A stretch of DNA of 62,988 nt, filler included, from Rhabdomonas costata (GCA_019059605.1; 47 parts of 47 records of this genome joined end to end with filler, not necessarily neighbours in it); one strand, 5' to 3'; shown: positions 1 through 62,988, numbered from the whole stretch's first letter. Notes: generated from the letters alone by a model not told the origin. A program made the numbers and translations.

Positions 1-190
1 TTTGTTTTTTGTGGTCTTAAAGTGTACTGTTTGAGCCTCTGCAAGGGTACAGCCTCTAATGATAGGACGGCACAGGTTTTTTGTAGTTTGCAGTGGTTGT
101 CTTCTTTCTGTTGTCGCTCTAAGTGCGCCTTTTTTTCCCGTCTCAGGCTGACCTTGGGCCCCAGCATGTCTCGACTCCCTTTGACTGCAG

Positions 191-1152
191 GCCCCCTGCG
201 GGGGCTGCAGTGGGGCCGGAAGCTGCTCTCGTGGACCCTGGTGTTGGAGTACTCGCTGTTCGCGCTGAGTGTGGTGGCCCTGTACTACATCAGGTCCCTT
301 CACCCCCTCCCCTCTCCACCTCCCTGAGTTAAACAGACGCTCAGCAGTGGCGCCCGTTTCGGTGGGGCAGGCCGGCGGGTGGGCTGGCTTCGAAGCTCAA
401 TCACTGGGGAGAGGTGGGGTTGCAGCCAAAGCCAAAGGTCAAGAGCTCGAGGCGAACACAGTGGTAGTGAGGGCAAGAGACCGCCAAGCCATCGAGAAAG
501 AAAGCCGTGTTCAAGGGTCACCATTGGTTCTGGCAATCCTCTGAAGCAGCCTCAGAGTACCACTCCGCGCCACCCACAGCAATACAGCAATACAATGGAA
601 GGATAGAACGAAACAGGGACAGAGGAACAGGAAAGTCAGCGAGTATGGGAGGCGTTTCAGTTCAGACCGCCTGCTGGTTAAACAACGGCGCCTTTTGGGT
701 TTATCTCTATAGCATCGTCCCTCTAAATGCGCTCAAGGGGCGCTCGTTTCGGTGGCGGGGGGATGGGGTGCACATAGCCCATGTCGTCCTATTGTGAGTT
801 CATCTCCTGAACCCTCGCCGCGACCACCACCACCTGGTCCAGTAAACTCCTCTAATCCCTTCACTCCTTCTTGCCATCTTGTGCAGAAGTCGGCGGCTAA
901 CGCAAAACTTACCCAAATTTCTTTTAGGGTGGCGCCCGCAATTGTTTTCCAATAGTTTCTCTTTTGCTCAGTCAGTATAGCTTCCTTCTGTTCCACTGCC
1001 TGGCCGAGCTGTTTGCGGTGCTGATCGGGTACTGCGTGGTACTCGTCGTGGTGCACACCCGGCACATCGTGAAGAATAGCCTGCTGGTCGCCGTGGGCAG
1101 TGTGTACGGCTTCGTTGCCACCCTGGACCTCTTCCACACCCTGACCTACAAG
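191..1152 (+). CDS. MASE3 membrane-associated sensor domain protein, partial; exons about 191-293 and 972-1152
   Basis: A GT-AG intron at 294-971 (phase 2) joins the frames to give ...LFALSVVALYYISQYSFLLFHCLAELFAVLIGYCVVLVVVHTRHIVKNSLLVAVGSVYGFVATLDLFHTLTYK. This matches the MASE3 signature YLLFHxxAELF...xDxxHTLxYKG. Next donor at 1153. Confidence 0.8.
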
Positions 1153-1243
1153 GTGGGGCTGCACAGCGTGGCTGCATTAAAAATCACACCAGGAAAGGGA
1201 CTATCGGACGTTGTATGGCCCTCGTCCAAAGAAAGAGATGAGA

Positions 1244-1343
1244 NNNNNNNNNNNNNNNNNNNNNNNNNNNNNNNNNNNNNNNNNNNNTTAATTAATTAAN
1301 NNNNNNNNNNNNNNNNNNNNNNNNNNNNNNNNNNNNNNNNNNN
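1244..1343. other. Artificial contig spacer N44-TTAATTAATTAA-N44 (first of 46, recurring about every 1343 nt)
   Basis: Identical 100-nt spacer with a palindrome giving stops in all six frames. Contigs are about 1236-1247 nt, consistent with a length-sorted concatenation. Confidence 0.99.
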
Positions 1344-1703
1344 AACGGGTCGATGTGTCATTTTGTCGATTAGAATGATAGCAAACGGGCGTAAAACTAA
1401 AACTCGGTGACACTGCGGCTTGAAACAACCAGTTCCAAACCACGGGACTTCGTCCCAAAAGAAAGATCACGAAGACGGCAGACTGAAATAAGAAACGACG
1501 GAGCCGAACTGGATGCAAAAAGGTGCACCAGACGCTCTGGACAGAAAAGATGTGAGCACAACCCCAATGAAAACCAACGCTTCAATGAGTGCACCAAAAC
1601 AAGGATCAAACAAAGCAAAACGCATACGTCAGGAAACGCAAAGGCATCGTCAGGCCTGACCAGCACTGTTCGGTTGGACTTGTCCCGGATCTGAAAGGCT
1701 GCA

Positions 1704-2408
1704 CCTGTGGTGAGTGTGGAAATCCCAGGGGTGCGAGAGTCACCTTTCGCGTGACCGAAGGAGAAGAGGCCAGCTGGCAATGCTTGTGGAAGCCAACAGT
1801 AAACGATTTGCCTTTCCAATCCTGCCCCCGATTGTAACGCTGCATGCTTGTGGCAGACCTTTGGACACTTTCTCTCATAAAAGAGAATAAAGACCATCCC
1901 TTGCCCTCTGCACCCATACGAGGTTTCGGGATGAGCTCGTCGTACAGTTGCTGGATAAACCAGAAGGTTGTCCCCGAGAGGTACTCGCGGCATGCAATGG
2001 TCAGGGCGAGCTGAAACACGCTGAACCATGGGCTGCGAAAGAAGTCAACGACATCCATCCATCCCCATCGGTCCCTTCGCTCCACAAGCACAAGTCCAAA
2101 ATCTTTCGCTTGCCCATCATTTCAGGCTGGCACCAAGCAGGTGCACTAGTGAAAGGACAGGCGTGGCAAAGAGACAAGAAAAAACAGGCAGCGGGCAGGC
2201 GACATCCATTCGTAGATCAAAGGTGAAGTAAAAACAAAAATAAGAGCAATATGCCAGAAGTTCGAGAAAACGTTTCCAGAGAACACCGTGGGCATACAAC
2301 GGGCTGAGGATGCAAAGGCAGCCAAGGGCGGAGTTGTCCTGAAATCGGATGACGTAGCCGTACAGCCATTTTCCAGTCACGTCCGTCAGAGCAAAGGTGA
2401 AACGCTTT
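1704..2408 (-). CDS. DENN-domain (Rab GEF) protein, partial; exons 2408-2298 and 2032-1920, probable third exon about 1812-1704
   Basis: Spliced peptide KRFTFALTDVTGKWLYGYVIR...GCLCILSPF|PWFSVFQLAL...LYDELIPKP carries the DENN motifs FTFxLTD, YG and CILSxxPWFxxF. Confidence 0.8.
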
Positions 2409-3271
2409 CTACGTGCAAAGCCGCCAGCGGAGAAACACACACAACACACGCGCGCGCGCGGGGCGCGCATGCGCACACACAACACAAACACACAAGTCCT
2501 CAACACAGCATAACAAGCGACAAGAGGGAGCCAAGCATCTGTTCCTGAATTCATTCACGGGGCAGAATATATATAAACAACCACANNNNNNNNNNNNNNN
2601 NNNNNNNNNNNNNNNNNNNNNNNNNNNNNTTAATTAATTAANNNNNNNNNNNNNNNNNNNNNNNNNNNNNNNNNNNNNNNNNNNNTTTTTTTTTTGCTTT
2701 ATCGACCATTCATGTTCGAAACTTGAAGTGCTGCCTTATAACAAAACCCATCGACCTATTTGAGAGGTGAAATAAGGTGAAAGTGGCGAAAAATAATTAA
2801 TATTATTCAGCATTCGGCTACATGTCCAGACAAATGGCTTGACACATTTCGTGAAGAAAAACGGGGCGGGCAGACTCCGAAAAATACACTCCAGCAACGA
2901 CAACACGCCGCAACGTTCCACCGGCACCGCTCGCTCCCAGACACCTCACGAGGGGCCCAATACACGAACCCCGAGAAACAGAGCCAGCACCGCAACGGCG
3001 AAAGAGAGGCGACAGGGTGGCCAGCATGAAAGACATGGTGGCGAGAGAAGAGATGCCCAAACGGGCACCATCCGCGAATGGATGGCAAAAATTTTCTTCT
3101 TTGACTTAGGGACAGTTGTATCTGTTGCATTACCTCTACCAATGGCACGCATTGCCGAATGGGCTGGGGCGGATCCCCACCTCCGCATGCACAGCTTATC
3201 CCCAAGCAACGTCCTCACCAGCTGCGAGCGCCACCTTGCAAGTTGGCTCAACCACGCGCCAGCACCTCCTC

Positions 3272-3360
3272 TCATTTAGCTTACTCCTCCACAACTCCGA
3301 GCTCCAGCGACTTTCCACCGACGACCTCTCCTTCATATACATCCGAATCAAGCACTCCAC
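3272..3360 (+). mobile_element. Possible decayed tyrosine-recombinase (DIRS/Crypton-like) fragment
   Basis: SFSLLLHNSELQRLSTDDLSFIYIRIK resembles YR box I (LRxSELxxLxxxD), with the Arg codon as CAC (one transition from CGC). No clear HxLR box II was found. Confidence 0.3.
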
Positions 3361-4380
3361 TTGCCGTGTCTGGCGCCCCATGCCCCCACAGCTACGGCGC
3401 TGGTTTGTCTACGTCCTCGCAAACCAACTGATCACCGGGCACCGGGCATCATAATCTGACTTTGGTGTAGGCCCCAGCCGGTTCGTGTCACATCAAGTTG
3501 GAAGGGATTCGCTTTGTGAGACTCTGCGTCGCCTGAAAATTGTTTAGCTGGTGGCTGTCCAACGGCTTCTCCCGTTGCAGATGGGTGCAAGGCGGCGGAG
3601 ATATTCAGTCACCTAGTTCAGACATGGGCGAGTGTGAACGAGCTGACGAGTGGCTCTCTCCTTCAGTTCGTTCCTGCGCTTCCTTTGGCAGCACCTGTGC
3701 ACTAGCTGCCAAAGAAGATCGGCCCACAAACGTGTTGCCGCGGGTTCGGTTGTTCGCTGTAGAAACCACTCAAATGAGAGCAACCTCACGCAAGTAAAAC
3801 GGAAAGTGCACCCGTTGGGGGACGCTCATCGACACCTGTCTAGGCGTTCTCCACCCGAACACGGGAACAAATGGGACAGTTTTATCCCTAGAAGGCCAGC
3901 GCCGCCTGACCAAAACCGCTGAGCGCCANNNNNNNNNNNNNNNNNNNNNNNNNNNNNNNNNNNNNNNNNNNNTTAATTAATTAANNNNNNNNNNNNNNNN
4001 NNNNNNNNNNNNNNNNNNNNNNNNNNNNCCTGGGTGCTCGCACGTCTTGACTAGGATACCTTTTCTTTTCTTCCCCTTTTCTTTCCCTTTTTCTCCTTCT
4101 CCCTTCCCTAATCTCCCTTCCGCCGTCCATATCCGGATAATTAAATAACTGGAATCTGTCACTTTGTTCCCCTGCATTGCGATCATCGGTGGGACTATTA
4201 TGGATCGATTAGTGACGCGACGAATAGTGGCCCCCGCGCTTTTTGAATTGCTGATAAGTGATGGGTTTGTCCCAGAATGCAAACATAGAGGGATCGCGGT
4301 TACACTCGGCGCGTTTGTTGGTTTTTCATCAAATTCTGGTGGTGAATGGTACACACACACGCTACTGGATATTTTTTCAG

Positions 4381-5260
4381 AGTGATCTCTGATAAGAAGA
4401 TTGCATACGCCAAGAAGGCGAATTCCCTTTTCGACCAGTATGACAAGATGTTCGTTGTGTTGGCCGACAACGTTCAGTCCTCACAGATGGCTCAGATTCG
4501 GGTCAGCCTTCGAGGGCACGCCACGCTCCTGATGGGCAAAAACGTTTGTTTGATTCGTTTTTCCGTTGTGCCATCTGCAAAGGACTCCCTGTCTGACCGA
4601 GTGCTCTGCTGACACCGCTATGTCTCACGACAGACTCTGATCAAGAAAATCCTCAGCGACCGGGCGAGCTCTGGCAACGAGCGGGACAAGCTGATTTACG
4701 ACAAGGTGGTTGGTGAAGACCTTCTGAAGTTCAACGTTGGGCTCGTGATGACAAATGGGGATCTTCAGGACATCAGAACAAAGATCACGTCCAACAAAAT
4801 CCAGGCGCCCGCGAGGCAAGGGGCTGTCGCTCCTCTTGACGGTATGTCTACCATTTTTTTTGCTGGCTCCTCTTTCGTGCAAGAGACTTGCAAACTGTTG
4901 AGACAAATTATTTCTTTTCTTCCTACCGCCGTGTGTTCTCAGTCATCGTGCCCGCTGGGAACACTGGTCTGGAGCCCACCAAGACTTCTTTCTTCCAAGC
5001 GCTGAACATCGGAACCAAGATCACGAAAGGAACGGTGGAGATTTTGAAGGACGAGAAGGTTATCAACAAGGGTGACAAGGTCGCCGTCTTATATGAACTT
5101 TTGGCAACTGCTTCCTGCTTCGGTACGAATGGATAACCATCCCGAATTCCTTGCCTCCAGGTCGGCAGTTCCGAGGCAACCCTGTTGCAGATGCTGGGAA
5201 TCAAGCCCTTCTTCTATGGCCTCGATATCCAGAAGATTTACGACGAGGGTTCGGTGTACG
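4381..5260 (+). CDS. RPLP0: 60S acidic ribosomal protein P0 (uL10), partial; exons 4381-4543, 4634-4841, 4943-5079, 5161-contig end
   Basis: [31 protein letters not shown]...[47 protein letters not shown]...[23 protein letters not shown]. Three GT-AG introns restore the frame. Confidence 0.97.
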
Positions 5261-6165
5261 GACCAACAACCNNNNNNNNNNNNNNNNNNNNNNNNNNNNN
5301 NNNNNNNNNNNNNNNTTAATTAATTAANNNNNNNNNNNNNNNNNNNNNNNNNNNNNNNNNNNNNNNNNNNNGGTGTTGGGTGTATTTCAAATCAACGAGG
5401 CGATACAAATCAGTCCCAAGCATGTATAATAGTGTCTGGGTGGGCCAGGCCACGGTGGTTAAGTTTCGTCCTTCGTGATATAACGCCGTTTTGCGGTATA
5501 ACGGCATAATACCGTTTGACGCCCCCCTTCCCATGGATAGGACTCCTTCCCTGGTCCTGGGGCTGGGGAGTGGCGTTAATAGTTAACAAGACAAAGACAT
5601 ATGATGCGAAGCACTCAATGGTGACTGCCACACAATTGGCTGTTAGGTCCTCCTCCTTCTTACCCGCCTCGTGACAATGGAGGCTCAAAAGAGGATCACC
5701 TTGGGCACAATCAGGCTCAGAACCTTTTCCATACGATACGTTCGACGCTTTCCTGCCCAGACACCTGGACCCTTTTCACAGGAGACGTCGCCTCCAAACG
5801 TCTTGTGACACTCAGAACCTCTCTCCGAAGTTACCAACCAACACTAACCTTCCTGAGGACACCTTCTTCGTGACCTTAACCTTGTCAGGGCAGGACACGA
5901 GTATTGCGTTCGGATTCTCTCCCCCTATGCAAGACAAAAGTTCCCTCTTCCTGCACAGTGGTGATCTCTCGAAGCCCTTAACCGCTGCTATGCCGACCCC
6001 TCAACAAAAGCAAACAGGAACAAACCGCACAACCAAGGCGACCTGTAATCCACGTGCACTTCAGGCGCAAGGACAATACGGGGCCGCCTGTTCGGGGGAA
6101 AAGGGGTGAGGGATCAAGTTGTGGTCCACGGACCCAGCGCCATGCAGCAATAAAAGAAGGCATAC

Positions 6166-6279
6166 CCGCATCCGCAGAAATCGAGGGGCAATCCAACAAC
6201 GCGACGCAGTGAGAGACATGGAGGCCCCACCCCAAGCCGATCTGGCAAGAGCCACACGCAGTAGCGTGGGCGCGTGCAT
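6166..6279 (-). CDS. Possible first exon encoding a mitochondrial-type presequence
   Basis: MHAPTLLRVALARSAWGGASMSLTASRCWIAPRFLRMR is Arg/Ser/Ala-rich with no acidic residues. It is preceded by ttgtag and followed by gtatgc. Confidence 0.25.
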
Positions 6280-6780
6280 GCGGGGGCCTCGGCCTTCGAC
6301 GCCTTTTCCTACAATAGAAAGGCCACAGAGGCGCATCCAACACACACTCACACAACACCAAGAGAGAGAGAGACGGCACAAACGGGAAAAGCGGGCGGCG
6401 GTGAACACCACCACCCACACGACGCAACTTCACCACAATCTGTCTGACACATGGGGAAAGAGGGTGGAGCTGACTTCCATACTGCCAACCACAAACTTCC
6501 AAAAACCAGCCTAGAAGCGTTCTGCTAGCCTCCAGCTCGTCCAGGGAGACAACAGAAATCTACTTCGAGATCAATTTATTTGGTTTCAACCCTTTTCCAC
6601 TTGACAACAACCCANNNNNNNNNNNNNNNNNNNNNNNNNNNNNNNNNNNNNNNNNNNNTTAATTAATTAANNNNNNNNNNNNNNNNNNNNNNNNNNNNNN
6701 NNNNNNNNNNNNNNGTTTGTGGTTCTCCTTCATATATTTTTATTATTAATGAAGTTTCATTATCTGTATCATTCGAAATA

Positions 6781-7794
6781 ATGGATATTATAATACCACG
6801 TAATACAGTAATACCTGCAAATAAAACAAATATATATTCGAATGATACAGATAATGAAACTTCATTAATAATAAAAATATATGAAGGAGAACGGCAATTA
6901 ACAAAGGATAATACATTATTAGGAACATTAACATTAATGAATTTAGAACCAGTACCAAAAGGCTATGCGGAAATTTGTGTTAGATTTGAAATAAATTTAA
7001 ATGGAATAATAAATGTATCGGCACATGAACTTAAGAATAATATAAAACAGGATATACAAATTAATTTAAATAAAGGAAGATTAACAGAAGAACAAATTAA
7101 TTGTTTAATAGAAAATGCGAAGAGAATGGAGACACAAGATAATAATAATAAAATGAAAATATTACTACGTAATAAAATAAATGATTATTTTTTCATAATA
7201 AAATACAATTTATCATTAAAAAATGTGTTAATGACACAAGAAGATAAACAAGAACAAATAAATAAAGTTGAAAAATTAGAAAAATTATTTTTAGAAAATA
7301 ATGAATTATATGATATTAATGATTATAAAGAAATAATACAACAATTAGAAAATGAATATGGTAATTTAACAAATAGATCTGTATTACAAGATAATAATGA
7401 AATTGAAAATATAAATGAAAATAAAAAAGAAGAAGTTACATACAATGAAATAGATTATAAAGATGAATTATTAAGAATATGTGAAACAAAAAAAGAAGAA
7501 TTTAAAGATATTATAGAAGATACATTAATTTGGTTATATACAACAGAACATACTGATGATGAATTAATAAAAAAAATACAAGAAATAAATAATTTATCAA
7601 ATAATGAATCAGAAATAGTAAATACATGTAAAACAATATTACAATTTTTAGAAACAGAAGTATCTAAAAATATACAAAAAGAATTAACATCAGAAATCGA
7701 ATATTTTAAAAAAGTAATAGAAACGAATCAAGGAGATGAACAAATAATAAATGATTATTGTAACAGGATATATGAGTTTATTAATGAAAAATAA
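6781..7794 (+). CDS. hsp70: Divergent Hsp70, C-terminal half (substrate-binding domain, lid and long extension), giant-virus-like; 5' truncated
   Basis: IIPRNTVIP, IKIYEGERQLTKDNTLLG, FEINLNGIINVSA and NKGRLTEEQI are Hsp70 SBD motifs. The gene is intronless and very AT-rich, and has no EEVD or KDEL end. Confidence 0.9.
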   Translation: MDIIIPRNTVIPANKTNIYSNDTDNETSLIIKIYEGERQLTKDNTLLGTLTLMNLEPVPKGYAEICVRFEINLNGIINVSAHELKNNIKQDIQINLNKGRLTEEQINCLIENAKRMETQDNNNKMKILLRNKINDYFFIIKYNLSLKNVLMTQEDKQEQINKVEKLEKLFLENNELYDINDYKEIIQQLENEYGNLTNRSVLQDNNEIENINENKKEEVTYNEIDYKDELLRICETKKEEFKDIIEDTLIWLYTTEHTDDELIKKIQEINNLSNNESEIVNTCKTILQFLETEVSKNIQKELTSEIEYFKKVIETNQGDEQIINDYCNRIYEFINEK

Positions 7795-7818
7795 AGTGTA
7801 TAATTAAAGTATATATAA

Positions 7819-7957
7819 ATGACTATTGATATGAATAAAATTTTAAATAAAATAGAGGAAAAATATCAATTACGATATTGTGCCAGTATATTATCAATTC
7901 CTCTAAAATGTATAGAAAGCGGTGAAATGATAATTCAAGCAGGATCGCCACAAAACC
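7819..7957 (+). CDS. Hypothetical protein, 5' part, 24 nt downstream of the Hsp70
   Basis: ATG-initiated ORF open to the contig end, with the same AT-rich codon use and virus-like tight spacing. Confidence 0.65.
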
Positions 7958-8729
7958 NNNNNNNNNNNNNNNNNNNNNNNNNNNNNNNNNNNNNNNNNNN
8001 NTTAATTAATTAANNNNNNNNNNNNNNNNNNNNNNNNNNNNNNNNNNNNNNNNNNNNTGGGTTTTGTCTGCTTTTTCAGACTACCAGCGCGCGGAATCAA
8101 AAGCCTTCAAATAAATCCGCCCGCCTGTACCCGGATGCCCGTGCTCCATTTCACGCCTATCTCTGCAGCACGCCCGATGCACTTATGGCTTGCTTTATAG
8201 CTGCCCAAGAGCAAGGGGCTTGTGTTAAGAGAGGAAATCACACTATCGTCCATTGCAGAGGTGTTTTTTTCCTGTGAGAAACAATGACCAACACCTATTC
8301 GGGTTGGGATTGATGGTAAAAATGTGTGGATTGCATGGAGTGTTGGTAGAAACAGCCGCCTAGAGAAGCCTGTCTTTTTGGCTAAGAAAAGGGAAGGTTG
8401 GGTTTGCGTGTGCGTGGTATCAGCGGGAGTCTTTTGAGGTCGCAGGGCTGAGCACATACGCCTACTAGGACCGCGCGAAGATTGTGCAGAACCGCAGCGA
8501 CTGCATCCCGTGTGCTGTGCTGGCACCGGGGACAGTGGAGGTGACCAACCTGGGGCCAGGTTGGTTCTCGCGCCGTCCCACCGACCGCGTCACTTGGCCC
8601 CTCGCTTCACTGCGCTCTCTCTCATTGCAGCACAAAAAGTCGGTGAGGAAGGGTGAAGTTTAGTTCCAGGAGCAACGACTGAAATTGGATGGCTCCCGAT
8701 GGAAGTGATGGCTCCTCTGTTTCGATCAG

Positions 8730-9110
8730 CACTAGCTTCAAGCATCTGCGCACCAGCTCTTAAGTTCTTTTGTGTGAAAGAAGTTAGTGAGTGCACACAC
8801 TTCCTCGCTGAAACCGGAATCTTACCCAGAAAGCAATTCCCAAGCAACGCTTCGCCATGCGCCCAGCTTTCTCAGACGACGCTGTGGACATGGACACAGC
8901 CACGTTTACCGCGACAGCAAGAGAAGGATATGCTCGCCTTGGATGACGCGCTAAAGGATTGGAGGCATTATCTACTAGGCTCATAGTTACACATCTACAC
9001 CTATAACTCAGCTCTGCGTAACCTCCAAAACTCAGCTCGTCCTTCATCGTGTCAGGTGATATGGATGGAAAAGCTGAAGTTGTACAGCCAGATGAATATT
9101 TCCCACATAT
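8730..9110 (+). mobile_element. Decayed Ty3/gypsy-type LTR retrotransposon pol (RNase H region)
   Basis: EKDMLALDDALKDWRHYLLGS*LHIYTYNSALRNL...QVIWMEKLKLY matches EKELLAxVxALxxWRHYLxG...IYTDH...RQARW. In-frame stop present. Confidence 0.8.
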
Positions 9111-10789
9111 CTGGAAAAATCCCGCAGCCCGCTGTTGCTTGAAGACGATTCCAGTTGTCCAGATAACAACGCGCTGAGAGCGACCGCTCCGTCTCATGCG
9201 TCTGTGGTTTAAGGTCATGTTGTTCATATGAAGGAAATCACCCCTCTTGGATCGGATGCTCCGTTCCAAGAGGGGTGATTTCCTTCATATAAACAACAAC
9301 NNNNNNNNNNNNNNNNNNNNNNNNNNNNNNNNNNNNNNNNNNNNTTAATTAATTAANNNNNNNNNNNNNNNNNNNNNNNNNNNNNNNNNNNNNNNNNNNN
9401 TGTGGAATCTCGGGAGAAGGCCTCCGGGAAGGCCTGGAATGGATTTCTGAGACCGTTGGCCACCCGGCCCGAGGTCAAGTTTTCCGAAGCTAAGAAGACC
9501 AGAGTGGAGTCACAAGCACCGCCTGTGTTCTGCCCCCATGCACCCAACTGGCGTGGACTCGACTTTCACCTTTTCGATTTTTTGGTCATGATCTTCCTTT
9601 CGTTATTTATGCTTTCAGTTGCGATGTCTTCCCTTTTTCCTTTTGTGATCCTCTCTGGGTGCATCATGTTTGAATTTGTTTGTTGTTTATATTACCTCGC
9701 AAACCCGTCGCAATTCCTTTTCTTTCTCGCGAATTCTTTTGAAAGGGTGGCAATGACCCATAATGCTCCAGTCCCGCCACGCCACGGTGTCCGTTGGTGG
9801 ATTTTCGCTTTCCCGTTGCCTGGTTCTCTCTCCCTTTGGAAGCCACCAGGAATTGTTATCGCGCGTCTGGCGTTGCACAGAGAGTTACCCGTGTGTTTGG
9901 AAGGAGTCCCGTTTTTCTTTGATGTCTTTCAACAGGTCGGCAGTTTGTCTGAGCAATGTTTGTTGTCTGTTTCCGATGGGTTTACTGAAGTCTGTTTCGA
10001 AGCTTGTGAACATCGAGTGCCATCAATCGGGCTTCAGAATCTGGCTGTTTCACTCTCCACCGAGCCGGGCCAACTATATTCTGTCGAGTTAAATATTTAG
10101 TGGTGTCCCCAAATATACGGATGAGCTAACCTCCAGCGCAAAATCCCTTAACCTAAAAAGGAAAGAAAGTGATGGGATCACCCGACGCTAATGCACTTGC
10201 TGCTGCGAAAAGGACGCGCGCGAAAAGTATCCAACAGGCGCCTCAAGCATCGCAGTCTTATACTTGGGTATTTGTCAAGGCCGGGGCCTACGCATATACT
10301 TCCCGCTATTTTTCGACGATGCGGTGCTAGTGGAGGACGGATTGTCACTTGGACATCTGATGGAACCTGCCGTCTCAGCACCGCCTCTGCCGCTTCCCCA
10401 CCCCAACCTTGTACCAACCTGATGCCAAGCTGTTTGGAGCACGGATCTTCGATACTCGCCTGCCGATATGCGCGCTTGTGGCGCAGCGGTTTGATTTCGG
10501 CTATTTACCCACCTCGCTTTGAGATCTCACAGAATGAAATTCCGGTTTACGGGTGGTGTGGACTGCCCAGACTGGCTCCTGGTGGATGTGGCCATTCTAT
10601 CCACACTGGTGTGCAGCGGTTGGTTGAGTACATCTCTGGCTGANNNNNNNNNNNNNNNNNNNNNNNNNNNNNNNNNNNNNNNNNNNNTTAATTAATTAAN
10701 NNNNNNNNNNNNNNNNNNNNNNNNNNNNNNNNNNNNNNNNNNNGGGGGGTGTGGGACCACTTATTTTTTTTTTACCCAAAACGTCGCCC

Positions 10790-10932
10790 TTTTCGCTGGG
10801 TGACATCCGCCGTGGTCACTCCCGGATCAGACCGAACTAAACAGGAGACCTAATATTGACCTCAGAACTCGAGCTGGAGTGACTGGTTGGGGCTCATATT
10901 TGGTGGCGTGGTAGTACTCCTGAGGTGAGTTG
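10790..10932 (-). repeat. Dispersed repeat, copy 1 (homologous to 36663-36788)
   Basis: Collinear shared blocks CAACTCACCTCA, CCACCAAATAT, TGAGCCCCAAC, GTCACTCYAGCTCGAGTTCTGAGGTCAATRTTAGGTCT, GGAGTGACCA and ATGTCACCCAGCGAA. Confidence 0.9.
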
Positions 10933-23761: not shown

Positions 23762-24432
23762 CTATGCGCCACACAAACCGAAACCACCCCTCATACGCAA
23801 GGTCTTCTTCATTCCGGCGTGATTCCAGCGTGGACTGATGTGCGGAACAATAGCGGAGCATACGTAGTCATCCCTGCACAAGGGTCTTTAGAGGAAGTGA
23901 CTCAGTCACCGCGATTTGCAGAGACGCTTAAACCGGCGCCCCTCCATCCAACCCAACCCGGCCAACAAAGCTCAAAGGCTGTCACCACAAGCCATCGGCC
24001 CGCCGCTCACTTAAACTGCTTACAACGAATGCCCTGCATCCCCAGCGAAAAACGCAAGGAACGCACGATGTGCAGNNNNNNNNNNNNNNNNNNNNNNNNN
24101 NNNNNNNNNNNNNNNNNNNTTAATTAATTAANNNNNNNNNNNNNNNNNNNNNNNNNNNNNNNNNNNNNNNNNNNNGGGTGGGGTTCTCACGAGCTGAGTT
24201 GCTGCTTATCGCTGTTTTGAGTTAGGGAATGTTCTTGTTACCGGTGGTGTCGATTCCGTGGCGATTTCGCTCGTCGATTGTTGCGCCCTTCATCACCATA
24301 AGGGTGTGACGTACCAAGATAAAGTACAGATTTTAATAGCTCCTTCTCCATAATAGCTGTGCTCCTTGTGAGCTTTGGATTTGTTATGATGTGCCCACTG
24401 TGTGTGGGTGTCTGTGTTTTCTTTCGATCCAG

Positions 24433-24609
24433 CGGACTCGAGTGGCCAGCAGGGGTTCACTTGCGGGGTGGAAGACTGCGAGTATTACTGCCGCGGAATA
24501 GCGGAGTTTGAGGCCCACTACAACGCTGCTCATCGTTACGTCTGCCAGCTGGGCTGCGGCGCCTTTCCCAGTGCTGAGGCCCTGGACCGCCACCTGAGCT
24601 CCAGCCACG
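24433..24609 (+). CDS. ZNF511: ZNF511-like C2H2 zinc-finger exon
   Basis: FTCGVEDCEYYCRGIAEFEAHYNAAHRYVCQLGCGAFPSAEALDRHLSSSH, flanked by AG and GT. It matches the ZNF511 pattern FxCxVxxC...ExHYxxxH..C..C..FP...LDxH. Confidence 0.65.
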
Positions 24610-27044
24610 GTATCGCTTTCCCGACTGGCACAGGCTCCTGATCATCAGTGCCACTGTCGGCCCCATCGTGGAGTCTCCGACGGTACACCTCGTGTGCTCA
24701 TCTCAGCTCAATGCCCACCCAACGCACGAAGTCAGCGTTGTAGCCGCGTCGGAAGGCTGTTCTGGTTCACCGAAAAACGAAGTACTCAGAGCACAACATC
24801 AAAAGTTTTCCCAGTCGCTTGCAATGTTGAATCACGCGGAGATGGCGGGCAGAAGGGAAGGTTTGGATGATGGAGGATGCTTTTGGGCAATTGCAACACT
24901 CCTTTCCCTGACACGCATTGCATTGCATTGCATTACATTACAACTTAGACTTGCCTTTTGCATGTTTGTGTGCTGGGAGGTTTTTGAACGTTGGGTCTGA
25001 GTGCTTGCTTGCGTTTGCCTTTTCGCTCAATTCTGGATGACAAGATCTGTGGCACTGTGCAGCACCCGCTGTCTATAAAGTTGCTGGGTGGGCGGCATAC
25101 TTTCGGCTCTCAGCGGCACTCGACTCCGCTTGAATTCGAGCTCCCAGCAAATGCGGATTTTCTCGCAAGATTGCTAGCAACAAGATTCCACAAATCCTCA
25201 ACAGCCTCAACAGCCTCAACTTGTTTCCGTGCATTACGATTTGTATCGATGATTCTGTACATTCCCTCGTTGATTCTATCCTTGTTTGCTGAAGTTTGCT
25301 CCTGCGGATGGTGGCTGGCAATTGGATGCTTTGGAATTGCACCATAACATTAATTCTGTGATGCATAGCCATATGCAGATACCTGGTGCCGGCACCAAGC
25401 AGACTACGAAACCAACCCNNNNNNNNNNNNNNNNNNNNNNNNNNNNNNNNNNNNNNNNNNNNTTAATTAATTAANNNNNNNNNNNNNNNNNNNNNNNNNN
25501 NNNNNNNNNNNNNNNNNNGGATGCAGATGTCTCAAATGAGCACTCCCACTCACCCACACGCTCATTCACTCACTCGCTCACTCACCAGTTATGGCGGCGT
25601 CTCTGTATGGTTTGTTTGGCGGTCTTAGGGAGAGGTGGAAGAAAAAGCCCGGCTGGTGATCCTGAACTCCTTGAGACTCCCGATCTGGCACTTCGACGAG
25701 GTACTAGTTATTTTTGCCCGTGTGGCATCCTCACTCTCCTTCACTCTTCATCAGCGGCTTTCTGGCCCAAAGCTGTCACGAACTCAGAAGGAAATGCAAC
25801 CGGGAAGAGTAAGATGATGACCCTTCCCAAATGATAAGGGAAGGCTGTCCTCTTGTTCAGGTTCTAGATGTCGCAAGGTTCGCAAGAAATGCACCGATTG
25901 AAGGTCACTCTCACATCCGAGCCCCGTAGCCAGTGTTTTGGGGGCAGCTAATGATAACAGGCCTTCTCCCTTTGATCGCCATTGTCTAACCCCCCCACAA
26001 CCCCATATAGCAAAGAAGGCCAGTTTGCTGTTTTTTTTTTGCGCACAGCTCTGCATTTTCGATTTGCGGCATTAGCAGTACTAAATATGGTCCTTGGTCA
26101 AATGATTTGTCTTTTGAGCGCGAATGTATTTGTTGTGGCATCGAAATGGACAGACAGGTCATCACCCTTTTTGGTGCACTCCCCTCGCAAAGGTAGATGG
26201 ACTGAGGTTGACTTCCTGGGATCACGACCACGGGGAGTCTAACCCCAATTTGCTCTTTGACACTTTGACCCATTTGGACACGCCACATCATTTCTTGAAA
26301 TCTAACTGGCGACATTCAACAGATTTTCCATAGCTGGCAAGGGTGACAAGGCGGAGTGACCCAGCAGCCACCGATTCTTAGCATGCCCTTTCATGGACCA
26401 CAAGCACCCGCCCCCCTCCGGAACCCGCAGGTAAGTGATTTGGTTCCCGTCCGCGCGCTGGCGGCGTCGAAGACGCCGTCGAACCGGCTGCTTTTCAGCC
26501 TGTTTGACGTGTTCTGCTGCAAGGGGATCAACGAGTACCAGAACCTCTACACGGCTAACGCAGAGCTGGTGGAGCAGACTTGGGGTACGAACCAACCTGA
26601 CTCCCTTCGCTGAGTGCGGACGAGTCGAGTGAATTTCCATATGTCTGCTGTGCACTTGTCTGGGAACCACGATGTAAACAAAGTGAGGTTTGGATCCATC
26701 TGTTTCTGGTTAGGTACCCGACGCGTCGGGCATCTAACCAGAAACAGATGGACCCAAACCCNNNNNNNNNNNNNNNNNNNNNNNNNNNNNNNNNNNNNNN
26801 NNNNNTTAATTAATTAANNNNNNNNNNNNNNNNNNNNNNNNNNNNNNNNNNNNNNNNNNNNTTTTGGTTTTCCGCATTCTCCGTTCACTACCACCTCTGT
26901 ATTCGTTCATCCATCACGCGCGGATGCCCAGGACCTCTCCTCCGATCTCTTTCCTTATCTGCCCTTTCTGCTCTCTCTCTTCTCTAGCTCAATTGTTTCG
27001 TTCTCCGTGTCCGTGATGTATATATATCGTGCTAACAAAAACAA

Positions 27045-27448
27045 GGCTGAGGTCTTCCATGTTGAAGTTTGCAGTGAAGACGATCTCCGCTGCCGAAGCC
27101 GAGACCCTGCTGACTCTCTTGCCCGCCTACACCTTGCACGTGAGCAGCCAGCCGAGTTCTCTTCTGATGAAGGCATCTGTCCCACCCACATGCGCTCATC
27201 TCACATCTCTTCGGTGCCTCAAGGGAGCGTGCTACACAACAGCCGGAGCAGCGGTTTTCCCTTGGAGATGGATCGGAGCATTTTCCGAATTTCTCCCTCT
27301 ACACAGATCTGCGGACTGTACTGCTTAGTGCAGAGCAGTGGGCGGGCGCAGTACTGCCTGGTTTTCCGAGATACTTTTGATGGGAACATCATGAACGACA
27401 CCTTCCGGGTGCCTGTTGGTGCTCCCGCGCAGCCCAACCGCCGCGCAG
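27045..27448 (+). CDS. Unidentified protein-coding exon
   Basis: Open frame preceded by a ctaac branch-like motif plus aag, ending at a strong donor G|gtaaga. Confidence 0.45.
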
Positions 27449-28802
27449 GTAAGATGGTTTGCTCAGAGGTTGGGAGCCCATATAGCATAATTGCTGACTT
27501 TCCGTCCGTCCGTGGTTCCTAACAAGATAATATTTCCCGCTTCTCCTCAAAACTGAGTGTTGAAAACGTTTCGGACTTACAGAGGTCCGGAGGATGAAAA
27601 TTTCGTTTTTCACCCGTATTGTCCTACTGAATTCATCTGTGACAGTTTTACGTATGAATTTGCGTGTGTGTGAATTAGGGTGCCGTTTCTATCCAGAAAA
27701 ACACCTATTCTTCCACGCATTTTGCTGATAGTCGTTGGTTTAAGGCATTTGAAGGAACCTATTCAGTTTTAGGTGCATCAGATTTTTGACTTTTTGATGT
27801 TTGGGTGGAAAGCTGTCACTTTTGAGATGAAACGGGCCCATATATATAGCGGCGTGGAGTGAAGGCCACAGTCACCGCACCTCTGTTTACTGCTGAAACT
27901 GCTGAGGTAGTGTTTGATATTGCTTCATAGCTCCCTTTGATCACTGCACTGTGGTGTGTCAGCCTTTGTCTCTCTCTCTTTTATGCACAGTGGTGTCTCC
28001 TTCCACGGCAGAGTCCGTCAGCAGCGCAACCAGCTCAGGGCCCCTGCAAGTGGAAGGAGACACCACTGTGCATAAAAGAGAGAGAGACAAAGGCTGACAC
28101 ACCCNNNNNNNNNNNNNNNNNNNNNNNNNNNNNNNNNNNNNNNNNNNNTTAATTAATTAANNNNNNNNNNNNNNNNNNNNNNNNNNNNNNNNNNNNNNNN
28201 NNNNACAACAACCTGATCAACAGCGCGCCGGATCCTCTCCTTGTCAGAAACCAGCTCGAAGACCTGTTATCAACCCCCACATGGTATCAATGTCATCTCA
28301 GTTGTCCAGCTTTCAAGAAACCCCATGGCGTGAGAAGCAAATGCTTCTTTCGGAGGAGCATGTACGCCACTTTCGAAAATGGAGTTGACCGTTTAGCACC
28401 AAGGCAGGAATCCTATATATAATTTCGTATTGTTCAGCTAAAAGCGCATAGACACACAAGCACTGTGAGCCCACGACAGCGTGACGCGAGAAACAAAATG
28501 CATGTGATTCAAACAAGTCGAAAGAAAACCGCAGAGTGCAGGTAACGGTCAGGATATGGCGATATTGCCCCGACAGGCAAAGTCTGATTGAGGGCACATA
28601 TCCGCTTCAACAGTCAAGGTACAGTCAAGTGCACCACCACCCGAGAGCGCGCATGAGCGCAGGGAAACAGAAACAGAAACAACAGCCCCAACCAATGCCT
28701 CACAGGCTCACAGACCTGCCTCCTCGAAGACTCAGAGCGAACGTCTTACCCCGTAACAATCAAGGGGACGCAGATTGAGGTAAGGGTGAGCGAGTGGCAT
28801 AC

Positions 28803-28920
28803 TTTGTAGTACTCGTCCAGCAGCGCCACCTCAGCGGAGGGTCGCCGGCCAGGGTCGTCTTGCAACAGCGCCCGCAGCAGCTCCAACAGCGGAGAGGGGA
28901 ACCCGTTAGCCGACAGAAAG
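28803..28920 (-). CDS. Protein kinase subdomain XI exon
   Basis: FPSPLLELLRALLQDDPGRRPSAEVALLDEYY (LL..DP..RPSA..AL), bounded by cgcag and gtatgc. This frame is not in the ORF track. Confidence 0.75.
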
Positions 28921-30100
28921 CTGCGTAAACAGCCAAAAGAGGAGCGGTGACCGGGGTTTTTTGAATACAGTGTTCGTGCATACGAGTGCGTGCACGCGTC
29001 TGGAAGTCGACTGTGAGAATAAGACTGCCTGGCACCGACAGTGATAGCTAAAACGGTCGTGCAGATCTCTTCTTATTCTAGCCCCTCCCCCTTATGGAGC
29101 TGGCTGTTTCCCCCACCTACTGCCAAAGTTCCATTCCAGCATTCTACATTCCAGCAGAAAAAATATCCGAGCACATAAGCACATGTTGGATGAGAATCGC
29201 AGCACTCTCGGAAACAAGTCCAAGCCTACAAACAGAGCGGAACGCAAGAAGCAAGAAGCAGATCAAGCAGATCAGTGGCATTACCTCAAACACCCAGAAA
29301 TTAGAACCTCCAGTGCCACAAGCAGAGATCACATAGACGGATCAAATGAGAAAGAAACCTTTGATAATGGACAACTTGCCGCAAAAACACCATGCACTGG
29401 CGAACGAAGGTGCACGCCTATGAAGATCAAGAGTAGCTCTGAAAAATNNNNNNNNNNNNNNNNNNNNNNNNNNNNNNNNNNNNNNNNNNNNTTAATTAAT
29501 TAANNNNNNNNNNNNNNNNNNNNNNNNNNNNNNNNNNNNNNNNNNNNCGGAGGCTGAACTGGAGCCAGTACCCCTCCCCGAGGGTCCGCGAGGTCCGCTC
29601 TCGGAATGGATAGGGTCTGGTGGCATACGCTGCGAAGTACCACAGCGCCATATTCACACACAAAGGCCTCTTTTCCCTCCCATGAGATCAGGCAAAAGAC
29701 TGCTTTCAGGAGTATCGCCCGAGAGCAGATGGGCTAATAGGCCATCCTCTTGTAAAAACGGGCCCTACAGAAACCATAACCGCAAACCGCCGCTCTCTGT
29801 CAAAGCTTCAAACGAGAAGAACAGCTCAGGGATTCCAGGGATTCCTGAGCAGCCTTTTTTGCAATTGCAAAAAAATGCGATTAAAATTCCAAATGAATTG
29901 CCAAAAATGCTCTCCCTGGTTCAATGATGGAAAAAGAATTTTTGGCTGAGGTATTTTTTGATTTACAGAGAACGTATTTTTAATATTGTAAAGTATTGTA
30001 AAGAAGCTGACAATCAGGCTTCTTTACAGTGTGCCGTATGCTCGTAATGTCTTACGTTTTTCACCTCGAAAATGGTTGTAATCTTGAGATCGGAGCTCAG

Positions 30101-30387
30101 GAATTCAAGAAGACCTGCTTTGGTGTCGGCACCATCACAATGTTTTGATGGAATTTGGGAATCCCACACTCGCTCCGGTGGGGTTCCAGTGGACAGCACT
30201 GCTTGCGGTTGCGGCGTACCTGGCGCTTATTATGGCGAAGATTGTGATGATTTACAAGAGCGGCGCCTACTCCATAAACAGCTTCTGGGGGATGGACACT
30301 TGCGTCCTTTTCGTGGGGCTGATGATTCTCGTGGTGTTGGTCGTGCGCCTGCTGACTATTCCTGTGATCCGCGAGGATGTGCTGAAG
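30101..30387 (+). CDS. Membrane protein exon with two hydrophobic segments
   Basis: WTALLAVAAYLALIMAKIVMIY and CVLFVGLMILVVLVVRLL; ends at AAG|gtaagt. Confidence 0.55.
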
Positions 30388-33300
30388 GTAAGTGTGTGCG
30401 TGGGTGTGCGTGCATGCGTGTGGAGCTTCTGTGAGTTGTACTTACTGGCTACTCTCTTGCGGCACTGCACTGAGCTGCCATGGAATCCATCAGTGGGCCC
30501 TTCGGAACTGTGTAGAAGCTCCCTTTTACATTGCTGGGCGTTGATTTTTCGACGGCGATTCTCGTCACGGTTGTTTAGCATCGGTCACAAGCATTGGGAA
30601 GGTTATGCAGGGCCTGTGATTTTGCGTTGCGCATTTTGAGCATGTGAGGTTGCGAAGCATTCTTCTGCTTGGACGAGGGAAGCTGCGCCGCCTCAGCGTT
30701 TGTTCCTCAAAATGTTGATGGCTTGCTACACCAGAGCTTGTCACCGATGCTAAACAACCGTGACGAGAATTGCCGTCGAAAAATCAACCCNNNNNNNNNN
30801 NNNNNNNNNNNNNNNNNNNNNNNNNNNNNNNNNNTTAATTAATTAANNNNNNNNNNNNNNNNNNNNNNNNNNNNNNNNNNNNNNNNNNNNTGTTTTTTTC
30901 CGTTACAGCACAAATAGCCAAAGTCCTGCTCACAGAAAGGGAAAGGTGGACGACCCATTTCAGGAAACAATAAGGAAGCATCAAGGATGGCATGGGGGGG
31001 GGGGTTGTCGTGCACCTTACAGGATCGAATCAGATTTTTAGCGTACGTTCGGCTCTGATGTGGTTCGGAATGCCAACGAACTCGGTTGACGAGGTTCCTG
31101 ATTAGAGTTGGTTTAAAAAAACCATCTGCAGTTGAGTTTCCCCCGAAAATCCTCAATGCAGTCCAAAAGTATCGCATCTCGGTACAAAACGACGCGCAAG
31201 ATAAAAGTTTCACAAGATCAAAGTCACTCGCCAGTCTCCGCAGTATGGATCCTTGGCAAACCAAAATCAAATACCCCTCCACTCAAAGAACACGCCCTCC
31301 CATAGGGAAAGCCACACTCGCTGCGCATTTCCACGGCTCCTCAGAACCCTATCGCCAAGCGGCAAATACAAAGACGGGAGACTGCACGGGTTCCCAACGC
31401 ACAGTTCTGAACATGAGCCCCCTCGGGACTGTCCTTTCAGAGATGAGCATCCCCAAAATCCCGGTTCACCCCGACACGTGCGTCATGGACGGTCTCCATC
31501 GGATTCCGGCTGTACCACTCCTTCTCTATTCCAAGGGCGTCTATTTACACCTAACACGGGCGGCGGCCGGAGAGTCCCCCGTACTTCGTCGTGGGGACCG
31601 CATGCTGTTGTTGCGAACTGAAGCCACAACTGCTGCTGCTATTGGGCTGGTCTTGGTCCTGCACTCCACTCAAATCAGTGGGTGGGTGTGAATACATGTC
31701 TCCCTGAGGATGGGGTGAAGTTAGGAGGCAGAGGGCCTAAGCAGGCCCACAAACCAGCCCCACCGTGGAGCGGCAGAAGAGCTGCTTCCCACCGGCAGCG
31801 GAGGAGACTCTGTGAGAGGGCGTGAGTGAAGGCACTTATGAACAAGCGCTGGGTTCGGCCCTCACCACCACCTCGACGCCCAAACCACTATCCCTCATAT
31901 TGCTGTATCACTCGCGCTTGCTCTGGGTTCAAGTGACCATTCCTCTACCCGAGCAGCACCCTCCGAAGTTGGGCATAAAAGAGTGTGTGTCAATCGATGC
32001 GTGCGTTCCTGTGGTATGTCATAGCGGGTTTCACGGCAACTAAACCCCAGCGATCACCGGAACGCGCATAAGCATCCGCCCCGAGCCACCCCACACGTAT
32101 ATACACACACCCCAACCAACCACACCCAACACNNNNNNNNNNNNNNNNNNNNNNNNNNNNNNNNNNNNNNNNNNNNTTAATTAATTAANNNNNNNNNNNN
32201 NNNNNNNNNNNNNNNNNNNNNNNNNNNNNNNNGCATTCCCTTTGTTCCTTCCGATCCGGCTTTGCACTCCCAAGTAAGTATCCAGGTCTCGTGTGTGTAT
32301 TCTTATGGTGTGTTGGTGTCGAAGTGTGTCGTTGTGTCCGTTTCAGAGGTCTGTAGCAACCACGCTCTCTGTGTCAGTCATGCCGTGTGTCTACCAAGCC
32401 ACCGTCCCTGTTTCCGTCTGTCGTGTGTGGTTTCATGTCCTCTGTTAGCGTATGGTGTATGGTGGTGTCATGGTAGTCGTAGGGTTGGTGCTTCTGTTGT
32501 TGTGTCGTAGTGTCAGCGCTTGTTGTGTTCTTGCTGTCATGGTGTTACGCGATGTGTTAGTGCTTATGATGTGTCGATGCTGGTGGGTTGAGGGCTGATG
32601 TTGGGATGTTGGGTTCGTGTGTATGGGTTAGTGTTGATGGGTTTGTGGGGTTAGAGGTGTTGGCATGGCTTGGTTGAGTGCATTCTGTGTTTGTGTTCTT
32701 CGCGCTTCTGATGTGGTAGTGTGGATGTTGTTGGTGAGTTATGGCGTAAGTGTAACGGTATCAGCATGACTTTGAGTGAAGAATGCAGTAACTCAGCATG
32801 ACTGTAGGGGAAAGAATGCCTTGATAGAGAGAAAGAACCCTCCTACTCCGCCACGCTCCGTCTCATCATCCTTCCTTCAATTCTACTACGCATTGCTGGT
32901 TGACGCACCCATGCTTCGTACCTTCTATGCATTCTACCCTCTATGCATTCCTGGGTGATGGTGTTCTGTCTTTACTTCTACCACATACGGTCATGCCTCC
33001 TTTGTCGACATGCCCTCCGTCACCTCTACCTGTATTTTTGTTCCTGTGGCTACGCCCAGACGGAGCATCATGTAAGCCCCTTATGGGATGAAAGGATGCA
33101 TAGTGACAGGTATACATGATGCATCTTCTTGTCGGCATGTCCTCCACTGCGTTGCGGCCATGCCTCCTACTATCCACACTCGATGCCAGCTCGTGGGGCC
33201 CCTGTTGTATGAAGACCACCCTACTGGTGACGCTCTCGCTACAATCCTCACTTCTGCCACCCTCTGGTTTTGCGCCTGCTCTTTCGCCTCCGCGCTTCTC

Positions 33301-33613
33301 CCTTGCAACAAAATTACAACGCACAACCAACACAAGCACGAAAAAATGTAATCAAAGAAGAAGATCAATCATCGCTGGGCACAAACTCAACAAACGAACC
33401 TACACGTGAGCATCAATGATTGCACTTATCATCGCAAGCCTTTATCTCTGCGTGGGCTGCTGGCTGGTCTGGCCTNNNNNNNNNNNNNNNNNNNNNNNNN
33501 NNNNNNNNNNNNNNNNNNNTTAATTAATTAANNNNNNNNNNNNNNNNNNNNNNNNNNNNNNNNNNNNNNNNNNNNAGTTTCTTTTTAACAGCACCTCCCC
33601 ACAACTTCTCACG

Positions 33614-34818
33614 ATGCTATCCCATTCCCTTGCGGACAGAATTGCTGCTTTCCACGCAATTCCAGGGGTCTCCATTCAGCAAGGCCTTGAAACAGGCGGT
33701 TTCCAAGAGACGGCCATCCATTGTGTCGTTCTCCACGTTTCTACGGCTAGTATGGAGGTGGCCTTTCACAAGGCCAAGCCCGGGCAGCCTTTTCAGAAGA
33801 CCCCCAAGGTGGAGGCAAAAAAAATGGTTCCGAGCATGATCATTTTCATGGATCTGCAGGGCAAAACGGGGGCAGTGCAGATGCCAAAGGAAATTGCCGG
33901 AGCTGTCGTCTCCCAGGAAGACCTGCTGCAGCCTGGTGCAGGTATTATTTCTTTTTCATCAACGGAATTTTTTCAATCAACTTGTAGACCAATTCTTCTT
34001 TTGCAATTTATAGCCCTCGTGATGCTGCATCGAACGCACGAGGAGATATGGACAAGCCCAATGGTGAACATGGTGTATATGGCCCCAGGGGATGTTCCAG
34101 TGAAAATGACGGATGTGTTCTCCGATTTCAACCCTTTTAATCATTTCTGTGGAGCAGCCAAGGCTGGTCTAGTCCCGCAGGACGACCAGGCATGGGCTTC
34201 CGGCTTACTCTTCGGGTGCGAAGTCGTGGGAGTGCGGATGGACGCCACTTTCCAGTACGAGGGGTGCGGAAACGCAACTTGCGAAGGGACGCACGCCTTC
34301 ACGCCGACTCTTTCGTGCTGCCCAGTCTGCCCACTGTATGTTAACACCCTCTTCACAAAATGCGCAGCTTTACATTTGATAATCATGCTTCATACCTTGC
34401 TATTTTCTACAATTTAGGTCCAAAAGAGCGCTCCAGCACTACGTGGAGTTTACCGTTGTCATGAAGACGCCAAACGGCTCTAGTGAGGATTTCGTATTCA
34501 AAGGACGTCGTGCTCTACAGTTTCTTTCTGGCCCTTGGTCAGCGCACGGTTACAAGCTTCCTCTGGTTTACGGGCCAAATGGAATCAACGCAAAGATTGC
34601 AGAAAGATTCCCCCCAACCTCCAAATTTGATGTTGTTGGGTGGGCGAGATTCCGAAACGTGGAGAGTCTCCCAGGCCTCTACGGAAAGAGCGACATCCAC
34701 GTGGTGCTGTTCAAGCCCAGCGATGACAACTCCTGGCCAATACAGCTACCGGAGCCAATACCTGGAAACCAAGCCCCCAAAACGCCATGCCAAATGTATG
34801 GCTTTCCCCGATGGAAGT
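33614..34818 (+). CDS. Divergent RPA70-C-like OB-fold/zinc-ribbon protein; introns 33942-34013 and 34336-34417
   Basis: Spliced YEGCGNATC...CPVCPL|SKRALQHYVEFTVVMKTPNGSSEDFVFKGRRALQFL parallels RPA1 DBD-C (YxxC..C...C..C...Y.L...D.TG....F...A..LL). Both AT-rich GT-AG introns preserve the frame. Confidence 0.55.
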
Positions 34819-35321
34819 NNNNNNNNNNNNNNNNNNNNNNNNNNNNNNNNNNNNNNNNNNNNTTAATTAATTAANNNNNNNNNNNNNNNNNNNNNNNNNN
34901 NNNNNNNNNNNNNNNNNNATGCCTAAGCTGTTGGCATACTGTATAACGGCGTTAAACCATACAGCCCCACTCCCCACTCCTCACTCCCCAAATAGACCGG
35001 ACCCGTATGCGGTATAACGCTGTTACATCATGCTGTGTGCAGTTCTGCAGTTGCGTGGAAATGCATATTTCTGCTATTAGCCTGTGTTTTCTCATCGCTC
35101 CCTCCCTCCCTCTCTCCCTGCGATCGTCCATCAAGTCATACCTCATCCTCACTCTCATTCTCACTAGATTCTCCTCTCACGTGATGTATTCGTGCATTGG
35201 TAAGGGTGTTAGTGCATGTTCTCGGTTGATCGATGATCGATTCGATTGCCGATGTTCGATTGACATTGTGTGTGCTCCTTTCTTCCGTCTTTGCTCTGTG
35301 TGGTGGTGGTGGGGCATGCAG

Positions 35322-36003
35322 CGACAACCCCAGCTGCGCGGACGAGGAGTTTGATAGCCTTTTGGATGAGGAGGACCCCGGGATGAACGCGGTACTGTTT
35401 TTCCGTCTTGAAAGAACAACAGAGAGAGCAGCCTCTGCTTTTCCTGAAGTTCTGTCTCTCATACTTGGTCCTCAGAGTGCGCGCATCGTGCGCCGCCTAC
35501 GTCTGTGGTCACATGCGGGAAGGTTTTCTGTTTTTTTGTGATGAGACAACTGCACATCGAGGTATTTGCAGCCTGATTCTAGATTTCCTGACTCGGAAAG
35601 CAACTTTCAAGCTGTTGTACAGCATGACTTTTTTTTTTTGCTCTTTCCGCTTTATTGCATTTTCTGGGTCATTTCAGGTGGTGTCCTTTGACCTGAAGGC
35701 CGACCCGTTGCAGGGGACGAAGCTCAACTCCTCTCCTCGTGTGGCCATTCTCAGAGAACAGGGTCCGTGTGCGCTCTGCCGTGCGTGCGCAACTTTCTTT
35801 TCGAAGAGAGCTGGATGCCGGTGCACTGTGTTTCCGCGGATCCGGGGGGATTTCGCACCTCCTTGCACTTAAGGTGTCAATGGGCACGTGGAGATGGCCT
35901 ACGCCTTTGCCCGGGTGGGCTTCTCCGCGGTGGACGTGCACATGTCGGACCTGTTGGAAGGGCGCACCGATCTGAGCGAGTTCCGTGGGCTGGTGGCATG
36001 CGG
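35322..36003 (+). CDS. PFAS: Phosphoribosylformylglycinamidine synthase (large PurL/Ade6), partial; exons 35322-35391, 35678-35762, 35874-36003
   Basis: [10 protein letters not shown]...[24 protein letters not shown]...[28 protein letters not shown]. Confidence 0.95.
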
Positions 36004-36662
36004 GTCTTGCTCCGCCCGCTCCCTTCTGCATCCCCAGACCCTCCCTCCCTCCTTCTTCCGGGCTGCTTCATGCTGTTTCGTTCACGTGATGGATACACAC
36101 TGAAAGCTCACCATTTCCAACGCACTGTGAACTTTATCAATTTGCTCACTTGCTNNNNNNNNNNNNNNNNNNNNNNNNNNNNNNNNNNNNNNNNNNNNTT
36201 AATTAATTAANNNNNNNNNNNNNNNNNNNNNNNNNNNNNNNNNNNNNNNNNNNNCTGCGCCTAAAATTACTGACGTTGCTCTGGGACTCGGGGGCGTCTG
36301 GCAGAAGTACGTAGAGTACATTACCCCAGTTTAGCTTCGAAGTCTGATTCAGAGTGTACTTTTTTTCTGTTGTGACTTTTGTGAGCTGACGCGGACAATA
36401 ATAATACAGCCATGATACGTCATCTGTTTGTTTTTCCACTGCCCAGAGTTAAGTGGGACACCTGGGCTGTCACCAGATGCAATATAATCTTGCAACCAGA
36501 CATATAAATCATTGCTGGTACACCGGCGTGCTAGTGGGCGGACGGTGTGCAAGTCTACAGTTCTTTCGCTTATCAAAACCAAGCCCGATGTAAAGCAAGC
36601 GTAACGAAAAAAACAGAAAATGGCTTGGGTCGTTTCTCGGCGAGTTCCACTATGCGGCCATG

Positions 36663-36788
36663 CAACTCACCTCATACCACCAAATATAATGAATGAGCCC
36701 CAACTCGTCACTCTAGCTCGAGTTCTGAGGTCAATGTTAGGTCTTCTCCGGTCGGAGTGACCATGACTCATGTCACCCAGCGAATAGG
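36663..36788 (+). repeat. Dispersed repeat, copy 2 (homologous to 10790-10932, minus strand)
   Basis: Same collinear blocks as copy 1, with substitutions and indels. Confidence 0.9.
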
Positions 36789-37601
36789 GTGTGGTTTTGG
36801 GGCGAAATAATCGGTCCTACCCGAGGCCCCCGACGATTGGTGAGGTTCCGGAGGCCAGCTGAAGAGCCTAGACAGGCACAGCTTGTTGAACCTCCAGAAC
36901 ACAGAACAGCGAGTAGAGAAAGAACCAAAAAAACTCTATCAGTGCAAATGCAAAAGAGAACATTCATTCAAAAAAAAAACATTGTAAAAACGATCCCATC
37001 GGCAAACCGCGAGCTTGCTAACTTGAAGGAAGGATCCTGTTCCGCGATGGCTTCTGAAGTAGCCCTGAAGTAGAATAAAGTACATCGGGCTTCACTCCCT
37101 CGCTCGATCAAGGATTTACCATGGCCTTTTCTCTGGTGCAAGCCCGTAAAAACACACCCAGCGCTATAGTTCAGGGCGGGGATGAAAGTAAGTGATCGTG
37201 TTTTTTACCTGATCCACGTGTGCCCACGAACCGGCCAGCCGACGTGTTGACCGTAACCCGAATTTGGCGGGATATATAGCAAAGTGCGCAAATGTGCTTT
37301 GCCACAACGGAGACTTCCATTCTTAACAACCAGCACCTCAAACAACCTTTGTAAAACAAGAGGTCCTCCGCGACGAGGGCTGCACAACATCTAAACCAAA
37401 TCGCAAAACATACAAACAAAAAAAGGAAGGAATCCTTGAAGCTTCGCCGTCTGGCATCCCCGATACTCTAACATCCAACTGAATAAAACCACAACAANNN
37501 NNNNNNNNNNNNNNNNNNNNNNNNNNNNNNNNNNNNNNNNNTTAATTAATTAANNNNNNNNNNNNNNNNNNNNNNNNNNNNNNNNNNNNNNNNNNNNTTT
37601 T

Positions 37602-38810
37602 GTGGGTACTGGCTTGCATAAGCTTTGCTTTAGGGAAGTTGCAATGAAGCTCTGCCGCACGCAGAGATACAGCGACGCCTTGCGTGATGTGCTCGAGGAC
37701 TGCGTCGAGACTGAGACGGACGAGAACCGCCTCAAGCTCATCTTCAAATTGATTAAAATGGGCATCTGTGTCAATCATACCACTGGCTCCCTGGTTCCCT
37801 TGCACTATTTGGCCACAATGAAGATCCCTGAGGAGCATCTGCCCGAGCTGAAGAAGCTTCTTGTAGAAGCGAGGGCATGCGTGACAGAAAAGGCCAAATT
37901 CTCTTGCGTTCATGGGTGCCTCCCCATTACCAAGGGACAGACTCCCCTGGATATTCCCAAGACTCGTGAGATGCGGACGCTTCTGCAGGAAGTTCAAGAA
38001 GAAATTAGCAAAATCAGTGATTCCAAGCCTCAGCTGCACACGGTGCTGTGGATCAGCACAGACACCCTAGCAAAGGAAACAGAAAACGTTCGTACAGCCC
38101 TTGGCTCGAAAGACTTTGTCGAGGTGGACTACTTGGAGCTGAAGCTCGGCAGAGTGAAAACTCCGCTCTCTGGAGATCCCTGGCAAACCCAAGTTAGTAA
38201 AGTGCTGAACAAGAAAATGACGCACCTTGCCAAGGCCAGCCTGGAGGACCAGCCCTTGGAATGGCTGGTTGCCATTGTGGTGGAGTGGTCCGTAAAAGAA
38301 CACGCTGACCAAGTGAGCCACATCATCAACGTGTTGAAGGCTCACATTGGAGCTTGCTACAAGGAGCACCCGTACTGGCTGAAGATTATCTTGATGGTCC
38401 CTGACCTGAGGATCCAGCCTTCCAGCAACCGTACGGCGGTTTTTTCCACCGACGCGGCCACCCAGGACATCATTGTGCACACCCCGGTCGACGTGAACGT
38501 CTTCGCGCTCCACCGTGGTGCGACCGTGACTGACCCAGAGGACACCAAGGACTGCGACCTGGGAATTCAGCAGCTGAACTATCATCTGAACCAGGCCATG
38601 AAGTACTGCCGTCCCGTGGAGCCACCAAACCTCACTGTCCTGTGGATCTGCACCTCTGACAAGATCTCCTCATCGACCCTCAGTGCCCGGCAGACTCTGG
38701 ACGAGATGCGCGCGCTTCGTGTGGTGACCGTAGTCCTGGACACCATTGACCAAAGGGATGTCCGTGCGTGGCTCAGTGGGGTGCTGGAGGAGTACCTGGA
38801 ACCGGTACCG
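37602..38810 (+). CDS. Ankyrin-like segment followed by a tandemly duplicated unknown alpha/beta domain; open at both ends
   Basis: Uninterrupted frame of about 400 aa. GICVN...PLHYLA...LKKLLVEARA...GQTPLDI is ankyrin-like; TVLWI recurs about 200 aa apart. Confidence 0.75.
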
Positions 38811-40676
38811 GGCTCCAGGTACTCCTCCAAAACCCCAACNNNNNNNNNNNNNNNNNNNNNNNNNNNNNNNNNNNNNNNNNNNNTTAATTAATTAANNNNN
38901 NNNNNNNNNNNNNNNNNNNNNNNNNNNNNNNNNNNNNNNTCAGTAACCCATGGACGCATGAGGTGAAATTGAACCAAGGCGCTCGATCCGCGATGTAACT
39001 CAGCCATGATGGGACCACGTGTTACGTTGACCCTATGCGCAGGAGTCGCAGTGAGATACCCTGCGTAGTTGGGCGTAGGATGAAAGCCCTGGTGATGGAG
39101 GCCAGGCTATAGCGTAAACCAGCCCCGCATGAGGCAAGGCGCGTGGTGGCCGGTGGTATATGCCACTCAACCCACGTAGCTGAGCCCGATGTTGGTGCCT
39201 GGGGTGAGCTTGCTGTGTAACCATACCTATACGTATGGCAATGCCTGTAAGCCCCAGGGAGTCTGGAGCTGCATCACATCCCGTAGGAGGCTGTGTGCTG
39301 GACTTAGCATAGTAGGTACAACCGTACGTATGTGTATCGGTACAACCACTACTAAGGATCCCACGTGCAGTAGTACTAGCGATGTTGATGTTGGTCACAG
39401 CAGTCCTACCACTGGAGGTTGCACTACCGCATAGTTGGCACAGCACCACAGATGGCATGGATGCACTCGACCCACTCCATACACCCTATGCCATGGTGGT
39501 TGATGCGACACACCTGGTAATAGCATTGGTGCTAGAGGTACGTGATGATCGATGTTGTTACCCGTAGGACCGCTCCAATCACCAGATGTCATCATAGTCC
39601 CTTGGTGATACCATTCTGTAACGGAGGCTGCCAAGACCGACATGCAACATCCCTTCCTTCCACCCTCCAGAGGTGAGTGCGTAGAAGGAGTAAAGGGTGA
39701 TGTTGACATGATGGCTATGCGATGCTGGTGGTTGAGACCTGCTGCCTGTGAGGCGAAGGAGTGGAAGAAGTGAAACCACCACCAGACACACAGTGCATGC
39801 CAGGAGTGACACGAAGCCTCTACCATCAACGTAAGCCTAAACCTAAGCGTAACCTTCACTGAGGGTATTCGCTACGGCTACGCCAAGGACGGAGTGACAC
39901 GTACCGGCTTATGCCGGGGAGTGGAACGAAGTGACGCGTATGGTGATACGTTGATGGAAGGACCGACCGAAGGCACCTTATGATGGCGTAGGGAGGGACG
40001 TGTAGTGGTTGAGAGTGATAGGAGCAAACCACCAGCAGCTGCGTTGTTATTACTGGCCCAAAAACACCACCTTAAGACCGAAACCCAAATACCCAAATAC
40101 CCGATGAATTGAAACACTCGACTCGGAGACACGAATACCAACACCAATACGAATACCGAACCCCAAATACCGAACTCAGAAGNNNNNNNNNNNNNNNNNN
40201 NNNNNNNNNNNNNNNNNNNNNNNNNNTTAATTAATTAANNNNNNNNNNNNNNNNNNNNNNNNNNNNNNNNNNNNNNNNNNNNGGGTTTTGGGTCCAATTG
40301 GGATTCCTTAAGAGGATGTCAGTGGTGGTGATGACAGAGGATGATGTGGACCCGAAGGAGGTGGTGATGAGCCATCCCAATGAGGACCCGTACTAGCGGA
40401 GGAGGAATCACGGGTGGACACAGGTTGTCATAGAGTTCCTTCCAAGAGAACCGGAACTTGACCACACAGAGTTAGTGAGAAGAGGTCCAGTCAGTCAGGT
40501 CGAACTTCAGGAGTTTCTGAATGGTCGCCGAAATCGTTGTCGAGAAGTAGCCGAGAGAATTATCTGAAGACGAACCAGAAACTGGTTCAGAAAGGACGAA
40601 GTTTTCAAAAGGCCAGTTTCGTGGAGAGTATTCTATTCCTGGAAGTGAATATGGTCGAGAAAGTGGTCGATATGTG

Positions 40677-41251
40677 ATGTTCGACGAAGAAGACCCAGAG
40701 CGGGTGCCGGAAGAGCTGAAGAACTAGCCGAGGAACGGGAGCCCAGACCCGTCGAATTGGAAATGGGAGGAGACGATGAGGATGAGGAAGCTCCAGAAGA
40801 ATAAATTGAGGAGTTAGATTCAATGGTAGAGTTTGCAGTGGAGAGGAGGCGTGGGCGTGCTAGCCCTGAACCCCAGTTCCAGAACCAGATTAATGTTAGG
40901 CAGTGGATCGAGCAGCTGAAGGAATCTGACCTGCCAATAGGTTGGATTAACGAAGAGGAGGTGGCGTCCAGCGGAATTATATGACCAAAAGTTGCAGTGG
41001 ACGCAGAGAAGGTTGCCGAGCCAAGAGGGCCGAGTGGTTATGCAAGATTTTTGCAGTGGAAAGAGGCTGTGAACCAAAAGGGGGCTTTGGAAAGGTCGTC
41101 TCAAACCGAGGTCTTAGAAGGCAAAGCCAGAAATCAGGAGACTGGAAGGGGCCGTTCCCGAGCCGCCTGCGCCGCGAGATTTGACCGGGAGCGTTTGATA
41201 AGATGTCGAGGAACTTTCAAGATTGCTAGAAGTGTTGAGAGAACGACATAG
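40677..41251 (+). pseudogene. Decayed purine-rich ORF, possibly a transposon gag-like remnant
   Basis: A single protein-like, Glu/Arg-rich frame of about 190 codons broken by a TAA and a TGA. No diagnostic motif. Confidence 0.25.
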
Positions 41252-42033
41252 AGACGGCGAAGAAGGGTATGACGAATTGTTGAAGCTGTCCAGAGCAGCT
41301 AAGGAGGAGTTGACTGGCCGTGGAAGTCCAGAAGGTTCCGGCTAGGTGCTATGCTATCAGATGGTGTGGAAGAAGACGCTTATGAGAGGTGATGCTAAGA
41401 AGGATTCAGATAGAGCACTCTAAGCCTGTGTTCAGTCCGGAAGAAGAGGTGAACACAGGCTTAGAGTGCTCTATCTGAATCCTTCTTAGCATCACCTCTC
41501 ATAAGCGTCTTCTTCCAAACCCCACNNNNNNNNNNNNNNNNNNNNNNNNNNNNNNNNNNNNNNNNNNNNTTAATTAATTAANNNNNNNNNNNNNNNNNNN
41601 NNNNNNNNNNNNNNNNNNNNNNNNNGAAACGGGTGCTCATTTTCGTTGAAGCTGTCTTTTGTTGTGTGCGGTTGTGGTTATTTGTGTTTCTCTATCGTTT
41701 GGATGCGTGAAGCGCGGGTAGGTGTGTGTGTTTGTGTGGATAGATAAGCGTGAGCTGTTTTCTCCATTCCGCATTATTGAGGCGAATTTTGGTATCATGT
41801 CTCTGTGTGTGTGTGTGTGTTTATTATTGTGAAGTCAGCTATGAGCAGCTATGAGGAACGTGCAATACTGGGAGGGTGCTTCTAACCAGAGGCTTTTCGG
41901 CGTGTGTGTCCGTCTTTCGCTCGGCCAGCGCAGGTTCACAGTATGAACCAATGCGTACAGAAGCAGTCACAGACTGACAAGCAGAGTCTGCTCGAGCAGA
42001 CTCCCGTTTTTTTGTTTTGTTTTGTATTGTCAG

Positions 42034-42153
42034 GGGTACATTCACTACGCCTGTGGCGAGTGTGGGGCGCGATGGAGGGTGATGACGGCGAAGCGCCGGC
42101 TTGCCCTGCAAGAGGAGCAGGAGGAGGTCCAGGCGGCGCAGCCCTTCTTCTGA
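42034..42153 (+). CDS. Terminal exon with a CxxC zinc-ribbon half motif
   Basis: Long T-rich tract plus cag, then GYIHYACGECGARWRVMTAKRRLALQEEQEEVQAAQPFF*. Confidence 0.45.
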   Translation, partial: GYIHYACGECGARWRVMTAKRRLALQEEQEEVQAAQPFF

Positions 42154-42968
42154 AGACCTCATCAACCTTCAAGGGCACTACAGCAGCAGCTGTGCAGTCG
42201 TAATGCGATATTTCTACACGTACGCGCGCGCACCCCTTCCGCTTCCCAACCCTTTCCACCCCACTCCCCCCCATCGTGCTCGTGTCTGCTTTCTGCTTTG
42301 CTTGTTTCAGCTCAGTCCCTCACAGTTCGAACCCTACTGCTGTTGCTTTCATGCACCAACGCCGACCGCACAGCGGGTCGCTCTTCATCACAGGAAGCGA
42401 CGAGCAATCGGCGGCGCATGGTGCGCTTGCCCCCACTCCGTATATAGCTTGCCCCGCGGGTGGGGGCTGCGTCGCCCTCTCACAAACTTCCTTTTTTGCC
42501 TTGTTCTTATGTGTTTGTGCTTGGCGCGTGAAGGAGAGGCATTGGGCTGGTTTCCCTTGAGAGAGGGGACACCATTGGACTTGTCGCTGGGTTCGCGGTC
42601 GTCCCTTTCCTTGTGTTTGCCACAGCCTTTTGATTTCCTTGCGCTGCTCCGCTGCGTCGTCCCTAACCACTCGTTGCAGCAACGCTTCCCTCCGCCCCTC
42701 CCCGCACGCGCGTCTGTTTCCGCTCTGCCCTCCCAGTTCGAACCATGCGGCCACTGCTACTACAATTTTTTTAGATGATCCCGCGGTCGTTCGCAGCTAT
42801 GCCTTTTCTCGCCCTTCTGTCATCTGCTTGCTGCTGACATTGGCCCATACCCCCACACTGCAGTTCCCNNNNNNNNNNNNNNNNNNNNNNNNNNNNNNNN
42901 NNNNNNNNNNNNTTAATTAATTAANNNNNNNNNNNNNNNNNNNNNNNNNNNNNNNNNNNNNNNNNNNN

Positions 42969-43097
42969 CGTGGAGCTGAAGTCGGGCTCCACAGTACTCG
43001 CGAACCCCCGCCCCCCTGCGCGGCACTCCCTCAGCCAGACCACCTGGCACCGCGGGCCCAGCCCCAGCAGAAGCGGCCGCAAGGAGGCAGCCCACAT
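42969..43097 (-). CDS. Probable N-terminus of a mitochondrion-targeted protein
   Basis: MWAASLRPLLLGLGPRCQVVWLRECRAGGRGFAST has an R-G-F-A-S cleavage-like end. A pyrimidine-rich ctgcag about 20 nt upstream of the ATG could be a trans-splice acceptor. Confidence 0.4.
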
Positions 43098-44977
43098 CGC
43101 AATAGTTCTCTCTCTGCTGCAGAGCAGAGAGGCACACGGTAACAAGGCCTCCGACAAATCAAACCCTCTTTTCCGCTCTCAACACCCGAGAAATGGAAGC
43201 GGGAGAGACGAGGCCACAAGTACTGAAGACCAACAAACGAATGAAGAGCCATTGCTCCCGAGCACACCAAACTTGCTTCTTCAGTCCAAGTACGTCCGAT
43301 GCGGTGTTGTGGGATTTTGCCCAACAGGTGCCCTTTGCACTGAAGACAGCGAAAAGTGAAAAGCGGGGGTGGCAGATGACGCATGCGAAGCTCGTCTTAT
43401 AATTCCATCCGCCCCGCTCCCAGAATTCAACCCGAGATGCCAAGAAAAGAGGGACACCGAGTTCAACGTTCAACGTTTGTCGTGACAAACGTGTCCAGTG
43501 ACACCACCAACAACAACTCACGTCTTCGGTGTGCACAACAATTGGTGCACAGTAACGCAGTCACAGAAAACCAATGCACACGTATACGCTACGCTTCTTG
43601 GCACAATGAACACAAAACCGAATAGTGGAGAAAGGATTCAAATTAAAGGAAGAAGAAAGGGGAAAAACCCCTCAGGAGACCTGAGGAGAAACTACTCTCT
43701 CTGTTCCACATCCAGAAATGGGGAAAACGGAGCAGGTGTTTCCTTCTCAGCGCCCCAAAAGAGAGGCATAGAGAGGCGGAGCAGTTTCCAGCAATGCACA
43801 GGAAGGTGCTCGGTGCGTTGGGCGCAAAGGTCATCACACCGACCACCGCTGTTTCGGACCGAAAACAACGGAGGCAGTGTCTATAAAAAGGAAACGCGCA
43901 AGTCACCGAGCGCTCCTCTGCAAAAAAGGGTGCACTTGAACCGGCCTACGACAAAACACTCCTCACCCCATCCATGGTCAGCAGTGGTGGTCGCTGCTGC
44001 ACATAAACGTGTAAAAGGGGGTGGGGGTACCCGAAACTCCAAACTTGCCACGCAGGATATGATACAACGAAGACTCAGAAATGAAGGTTGGGAAGGGGGC
44101 AGAGATCGATACAGAAAAGTCAAGCCCCGCCTCCCCACCACAAAAGACCAACCCAAAAGCAATGGCGCGGGGCAAAGGCACGCGAACCCCAAGGGAAATA
44201 CCAACCCACCNNNNNNNNNNNNNNNNNNNNNNNNNNNNNNNNNNNNNNNNNNNNTTAATTAATTAANNNNNNNNNNNNNNNNNNNNNNNNNNNNNNNNNN
44301 NNNNNNNNNNTGTGGTGTGTAAGACGCCATCAAGGATGTCACCCTTGCGCCATCCAAAAGGCACACTGCAAACCATGGATTAAGTCAAGATGCACATAGT
44401 TAGCCGGTTTCAGCACACTCATCGGCTCTTGCGCGCCAGAATCTCGGAACGAAATGTGGACTCATCATGTCATGGCGACATAGAGAGGACACAACCTTTA
44501 CTCCTAAGGTAGCAGGGCGCAGGAAAATACTTTTGGTTGATGCTCTAAGGGTCAAAGTTGACGAGGGCTAAGCCGAACCAGGCCTGGGGTCTTTTGTATA
44601 TACAACAGGCCTCCCGAAACGCTGCGTGGCCGGTCCTTGGGGTCATGAGAGTCCCGACCTTTGGCCCCTTGGCGGCTCCTCTAAAACTCATCAGGTTGCA
44701 GCATACGAATCGACCCCTATCCTTCCCCCGGTCAGCCCACCAAGTAAAAGCGTGCAACAATCGGTCGAAAGCAATGACGGGACAACCGGTTCGGGGTTCG
44801 GGTTCCTTTTCCGCTTTCCATCGCATCCCTCAAGCCCCTCCCCGCCCTATTCTCAGAGAATCAACGGAGCTTTACTCCTATTCAACTGCGCACCCTCACA
44901 GAGATAATAGAGACGCCCTATTCCATCCAAAACTCGTTCCACAACGCATCGTACATTTCTCTCCTTCTTTCTGTGCC

Positions 44978-45222
44978 TTAGAACACCACCAGCTCGCGGC
45001 CCTCCCGCAGGAAGGGGTCGATCGAGGCGTGGCCCTCGCGCATCCCCCCCAGCTGCCTCACTCCGCAGGAACCGATCTGCTCCGAGGTGCACGTACCCTT
45101 CGTCGCGGTGCCGCAGGAGCCCAGCAGGAGGCCCTTGGAGCGGACCTCCGCGAGAAGGGTGCGGATCTTCTCCTGCGCGTTGCCGCAGCCGCCCATGTTG
45201 CAGGAGTCCTTCACCGAGGGGG
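44978..45222 (-). CDS. DsrE/DsrF-like family protein, terminal exon
   Basis: IRTLLAEVRSKGLLLGSCGTATKG...GVRQLGGMREGHASIDPFLREGRELVVF* resembles the C-terminus of small prokaryotic DsrE-like proteins (GL..xCxxC...G..L..M.GHxS......G..I.TF*). Preceded by acceptor gttcag. Confidence 0.5.
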
Positions 45223-46143
45223 CTGAACGAAACATAAACAATAAAATGATCCTCCCCCCCCACGCTCGAATTGGTCTGCTGAACTGAATGCATGCTGTTG
45301 GGGTTCATGCCACTTTGAATACTTTGAATGAGTGAGGGTGTCCCAATTTCTGCGTATACGCAAACGATGTAGCCACACCTGTTTCTGAGCATCGTGCGAA
45401 CCAGCGCAATTCTGATTCTCAGCCGCCAATCTTCACAGATACTCGCAATCTACCCGCTCCCCAAATTCGACGTGCCTTCCCACACACCCAGTGCCCTCAT
45501 CAAGGAAAGGGAAGAAACAAAAAGAAATGCACATACGGTGCAGCAGAGTGAGNNNNNNNNNNNNNNNNNNNNNNNNNNNNNNNNNNNNNNNNNNNNTTAA
45601 TTAATTAANNNNNNNNNNNNNNNNNNNNNNNNNNNNNNNNNNNNNNNNNNNNGGTTGGGTGTGGGGAAGGGCACAGCCTCAGCGCAGCACACCCTCAGTG
45701 CAACCATACTTGGGTCCGTCAAATTCACCGTAAATGAGGGGGTTAGTACGAATGACGAATGCCCACATATTGAATTAATGGATCATCATCGAAGTTATTC
45801 ATCACTGATGAATCGACAATTCCCATTGGCCAGAGATGTAAGACATCTTCTTATGCTGCCGCGAAGTGCCCTCGATTCATATTTCAGGTATATTCCAGGT
45901 ATTAATTATTTACAATGAAATTAGAAAAATCTGCAGCAAGTCCATGTTAGCTCCCGTGTAGTGATGGATCCACACCCGCTCTTTTTGTGAAGAAAAAATC
46001 TTGAATCAAGGAGAGGGCCCTGTCTGGGACAAGAACCTATATTGAAAAATGGGATGGGCGGAATTTAAGTCGATGCGATGCACTTTCCTTGACCCCCCCC
46101 CAAAAAAAGCAGAAGCAAAATGTGAAGAAACGAAACGAGATAC

Positions 46144-46408
46144 CGACTAAAAACATGGAACCGCAGAGGGAGCAGATGTTTCCCATCGTCATGAGCACCC
46201 CGAAGAGAAGCAAGTTGGCAAAGGTCAGGAAGGACAGGATGGAGAGCAGAATGCCCACCCCAACGCAGACGGCAAACCCAATCACGCGCGTCTTGAAACT
46301 TAGAGAAGGGCACTGAAGAGCGGTTTCGTCTTCCTCCCCGCCACCGCCACTGGTCACATCTCTGGTGTAGTACATGGCTTTCTCCCGAAACTGACCCACG
46401 ATGTCCAT
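46144..46408 (-). CDS. SFT2: Vesicle transport protein SFT2-like, first exon
   Basis: CPSLSFKTRVIGFAVCVGVG...FGVLMTMGNICSLCGSMFLVG matches Got1/Sft2 (LSxxxRxxGF...GN..SL..xxFL.G). Donor gtatct. Confidence 0.88.
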
Positions 46409-47219
46409 TTTGAAGAGAATATATGAGTCCAAAAGCTTGAAGTGAAGCATCAGTGGAACCGAAAATCCTACTCGACCCAGAATACGAAGCTAAAGAACCT
46501 TGCCCTTTCCATCCTTGTTTAACAGCCCCTTGCACGTTACAATTTACCGTCTGTTACCGCCAGTCCCTTTCCACTTCGAAATGCGCAAGGTGCCCTTTGT
46601 TTTCAGTCTTATTCAGTCTTCAGTCGTGCTTTCAATATGAGGCCTGCCGGGTTGTAGATGTACTGTGTTGCCGCAGTGCGGTGACTTTCTGTGAGTCGCT
46701 ATGGCTGAGAATACAAACGACGGATGGGCAAACAATGCAACAGGCATCCCAAAAAAATACTTCGGATCCATTTTTGTCGACCATCTTTCTGAGTATTAAA
46801 AGGTGGTGGTGAACGGGCCCGTCCCCGAGGTTCGTTACAAAAAGTGCACCAGAGAGAGAGAGATAGTGTGTGTGTGTGTGTGTGTGTGTNNNNNNNNNNN
46901 NNNNNNNNNNNNNNNNNNNNNNNNNNNNNNNNNTTAATTAATTAANNNNNNNNNNNNNNNNNNNNNNNNNNNNNNNNNNNNNNNNNNNNGTTGTGTGTGT
47001 GCGGAGGCGCTCCCATGCGCCAATTTTTTCGATGCTCACCGACCTGAGCGCATAGCTCTGAAGAGATGGCTCAGCGAAGGGATTCCTCGGCACGAAAGAT
47101 GCCCTACCCGGCGGACAAATCACTCAATTTGGTTGCATTGGCCGTTGAATAACAGTGTGACAGACAACAGGATAACAGTCCCGCCCCTCCCACACCACCA
47201 CTCGGCACACCGCAGGACA

Positions 47220-47385
47220 ACGCATGCTTCTCGCCCTTGTGAGTGATGAAGTGCATGCTGCCGATCCGCCCGTAGGTGGCCTCCAGCTTCGAGCACAGGG
47301 ACTTGAAGGTGCACAGCACACTGACGGAAGTGGAGTGCCGGACCCCGTCCAGAAAGACCACCAGGGGGATGGAGAGGGAGGAGCC
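47220..47385 (-). CDS. Possible PB1/ubiquitin-like domain exon
   Basis: VVFLDGVRHSTSVSVLCTFKSLCSKLEATYGRIGSMHFITHKGEKHAL has a PB1-like beta-beta-alpha-beta pattern and GC3-rich codons. Confidence 0.35.
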
Positions 47386-48332
47386 CACCTGGGAGGGCTT
47401 GCGGCCCTGCGGCTTTGTCGGAATGGCTAACATCCTTCTGGCCCCTCCCCAACACTTTTCCGAAGGGCAGACAACAACGGGGGGAGGTTGAGGGTGGAGG
47501 ATGGGAAGTTACAGGAGGAGGGGGATCGCGGTGAGACCAGTGCGCAGCGGAGACGATAGGAAATGGTGGTGGAGGAAATGGAAAAGCGCGGGTGCTCTAC
47601 TTTCGAAACAAATATCTGCTCCTGCTCAATGAAGCAAACAAGGCCGCATACTCACTGTTCTCTTTCGCGGAGGACTACAAACTTCGAAAACCGCACGGGT
47701 GGCTTTAGCAATACTTCTCGACACATCTTGACGAAAGATGCAGCAAGACGCGATTGGCTTTGGAGGAAGTATCCCAAGCAAATCCATAACGCCAAATAAC
47801 TCGGGTCATGCTCCCCTCGGGTCTCCTCGTGTCACGTCTGCCTTCCAGAGATTTTCAAGCCCCCTACGCGCCTGCTCGCCTGCTCTAATCCCCACGCCTC
47901 TTTTAAATTTCTCAACAGATTTCTTCACTGGATCGAGGTTTCTTATCTCGTCTTTCGGCCCCGGGTCTGCTTCCGCCTGCTACCACCGCGACCGTGTTGC
48001 GTTTCCAGAACAGAATCCTTTTCACTGACTTCTGGACGTTCTCCAGTCCTTGCCTGCTGCTCAACCAGATCTCCAGAAGCTTCAACTCTAATCGACCTCA
48101 AGGTTTTCCCCCCAACAAACACACAAGTATTATAATAAAGACGCTTCGCAGCATAATTCTTCAGGCGTGGGTTGGATCTGCTGGTATTATCCTGGACTTC
48201 GAGGATAAATAAGGTTACGTCACACCCCAACNNNNNNNNNNNNNNNNNNNNNNNNNNNNNNNNNNNNNNNNNNNNTTAATTAATTAANNNNNNNNNNNNN
48301 NNNNNNNNNNNNNNNNNNNNNNNNNNNNNNNC

Positions 48333-49573
48333 TTTGGGGTGCCCTCGGCCTACCGCGGGGCCCAGGGCACCGCCGTGTGCGGGCTGTTCGGGTTGACGGT
48401 GCCTGCGCCTGCATGCCTGCCTGTGTCTGTGTAGGTTGGCTGGTAACTTCCATTTTTTATCGGTTTGACCGGAGCCGAACCGGAGGCCCTGGCAATCGGT
48501 CGTGGCCGATAAGGGTCCACAGTTCTTGTGATGGTAGTTCTCTTGATTTCTGATTACTTGCAGCTTTCCAGCCGCTTGCTGTATCAATGTGCCTGGGTTC
48601 TTCGGGGTCTTTTTCGGGCCTTTTCCATGGATTTCGAGACTGAGCAGGAGTTTTAGGTTTTTCATGCCTGCATACTAACCCTGGGGGGTTCGGGGGGTGC
48701 TTGGCACACCTAATGGCATAGTCCAGGAGTACTTTTTTCTGGCATCAGAGTGGGCCGCAATGCGTCGGTTTGTGCCTGCACTAGAGTTCCTTTTGGCTTT
48801 CGTATCGGAAAAAGGAATCCTTTATTCGGCAAACTGGTGTGCCCCGTGCACTTGTTTGGGATGCCATTTTAGCATCATTATGTGGTGAGATTCTTTTGCG
48901 CATTTTTTTTTCGCGTGCGATGTGGGCTGATTGTGAGCATGATATGAGAGGGGGGTCATCAGCGTGCGCAGGCAGGATGGACTGCGGAGAGGATATGGCC
49001 CCAACGAGTCCATGCTTCATCGTATAGTTGGGGAGCTCCGAGTCTTCCCAGGACCCCTTGCCCTGGCGAGCCGGGCACAACTTTTTAGTGTGTGGTGGCA
49101 TTCGGATTACTTTTCTCTCTCAGGTCGCGTGCACGGGGGCCAGTGAGAAAACCCTCAAGCGCGTGGGTCTGCCTTACCGCAAGGTACTCCCGTGCTGTTC
49201 CCCCAAATTCCCCCCCTCCCAGTCCAGATACCGCATAACGAACCTGCTCCTTTAGTCGCGAAAACACTACGGGAAATCCCCCACCAGCATCGAAGCGCTG
49301 CGTTTGTCTTCAAAATTATTATGTGTTGCCCATCTCCTCTGATGTGGGGAAGGCAGACAACTCTCCATGTGACCTTACACTGGGAACGGTATAGCAAGGA
49401 TGCCGTTTCCTCCCCCTTTCTTTTCCGTAGATGTCAATCTTCCTCTCATGAAGTGGGTCGACGCCTATGGTTCCAAGCCCTTATCGTGAGCGTCCGCTAG
49501 GTAGCCTGCACTTTGCCGCCCTTCCCTTGGCGCAGGTGTACACACACCCCTTTCACCATGCCTCGTACTACCC
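48333..49573 (+). CDS. cdr: CoA-disulfide reductase / NADH-dependent persulfide reductase family flavoprotein, dimerisation domain; exons 48333-48398, 49124-49183, 49536-49573
   Basis: Two phase-0 GT-AG introns give FGVPSAYRGAQGTAVCGLFGLT|VACTGASEKTLKRVGLPYRK|VYTHPFHHASYYP. This matches CoADR/Npsr YxGxQGTAxxxxFxLTVAxTGxxEKxLKxxGxxYxKVYxHxxxHAxYYPG. Confidence 0.88.
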
Positions 49574-49983
49574 NNNNNNNNNNNNNNNNNNNNNNNNNNN
49601 NNNNNNNNNNNNNNNNNTTAATTAATTAANNNNNNNNNNNNNNNNNNNNNNNNNNNNNNNNNNNNNNNNNNNNAGAGTTGGGGGTTTATAATGTGACCTG
49701 CTGCCGCACCTGACCACTCGGCAGGAGTTTCAAATGCGATTTCTGGAAGGGGCCAGAGGCAGAGCAAAAGAATGAGGGGGGGGGGTCCTTAAAATACATG
49801 CTCGAACACTGCGAAAACGTTGAGAAACCGATTTTGCCCCTCCGATAGGGGTCTGCCAAAGTGGGAATGAGTTTTTGGTGGTAGAACTGGGGAGACATCC
49901 TACTACGCTCTCTAATTGGGAATATGGGGAAAAAAGCACAGCAAAGTGTAACGAATTCGAAGGAACTCGAAAGAGACACTCAC

Positions 49984-50203
49984 CATAACGGAGCGCTCTT
50001 CTACTTCTCTCCCGAGCGGATCTCGTGGATCTCCTGAGAATAATACACCGCCACCGCCACCATCTCCACGGTCTTCCAAAGTGCTTTCCAGCACGGCTCG
50101 GGCCAGCTCCGCGAGCTCCCTGCGGTCCGCCACGCAGGGCAGCTCCACGCGATGCTTCAGCAGGAAGTGCTTCAGCTGGGGCACGGTCCACGAGGCGGGG
50201 TCG
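49984..50203 (-). CDS. SAP/LEM-like helix-extended-helix domain exon
   Basis: DPASWTVPQLKHFLLKHRVELPCVADRRELAEL, bounded by ccccag and gtgagt. Confidence 0.55.
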
Positions 50204-51519
50204 CTGGGGGCGCAGGGGCCCAACGCGGGAGGGCCCGTGGTGGAGCGAGAACGGCAGGGGAAGGCAGGACTTACGTTAGCGACGGGTAGTCCCCTTGTGT
50301 TCCACATTGTAAGGTACGTTGCACCGTGAATTTAGAACTGCGCGTATATCGTGTATTTTTCACGCTGCATGTGTTACCATCGCATAGATTACCACTGCGG
50401 TCAGCGCAGGCTGGATATCTGGCACGTGCTATCTGGCATCACACTACATACCCAAAAGAAAAATTCTCGCGCCTGCCACTCCAAAACGTCATTTACAAAA
50501 CTTTTTCTACAATTGCACACTAAAATGGCGAGGTGAAGCACTGGACCTTACCATTGCCACACCCAAGACGATGGCATATTTTATGGGGGTACCTATCCTT
50601 ATCTGATACCTACCTCGCGGGTTCACTGAAACTACAAAGTCCTGTGTCGTCCAGTAATGTCACAACATTGTGCCTTTGAGCCCCCTGTAAGATAAATGCC
50701 ATTGAAATATCGAAACGCCTTAGCGCTGCTCGACTCGGCATCAAAATGGTGGAAGTGAGAGAGAAGGAATCAGGAAACGATTTAATAAGGTGCAAAGACA
50801 GGTGTCGGTAGCTGATGGGCACGGACCTGTTTCTCAAATATACTAATCAATATAATGCTATCTAGCGGGCCGCGTGTGGCTGGATAAAAACTCACCCAAG
50901 ATTCCATAAACCATANNNNNNNNNNNNNNNNNNNNNNNNNNNNNNNNNNNNNNNNNNNNTTAATTAATTAANNNNNNNNNNNNNNNNNNNNNNNNNNNNN
51001 NNNNNNNNNNNNNNNGGTTTTGTGTGCGAGTTGCTTAGCGGTTTTTTGTAGTGGTGGTGGTGGTGGGGAACCGTCAGAGAATAGGTTGTTCCTATTTCTC
51101 AAGTATTAACGGCTGTTGAGCTCAACCCAAAACGCATTAAGGGTACAGCACCGGGTTCCCAGCACCTTTCAACCCCCGCGCACTTAGTTATCACTTCGGA
51201 GCCGCAGCTTGCGTGAGCTCTGTTGAAAAAAGTGAGAACTTTTGCGGCCGGTTTTGTGCTATCTGCCTATACACTGCTGCTCGCGTTCGTCTAAGGTCTG
51301 GAGAGTCATGGTGCCGTCCCCTTGTTGCATAGCCTTATAGGTTCTCCAGAGCAGGAAGCTTTTGTTTGGTTTCTTTTGATATGAAGCTCTGGTTGGTTAC
51401 ATTGGCTGCCGTCTGTCCTTCTCTTCATGAACCCCATGGCTTCTATCCTTAATTTTTCCATTCGCAAGTGAGAAAGAGCTCCGGTTTCTTGCAATTCTTT
51501 CCGATGCTCCTTTTCTCAG

Positions 51520-52011
51520 CTGACTTGCCAGCACGGGCGGTTCATCAACCTCCTCCACCACAGCGTCGGGGAATGGCAAGGCGTCCTGGACAAGGTCGTT
51601 GGCGACTCCGCCTTTGCCCTCTGGAACGTTCCTCGAGCCGTTAACCACCCCGAGTACCGCGCCGTGAGCTGTGCTCTGGCCATACTTTCAGGGAGTGGAA
51701 ATAACCTTACCCGCCCTTCCTCAGCAGAATCCACTCCCCCTGACACCGCTCCCGACGGGTTCAACCCACTTCTAGGCCTGGGCTCGCCCGCGCCCACTCC
51801 TTCGGAGACTAGAGACCCTGCGGTGACGGCAATGAGGATGCCTCGCGTGGGTATCGCCCGGTCTGCGGTGAGGTGTGGAAAGATGGGCAGCAGCGAGCTG
51901 AGCTGGTTTGTGGTGGTCGGGGCGGCCGTTAGTGAGGCCCTTGCGCTGCAGAAGGTGGGCTGCCGAGCCATTGGGGTTCCCGTGCTGGTGTCGGAGGCCG
52001 TCAAGGCACAG
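51520..52011 (+). CDS. Class III adenylate/guanylate cyclase domain exon (lacks the catalytic Asn/Arg pair)
   Basis: GVLDKVVGDSAFALWN...AVSCALAI...RVGIARSAVRCGKMGSSELSWFVVVGAAVSEALALQ...GVPVLVSEAV; acceptor ctcag and donor gttccc. Confidence 0.85.
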
Positions 52012-52586
52012 GTTCCCTTCGTGTAGCTTTGTACCAGTGGAAACATCCGTGGAAATTCTGGAATGTACCTCTCCTGTTACAAAATTAAAAAGGGACTACC
52101 AGGCAATGATTGAACCGTGGGTTCCATTTTACCTCAAGGCACGAGAGCTGGATGCCAAAAGCCCAGTGTACGAATTCATCTGCACCGTTTGGGGTTTTGT
52201 TCGAGTGCCGTCATATCTTGTCAAGCATTACCAACAACACCAACCACACCCAACACNNNNNNNNNNNNNNNNNNNNNNNNNNNNNNNNNNNNNNNNNNNN
52301 TTAATTAATTAANNNNNNNNNNNNNNNNNNNNNNNNNNNNNNNNNNNNNNNNNNNNCCATTCCGTCTCAGCTCTGCACTGCCCAGCATCCAGCAGTAGAT
52401 ACCATTTAGCACGGCGTCTAGCTCAGCCCTCACAAAGGCACCGCTGTACAGCCCACTCCCTTGTTGTACCAACCTCAGTCAGACGATGAGGCCTTGAGGG
52501 CTTCCGGTTACAGTGGATACTGCGCTCAAACAACGCTCCCTCCAGTTTGCAATCAACTAACAATACCTCCGCTTCAGCTGCAATCC

Positions 52587-52680
52587 GCTGTCCACCTGCA
52601 TCAGGTCTGCGAAGCTCGGGAAGGCGGAGAATACCTTCCGCACCAAGTCAAAGTTCTTTGCGTCCGGGGAGTACAGGAAT
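52587..52680 (-). CDS. Unidentified short exon
   Basis: ctgcag|FLYSPDAKNFDLVRKVFSAFPSFADLMQ|gtgg, with clean borders and coding-like codon use. Confidence 0.4.
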
Positions 52681-53700
52681 CTGCAGCGAAGGAGCACGCG
52701 CAACCTTGCAAGGGAGGGGAACAGACAGGCTAGAGCGGCCGCGACTCCTCGTTGAGCGCGAAAGGACGCCGCAACAATGGCCACCCCACGAAACACCCTC
52801 GAGCAAATGAATCATGTCACTATGGGGGTTCCAATACCTCCCGAGGCAGAAAACACCCCTGGAACCACCGTGGGCCAAATTCGGAGTTTAAACCCCCCAG
52901 TAGCAAAAAGCCCTTCTATCAGAGAGCTTCGGTTGCTGAGACCACCACAGGCAAGTGTGGTGGTGTCAGGTGTCAAACATGAGCCCAAAAGGGTGCTCTG
53001 GTTGATGGATCTGGGATCTGGGACAACTTCCCAACTTCATCCATCACTAATTATGCCCGCGCATATCGAATTACTGAAGAGAGAGGCCCCAAACACCAAC
53101 GCCCGTTTTGCGAAAGACCCGGAACCAACACAAAGGGTGCACCGTAAAGGTGGTGTTGCATCGCCAAAGCCGCAGAGGGCATCGCCTGTGTACCCAATTA
53201 CTCACCGGCTCTCACTGGACGGCACATGGAGTGACATGTTTGCTTTTGTTTGTTTGTGTGTGTATGTGTATACGCGCGCGCGTGCAAAGAACTTTCGTGG
53301 GTTGTCAGGGTCGACGATGGAGGGGTACGGCTCAAAGATGAGCTGCGCCCGCGCTGACTCCGCCGCGGCCTTTGCGATGGATACCTTATGGCGTGCGTAA
53401 TACGGAGCAACCCCAAACAGTATAACGCCATGCCGCCTCCCAAAACCCATACAGCAGAAAAAAGCCCGATCCTACCAGCATAAATGAGGGGTTTAGGCCG
53501 GCATTGGTGGGAGGCGGTGGGGGGCTGCGGCTCCCAAAGTGACTAAAACCCACTCTTCCTTTTCTACATCTTTTCTTCTTTCTTCTTGCACACACACCNN
53601 NNNNNNNNNNNNNNNNNNNNNNNNNNNNNNNNNNNNNNNNNNTTAATTAATTAANNNNNNNNNNNNNNNNNNNNNNNNNNNNNNNNNNNNNNNNNNNNGG

Positions 53701-54677
53701 TTGGTTTTGGGCACCCCCCAGCTTGCGAAGGCGTCGCAGATGAACGCGAACGCGACGAAGGCTCCGTTGGGGTTGCGGCGTATCATTTGGCACAGCCCTG
53801 TGCGGGGAGGACGGGAGGCCGAGAATGCGATTAAGCCAAAGGTTGGGCTTATGTTTTTTCTCTTTTGTTTTTTTGTTCCAAACTTTAACGTTTTTTATAC
53901 GATTAAACGTTTGACTTAGGGGATGGATGCAGATGGGTTCCGCGCAGGACTCATTCGCATACACACACCCCAAGCATCGCAGTGCTAACAACTTTCGGAT
54001 TCGGACGGGGGGGGGCAGCTTATAATGGACTAAGCAAGTGGAAAGATCCACTCGCCCTGTCAAGTAATGCCTTCCTGTCCGTGACGACGCACAGATCCCC
54101 AGCTGCACACCCAGGAAGGCCTGTTCCTTCTCCACGTCGTTGCGGATGTGGCGCATATGGTAGCACCAGTTCCGCACGAAGTCGCCCAGGATGGGCGCCA
54201 CGACGTCGGGGCACACCAGCCCCAGCCTCCCCAGCGTCAGCGCGGTGTTCTCCAGAAGGTTGCGGTTGGGAAGCTGACACACACATGAAGACATGTGAGA
54301 TGTGAGATGTGTGTTTACATTTTTTGCTAGCACTACAGAGACGAAATTGAACGAGTTTCTCCCGTTCATGCTTTCTTCTTTGCAATTTGAGGCTGGGATT
54401 TTGCTGGGTTGGGTCTGTGCTCAAAAGAGTTCGAACGAGAAAAAAAAGGCGGTCATTCCTGATGTGTAGCCGACATCTGCCGGCCACCCCATCCACACAA
54501 CCACACAACAAGTCATGCAAAAAGAACTCAATGACAGACTGATCTCATATGCATTGGTGGGGCCTTACCAAGGAGAGTTGCGCGCAACCTGAGTGGAGTT
54601 GAGGATGGGCACAAGGCAGTCAACGATCTGCTTCGCCCACGGCAGCATCTCCCCCTCGACCCTCACCGCAATCTCCC
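53701..54677 (-). CDS. TNPO1: Transportin-1 (importin beta-2), C-terminal HEAT repeats, three exons
   Basis: GEIAVR...LVPILN|...LLENTALTLGRLGLVCPDVVAP...FVRNWC...IRNDVEKEQAFLG|LCQMIRRNPNG...FICDAFASW. Confidence 0.95.
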
Positions 54678-55956
54678 CTGCACAGGGGGGAGGGGGACGA
54701 GAAGTTCTGGCCTCAGTTGCTCGAATTAGAAAGGATGTTAGCCCGGGTGTTCACGATGGGAATGAAGTGTTGTCGCCGGTAACTTTTCCCGGCTCTCAGT
54801 GTCTTTAAGGAAAGAAATTTGCACCGTGGTTGCGGTGTGCGATAGCCCAAGCAACATACAAATGTGCTCGAAAATATGGTGCAAATTTCTTTCCTTAAAG
54901 ACACTGAGAGCCGGGAAAAGTTACCGGCGACAATACACCCNNNNNNNNNNNNNNNNNNNNNNNNNNNNNNNNNNNNNNNNNNNNTTAATTAATTAANNNN
55001 NNNNNNNNNNNNNNNNNNNNNNNNNNNNNNNNNNNNNNNNGGGGGGGGTGGGGGGGTGGTATGGGACATTTTTGGGGCGGAGGTTGGACTTTTTCGCCTT
55101 CAAAGCGGCCAAGCTTCAGCCAAAAGTGAAAGAAAAAGTGCCAAGAGCAAATCGAATCAAAAGTGAAGAAGGAATGATGGGAAATAAGGACAGGGAATGC
55201 GGGCGAAACCCAAGGGAAGGGCAGGCAGAAGACGAACAGAAAAAACACAGAAGAGATAAGGCAGAAAGGGATCTCCAGTGAGTGCGAACGTTTTTCTGCT
55301 TTATTCCCGACTTTTTTCGAATTTTTTTTGTGAATTATTACGAACCTAAGTTCGGGCAGAAACGATGGGCATCCCTGTGCATCGGGTAAGTGTTCGGTTT
55401 GAGGGCCTGGCGAGTGGCTTTGAGGCTCAAGGAGACAAGGAGAGTACTCTTTGTATGGAACAATTAAGAAAAGATAAGCGGGCCTCTCGTCTTACTGTTT
55501 ATGTCTCACCAAAAAGTCACACCTCACATATGTGTGACTAAAGCATTATCGGACTTTAAAGCTAACACAGGTCGGGAAAAAACTGAGTCCCCCTGCACCT
55601 GGGTTGTGCTCGTATTTCAAGCTGATTTTTGACGTTTTCCTGTCTCCTTTTACTTGTGAGGTAGCGGGGGCCATAATTTTTACCAGCCGCCAGTGCATTT
55701 CCGCCGGACTTGGTGAAACCTCCGCAACTCTCCTAAATGCCTTATTTCTCCTTTTTTGAAGCATTTCGGCACAATTCCTATGTCAGTCTGCCTGACACGT
55801 CAGACAAAGCAATTGTCACCACCACTACCTCGACCCAGGACTCTTGACCCTGGATAAGGGGATATAAAAGTTTAGTCAAAAGTATAAGCAAAGGTTCAAA
55901 TATTTCTTTCCCTTATCCTCATTGTCACTCTCACACCGTATCTCCTGGGCCCGCAG

Positions 55957-56240
55957 CGCTGTTTTCCTGGGCCACCCTCAACGTCACTACGACCCCTTCG
56001 GGGGCTTACCCCCGCACTGGCCACTGCACAATGACCTTCGGGGACGTCCTGCTGATGGTCGCCGGGAGAGACGCCAACTCCAACAGCCTCAATGACGTTC
56101 TTTGGAGCCGTGACGGGCTGTCGTGGGCCCGTAGCACCACTGCGGCGTTTTCCTCTGGGCGATTTGCGGTGGGGTGCGGTGTTCTGGGGTCGCGCGCGTA
56201 TGTGGTGGGGGGCCACACCGAGGCCGACGCTGTCAGCGAG
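55957..56240 (+). CDS. Kelch-repeat protein exon
   Basis: PRTGHCTMTFGDVLLMVAG...LNDVLWSRDGLSW...GRFAVGCGVLGSRAYVVGG, flanked by AG and GT. Confidence 0.8.
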
Positions 56241-56653
56241 GTAGCCGTTTTACGTGCTGGGAAAATGCGTGTGTGCCCGAGANNNNNNNNNNNNNNNNNN
56301 NNNNNNNNNNNNNNNNNNNNNNNNNNTTAATTAATTAANNNNNNNNNNNNNNNNNNNNNNNNNNNNNNNNNNNNNNNNNNNNGACTATTTTTTTTGGCGC
56401 TGATTGTGTTGACTTCTGTTTGATCAATTACAAGTTTTGAGTGGGCGATGCAGCTTGCTTTGCTGGATGATCTCATTCACTTTTTGTTCCTTTTGCTTCA
56501 TACCTCTTCTTGAACCTCTGGGGCCGTAGTACGGTACGCAGTTGTAGGGTTTGCCATGTTCTTATCTCAGCGTACATGGCTACACACGGCTTTGCCACGC
56601 CGGATTCATGTAGTTTCTTCGCCCTTTGAGACCTGTTTTTTGTCCTCGTGTAG

Positions 56654-57322
56654 ATCTGGAGTGCCGAGGGCAGCGCTGAGCCCCTGCTGGATACCCTGTC
56701 GAACTGCTCCCGTGCCATGGTGGACGCTCGGACCTTTTCCGCTGCGTTGCGGGTGGTGGTGCCTGCCGGAGTCAAGCCCAGCTCCTCTGCCGCGGAAGTG
56801 TCTGAGGTTTAACGCCAACACCCACCTCACAACCTCACAGTATCCGGGTTGCTGCGTAATGACCACCACCCGCCATGAGCACATCCGTGCCCTCCGTTAC
56901 TTTTTGGGTGGAACACCAAGACTGCAGTGTTTCCACACTGCAAGTTGTTGCTCGTGCTTTGTGTATCTTGTGTCTTTAGTGTAACCCCAAGTTATGGCCA
57001 AGGCTTTATTAAGCAAGGAACGCTCATTATAATAGCATGGAACTCGACATTGTTGGCTGTGGATCCAATCCACTTGGGGAAGAATGTGACCTGCGAAGTG
57101 TGGGGACAGTGTTGAAACAACTCCACCCTGGCATGCTTTCATTTCGATCTCGGCGGCGTCCATGGTGGTGAGGTGTGGACGGGGCGGTAGGTTCCTTCTG
57201 AGCAGTACCACGTTCGGCGGATTGTGAATGCTATTCCCGAGGGGGCGGTAGACCTGCCCTTCGCCAAGAGCTTCCCGTTTGAGTCCAACATGGACTACAT
57301 GCGGGGAGTCCACTTCGACAAG
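56654..57322 (+). CDS. IBA57: IBA57/YgfZ (CAF17) Fe-S assembly factor, partial; exons 56654-56806 and 57191-57322
   Basis: YHVRRIVNAIPEGAVDLPFAKSFPFESNMDYMRGVHFDK ends immediately before the expected GCY motif (PEGxxDL...PxExNxD...GVxFxKGCY). Not in the ORF track. Confidence 0.9.
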
Positions 57323-59272
57323 GTCTTCTTTCCTTCCATCTCGCTCAGCTCCCCAGCAAGTAGAAGAGACAAAACCATGCCTGATGTCTGATGTGAGGCA
57401 AGTTGTGGAGAATCGCTCGATTTTTTTTGGACGATAGCAGATTTTATGGGTCTCAACACGTGATAATCTGCACGAGAACAGGGCCTGACAAGGGATGGAG
57501 ATATGGGAGCGAGTAAGAGAGAGAGAGAGAGCGAGAGAGAGAGAGAAGAGGATGAAGCAAAAGGAACAAAAAGTGAATGAGATCATCCAGCAAAGCAAGC
57601 TGCATCGCTCACTCAAAAAAACACNNNNNNNNNNNNNNNNNNNNNNNNNNNNNNNNNNNNNNNNNNNNTTAATTAATTAANNNNNNNNNNNNNNNNNNNN
57701 NNNNNNNNNNNNNNNNNNNNNNNNTTTTTTCTGTCATTAAACCAATTGTTTGCCCGAATGATGGCTTTTGGTACTACTTTTCCTTTCCGACTCGTATTAC
57801 CGTTAAGGTGGTGAGAGCTACATAAGAACAAAACCGAGGTAAAAAAAACTGACGGAGTTATGGACACTGCTCCTGGACGCCTGAGCAGCCCTGGAAGGAC
57901 GTCGAGGGCAGGCCTCTATCAATTGACGTTCTGTCCGCTCTGCTCTTGAGGAAGCAGCGCGAATGCTGCTGGAACTGGTCGTTACTGTGGCGGCATTTCA
58001 ATGGCAAAAAGGGAAGCTACTCCAACACCATTAGCTGCGTCCAAGGCATGCCCTGCTGGTACAAGGCCTTCTGCAGAGGCTGCAGCGTGGGGCAGGCCAG
58101 CTCAAAGACCTTCACATCGGAGTTGCAGTCAATCAGAGTGCTGTGATGGTACCAAGCCACGCCACAAGAAAAGAGTGAGGCGAGGCAGATCCCTTTCACC
58201 TCGGGGTGCGGAAGCACCTCGGGCTGAGTCCAACGCAAACCTCCGGACTGCTTGTAGGACCTCAAGGAAGCAATGGGGGTCTGGGCGGCATGCAAGCATA
58301 CTGGTCAAAGTCAAACACCACCAGAACAGTCATGGATACAAATTGAGTTGCGGGAGCAACTTTGAAGAGCTGAAATCAAAGAGCTGCATCAAATGAAGAT
58401 GGGTGGAAGCCACATCGAGGGGAATGGGGGAAGAGAAGGGGCAGGGGCATGACAAGACTTCACCAATGATCGCCATATCACATATAAAAATGACCGTTAA
58501 TCAGTCATCAATCATCAATCATCAGTGTCAACCTCAACCCCCCCAAAAAAAAATGGGCGGGTTGGTGTCGAATTCCGACGTGCTCACTCCGTCCATTCGC
58601 AGCCCACCCTGGCAAAAAAAATTTGAATCTCAAAAAAACCTATCGGCAAGCAATAGCTCCGGCAAAGTCCCCATGCAATGGGGTGAGGAGTAACGTGCGG
58701 TTCACTCCAAACTGCGATCCCATACCACGTTCTCTCGTTCGCGTTATCTCGTGCCAGCGGTGCATCCATCCCGCAATGTAGCTAAGCAGAGTGCATAGGC
58801 TTTCTTGCCTTCATTGCATTCTGCTTTCTTTCATTCTCGCTCTGCCCTCATCAGAAACAAAGCAGACAATCTCCACAACACAACAAAAGGAGCAGCACAT
58901 CGAGTCGACAGGACGGCGTCGAACTAGGGCAAATATATACACCCCAAACCAAACACCCCCACCACANNNNNNNNNNNNNNNNNNNNNNNNNNNNNNNNNN
59001 NNNNNNNNNNTTAATTAATTAANNNNNNNNNNNNNNNNNNNNNNNNNNNNNNNNNNNNNNNNNNNNCGCTGCTAAACGACCGATCCGGTTACTTTCTTGT
59101 TGGCGATGTTTACCATTACCATTTATTTTGCAATGATAGGGTATTATGGGGGGGTTGGAAATCAATGAACGTTTAGCTCTGATAAACGTTTAGAATCTCT
59201 AAACGGTTTTCCCCCACCAAAAAATAAATGAGGCCTAAAGCTAAGCAGCCCTCCTGCCCTCGCGAAACATAC

Positions 59273-60290
59273 AGTGCTCGGTGCCCTCCCTGCAGAACCC
59301 ACCGTTCAGCTCGCCCTCTTCGCCAGGGCCGCAACCCCCGCAGCCAAACCAGATGTGCCCCTCGTACAGCAGCAACAGGGTCACCCCCAGCTGCAGCACG
59401 CAGTGGCCCAGGATGAAGCTCCACATCCGATTGGTGATCAGGGGCCCAGTGCGGTAGATTGGGGCGCGCCGTAGGTTGGTTTCCGATGGGCGCTCCGTCG
59501 TCAGGGCCAGCGCGGCGAAGGTGTCCATTATGAGGTTGAGCCACAGCAGCTGAACAGCCTTCAGGGGCTCGGAGTTGGTCGAGGAGGCCACTGCTCCTGC
59601 ATCGGAAAGAGGAGAGGGGTTGTCCAGAAGATGTCGCTCCAACGACAAATTGAAAACCCAGACAGAGCCCCACAACCGCTGTGACGATAAATCGGTGTCC
59701 AGGACAACGCATCGACTCACTAAATGTCAATGAATATCTGTAGAAGAGTACAGGTATTGTAGACGCATACACCCATCGAGAACGGACTGAAACTCAGAAG
59801 ATTCTAGGTGGGTTGTCCTTAACAAAACAACATAATGAGGACATCGTCTCAGTTTGCGTCGGTTCCGACTGAAGAGCCCGCAAAGGCATGCCGTCCACTG
59901 CAACGGCGATTCCGAATTAATGTCGAAAATACTGAGGAATAAACAGTCCCTTTCAATCGACACGAGAACAAATGGTGCCCCTGGATGCAGCGGCACATAA
60001 CGACGCTGCGTCCTGGCAATTACACAACCAACACAAACAATACTCAATTGGACATTTTTCACAAAAAGCCGGTGCCCCCATAAGACAGAAAGGGGTGAGG
60101 CACCTATGAAAGTGAGCAGCACGGAGCAGATATTCACAGTGAGCTGGAACTGCAGGAACTTCCGGATGTTATCGGTGACCCCCCGGCCCCACATCACGGC
60201 CTTCACCACTGTGGCAAAGTTGTCGTCCAGAAGGACCATTGCGGAGGCCCCCTTCGCGACATCCGTACCACTCCACATCGCGAAGCCCAC
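59273..60290 (-). CDS. P-type IIB (PMCA-like) Ca2+-ATPase, partial; exons 60290-60104 and 59596-59273
   Basis: [32 protein letters not shown]...[13 protein letters not shown] and [25 protein letters not shown]. Confidence 0.95.
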
Positions 60291-61750
60291 CTAAGAGCAG
60301 CGGGNNNNNNNNNNNNNNNNNNNNNNNNNNNNNNNNNNNNNNNNNNNNTTAATTAATTAANNNNNNNNNNNNNNNNNNNNNNNNNNNNNNNNNNNNNNNN
60401 NNNNGTGTGGGGTGTCGCCCGCCCCAGTCAGCTGGCAGGCAGCAAGGAGAAGCGAAGCTTCTGTTGTTGTTTCTTGCCGGCAGGCATTAGCAGCATTAAC
60501 GAAATGCCACTTCACGAGTGTGATTTGTTTCTGCTGTTGGCCCCAACATGCCACGTTTCTGTGCCTCTGATTTCCTTAGATCCAATTCTTTAAAGCATCC
60601 GTCGGACGTTTGCCAGATAAAATAGGTTAATGTCGTTCATGTCGAACGGAGATCGGAACTTTCAGGATCTAAAAACGAACGAAGGGAAAAGTGTTTTGCT
60701 TAGAATAGTTGTCGGAATTTCCCGCGTTAGTAAAACGCACAATATGGTGTGGTGAGTACTGCTGTGTTTTTTTGCCATACTCCCTGCACGGTTCACCGTT
60801 TCTTTAATGGCTGTGCCTCCGCTGGTCAGCTCTCCCTGCACTGTCATTGCTGTTGCAGGAGCTGATGGCGCGTGTGCGAAAGACCCATGCCCCACCGAAA
60901 TTGCCTGCGCTGCCCCGCCGAGCAAATCCACTGTCCCTCTCGCCCACGGGAGACGTTGTCTACCCGGGCCCAGGCTCACCGTCGTCCCCGACAAGGGTGG
61001 CCTTCACCCGTATGCGCTCCCTCCCTCTTCGCGGAGCCTGACATATAGTGATTATCGTGACCATATTCAGGCTCGAGCCATTATCTGGGCCCCGTTTAGA
61101 GGAAAATGGGGGTTGCCTGGTCGGTGAACTAATCTACAGCTCCTTGGCTTGGACTTGGACGTAGACGCTGGCTAGAGGCTGGAGGAAGTATGCAAACCCC
61201 GGGACCACAAGGGCATGCTTTCGGTTGCTCGAGCGGAAAACAGCGCGGCTTGCTAGCCGAGAAAGCACCACGGTGGTCCAGAAGGAGCTGCAGCAGATGC
61301 CGATTTGGCCCCGCCACCAGAACGGGGTCGCAGTGCAGAACTCTCCGACTGTGAACCGCCAAGGGATAGTTGAGCACCAACCCAACAGGCAATTTGCGAG
61401 AAGCAACCTGCACAGGAGAAACATCCGTTTCGGTCAGCAAAGGAGAGGCAGAGAAAGGACAGAAGAGATGGTGATGGACAGAAACATTTCACCGACAGGG
61501 GCACGCACTCACTGTGCGGAGGAAACTGTACACATTACGCGTTTGCACGCACACATATGCAGAAACACGCACCGCCTGAGGGTGAAAGGTCAGGGCCAGA
61601 AACATTTCAGAATGCCCATTTGTTTGTTTGAGCAGAACAACCCAACNNNNNNNNNNNNNNNNNNNNNNNNNNNNNNNNNNNNNNNNNNNNTTAATTAATT
61701 AANNNNNNNNNNNNNNNNNNNNNNNNNNNNNNNNNNNNNNNNNNNNGTGG

Positions 61751-61864
61751 TTGTGGCTACAATGCGTGGCTATGGATTTTCCCTCCGTCCCAGCCCCTGC
61801 GGAATAGAGGAAGAAACTCAGATGAAACTGAGGGAAAATCCATAACCACGCATTGTAACCACAA
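61751..61864. repeat. Imperfect inverted repeat (arms about 35 bp), hairpin or MITE-like
   Basis: TTGTGGCTACAATGCGTGGCTATGGATTTTCCCTC pairs with GAGGGAAAATCCATAACCACGCATTGTAACCACAA, with two internal mismatches. Confidence 0.7.
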
Positions 61865-62592
61865 GTCAGCACTACGAATCACTGGCACACTGTGGCACAC
61901 TGTGGCACACTTTCACGACTGTTCTTTTTGGGGGGGAGAACTCCGCAACGTGGCGGGAAACTTTCTCAAGAATCAAAACGACAAAAAGACGTCTGGCAAT
62001 GTGAAATGGTCATCGGGGCGTTATGAAATCTTGTCATGAAACAAATATTGAGCTTAACAGCAAGCCATCTTCCATGGTGGCGGACCAACCGGATCGATTT
62101 CATGATAGAAAGGCAGATACGACGTATCCATGCAACCATGGTGTATCCATGTACCACCCTGAGCAAACAAAAAGTGCTGACCGGGGCCGATCGGTTTCCC
62201 GCCATGGCCTGCATAAGGCTGTCACGAATCTAAAAGAGAAGGAAACAAAACGCTCACTCACCCCTCACCACACAATACTACGACCACAGCTAAGCCAGAA
62301 AAAAACCCTTGCAGCATATGTTAATGCGCTTTCTTCGCGCCCAAACTACGACCGTACTATCAACACCACCACCGCCTGAGTCCTGGCCAGTCCCAGTCCA
62401 TTCTATGCATCGTGCGCTAACCACTGTTCTGGACGTTATTGCAAGTCCCGGGGGCTTCATCTGGGGACTCTTTACGGCCAGGTGTACATTTCGTCCTCCC
62501 ACAAGCGGGTCAACAGTTGACTTAAATGGGCGGGATACTTTCACCTTTTTTCCCGCCCTCCAAACTGCAAATGAAGAGCGCAACACCGGCAC

Positions 62593-62901
62593 CTGCTCGC
62601 CAGCCCCCCCACCATCCGAGGGATGGGGCGTGAAAATGGTGGTGGTCTTGTTGTTAGCTGTCATCTCCTTCAGGGTGTCAAAGTACTGGTTCATCAGGAG
62701 TAGCTCCATAACCTGCCAACCAGAAACAAAAAAATGGGGGGGAGTAAGACGAGCACGCTACGCAAGAGGCCTTCCGCGCAAGGGAGCAGAAAGAACTGAA
62801 TGAGCCGCGAACCTCGACTTGCCCGATCTCCGTCTGGCTGGCAAACATTTTGATCGACTCGTGCAAACCCATGATAATAGCCTTCCGCTGCTCCGCCAAA
62901 C
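62593..62901 (-). CDS. SPFH/Band 7 protein (HIR-like), C-terminal exons 62901-62813 and 62712-62593
   Basis: GLAEQRKAIIMGLHESI...E|VMELLLMNQYFDTLKEM...TIFTPH matches HIR GIAxQRxAIxxGL...TQYFDTxKE...FxPH. Confidence 0.9.
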
Positions 62902-62988
62902 CTGTACACACAAACACAGGAATGTGTCTCCCCCACACCCCATGCACACGGCATGTTAGACTAACCGAGATCTCTTCCCGGGCATATG

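What the first reader, a model, noticed from the sequence alone, without database searches (positions are those of the whole stretch)
191..1152. Prokaryotic MASE3 membrane sensor domain split by a spliceosomal intron
Seen: two exons join in frame across a 678-nt GT-AG intron to give YYISQYSFLLFHCLAELF...LDLFHTLTYK, with another donor right after. Known: MASE3 is an integral-membrane sensor of bacterial and archaeal histidine kinases and cyclic-nucleotide signalling enzymes. Inference: introns exclude bacterial contamination, so this is a domesticated prokaryotic receptor in a protist. It may be the input of a MASE3-cyclase or MASE3-kinase receptor type that I do not know to be described in eukaryotes. 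The output domain lies off-contig.
Basis: partly seen in the sequence, partly recalled or inferred. Interest (0 to 1): 0.75.

Follow-up and report, generated by a model that had tools for sequence, protein, structure and literature searches.

The report
Bacterial-type MASE3 sensor kinase gene in a euglenid
A small genomic contig of the euglenid protist Rhabdomonas costata carries two exons of a membrane sensor histidine kinase of bacterial type, now interrupted by ordinary introns, so it is a genuine eukaryotic gene acquired from bacteria and not contamination.

Summary
Exon 972-1152 matches Pfam MASE3 (E 2.1e-16). A named EukProt protein of Rhabdomonas costata (RCo043423, 462 aa) is 100% identical to both exons and runs colinearly across a 678-nt GT-AG intron (294-971). 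It also shows an acceptor at 146/147 and a donor at 1152/1153. That protein set was predicted from a transcriptome (PMC8219788), so splicing is supported, though only indirectly.

The off-contig output is a HisKA histidine-kinase domain, not a cyclase. Full-length relatives have the order MASE3-HisKA-HATPase_c-REC: a second R. costata paralogue and a Peranema trichophorum protein.

Four euglenid proteins plus one metagenome protein form one clade (ultrafast bootstrap 100, SH-aLRT 99) against 41 prokaryotic or metagenomic relatives. This fits one old bacterial acquisition, followed by duplication and intron gain. The donor is unresolved.

Eukaryotic histidine kinases of bacterial origin are well known, and these sequences are already public. 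I found no paper describing MASE3 kinases in eukaryotes. Verdict: real, a new member of a known kind, of moderate interest.

The parts
1..146 (+). 3' part of an upstream intron: pyrimidine-rich tract about 128-144, acceptor AG at 145-146
   Evidence: P0001 matches the genome only from 148 onward (residue 15). Residues 1-14 are absent from the window. The genome reads ...SRLR|LTLGPSM where the protein has ...SCIG|LTLGPSM. Sequence CCTTTTTTTCCCGTCTCAG|G.
147..293 (+). Internal exon (147 nt). It encodes the third base of codon 14 through the first two bases of codon 63 of RCo043423. It contains an in-frame ATG at 166-168 (Met21), the disordered N-terminus and the first membrane helix.
   Evidence: tblastn gives 48 of 48 identical residues at 148-291. 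GC is 0.65. The AlphaFold2 model has a helix at 32-65. This helix aligns with the N-terminal helix of bacterial MASE3 proteins. There is no Pfam hit on its own.
294..971 (+). Conventional spliceosomal-type intron, 678 nt, GT...AG, phase 2, with a pyrimidine tract at 956-969
   Evidence: Boundaries CAG|GTCCCT and TTTCTCTTTTGCTCAG|T. It is absent from the transcript-derived protein P0001. GC is 0.55, against GC3 of 0.88 in the exons. An in-frame stop lies at 325-327. No second copy exists in the window.
972..1152 (+). Exon (181 nt) encoding residues 63 (third base) to 123. It covers membrane helices 2 and 3 of MASE3, with the LFHxxAE and LDLFHTLTYK motifs.
   Evidence: Pfam MASE3 E 2.1e-16, profile 4-62/226. 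60 of 60 residues are identical to P0001. It carries 7 of the nearly invariant MASE3 positions: L69, F70, H71, E75, D115, H118, Y122.
1153..1243 (+). 5' part of the next intron (GT at 1153-1154, phase 0). The contig ends at 1243.
   Evidence: P0001 continues with GMGVFPFED after K123, while the genome reads VGLHSVAALK. Donor AAG|GTGGGG. Bacterial homologues read YKGM without a gap at this point.

Best explanation
Contig 1-1243 is a piece of a nuclear gene of the euglenid Rhabdomonas costata, or a near-identical strain. The gene encodes an integral-membrane sensor histidine kinase of bacterial type. An ancestor of spirocute euglenids acquired a complete MASE3-HisKA-HATPase_c-REC hybrid kinase gene from a bacterium. 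The gene then duplicated, took on the host's GC3-rich codon usage and gained conventional introns. Two of these introns flank exon 972-1152.

Proposed working (inferred): eight membrane helices form the sensor. They carry the conserved buried polar residues of MASE3: H71, E75, D115, H118, Y122, W140, R144, K207, E211, Y212, E294, H312 and K315. The signal is unknown, as it is for all MASE3 proteins. The last membrane helix runs into a long helix that leads to the dimerisation/phosphoacceptor domain with His372. A conformational change in the bundle would set autophosphorylation of His372. The phosphate would then pass to a C-terminal receiver Asp and on to a phosphorelay.

Shown here: MASE3 and HisKA membership, exon-intron structure, identity with a transcript-derived protein, the euglenid-only clade, and retention of 28 of 32 conserved positions.

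Inferred: the direction and timing of the transfer, the presence of the ATPase and receiver domains in this particular paralogue, the signal, and kinase activity.
For: - Pfam MASE3 on the exon and on the whole protein (E 1.5e-55), plus HisKA at E 4.1e-16.
- P0001 is 100% identical to both exons, and colinear across GT-AG boundaries at three splice sites.
- P0001 is EP00906_Rhabdomonas_costata_P030703 / RCo043423. The RCo proteins were predicted from the transcriptome, because the genome draft was too fragmented for gene prediction; conventional GT/AG introns are reported as the norm (PMC8219788, passages read).
- Exon GC3 is 0.88 and exon GC 0.59-0.65, against intron GC 0.55. The paper gives 58% GC for the transcriptome and 52% for the genome.
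- Bacterial homologues align without a gap across both junctions, so the introns interrupt a formerly continuous coding sequence.
- Paralogues and homologue: RCo017388, RCo053378 and a Peranema trichophorum protein. RCo053378 and the Peranema protein have MASE3-HisKA-HATPase_c-REC (precomputed Pfam; scan of the Peranema protein).
- Trees: the 4 euglenid proteins plus metagenome protein P0191 form a clade with SH-aLRT 100 in the 90-row quick tree. In the 46-row careful tree the support is 100/99, and the clade appears in 100% of 200 bootstrap trees.
- The closest non-euglenid relatives share the same four-domain order (4 of the 6 scanned: P0127, P0128, P0130, P0132).
- 28 of 32 invariant or nearly invariant MASE3-region positions are retained. 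The H-box SHEIRTPLNG is intact, with His372.
- AlphaFold2 model: mean pLDDT 86.1, pTM 0.75, eight membrane helices followed by long helices into the HisKA region.
Against:
- P0001 ends at residue 462 inside the kinase core. The ATPase and receiver domains of this paralogue are therefore unseen. Its closest paralogue RCo017388 has Asn in place of the phosphoacceptor His, so part of the family may not be catalytic.
- The bacterial sister group differs between trees: unresolved, P0127 in the quick tree, P0149 at 61/86. The trees are unrooted. The donor, and strictly the direction of transfer, are not shown.
- Absence from other eukaryotes rests only on the listed top hits: 5, 120 and 120 rows, plus 18 of the 150 representatives looked up.
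- The paper on the protein set notes that some prokaryote-affiliated proteins may be contaminants. That caveat is removed here only for RCo043423, the one paralogue with genomic exons in hand.
Confidence: 0.85

Rival explanations
1. The MASE3 sequence is bacterial contamination, and the apparent introns are an artefact. Examples would be a chimeric contig from amplified DNA, or chance GT/AG dinucleotides next to two bacterial fragments.
For: The culture behind the named protein set was not axenic. One DNA sample still contained bacterial DNA, and both samples were whole-genome amplified. Some prokaryote-like transcripts are judged contaminants in that paper. The window itself contains a compositionally foreign contig with 30% GC.
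Against: - An independently assembled transcript product matches both exons at 100%. It breaks exactly at GT, AG and pyrimidine-tract signals at three sites.
- No bacterial protein is closer than about 44% identity overall; the closest is 47% over the 60-residue exon.
- GC3 of 0.88 contrasts with the intervening sequence.
- The protein groups with other euglenid proteins, including one from a different class.
Confidence: 0.03
2. The gene is real and eukaryotic, but the euglenid distribution does not come from a single old transfer with vertical descent. Either Rhabdomonas and Peranema acquired related genes separately, or the Peranema sequence comes from prey or a contaminant, or the family is an ancient eukaryotic gene lost almost everywhere.
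For: Only two euglenid species are represented, and no Euglena or other euglenozoan sequence appeared in any list. The trees are unrooted and the bacterial sister is unstable. The Peranema entry's name looks like that of an assembled transcript, and I have no genomic DNA for it.
Against: - The euglenid clade has 100/99 support. The Peranema protein nests next to R. costata RCo053378 (54% identity over 676 residues), inside the clade and away from 41 and 85 non-euglenid rows.
- Two separate transfers would need the same unsampled donor lineage.
- No other eukaryotic sequence was seen among the rows whose source was shown.
Confidence: 0.08
3. The gene is expressed and spliced, but it no longer acts as a phosphorelay kinase. 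It would be a degenerate or repurposed membrane protein, or a pseudokinase.
For: The nearest paralogue RCo017388 has SNEIRAP in place of SHE(I/L)RTP. Pfam did not detect its receiver region at E 0.001 or better. The subfamily carries a 40-50-residue low-confidence insert in a loop. No HPt or response-regulator partner was looked for. Kinetoplastid relatives were reported to lack histidine kinases in one survey.
Against: RCo043423 itself keeps His372 and the whole H-box, plus 28 of 32 conserved MASE3-region positions. RCo053378 and the Peranema protein keep all four domains above Pfam thresholds.
Confidence: 0.1

Closest known systems
Bacterial MASE3 hybrid histidine kinases. Examples are proteins named 'MASE3 domain-containing protein' from Desulfococcaceae, Phycisphaerae and Armatimonadota metagenome bins, and P0127-P0132.
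   Same: The domain order MASE3-HisKA-HATPase_c-REC is the same. The alignment has no gap at either intron junction or through the conserved motif blocks. 28 of 32 conserved positions are kept. No ligand is known for any of them.
   Different: Overall identity is about 31-44%. The euglenid gene has spliceosomal-type introns and GC3-rich codons. There is a 40-50-residue loop insert in the RCo043423/RCo017388 subfamily. The euglenid proteins form their own clade.
MASE1-domain histidine kinases of early-diverging land plants (Physcomitrella, Marchantia, Selaginella), as described in PMC6324907
   Same: These are eukaryotic histidine kinases whose input is an integral-membrane sensor domain otherwise typical of bacteria and of unknown ligand (passages read).
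   Different: MASE1 and MASE3 are different Pfam families. The hosts are plants, not euglenids. No relation between the two was tested here.
Multi-pass membrane histidine kinases of Naegleria gruberi (Discoba), PMC6324907
   Same: They belong to the same eukaryotic supergroup. They are mostly membrane-bound hybrid kinases without a recognised sensing domain.
   Different: No MASE3 domain is reported for them in the passages read. They did not appear in my searches, and I made no direct comparison.
GacS / RetS-type kinase cores (PDB 7z8n, 7n0e, 6dk7)
   Same: These are the best solved-structure matches of the HisKA region. 7z8n_A covers residues 344-459 with E 3.6e-18 and 35% identity.
   Different: The match covers the phosphoacceptor domain only. 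No solved structure matches the MASE3 membrane part by sequence: all 22 hits start at residue 339 or later.

Membership tests
Pfam MASE3 (PF17159) | HMM score above the curated gathering threshold (31 bits) | tested here: met
   The exon alone scores 60.7 bits, E 2.1e-16. The whole protein P0001 scores 188.7 bits, E 1.5e-55.
Pfam MASE3 (PF17159) | Conserved polar and aromatic residues of the membrane helices (LFHxxxE, DxxHxxxYxGM, WxxxR, FP, TxFKxxxEY, ExxxTxY, GHxxK) | tested here: met
   28 of 32 invariant or nearly invariant positions of a 69-sequence alignment are retained in P0001. Seven of them are encoded on the window contig.
Pfam MASE3 (PF17159) | Multi-pass integral-membrane topology | tested here: met
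   The AlphaFold2 model (pLDDT 86.1) has eight long helices between residues 32 and 332. A hydropathy scan finds the matching hydrophobic segments. This is a prediction only.
Pfam MASE3 (PF17159) | N-terminal input fused to a signalling output domain | tested here: met
   HisKA at residues 362-427, E 4.1e-16.
Hybrid sensor histidine kinase (two-component phosphorelay) | HisKA/DHp domain with the phosphoacceptor histidine in an H-box | tested here: met
   SHEIRTPLNG with His372.
Hybrid sensor histidine kinase (two-component phosphorelay) | HATPase_c catalytic domain | tested here: inconclusive
   P0001 ends at residue 462, before this domain. The domain is present in the paralogues RCo017388 and RCo053378 and in the Peranema protein.
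Hybrid sensor histidine kinase (two-component phosphorelay) | C-terminal receiver domain with acceptor Asp | tested here: inconclusive
   Unseen for this paralogue because the protein is truncated. Response_reg scores E 1.6e-17 in the Peranema protein and is listed for RCo053378. In RCo017388 it is degenerate and Pfam does not detect it.
Hybrid sensor histidine kinase (two-component phosphorelay) | Autophosphorylation and phosphotransfer to HPt and a response regulator | not testable with these tools
   This needs biochemistry.
Conventional (spliceosomal-type) euglenid intron | GT...AG boundaries with a pyrimidine tract before the acceptor | tested here: met
   CAG|GTCCCT ... TTTCTCTTTTGCTCAG|T. 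In addition, an acceptor CCCGTCTCAG|G and a donor AAG|GTGGGG.
Conventional (spliceosomal-type) euglenid intron | Absent from the mature mRNA | tested here: met
   Met indirectly. The transcript-derived protein is colinear across the gap, and the protein set was predicted from the transcriptome. Direct reads were not available.
Gene of bacterial origin in a eukaryote (horizontal transfer) | Relatives outside the recipient lineage are prokaryotic, and the recipient sequences form one clade | tested here: met
   Only euglenid proteins carry a eukaryotic source among the rows shown. Clade support is 100/99.
Gene of bacterial origin in a eukaryote (horizontal transfer) | Identified donor lineage and rooted direction of transfer | tested here: inconclusive
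   The sister group changes between trees. The trees are unrooted.

The most novel reading that the evidence does not exclude
Euglenids hold an old, vertically inherited and diversified family of bacterial MASE3 hybrid kinases. At least two subfamilies would predate the split of Anisonemea and Peranemea, and one contains a paralogue without the phosphoacceptor His. These would be working membrane receptors feeding a His-Asp phosphorelay in Euglenozoa, a phylum whose well-studied members (trypanosomatids) were reported to have none in one survey. The membrane part is a seven-helix bundle packed like a G-protein-coupled receptor, preceded by one extra helix and wired directly to a kinase. This would make it a tractable eukaryotic system for finding what MASE3 senses.
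Probability: 0.45. Interest if true: 0.5.

Novelty: new member of a known kind. Interest (0 to 1): 0.35.

Why it matters
- It is a clean, checkable case of a bacterial membrane receptor gene that became a resident eukaryotic gene. It shows introns inserted into a once continuous reading frame, one of them inside the conserved YKGM motif. It shows host codon usage, duplication, and presence in two euglenid classes.
- It adds euglenids to the eukaryotes that have histidine-kinase receptors. It adds MASE3 to the short list of bacterial membrane input domains used by eukaryotic kinases, alongside CHASE, the ethylene-binding domain and MASE1.
- It rescues at least one 'prokaryote-affiliated' protein of a published protist transcriptome from the suspicion of contamination.
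- It does not change any concept. Horizontally acquired histidine kinases are common in free-living protists, and the ligand of MASE3 remains unknown.

Tried and rejected
- Whole-genome search of the window's assembly: no genome is held.
Direct read support is therefore missing.
- Pfam on the upstream-exon peptide alone: no family. Its role as the first membrane helix comes from alignment and the model only.
- Scan of JGI metagenome contigs with P0001: 24 loci, all matching only residues 322-462 (the kinase core) at 34-52% identity. There was no close relative and no longer genomic copy.
- tblastn of P0001 and of the three other euglenid-clade proteins against the other 46 contigs of the window: nothing beyond the known exon. 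E was 0.3 or higher for P0001, and no further hit reached 1e-3 for the others.
- ESM Atlas: only bacterial MASE3 and MASE4 clusters, scores up to 0.92.
- Foldseek against the PDB: no match at E 0.001 or better. By PDB sequence, only the kinase core matches.
- VIA-align against 48,161 chains: residues about 61-338 align to 7TM G-protein-coupled receptor bundles, best Z 14.5, rmsd 4.2 A over 218 residues, 5-12% identity. The tool warns that Z under about 13 is common for helical bundles. I take this as a shared helix arrangement, not as kinship.
MASE3-GGDEF-EAL proteins were found only among bacterial hits.
- Spliced-leader addition at the 146/147 acceptor is rejected. The 14 residues upstream in P0001 and the Gly14 codon do not fit the published leader ending ...TTTTTTCG.
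- Literature: 'MASE3' gave 5 papers, none relevant by title. 'Histidine kinase' with 'euglenid' gave 11. 'Euglena' with 'hybrid histidine kinase' gave 3. 'Histidine kinase' with 'Euglenozoa' and 'horizontal gene transfer' gave 10. None describes euglenid histidine kinases by title or in the passages read. The term 'histidine kinase' occurs 0 times in PMC8219788 and PMC7052976. Supplementary tables of these papers were closed and might list this protein.

Full report
**What the window is.** The 62,988-base window is not one locus. It consists of 47 pieces of 1,236-1,247 bases joined by N-runs with a TTAATTAATTAA linker. These are small contigs of a fragmented assembly placed end to end. The finding lies wholly on the first piece (1-1243), and nothing on the other pieces can be assumed to be linked to it. 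No whole genome is held for the window.

**The observation.** The sequence shows CAG|GT at 293/294 and CTCAG|T at 971/972, an interval of 678 nt. The 60 codons at 973-1152 match Pfam MASE3 with E 2.1e-16 and 60.7 bits, against a curated cut-off of 31, at profile positions 4-62 of 226. The open frame upstream of 972 (928-971) has no start codon, so this coding block needs an upstream exon. Reading from the upstream exon straight on into 294 onward meets a stop at 325-327.

**Independent support for the splice sites.** A search with the exon peptide returned P0001, a 462-residue protein held by EukProt as RCo043423, at 100% identity. An exact look-up names it EP00906_Rhabdomonas_costata_P030703.

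tblastn of P0001 against the window gives these results:
- Residues 15-62 match 148-291 at 48 of 48.
- Residues 64-123 match 973-1152 at 60 of 60.
- Ser63 is formed by AG (292-293) plus T (972).
- Residues 1-14 and 124-462 are not in the window.

At the 5' side the protein and genome part company exactly at an acceptor, CCCGTCTCAG|G at 146/147. At the 3' side they part at a donor, AAG|GTGGGG at 1152/1153. There the protein continues GMGVF while the genome reads VGLHS. Three splice sites with canonical dinucleotides, and pyrimidine tracts before both acceptors, are thus marked by one protein.

The paper describing the RCo protein set states that the 39,456 proteins were predicted from the transcriptome. 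It says the genome draft was too fragmented for gene prediction, and that introns were found by mapping transcripts to contigs, nearly all being GT/AG (PMC8219788, passages read). A 462-residue product could not have been predicted from a 1.2-kb contig in any case. The exons have GC 0.59-0.65 and GC3 0.88, and the intron has GC 0.55. This fits the 58% transcriptome and 52% genome GC given in that paper. I consider the intron real. The caveat is that the evidence is a transcript-derived protein, not reads.

The upstream exon spans 147-293, not 191-293, and it is an internal exon. Its peptide has no Pfam match of its own. It encodes the disordered N-terminus and the first membrane helix (model helix 32-65). 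That helix aligns with the N-terminal helix found in the bacterial MASE3 proteins compared. Pfam's model starts at residue 62, so by Pfam's boundaries intron 294-971 sits at the very edge of the domain. The next intron (1152/1153) cuts inside the domain, between K and G of the conserved YKGM motif. Bacterial homologues align without a gap across both junctions. The introns therefore interrupt a frame that is continuous in bacteria.

**What the gene encodes.** P0001 has MASE3 (E 1.5e-55) followed by HisKA (E 4.1e-16, residues 362-427). It ends inside the kinase core, so the off-contig output is a histidine kinase, not a cyclase.

P0001 keeps 28 of 32 invariant or nearly invariant positions of a 69-sequence alignment. 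It also keeps an intact H-box with His372.

An AlphaFold2 model built on that alignment has mean pLDDT 86.1 and pTM 0.75. It shows eight membrane helices. The last helix (306-332) is followed by a long helix (334-389) that carries His372. The only low-confidence parts are residues 1-27 and a loop insert around 253-271. That insert is shared with the nearest paralogue and absent from bacterial proteins.

No solved structure matches the membrane part by sequence: all 22 PDB hits start at residue 339 or later, and the best is 7z8n_A at E 3.6e-18. Foldseek finds nothing at E 0.001 or better. An exhaustive structural comparison aligns residues about 61-338 with seven-helix G-protein-coupled receptor bundles (best Z 14.5, rmsd 4.2 A, 218 residues, 5-12% identity). 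The tool itself warns that such Z values are common for helical bundles. I read this as a similar packing of helices 2-8, not as homology.

**Relatives.** A HMMER scan of 1.84 billion representatives gave 1,654 proteins at E 1e-30 or better. I looked up the sources of the top 17 plus P0191.
- The best hit, at 49% identity, is a second R. costata protein, RCo017388.
- The second, at 42% identity, is EP01004_Peranema_trichophorum_P004728.
- The other 15 of the top 17, and P0191, come from NCBI, ENA or JGI genome and metagenome records.

A profile search with the three euglenid proteins added a third R. costata paralogue, RCo053378 (738 aa, 54% identical to the Peranema protein). It also added an ENA metagenome protein, P0191 (381 aa), which is 87% identical to RCo053378.

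Among the rows whose source was shown, only these four proteins carry a eukaryotic source: 1 of 5 rows, 1 of 120 and 2 of 120.

The Peranema protein and RCo053378 have MASE3-HisKA-HATPase_c-REC. So do 4 of the 6 closest non-euglenid proteins scanned. RCo017388 has MASE3 (N-terminally truncated), HisKA and HATPase_c. It has Asn in place of the phosphoacceptor His, and a receiver-like tail that Pfam does not detect.

**Phylogeny.** In a 90-row tree (673 columns, LG+C20 PMSF, quick search), the four euglenid proteins and P0191 form one group with SH-aLRT 100. The other 85 rows lie on the far side. Inside the group, (RCo043423, RCo017388) has support 99, and (Peranema, (RCo053378, P0191)) has support 100.

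A 46-row careful tree (635 columns, LG+G4) gives the group 100/99, and the group appears in 100% of 200 bootstrap trees. For the smaller tree I chose the rows by hand from the larger one, 46 of the 90.

The bacterial sister is unstable: none resolved, P0127 in the interim quick tree, and P0149 at 61/86. The trees are unrooted. R. costata and P. trichophorum belong to different classes of Spirocuta in the NCBI taxonomy.

The simplest reading is a single acquisition before these lineages split, at least one duplication, and later intron gain. P0191 has an uninterrupted frame across the positions homologous to both introns. If P0191 comes from genomic DNA, the introns are specific to the RCo043423 subfamily. 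I could not establish what kind of record it comes from.

**How it most likely works.** By analogy with bacterial hybrid kinases (established knowledge of two-component systems), the membrane bundle senses a still unknown cue. Its conformational change travels along the helix that continues from the last membrane span into the dimeric phosphoacceptor domain. His372 is phosphorylated by the ATPase domain, and the phosphate moves to the receiver Asp and then to HPt and response-regulator proteins.

Only the domain content, the conserved residues and the predicted helical continuity are shown here. The ATPase and receiver domains of this paralogue, its partners, its location and its signal are inferred or unknown.

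**What is known.**
- A survey of eukaryotic histidine kinases sampled only Leishmania and Trypanosoma for Euglenozoa and found none. It describes MASE1-domain kinases in early land plants and many multi-pass kinases in Naegleria (PMC6324907, passages).
- An older census reports HK-domain proteins in some Leishmania species (PMC4558063, passages). I therefore do not claim a first for the phylum.
- Neither survey looked at euglenids.
- The R. costata paper and a comparative euglenozoan paper do not contain the term 'histidine kinase'.
- The Euglena gracilis genome paper uses the term only in spelling out HAMP.
- Searches for MASE3, and for euglenid or Euglena histidine kinases, found nothing relevant. 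The searchable library lacks most subscription journals, and supplements were closed.

**Verdict.** The case is a well-documented new member of a known kind: a horizontally acquired sensor kinase in a free-living protist. Its sequences are already public but it is apparently undescribed. Interest is moderate.

Noticed in passing
window 1-62988: The window is 47 separate contigs of about 1.24 kb, sorted by length and joined by N44-TTAATTAATTAA-N44 linkers. Neighbouring pieces are not genomic neighbours.
   Followed up: yes
window 6715-7957: This contig has about 30% GC against about 50% elsewhere. It carries an uninterrupted 359-codon frame matching the C-terminal part of Hsp70 (E 4e-34, profile 395-594/599). 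It is compositionally foreign and may come from another organism in the sample.
   Followed up: partly
window 37599-38837 (+): A whole contig is one open frame of 413 codons with no Pfam family at E 0.001 or better. Eight other frames of 219-300 codons on other contigs were also scanned and gave no hit.
   Followed up: partly
protein P0125 (EukProt RCo017388), not in the window: The closest paralogue (46-49% identity) has Asn instead of the phosphoacceptor His (SNEIRAP). Pfam does not detect its receiver-like C-terminus. It may be a pseudokinase member of the family.
   Followed up: partly
protein P0191 (ENA metagenome, contig of 3,775 nt), not in the window: This protein is 87% identical to R. 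costata RCo053378 over 365 residues. Its frame is uninterrupted across the positions homologous to both introns of the window's gene. Its last residues diverge from RCo053378 as if the frame ran into an intron. It probably comes from an environmental relative of Rhabdomonas.
   Followed up: partly
model m58f5b88790cf, residues about 61-338: Helices 2-8 of the predicted MASE3 bundle superpose on seven-helix G-protein-coupled receptor structures. All 50 listed matches are such receptors or a designed GPCR-like fold. The best has Z 14.5 and rmsd 4.2 A over 218 residues, which is borderline by the tool's own note for helical bundles.
   Followed up: partly
proteins P0001 residues about 229-276 and P0125, not in the window: The RCo043423/RCo017388 subfamily has a 40-50-residue insert, partly Cys/Gly-rich, in the loop before the seventh membrane helix. 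The insert is absent from the Peranema/RCo053378 subfamily and from bacterial homologues. It has low model confidence.
   Followed up: no

What the first reader, a model, noticed from the sequence alone, without database searches (positions are those of the whole stretch)
48333..49573. Intron-containing CoA-disulfide/persulfide reductase: candidate eukaryotic sulfur-reduction system
Seen: three small exons (66, 60 and at least 38 nt) not assembled by the ORF track splice in phase 0 to YRGAQGTAVCGLFGLTVACTGASEKTLKRVGLPYRKVYTHPFHHASYYP. Known: this pattern with HAxYYPG typifies the CoADR/NADH-oxidase group, and is closest to the CoADR-rhodanese enzymes (Bacillus anthracis CoADR-RHD, Shewanella Npsr) that reduce CoA-disulfide or per/polysulfide in prokaryotes. 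Euglenozoan thiol redox is normally attributed to trypanothione and glutathione. Inference: a domesticated lateral transfer giving CoA-based redox or NADH-dependent sulfur reduction as an electron sink in low-oxygen, sulfidic habitats, possibly working with the DsrE-like protein. The two genes are on unlinked contigs, so the system is a hypothesis.
Basis: partly seen in the sequence, partly recalled or inferred. Interest (0 to 1): 0.8.

Follow-up and report, generated by a model that had tools for sequence, protein, structure and literature searches.

The report
Persulfide-reductase gene fragment with introns
A 1.2-kb contig of a fragmented protist genome holds three small spliced exons from the middle of a bacterial-type sulfur-detoxifying flavoenzyme gene; green algae and cryptophytes carry close relatives, so it is a real but fairly ordinary new member of a known family.

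Summary
Contig 48332-49573 holds three exon pieces (66, 60 and 38 nt) separated by GT..AG introns of 725 and 352 nt, all in phase 0. Joined, the 54 residues align without gaps to residues 332-385 of a 569-aa protein, P0003 (37/53 identical). P0003 has the CoADR-rhodanese architecture, and its best solved relatives are Npsr (3NTA), B. anthracis CoADR-RHD (3ICR) and CoA-persulfide reductase (8A56).

The family assignment therefore holds. The redox cysteine, the rhodanese domain and the N-terminus lie off this contig and were not seen.

The [quoted passage not shown] reading is only partly supported:
- Relatives 60-77% identical to P0003 are already in public databases for chlorophytes and cryptophytes, beside cyanobacteria and many other bacteria.
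- The Chlamydomonas protein is annotated "NADH oxidase" and predicted to be plastid-targeted.
- One of the two intron positions is shared with an intron-rich algal-type homologue (L120).
- The fragment's place in the tree is unresolved, next to the chlorophyte clade.
- No DsrE partner and no conserved bacterial operon were found.
- The window's taxon is only weakly hinted to be euglenozoan.

Most likely it is an NAD(P)H-dependent persulfide/polysulfide reductase that came by an algal route. Verdict: new member of a known kind, modest interest. This scan earlier noted a similar gene in Naegleria.

The parts
48333..48398 (+). Exon piece 1 (66 nt, 22 codons, open at the contig's 5' end). It corresponds to P0003 residues about 332-353, the end of the NAD(P)H/central region running into the dimerisation domain.
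   Evidence: Translation. The only PDB hits are the chains of 3NTA/3NTD/3NT6/4OCG at residues 336-356. tblastn E 1e-4 to 0.025 with 7 family queries.
48399..49123 (+). Intron 1, 725 nt, GT..AG, phase 0, with a pyrimidine tract before the acceptor.
   Evidence: GC 0.52 against 0.74 in exon 1. No Pfam family above cut-off in its ORFs on either strand; one weak DUF4100 match, E 0.012, below the cut-off.
49124..49183 (+). Exon 2 (60 nt, 20 codons), holding the conserved TGASEK stretch of the family.
   Evidence: Translation. The 75-aa open frame around it retrieved exactly one protein, P0003, from 5.8 billion. tblastn E 2e-6 to 0.08.
49184..49535 (+). Intron 2, 352 nt, GT..AG, phase 0. Same position and phase as an intron of the intron-rich homologue in locus L120.
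49536..49573 (+). Exon piece 3 (38 nt, open at the contig's 3' end). It holds the H-A-x-Y-Y-P motif of the dimerisation domain.
   Evidence: Translation. tblastn E 0.027-3.5. Collinear with P0003 residues 374-385.

Best explanation
The contig is an internal piece of an intron-containing nuclear gene of a protist. The gene encodes a member of the CoADR-rhodanese (Npsr / CoADR-RHD / CoA-persulfide reductase) branch of the pyridine-nucleotide-disulfide oxidoreductases.

By homology (inferred, not shown here) the full protein is a FAD-containing homodimer of about 550-600 residues. A cysteine in the C-terminal rhodanese domain takes up sulfane sulfur. A tightly bound CoA swings it to the single redox cysteine beside the flavin. 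NAD(P)H then reduces the mixed species and releases H2S.

The likely role is removal of persulfide/polysulfide and protection of the CoA pool and thiols, probably in an organelle, rather than respiration.

The gene most likely reached this organism through the algal/plastid gene pool, in which chlorophytes and cryptophytes carry the same family, and not by a private recent bacterial transfer.
For: Shown here:
- Exon structure and collinearity with P0003.
- Conservation: 22 of 24 highly conserved columns kept, no stops, GC3 0.85.
- P0003, the relative retrieved with exon 2, has Pyr_redox_2, Pyr_redox_dim and Rhodanese.
- P0003's PDB scores: 574.6 bits to 3NTA, 567.3 to 3ICR (CoADR-RHD), 465.5 to 8A56 (CoA-persulfide reductase). 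Plain CoADR 1YQZ scores 248, NADH peroxidase 198 and NADH oxidase 2BC0 145.
- Of the 120 listed relatives, 120/120 keep the flavin-side Cys (116 as SF[AS]NC, 4 as SYANC) and 120/120 have C-x4-R in the last 140 residues.

Distribution:
- Chlorophytes are 67-77% identical to P0003, cyanobacteria 61-64%, Guillardia 61%. Chlamydomonas leiostraca, Hariotina and Hanusia also carry it.
- 302 prokaryotic relatives were found across Cyanobacteria, Acidobacteriota, Desulfobacterota and others.

Origin:
- Intron 2 lies at the same position and phase as an intron of L120. L120 is an intron-rich homologue with 16 tblastn pieces and up to 85% identity per piece to the Tetradesmus protein.
- In the best tree the fragment is sister to the chlorophyte clade, though with only 54% support.

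Mechanism, from papers:
- Passages of PMC7969121: a rhodanese Cys accepts the sulfur and bound CoA chaperones it to the Cys next to FAD. The enzymes reduce persulfides and polysulfide and show no activity with CoA disulfide.
- Passages of PMC9405070: CoAPR reduces CoA persulfide to CoA plus H2S by a 'swinging pantothenate arm'.

Organellar hint: Cre06.g271200 is listed as predicted chloroplast-targeted in Table 2 of PMC8448359. Algal proteins have longer N-termini before the redox Cys, up to position 109 against a median of 46 in the other rows.
Against: - Only 54 of about 560 residues are visible. The redox Cys, the rhodanese domain and the N-terminus of this gene were not seen.
- There is no RNA evidence, and the rest of the genome is not held.
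- The fragment sits on a long branch (0.79) and its position is unresolved.
- Three of its residues occur in none of the 120 relatives.
- The shared intron lies at an AAG|GT proto-splice-like site, so parallel intron gain is possible. The other window intron is not shared, and L120 has an intron that the window lacks.
- No eukaryotic member has been assayed. Chlamydomonas annotators call theirs an H2O2-forming NADH oxidase, and AfNpsr does show NADH oxidase activity.
- Bacterial gene neighbourhoods gave no conserved partner to support a specific physiological role.
Confidence: 0.7

Rival explanations
1. One reading: a private lateral transfer into a euglenozoan that provides CoA-based redox or NADH-dependent sulfur reduction as an electron sink in low-oxygen, sulfidic habitats, working with a DsrE-like protein.
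For: Npsr was proposed to support sulfur respiration in prokaryotes (PMC7969121 abstract and introduction). The family is common in anaerobes such as Desulfobacterota. The best named hits of a Ca-ATPase exon elsewhere in the window include Neobodo and Eutreptiella.
Against: Close homologues occur in oxygenic phototrophs, namely chlorophytes, cryptophytes and cyanobacteria. The Chlamydomonas protein is predicted to be plastid-targeted. No DsrE family hit appeared among the 150 longest ORFs of the window. The genes are unlinked. PMC7969121 itself argues for a protective or housekeeping role where sulfur respiration is absent. The euglenozoan identity of the window rests on hits of at most 62% identity that are mixed with fungi.
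Confidence: 0.07
2. The gene encodes a plain NADH oxidase or CoA-disulfide reductase that has lost, or never had, the rhodanese domain, and acts on O2 or CoA disulfide.
For: The visible fragment contains only the shared dimerisation-domain region. The Chlamydomonas homologue is annotated 'NADH oxidase (H2O2-forming)'. AfNpsr has NADH oxidase activity.
Against: All 120 nearest relatives carry the rhodanese domain and its Cys. P0003 scores below the curated cut-offs of CoADR (460.6 against 578.8) and of the H2O-forming oxidase (219.9 against 600). Exon 1 hits only the 3NTA/3NTD/3NT6/4OCG chains in the PDB, 4 of 4 hits.
Confidence: 0.08
3. The fragment is a dead relic (pseudogene), or DNA of another organism such as an alga that contaminates the assembly.
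For: Only 164 coding nt are visible, with no expression data. The branch is long and three residues are unique. The window contains at least one compositionally foreign contig, GC 0.21 at 6715-7957. No identical protein was found among 5.8 billion, though only proteins of 133-2000 residues were searched.
Against: There are no stops and the splice sites are canonical. 22 of 24 conserved columns are kept and GC3 is 0.85. Contig GC of 0.545 is typical of the window, where 46 of 47 contigs lie at 0.475-0.58. The fragment does not nest inside chlorophytes.
Confidence: 0.12

Closest known systems
NADH-dependent persulfide reductase Npsr of Shewanella loihica PV-4 (PDB 3NTA, 3NTD, 3NT6, 4OCG; the organism name is taken from passages of PMC7969121 and from recall)
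   Same: It is the best PDB match of the full-length relative P0003, 574.6 bits over residues 16-562 including the rhodanese domain. It is the only PDB match of exon 1 alone. It shares the H-A-S-Y-Y-P motif (printed alignment).
   Different: It is a prokaryotic, intronless gene. By my hand count on the alignment printed it is about 29/55 identical to the window fragment. The window gene's catalytic cysteines were not seen.
Bacillus anthracis CoADR-RHD (PDB 3ICR/3ICS/3ICT) and Enterococcus faecalis CoA-persulfide reductase CoAPR (PDB 8A56)
   Same: They have the same two-domain architecture as P0003 and score 567.3 and 465.5 bits. The mechanism with two Cys about 27 A apart bridged by bound CoA comes from passages of PMC9405070.
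   Different: CoAPR sits in a CstR-regulated cst-like operon. No such context exists for a eukaryotic gene, and no conserved operon was found in 46 bacterial loci of the window's subfamily.
Uncharacterised algal homologues, e.g. Chlamydomonas reinhardtii CHLRE_06g271200v5 (P0016) and Tetradesmus obliquus OEZ85_013349 (P0004); Guillardia theta (P0061)
   Same: They are eukaryotic and belong to the same subfamily, 61-77% identical to P0003. They carry N-terminal extensions. One intron position is shared with the algal-type locus L120.
   Different: The window fragment falls outside the chlorophyte clade (SH-aLRT 86 for that clade). In the exon-3 and exon-1 motifs it resembles cyanobacterial rows more than chlorophyte rows. 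Equating CHLRE_06g271200v5 with Cre06.g271200 rests on the naming convention (inference).
Plain CoA-disulfide reductase (S. aureus 1YQZ; TIGR03385) and NADH oxidase/peroxidase (2BC0, 1NHP)
   Same: Same fold and the same single-cysteine flavoprotein superfamily.
   Different: They have no rhodanese domain. They are much more distant from P0003, at 248, 145 and 193 bits. P0003 scores below the curated NCBIfam cut-offs.

Membership tests
CoADR-rhodanese / Npsr / CoAPR subfamily of pyridine-nucleotide-disulfide oxidoreductases | Dimerisation domain with the H-A-x-Y-Y-P-G motif, collinear with family members | tested here: met
   Exon 3 reads the motif up to P, where the contig ends. The alignment to P0003 residues 332-385 is gapless. 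22 of 24 conserved columns are matched.
CoADR-rhodanese / Npsr / CoAPR subfamily of pyridine-nucleotide-disulfide oxidoreductases | Closer in sequence to rhodanese-bearing members than to plain CoADR/Nox | tested here: inconclusive
   29-38 identities over 53-54 positions to 120 relatives, all of which carry PF00581. The PDB hits of exon 1 are 4 of 4 chains of 3NTA/3NTD/3NT6/4OCG. No plain CoADR/Nox sequence could be obtained for a direct comparison with the joined fragment.
CoADR-rhodanese / Npsr / CoAPR subfamily of pyridine-nucleotide-disulfide oxidoreductases | Single redox Cys beside FAD (SFANC-type motif) | not testable with these tools
   It lies about 280 codons upstream, off this contig. 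No genome is held and no other window contig carries pieces of the gene. It is present in 120/120 relatives.
CoADR-rhodanese / Npsr / CoAPR subfamily of pyridine-nucleotide-disulfide oxidoreductases | C-terminal rhodanese domain with catalytic Cys (C-x4-R loop) | not testable with these tools
   It lies downstream of the contig end. It is present in 120/120 relatives and as Pfam Rhodanese in P0003, E 2.9e-13.
CoADR-rhodanese / Npsr / CoAPR subfamily of pyridine-nucleotide-disulfide oxidoreductases | Tightly bound CoA and NAD(P)H-dependent persulfide/polysulfide reduction | not testable with these tools
   This is a biochemical property, known for bacterial and archaeal members (passages of PMC7969121 and PMC9405070). 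No eukaryotic member was found assayed in searches.
Plain CoA-disulfide reductase (NCBIfam TIGR03385 equivalog) | Score above the curated cut-off of 578.8 bits | tested here: not met
   The relative P0003 scores 460.6 bits, and L001's cyanobacterial gene 496.9 bits. The window fragment itself is too short to score.
H2O-forming NADH oxidase (NCBIfam NF046103) | Score above the curated cut-off of 600 bits | tested here: not met
   P0003 scores 219.9 bits.

The most novel reading that the evidence does not exclude
A non-chlorophyte protist, possibly a euglenid, has kept an algal-derived CoA-persulfide/polysulfide reductase. It belongs to an entirely unstudied eukaryotic branch of this enzyme family that works in plastids or mitochondria. 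There it keeps CoA and protein thiols free of sulfane sulfur. That task could matter for photosynthesis, since the Chlamydomonas gene is a candidate from acetate-requiring mutants. It could also matter for CoA-heavy anaerobic metabolism such as wax-ester fermentation.
Probability: 0.15. Interest if true: 0.55.

Novelty: new member of a known kind. Interest (0 to 1): 0.3.

Why it matters
The enzyme family is described in the literature I could search as prokaryotic. The abstract start of PMC6026696 says 'in bacteria and archaea', and searches found nothing on eukaryotic members.

The data here show an uncharacterised eukaryotic branch in green algae and cryptophytes, to which this protist's gene fragment is most similar. 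The proteins keep both catalytic cysteines in all full-length members seen.

If these enzymes are organellar persulfide reductases, they would add an NAD(P)H-driven way of handling reactive sulfur species in algae, beside glutathione- and trypanothione-based systems.

The window contributes only a 54-residue fragment, so it adds one more taxon, not a new mechanism.

Tried and rejected
- Whole-genome search: no genome is held.
- Pfam on the single exons: nothing.
- PDB with the 75-aa frame around exon 2: only chance seryl-tRNA-synthetase hits, E 0.14 and above.
- Looking for the organism's own full-length protein: the exon-2 frame retrieved only P0003, 76% identical over the exon. No identical protein of 133-2000 residues is therefore in that collection. 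Shorter proteins were not searched.
- Rfam on the whole window: 0 matches, so no RNA marker of the taxon.
- Taxon from a Ca-ATPase exon: best hits only 52-62% identical. Named ones include Neobodo, Eutreptiella, many fungi and a fish, but no green alga or plant. This is a weak hint only.
- Atlas look-up of the 413-aa frame: weak ankyrin hits at 0.88, below the 0.9 guide.
- Gene neighbourhoods in 46 prokaryotic loci with full flanks: the commonest neighbour clusters are a PAS/GAF histidine kinase (10 loci) and an ABC ATPase (9 loci). Both are generic families. An ArsR-type regulator occurs in 3 loci. There is no conserved operon.
- Plain CoADR/Nox comparators from control genomes: the search gave no loci for them.
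- DsrE partner: none among the 150 longest ORFs of the window. ORFs under about 104 aa and spliced genes were not scanned, so it is not excluded.
- AU test of 'fragment plus chlorophytes': not needed, because that grouping is already in the best tree at 54% support.
- Supplementary tables of PMC8448359 (S4) were not seen and may say more about the Chlamydomonas mutant.

Full report
**What is there**

The window is not one stretch of genome. It is 47 contigs of 1236-1247 nt joined by spacers, sorted by length. The finding occupies one whole contig, 48332-49573.

- 48333-48398: 22 codons.
- 49124-49183: 20 codons.
- 49536-49573: 12 codons plus 2 nt.

The stretches between them (725 and 352 nt) begin with GT and end with AG behind pyrimidine-rich tracts. 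Both junctions are in phase 0. Exon 1 and exon 3 run to the contig ends, so this is an internal fragment.

Exon GC is 0.74/0.65/0.55 against 0.52/0.54 in the introns, and third-position GC is 0.85. Other open frames of the contig, on both strands, match no Pfam family above threshold.

**Is it more than chance?**

A single exon is too short for the big searches. I therefore sent the unaltered 75-aa open frame that contains exon 2. Among 5.8 billion proteins it retrieved exactly one, P0003.

The exon peptide joined in a script aligns to P0003 residues 332-385 without a gap across both junctions, 37/53 identical.

Exon 1 alone finds only the four chains of 3NTA/3NTD/3NT6/4OCG in the whole PDB, at residues 336-356. 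Two exons thus point independently to adjacent positions of one family.

In tblastn of seven family proteins against the whole window, the three exons were the three best hits for five queries. For the other two queries, exons 1 and 2 were the two best hits. No other contig held credible pieces.

The fragment matches 22 of the 24 columns that are at least 90% conserved in 120 relatives. Three of its residues are seen in none of them.

**What family?**

P0003 (569 aa) has Pyr_redox_2, Pyr_redox, Pyr_redox_dim and a C-terminal Rhodanese domain. Its best NCBIfam model is CoA-disulfide reductase, but at 460.6 bits it is below the 578.8 cut-off. The H2O-forming NADH oxidase model scores 219.9 against a cut-off of 600.

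| Solved structure | Bits to P0003 |
|---|---|
| 3NTA (Npsr) | 574.6 |
| 3ICR (CoADR-RHD) | 567.3 |
| 8A56 (CoA-persulfide reductase) | 465.5 |
| 1YQZ (plain CoADR) | 248 |
| NADH peroxidase | 198 |
| 2BC0 (NADH oxidase) | 145 |

The 3NTA match includes the rhodanese domain.

All 120 listed relatives of P0003 carry the rhodanese Pfam family and a C-x4-R loop near the C-terminus. All keep the flavin-side cysteine: 116 as SF[AS]NC and 4 as SYANC. For the window gene itself, both cysteines, the rhodanese domain and the N-terminus lie off the contig and remain unseen.

**Who else has it?**

The closest relatives of P0003 are chlorophyte proteins at 67-77% identity: Tetradesmus, Monoraphidium, Raphidocelis, Edaphochlamys, Volvox, Gonium, Chlamydomonas, Astrephomene and Micractinium. 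Cyanobacteria follow at 61-64%, Guillardia at 61% and Verrucomicrobia at 61-62%. Cluster look-ups add Chlamydomonas leiostraca, Hariotina and the cryptophyte Hanusia.

In prokaryote genomes, 302 of 338 candidate stretches encode relatives. They span Cyanobacteria, Acidobacteriota, Desulfobacterota, Myxococcota, Chloroflexi and others.

The window fragment is about equally similar to cyanobacterial and chlorophyte rows, at most 38/53 to either.

**Tree and introns**

A quick ML tree was built from 49 rows and 241 columns. The 49 rows are 48 representatives at under 88% identity, chosen from the 120 relatives, plus the window fragment.
- The fragment sits on a long branch (0.79), outside the chlorophyte clade (SH-aLRT 86).
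- In the best tree it is sister to that clade with only 54% support. Its position is unresolved.

A metagenome scan found one intron-rich eukaryotic homologue, L120:
- It gives 16 tblastn pieces, up to 85% identical per piece to the Tetradesmus protein, and its GC is 0.63.
- Its intron after the conserved P-Y-x-K lies at exactly the position and phase of the window's intron 2.
- The window's intron 1 is absent from L120, and L120 has an intron inside the window's exon 1.
- One shared position at an AAG|GT site is suggestive of common eukaryotic descent, not proof.

**Which organism?**

No genome is held and Rfam finds nothing. A Ca-ATPase exon on another contig has best hits of only 52-62% identity. 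Named ones among the best are Neobodo (kinetoplastid) and Eutreptiella (euglenid), but also many fungi and a fish, with no green alga or plant among the 120 listed.

The window is therefore probably not a chlorophyte. 'Euglenozoan' is possible but not shown.

**How it most likely works**

These steps are inferred from solved and assayed prokaryotic members:
- A surface cysteine of the rhodanese domain accepts sulfane sulfur. Bound CoA carries it to the cysteine next to FAD. NAD(P)H reduces it and H2S is released.
- These enzymes reduce persulfides and polysulfide and show no detectable activity with CoA disulfide (passages of PMC7969121).
- The Enterococcus enzyme reduces CoA persulfide and protects the CoA pool. 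Its two cysteines lie about 27 A apart and are bridged by a swinging pantothenate arm (passages of PMC9405070).

The nearest relatives live in oxygenic phototrophs. The Chlamydomonas gene is listed as 'NADH oxidase (H2O2-forming)', predicted chloroplast-targeted, among 253 candidate photosynthesis genes (Table 2 of PMC8448359, passages only). I therefore favour a protective, probably organellar persulfide-reductase role over a respiratory electron sink.

Bacterial neighbourhoods gave no conserved partner:
- In 46 loci the commonest neighbours are generic kinases (10 loci) and ABC ATPases (9 loci). An ArsR-type regulator occurs in 3.
- In all four bacterial metagenome loci I inspected, chosen for their long match spans, a separate rhodanese-like stretch lies just upstream of the reductase gene.
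- No DsrE hit was found among the window's 150 longest ORFs. Shorter or spliced genes were not scanned.

**Known or new?**

Searches for eukaryotic members of this enzyme group found no paper. The three papers using 'CoADR-RHD' are bacterial. The proteins themselves are in public databases for many algae, unnamed or misnamed.

This scan had earlier noted an intronless homologue in Naegleria (e1-633846; not tested here). It had also noted several bacterial CoADR-rhodanese modules with ArsR regulators.

**Verdict**

The finding is one more eukaryotic member, seen only as a fragment, of a known enzyme kind whose eukaryotic branch is uncharacterised. The 'system' with DsrE and the sulfidic-habitat role are unsupported. 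Interest is modest.

Noticed in passing
window 6715-7957: This contig has GC 0.21, against 0.475-0.58 in the other 46 contigs. It carries a 359-aa open frame that matches the C-terminal half of Hsp70 (Pfam HSP70, E 4e-34) and is rich in N, K and I. It is compositionally foreign: an organelle, a virus, a symbiont or a contaminant.
   Followed up: partly
window 59244-60290 (- strand): Two open stretches of a PMCA-type Ca2+-ATPase gene (Cation_ATPase_C, E 5.8e-18), apparently exons. The best database hits are only 52-62% identical and include Neobodo and Eutreptiella beside fungi.
   Followed up: partly
window 37599-38837 (+): An open frame of 413 aa fills a whole contig. It matches no Pfam family, and only weak ankyrin-repeat look-alikes (0.88) turn up in the protein atlas.
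   Followed up: partly
window, among the 150 longest ORFs listed (members not located): Single ORFs match AAA_2 (E 2.2e-26), MASE3, a membrane sensor domain I recall as mostly bacterial (E 2.5e-16), Kelch repeats (E 8.9e-07) and Got1/Sft2 (E 1.3e-05). I did not work out which contigs carry them.
   Followed up: no
L120:2973-8778: A metagenome contig with an intron-rich eukaryotic CoADR-rhodanese gene: 16 tblastn pieces, GC 0.63, and up to 85% identity per piece to the Tetradesmus protein. It is useful as a genomic comparator for intron positions.
   Followed up: partly
L087:1839-2156, L089:609-851, L090:6001-6246, L112:6001-6258: In all four bacterial metagenome loci inspected, a separate rhodanese-like stretch lies about 270-310 nt upstream of the CoADR-rhodanese gene on the same strand. 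It may be a stand-alone sulfurtransferase partner.
   Followed up: no
L001:5551-5904 (- strand) and two other loci: An ArsR-family HTH gene lies upstream of the reductase gene, divergent from it in L001. It occurs in 3 of 46 prokaryotic loci, which echoes earlier notes of this scan on ArsR-type sulfur sensors beside this enzyme.
   Followed up: partly
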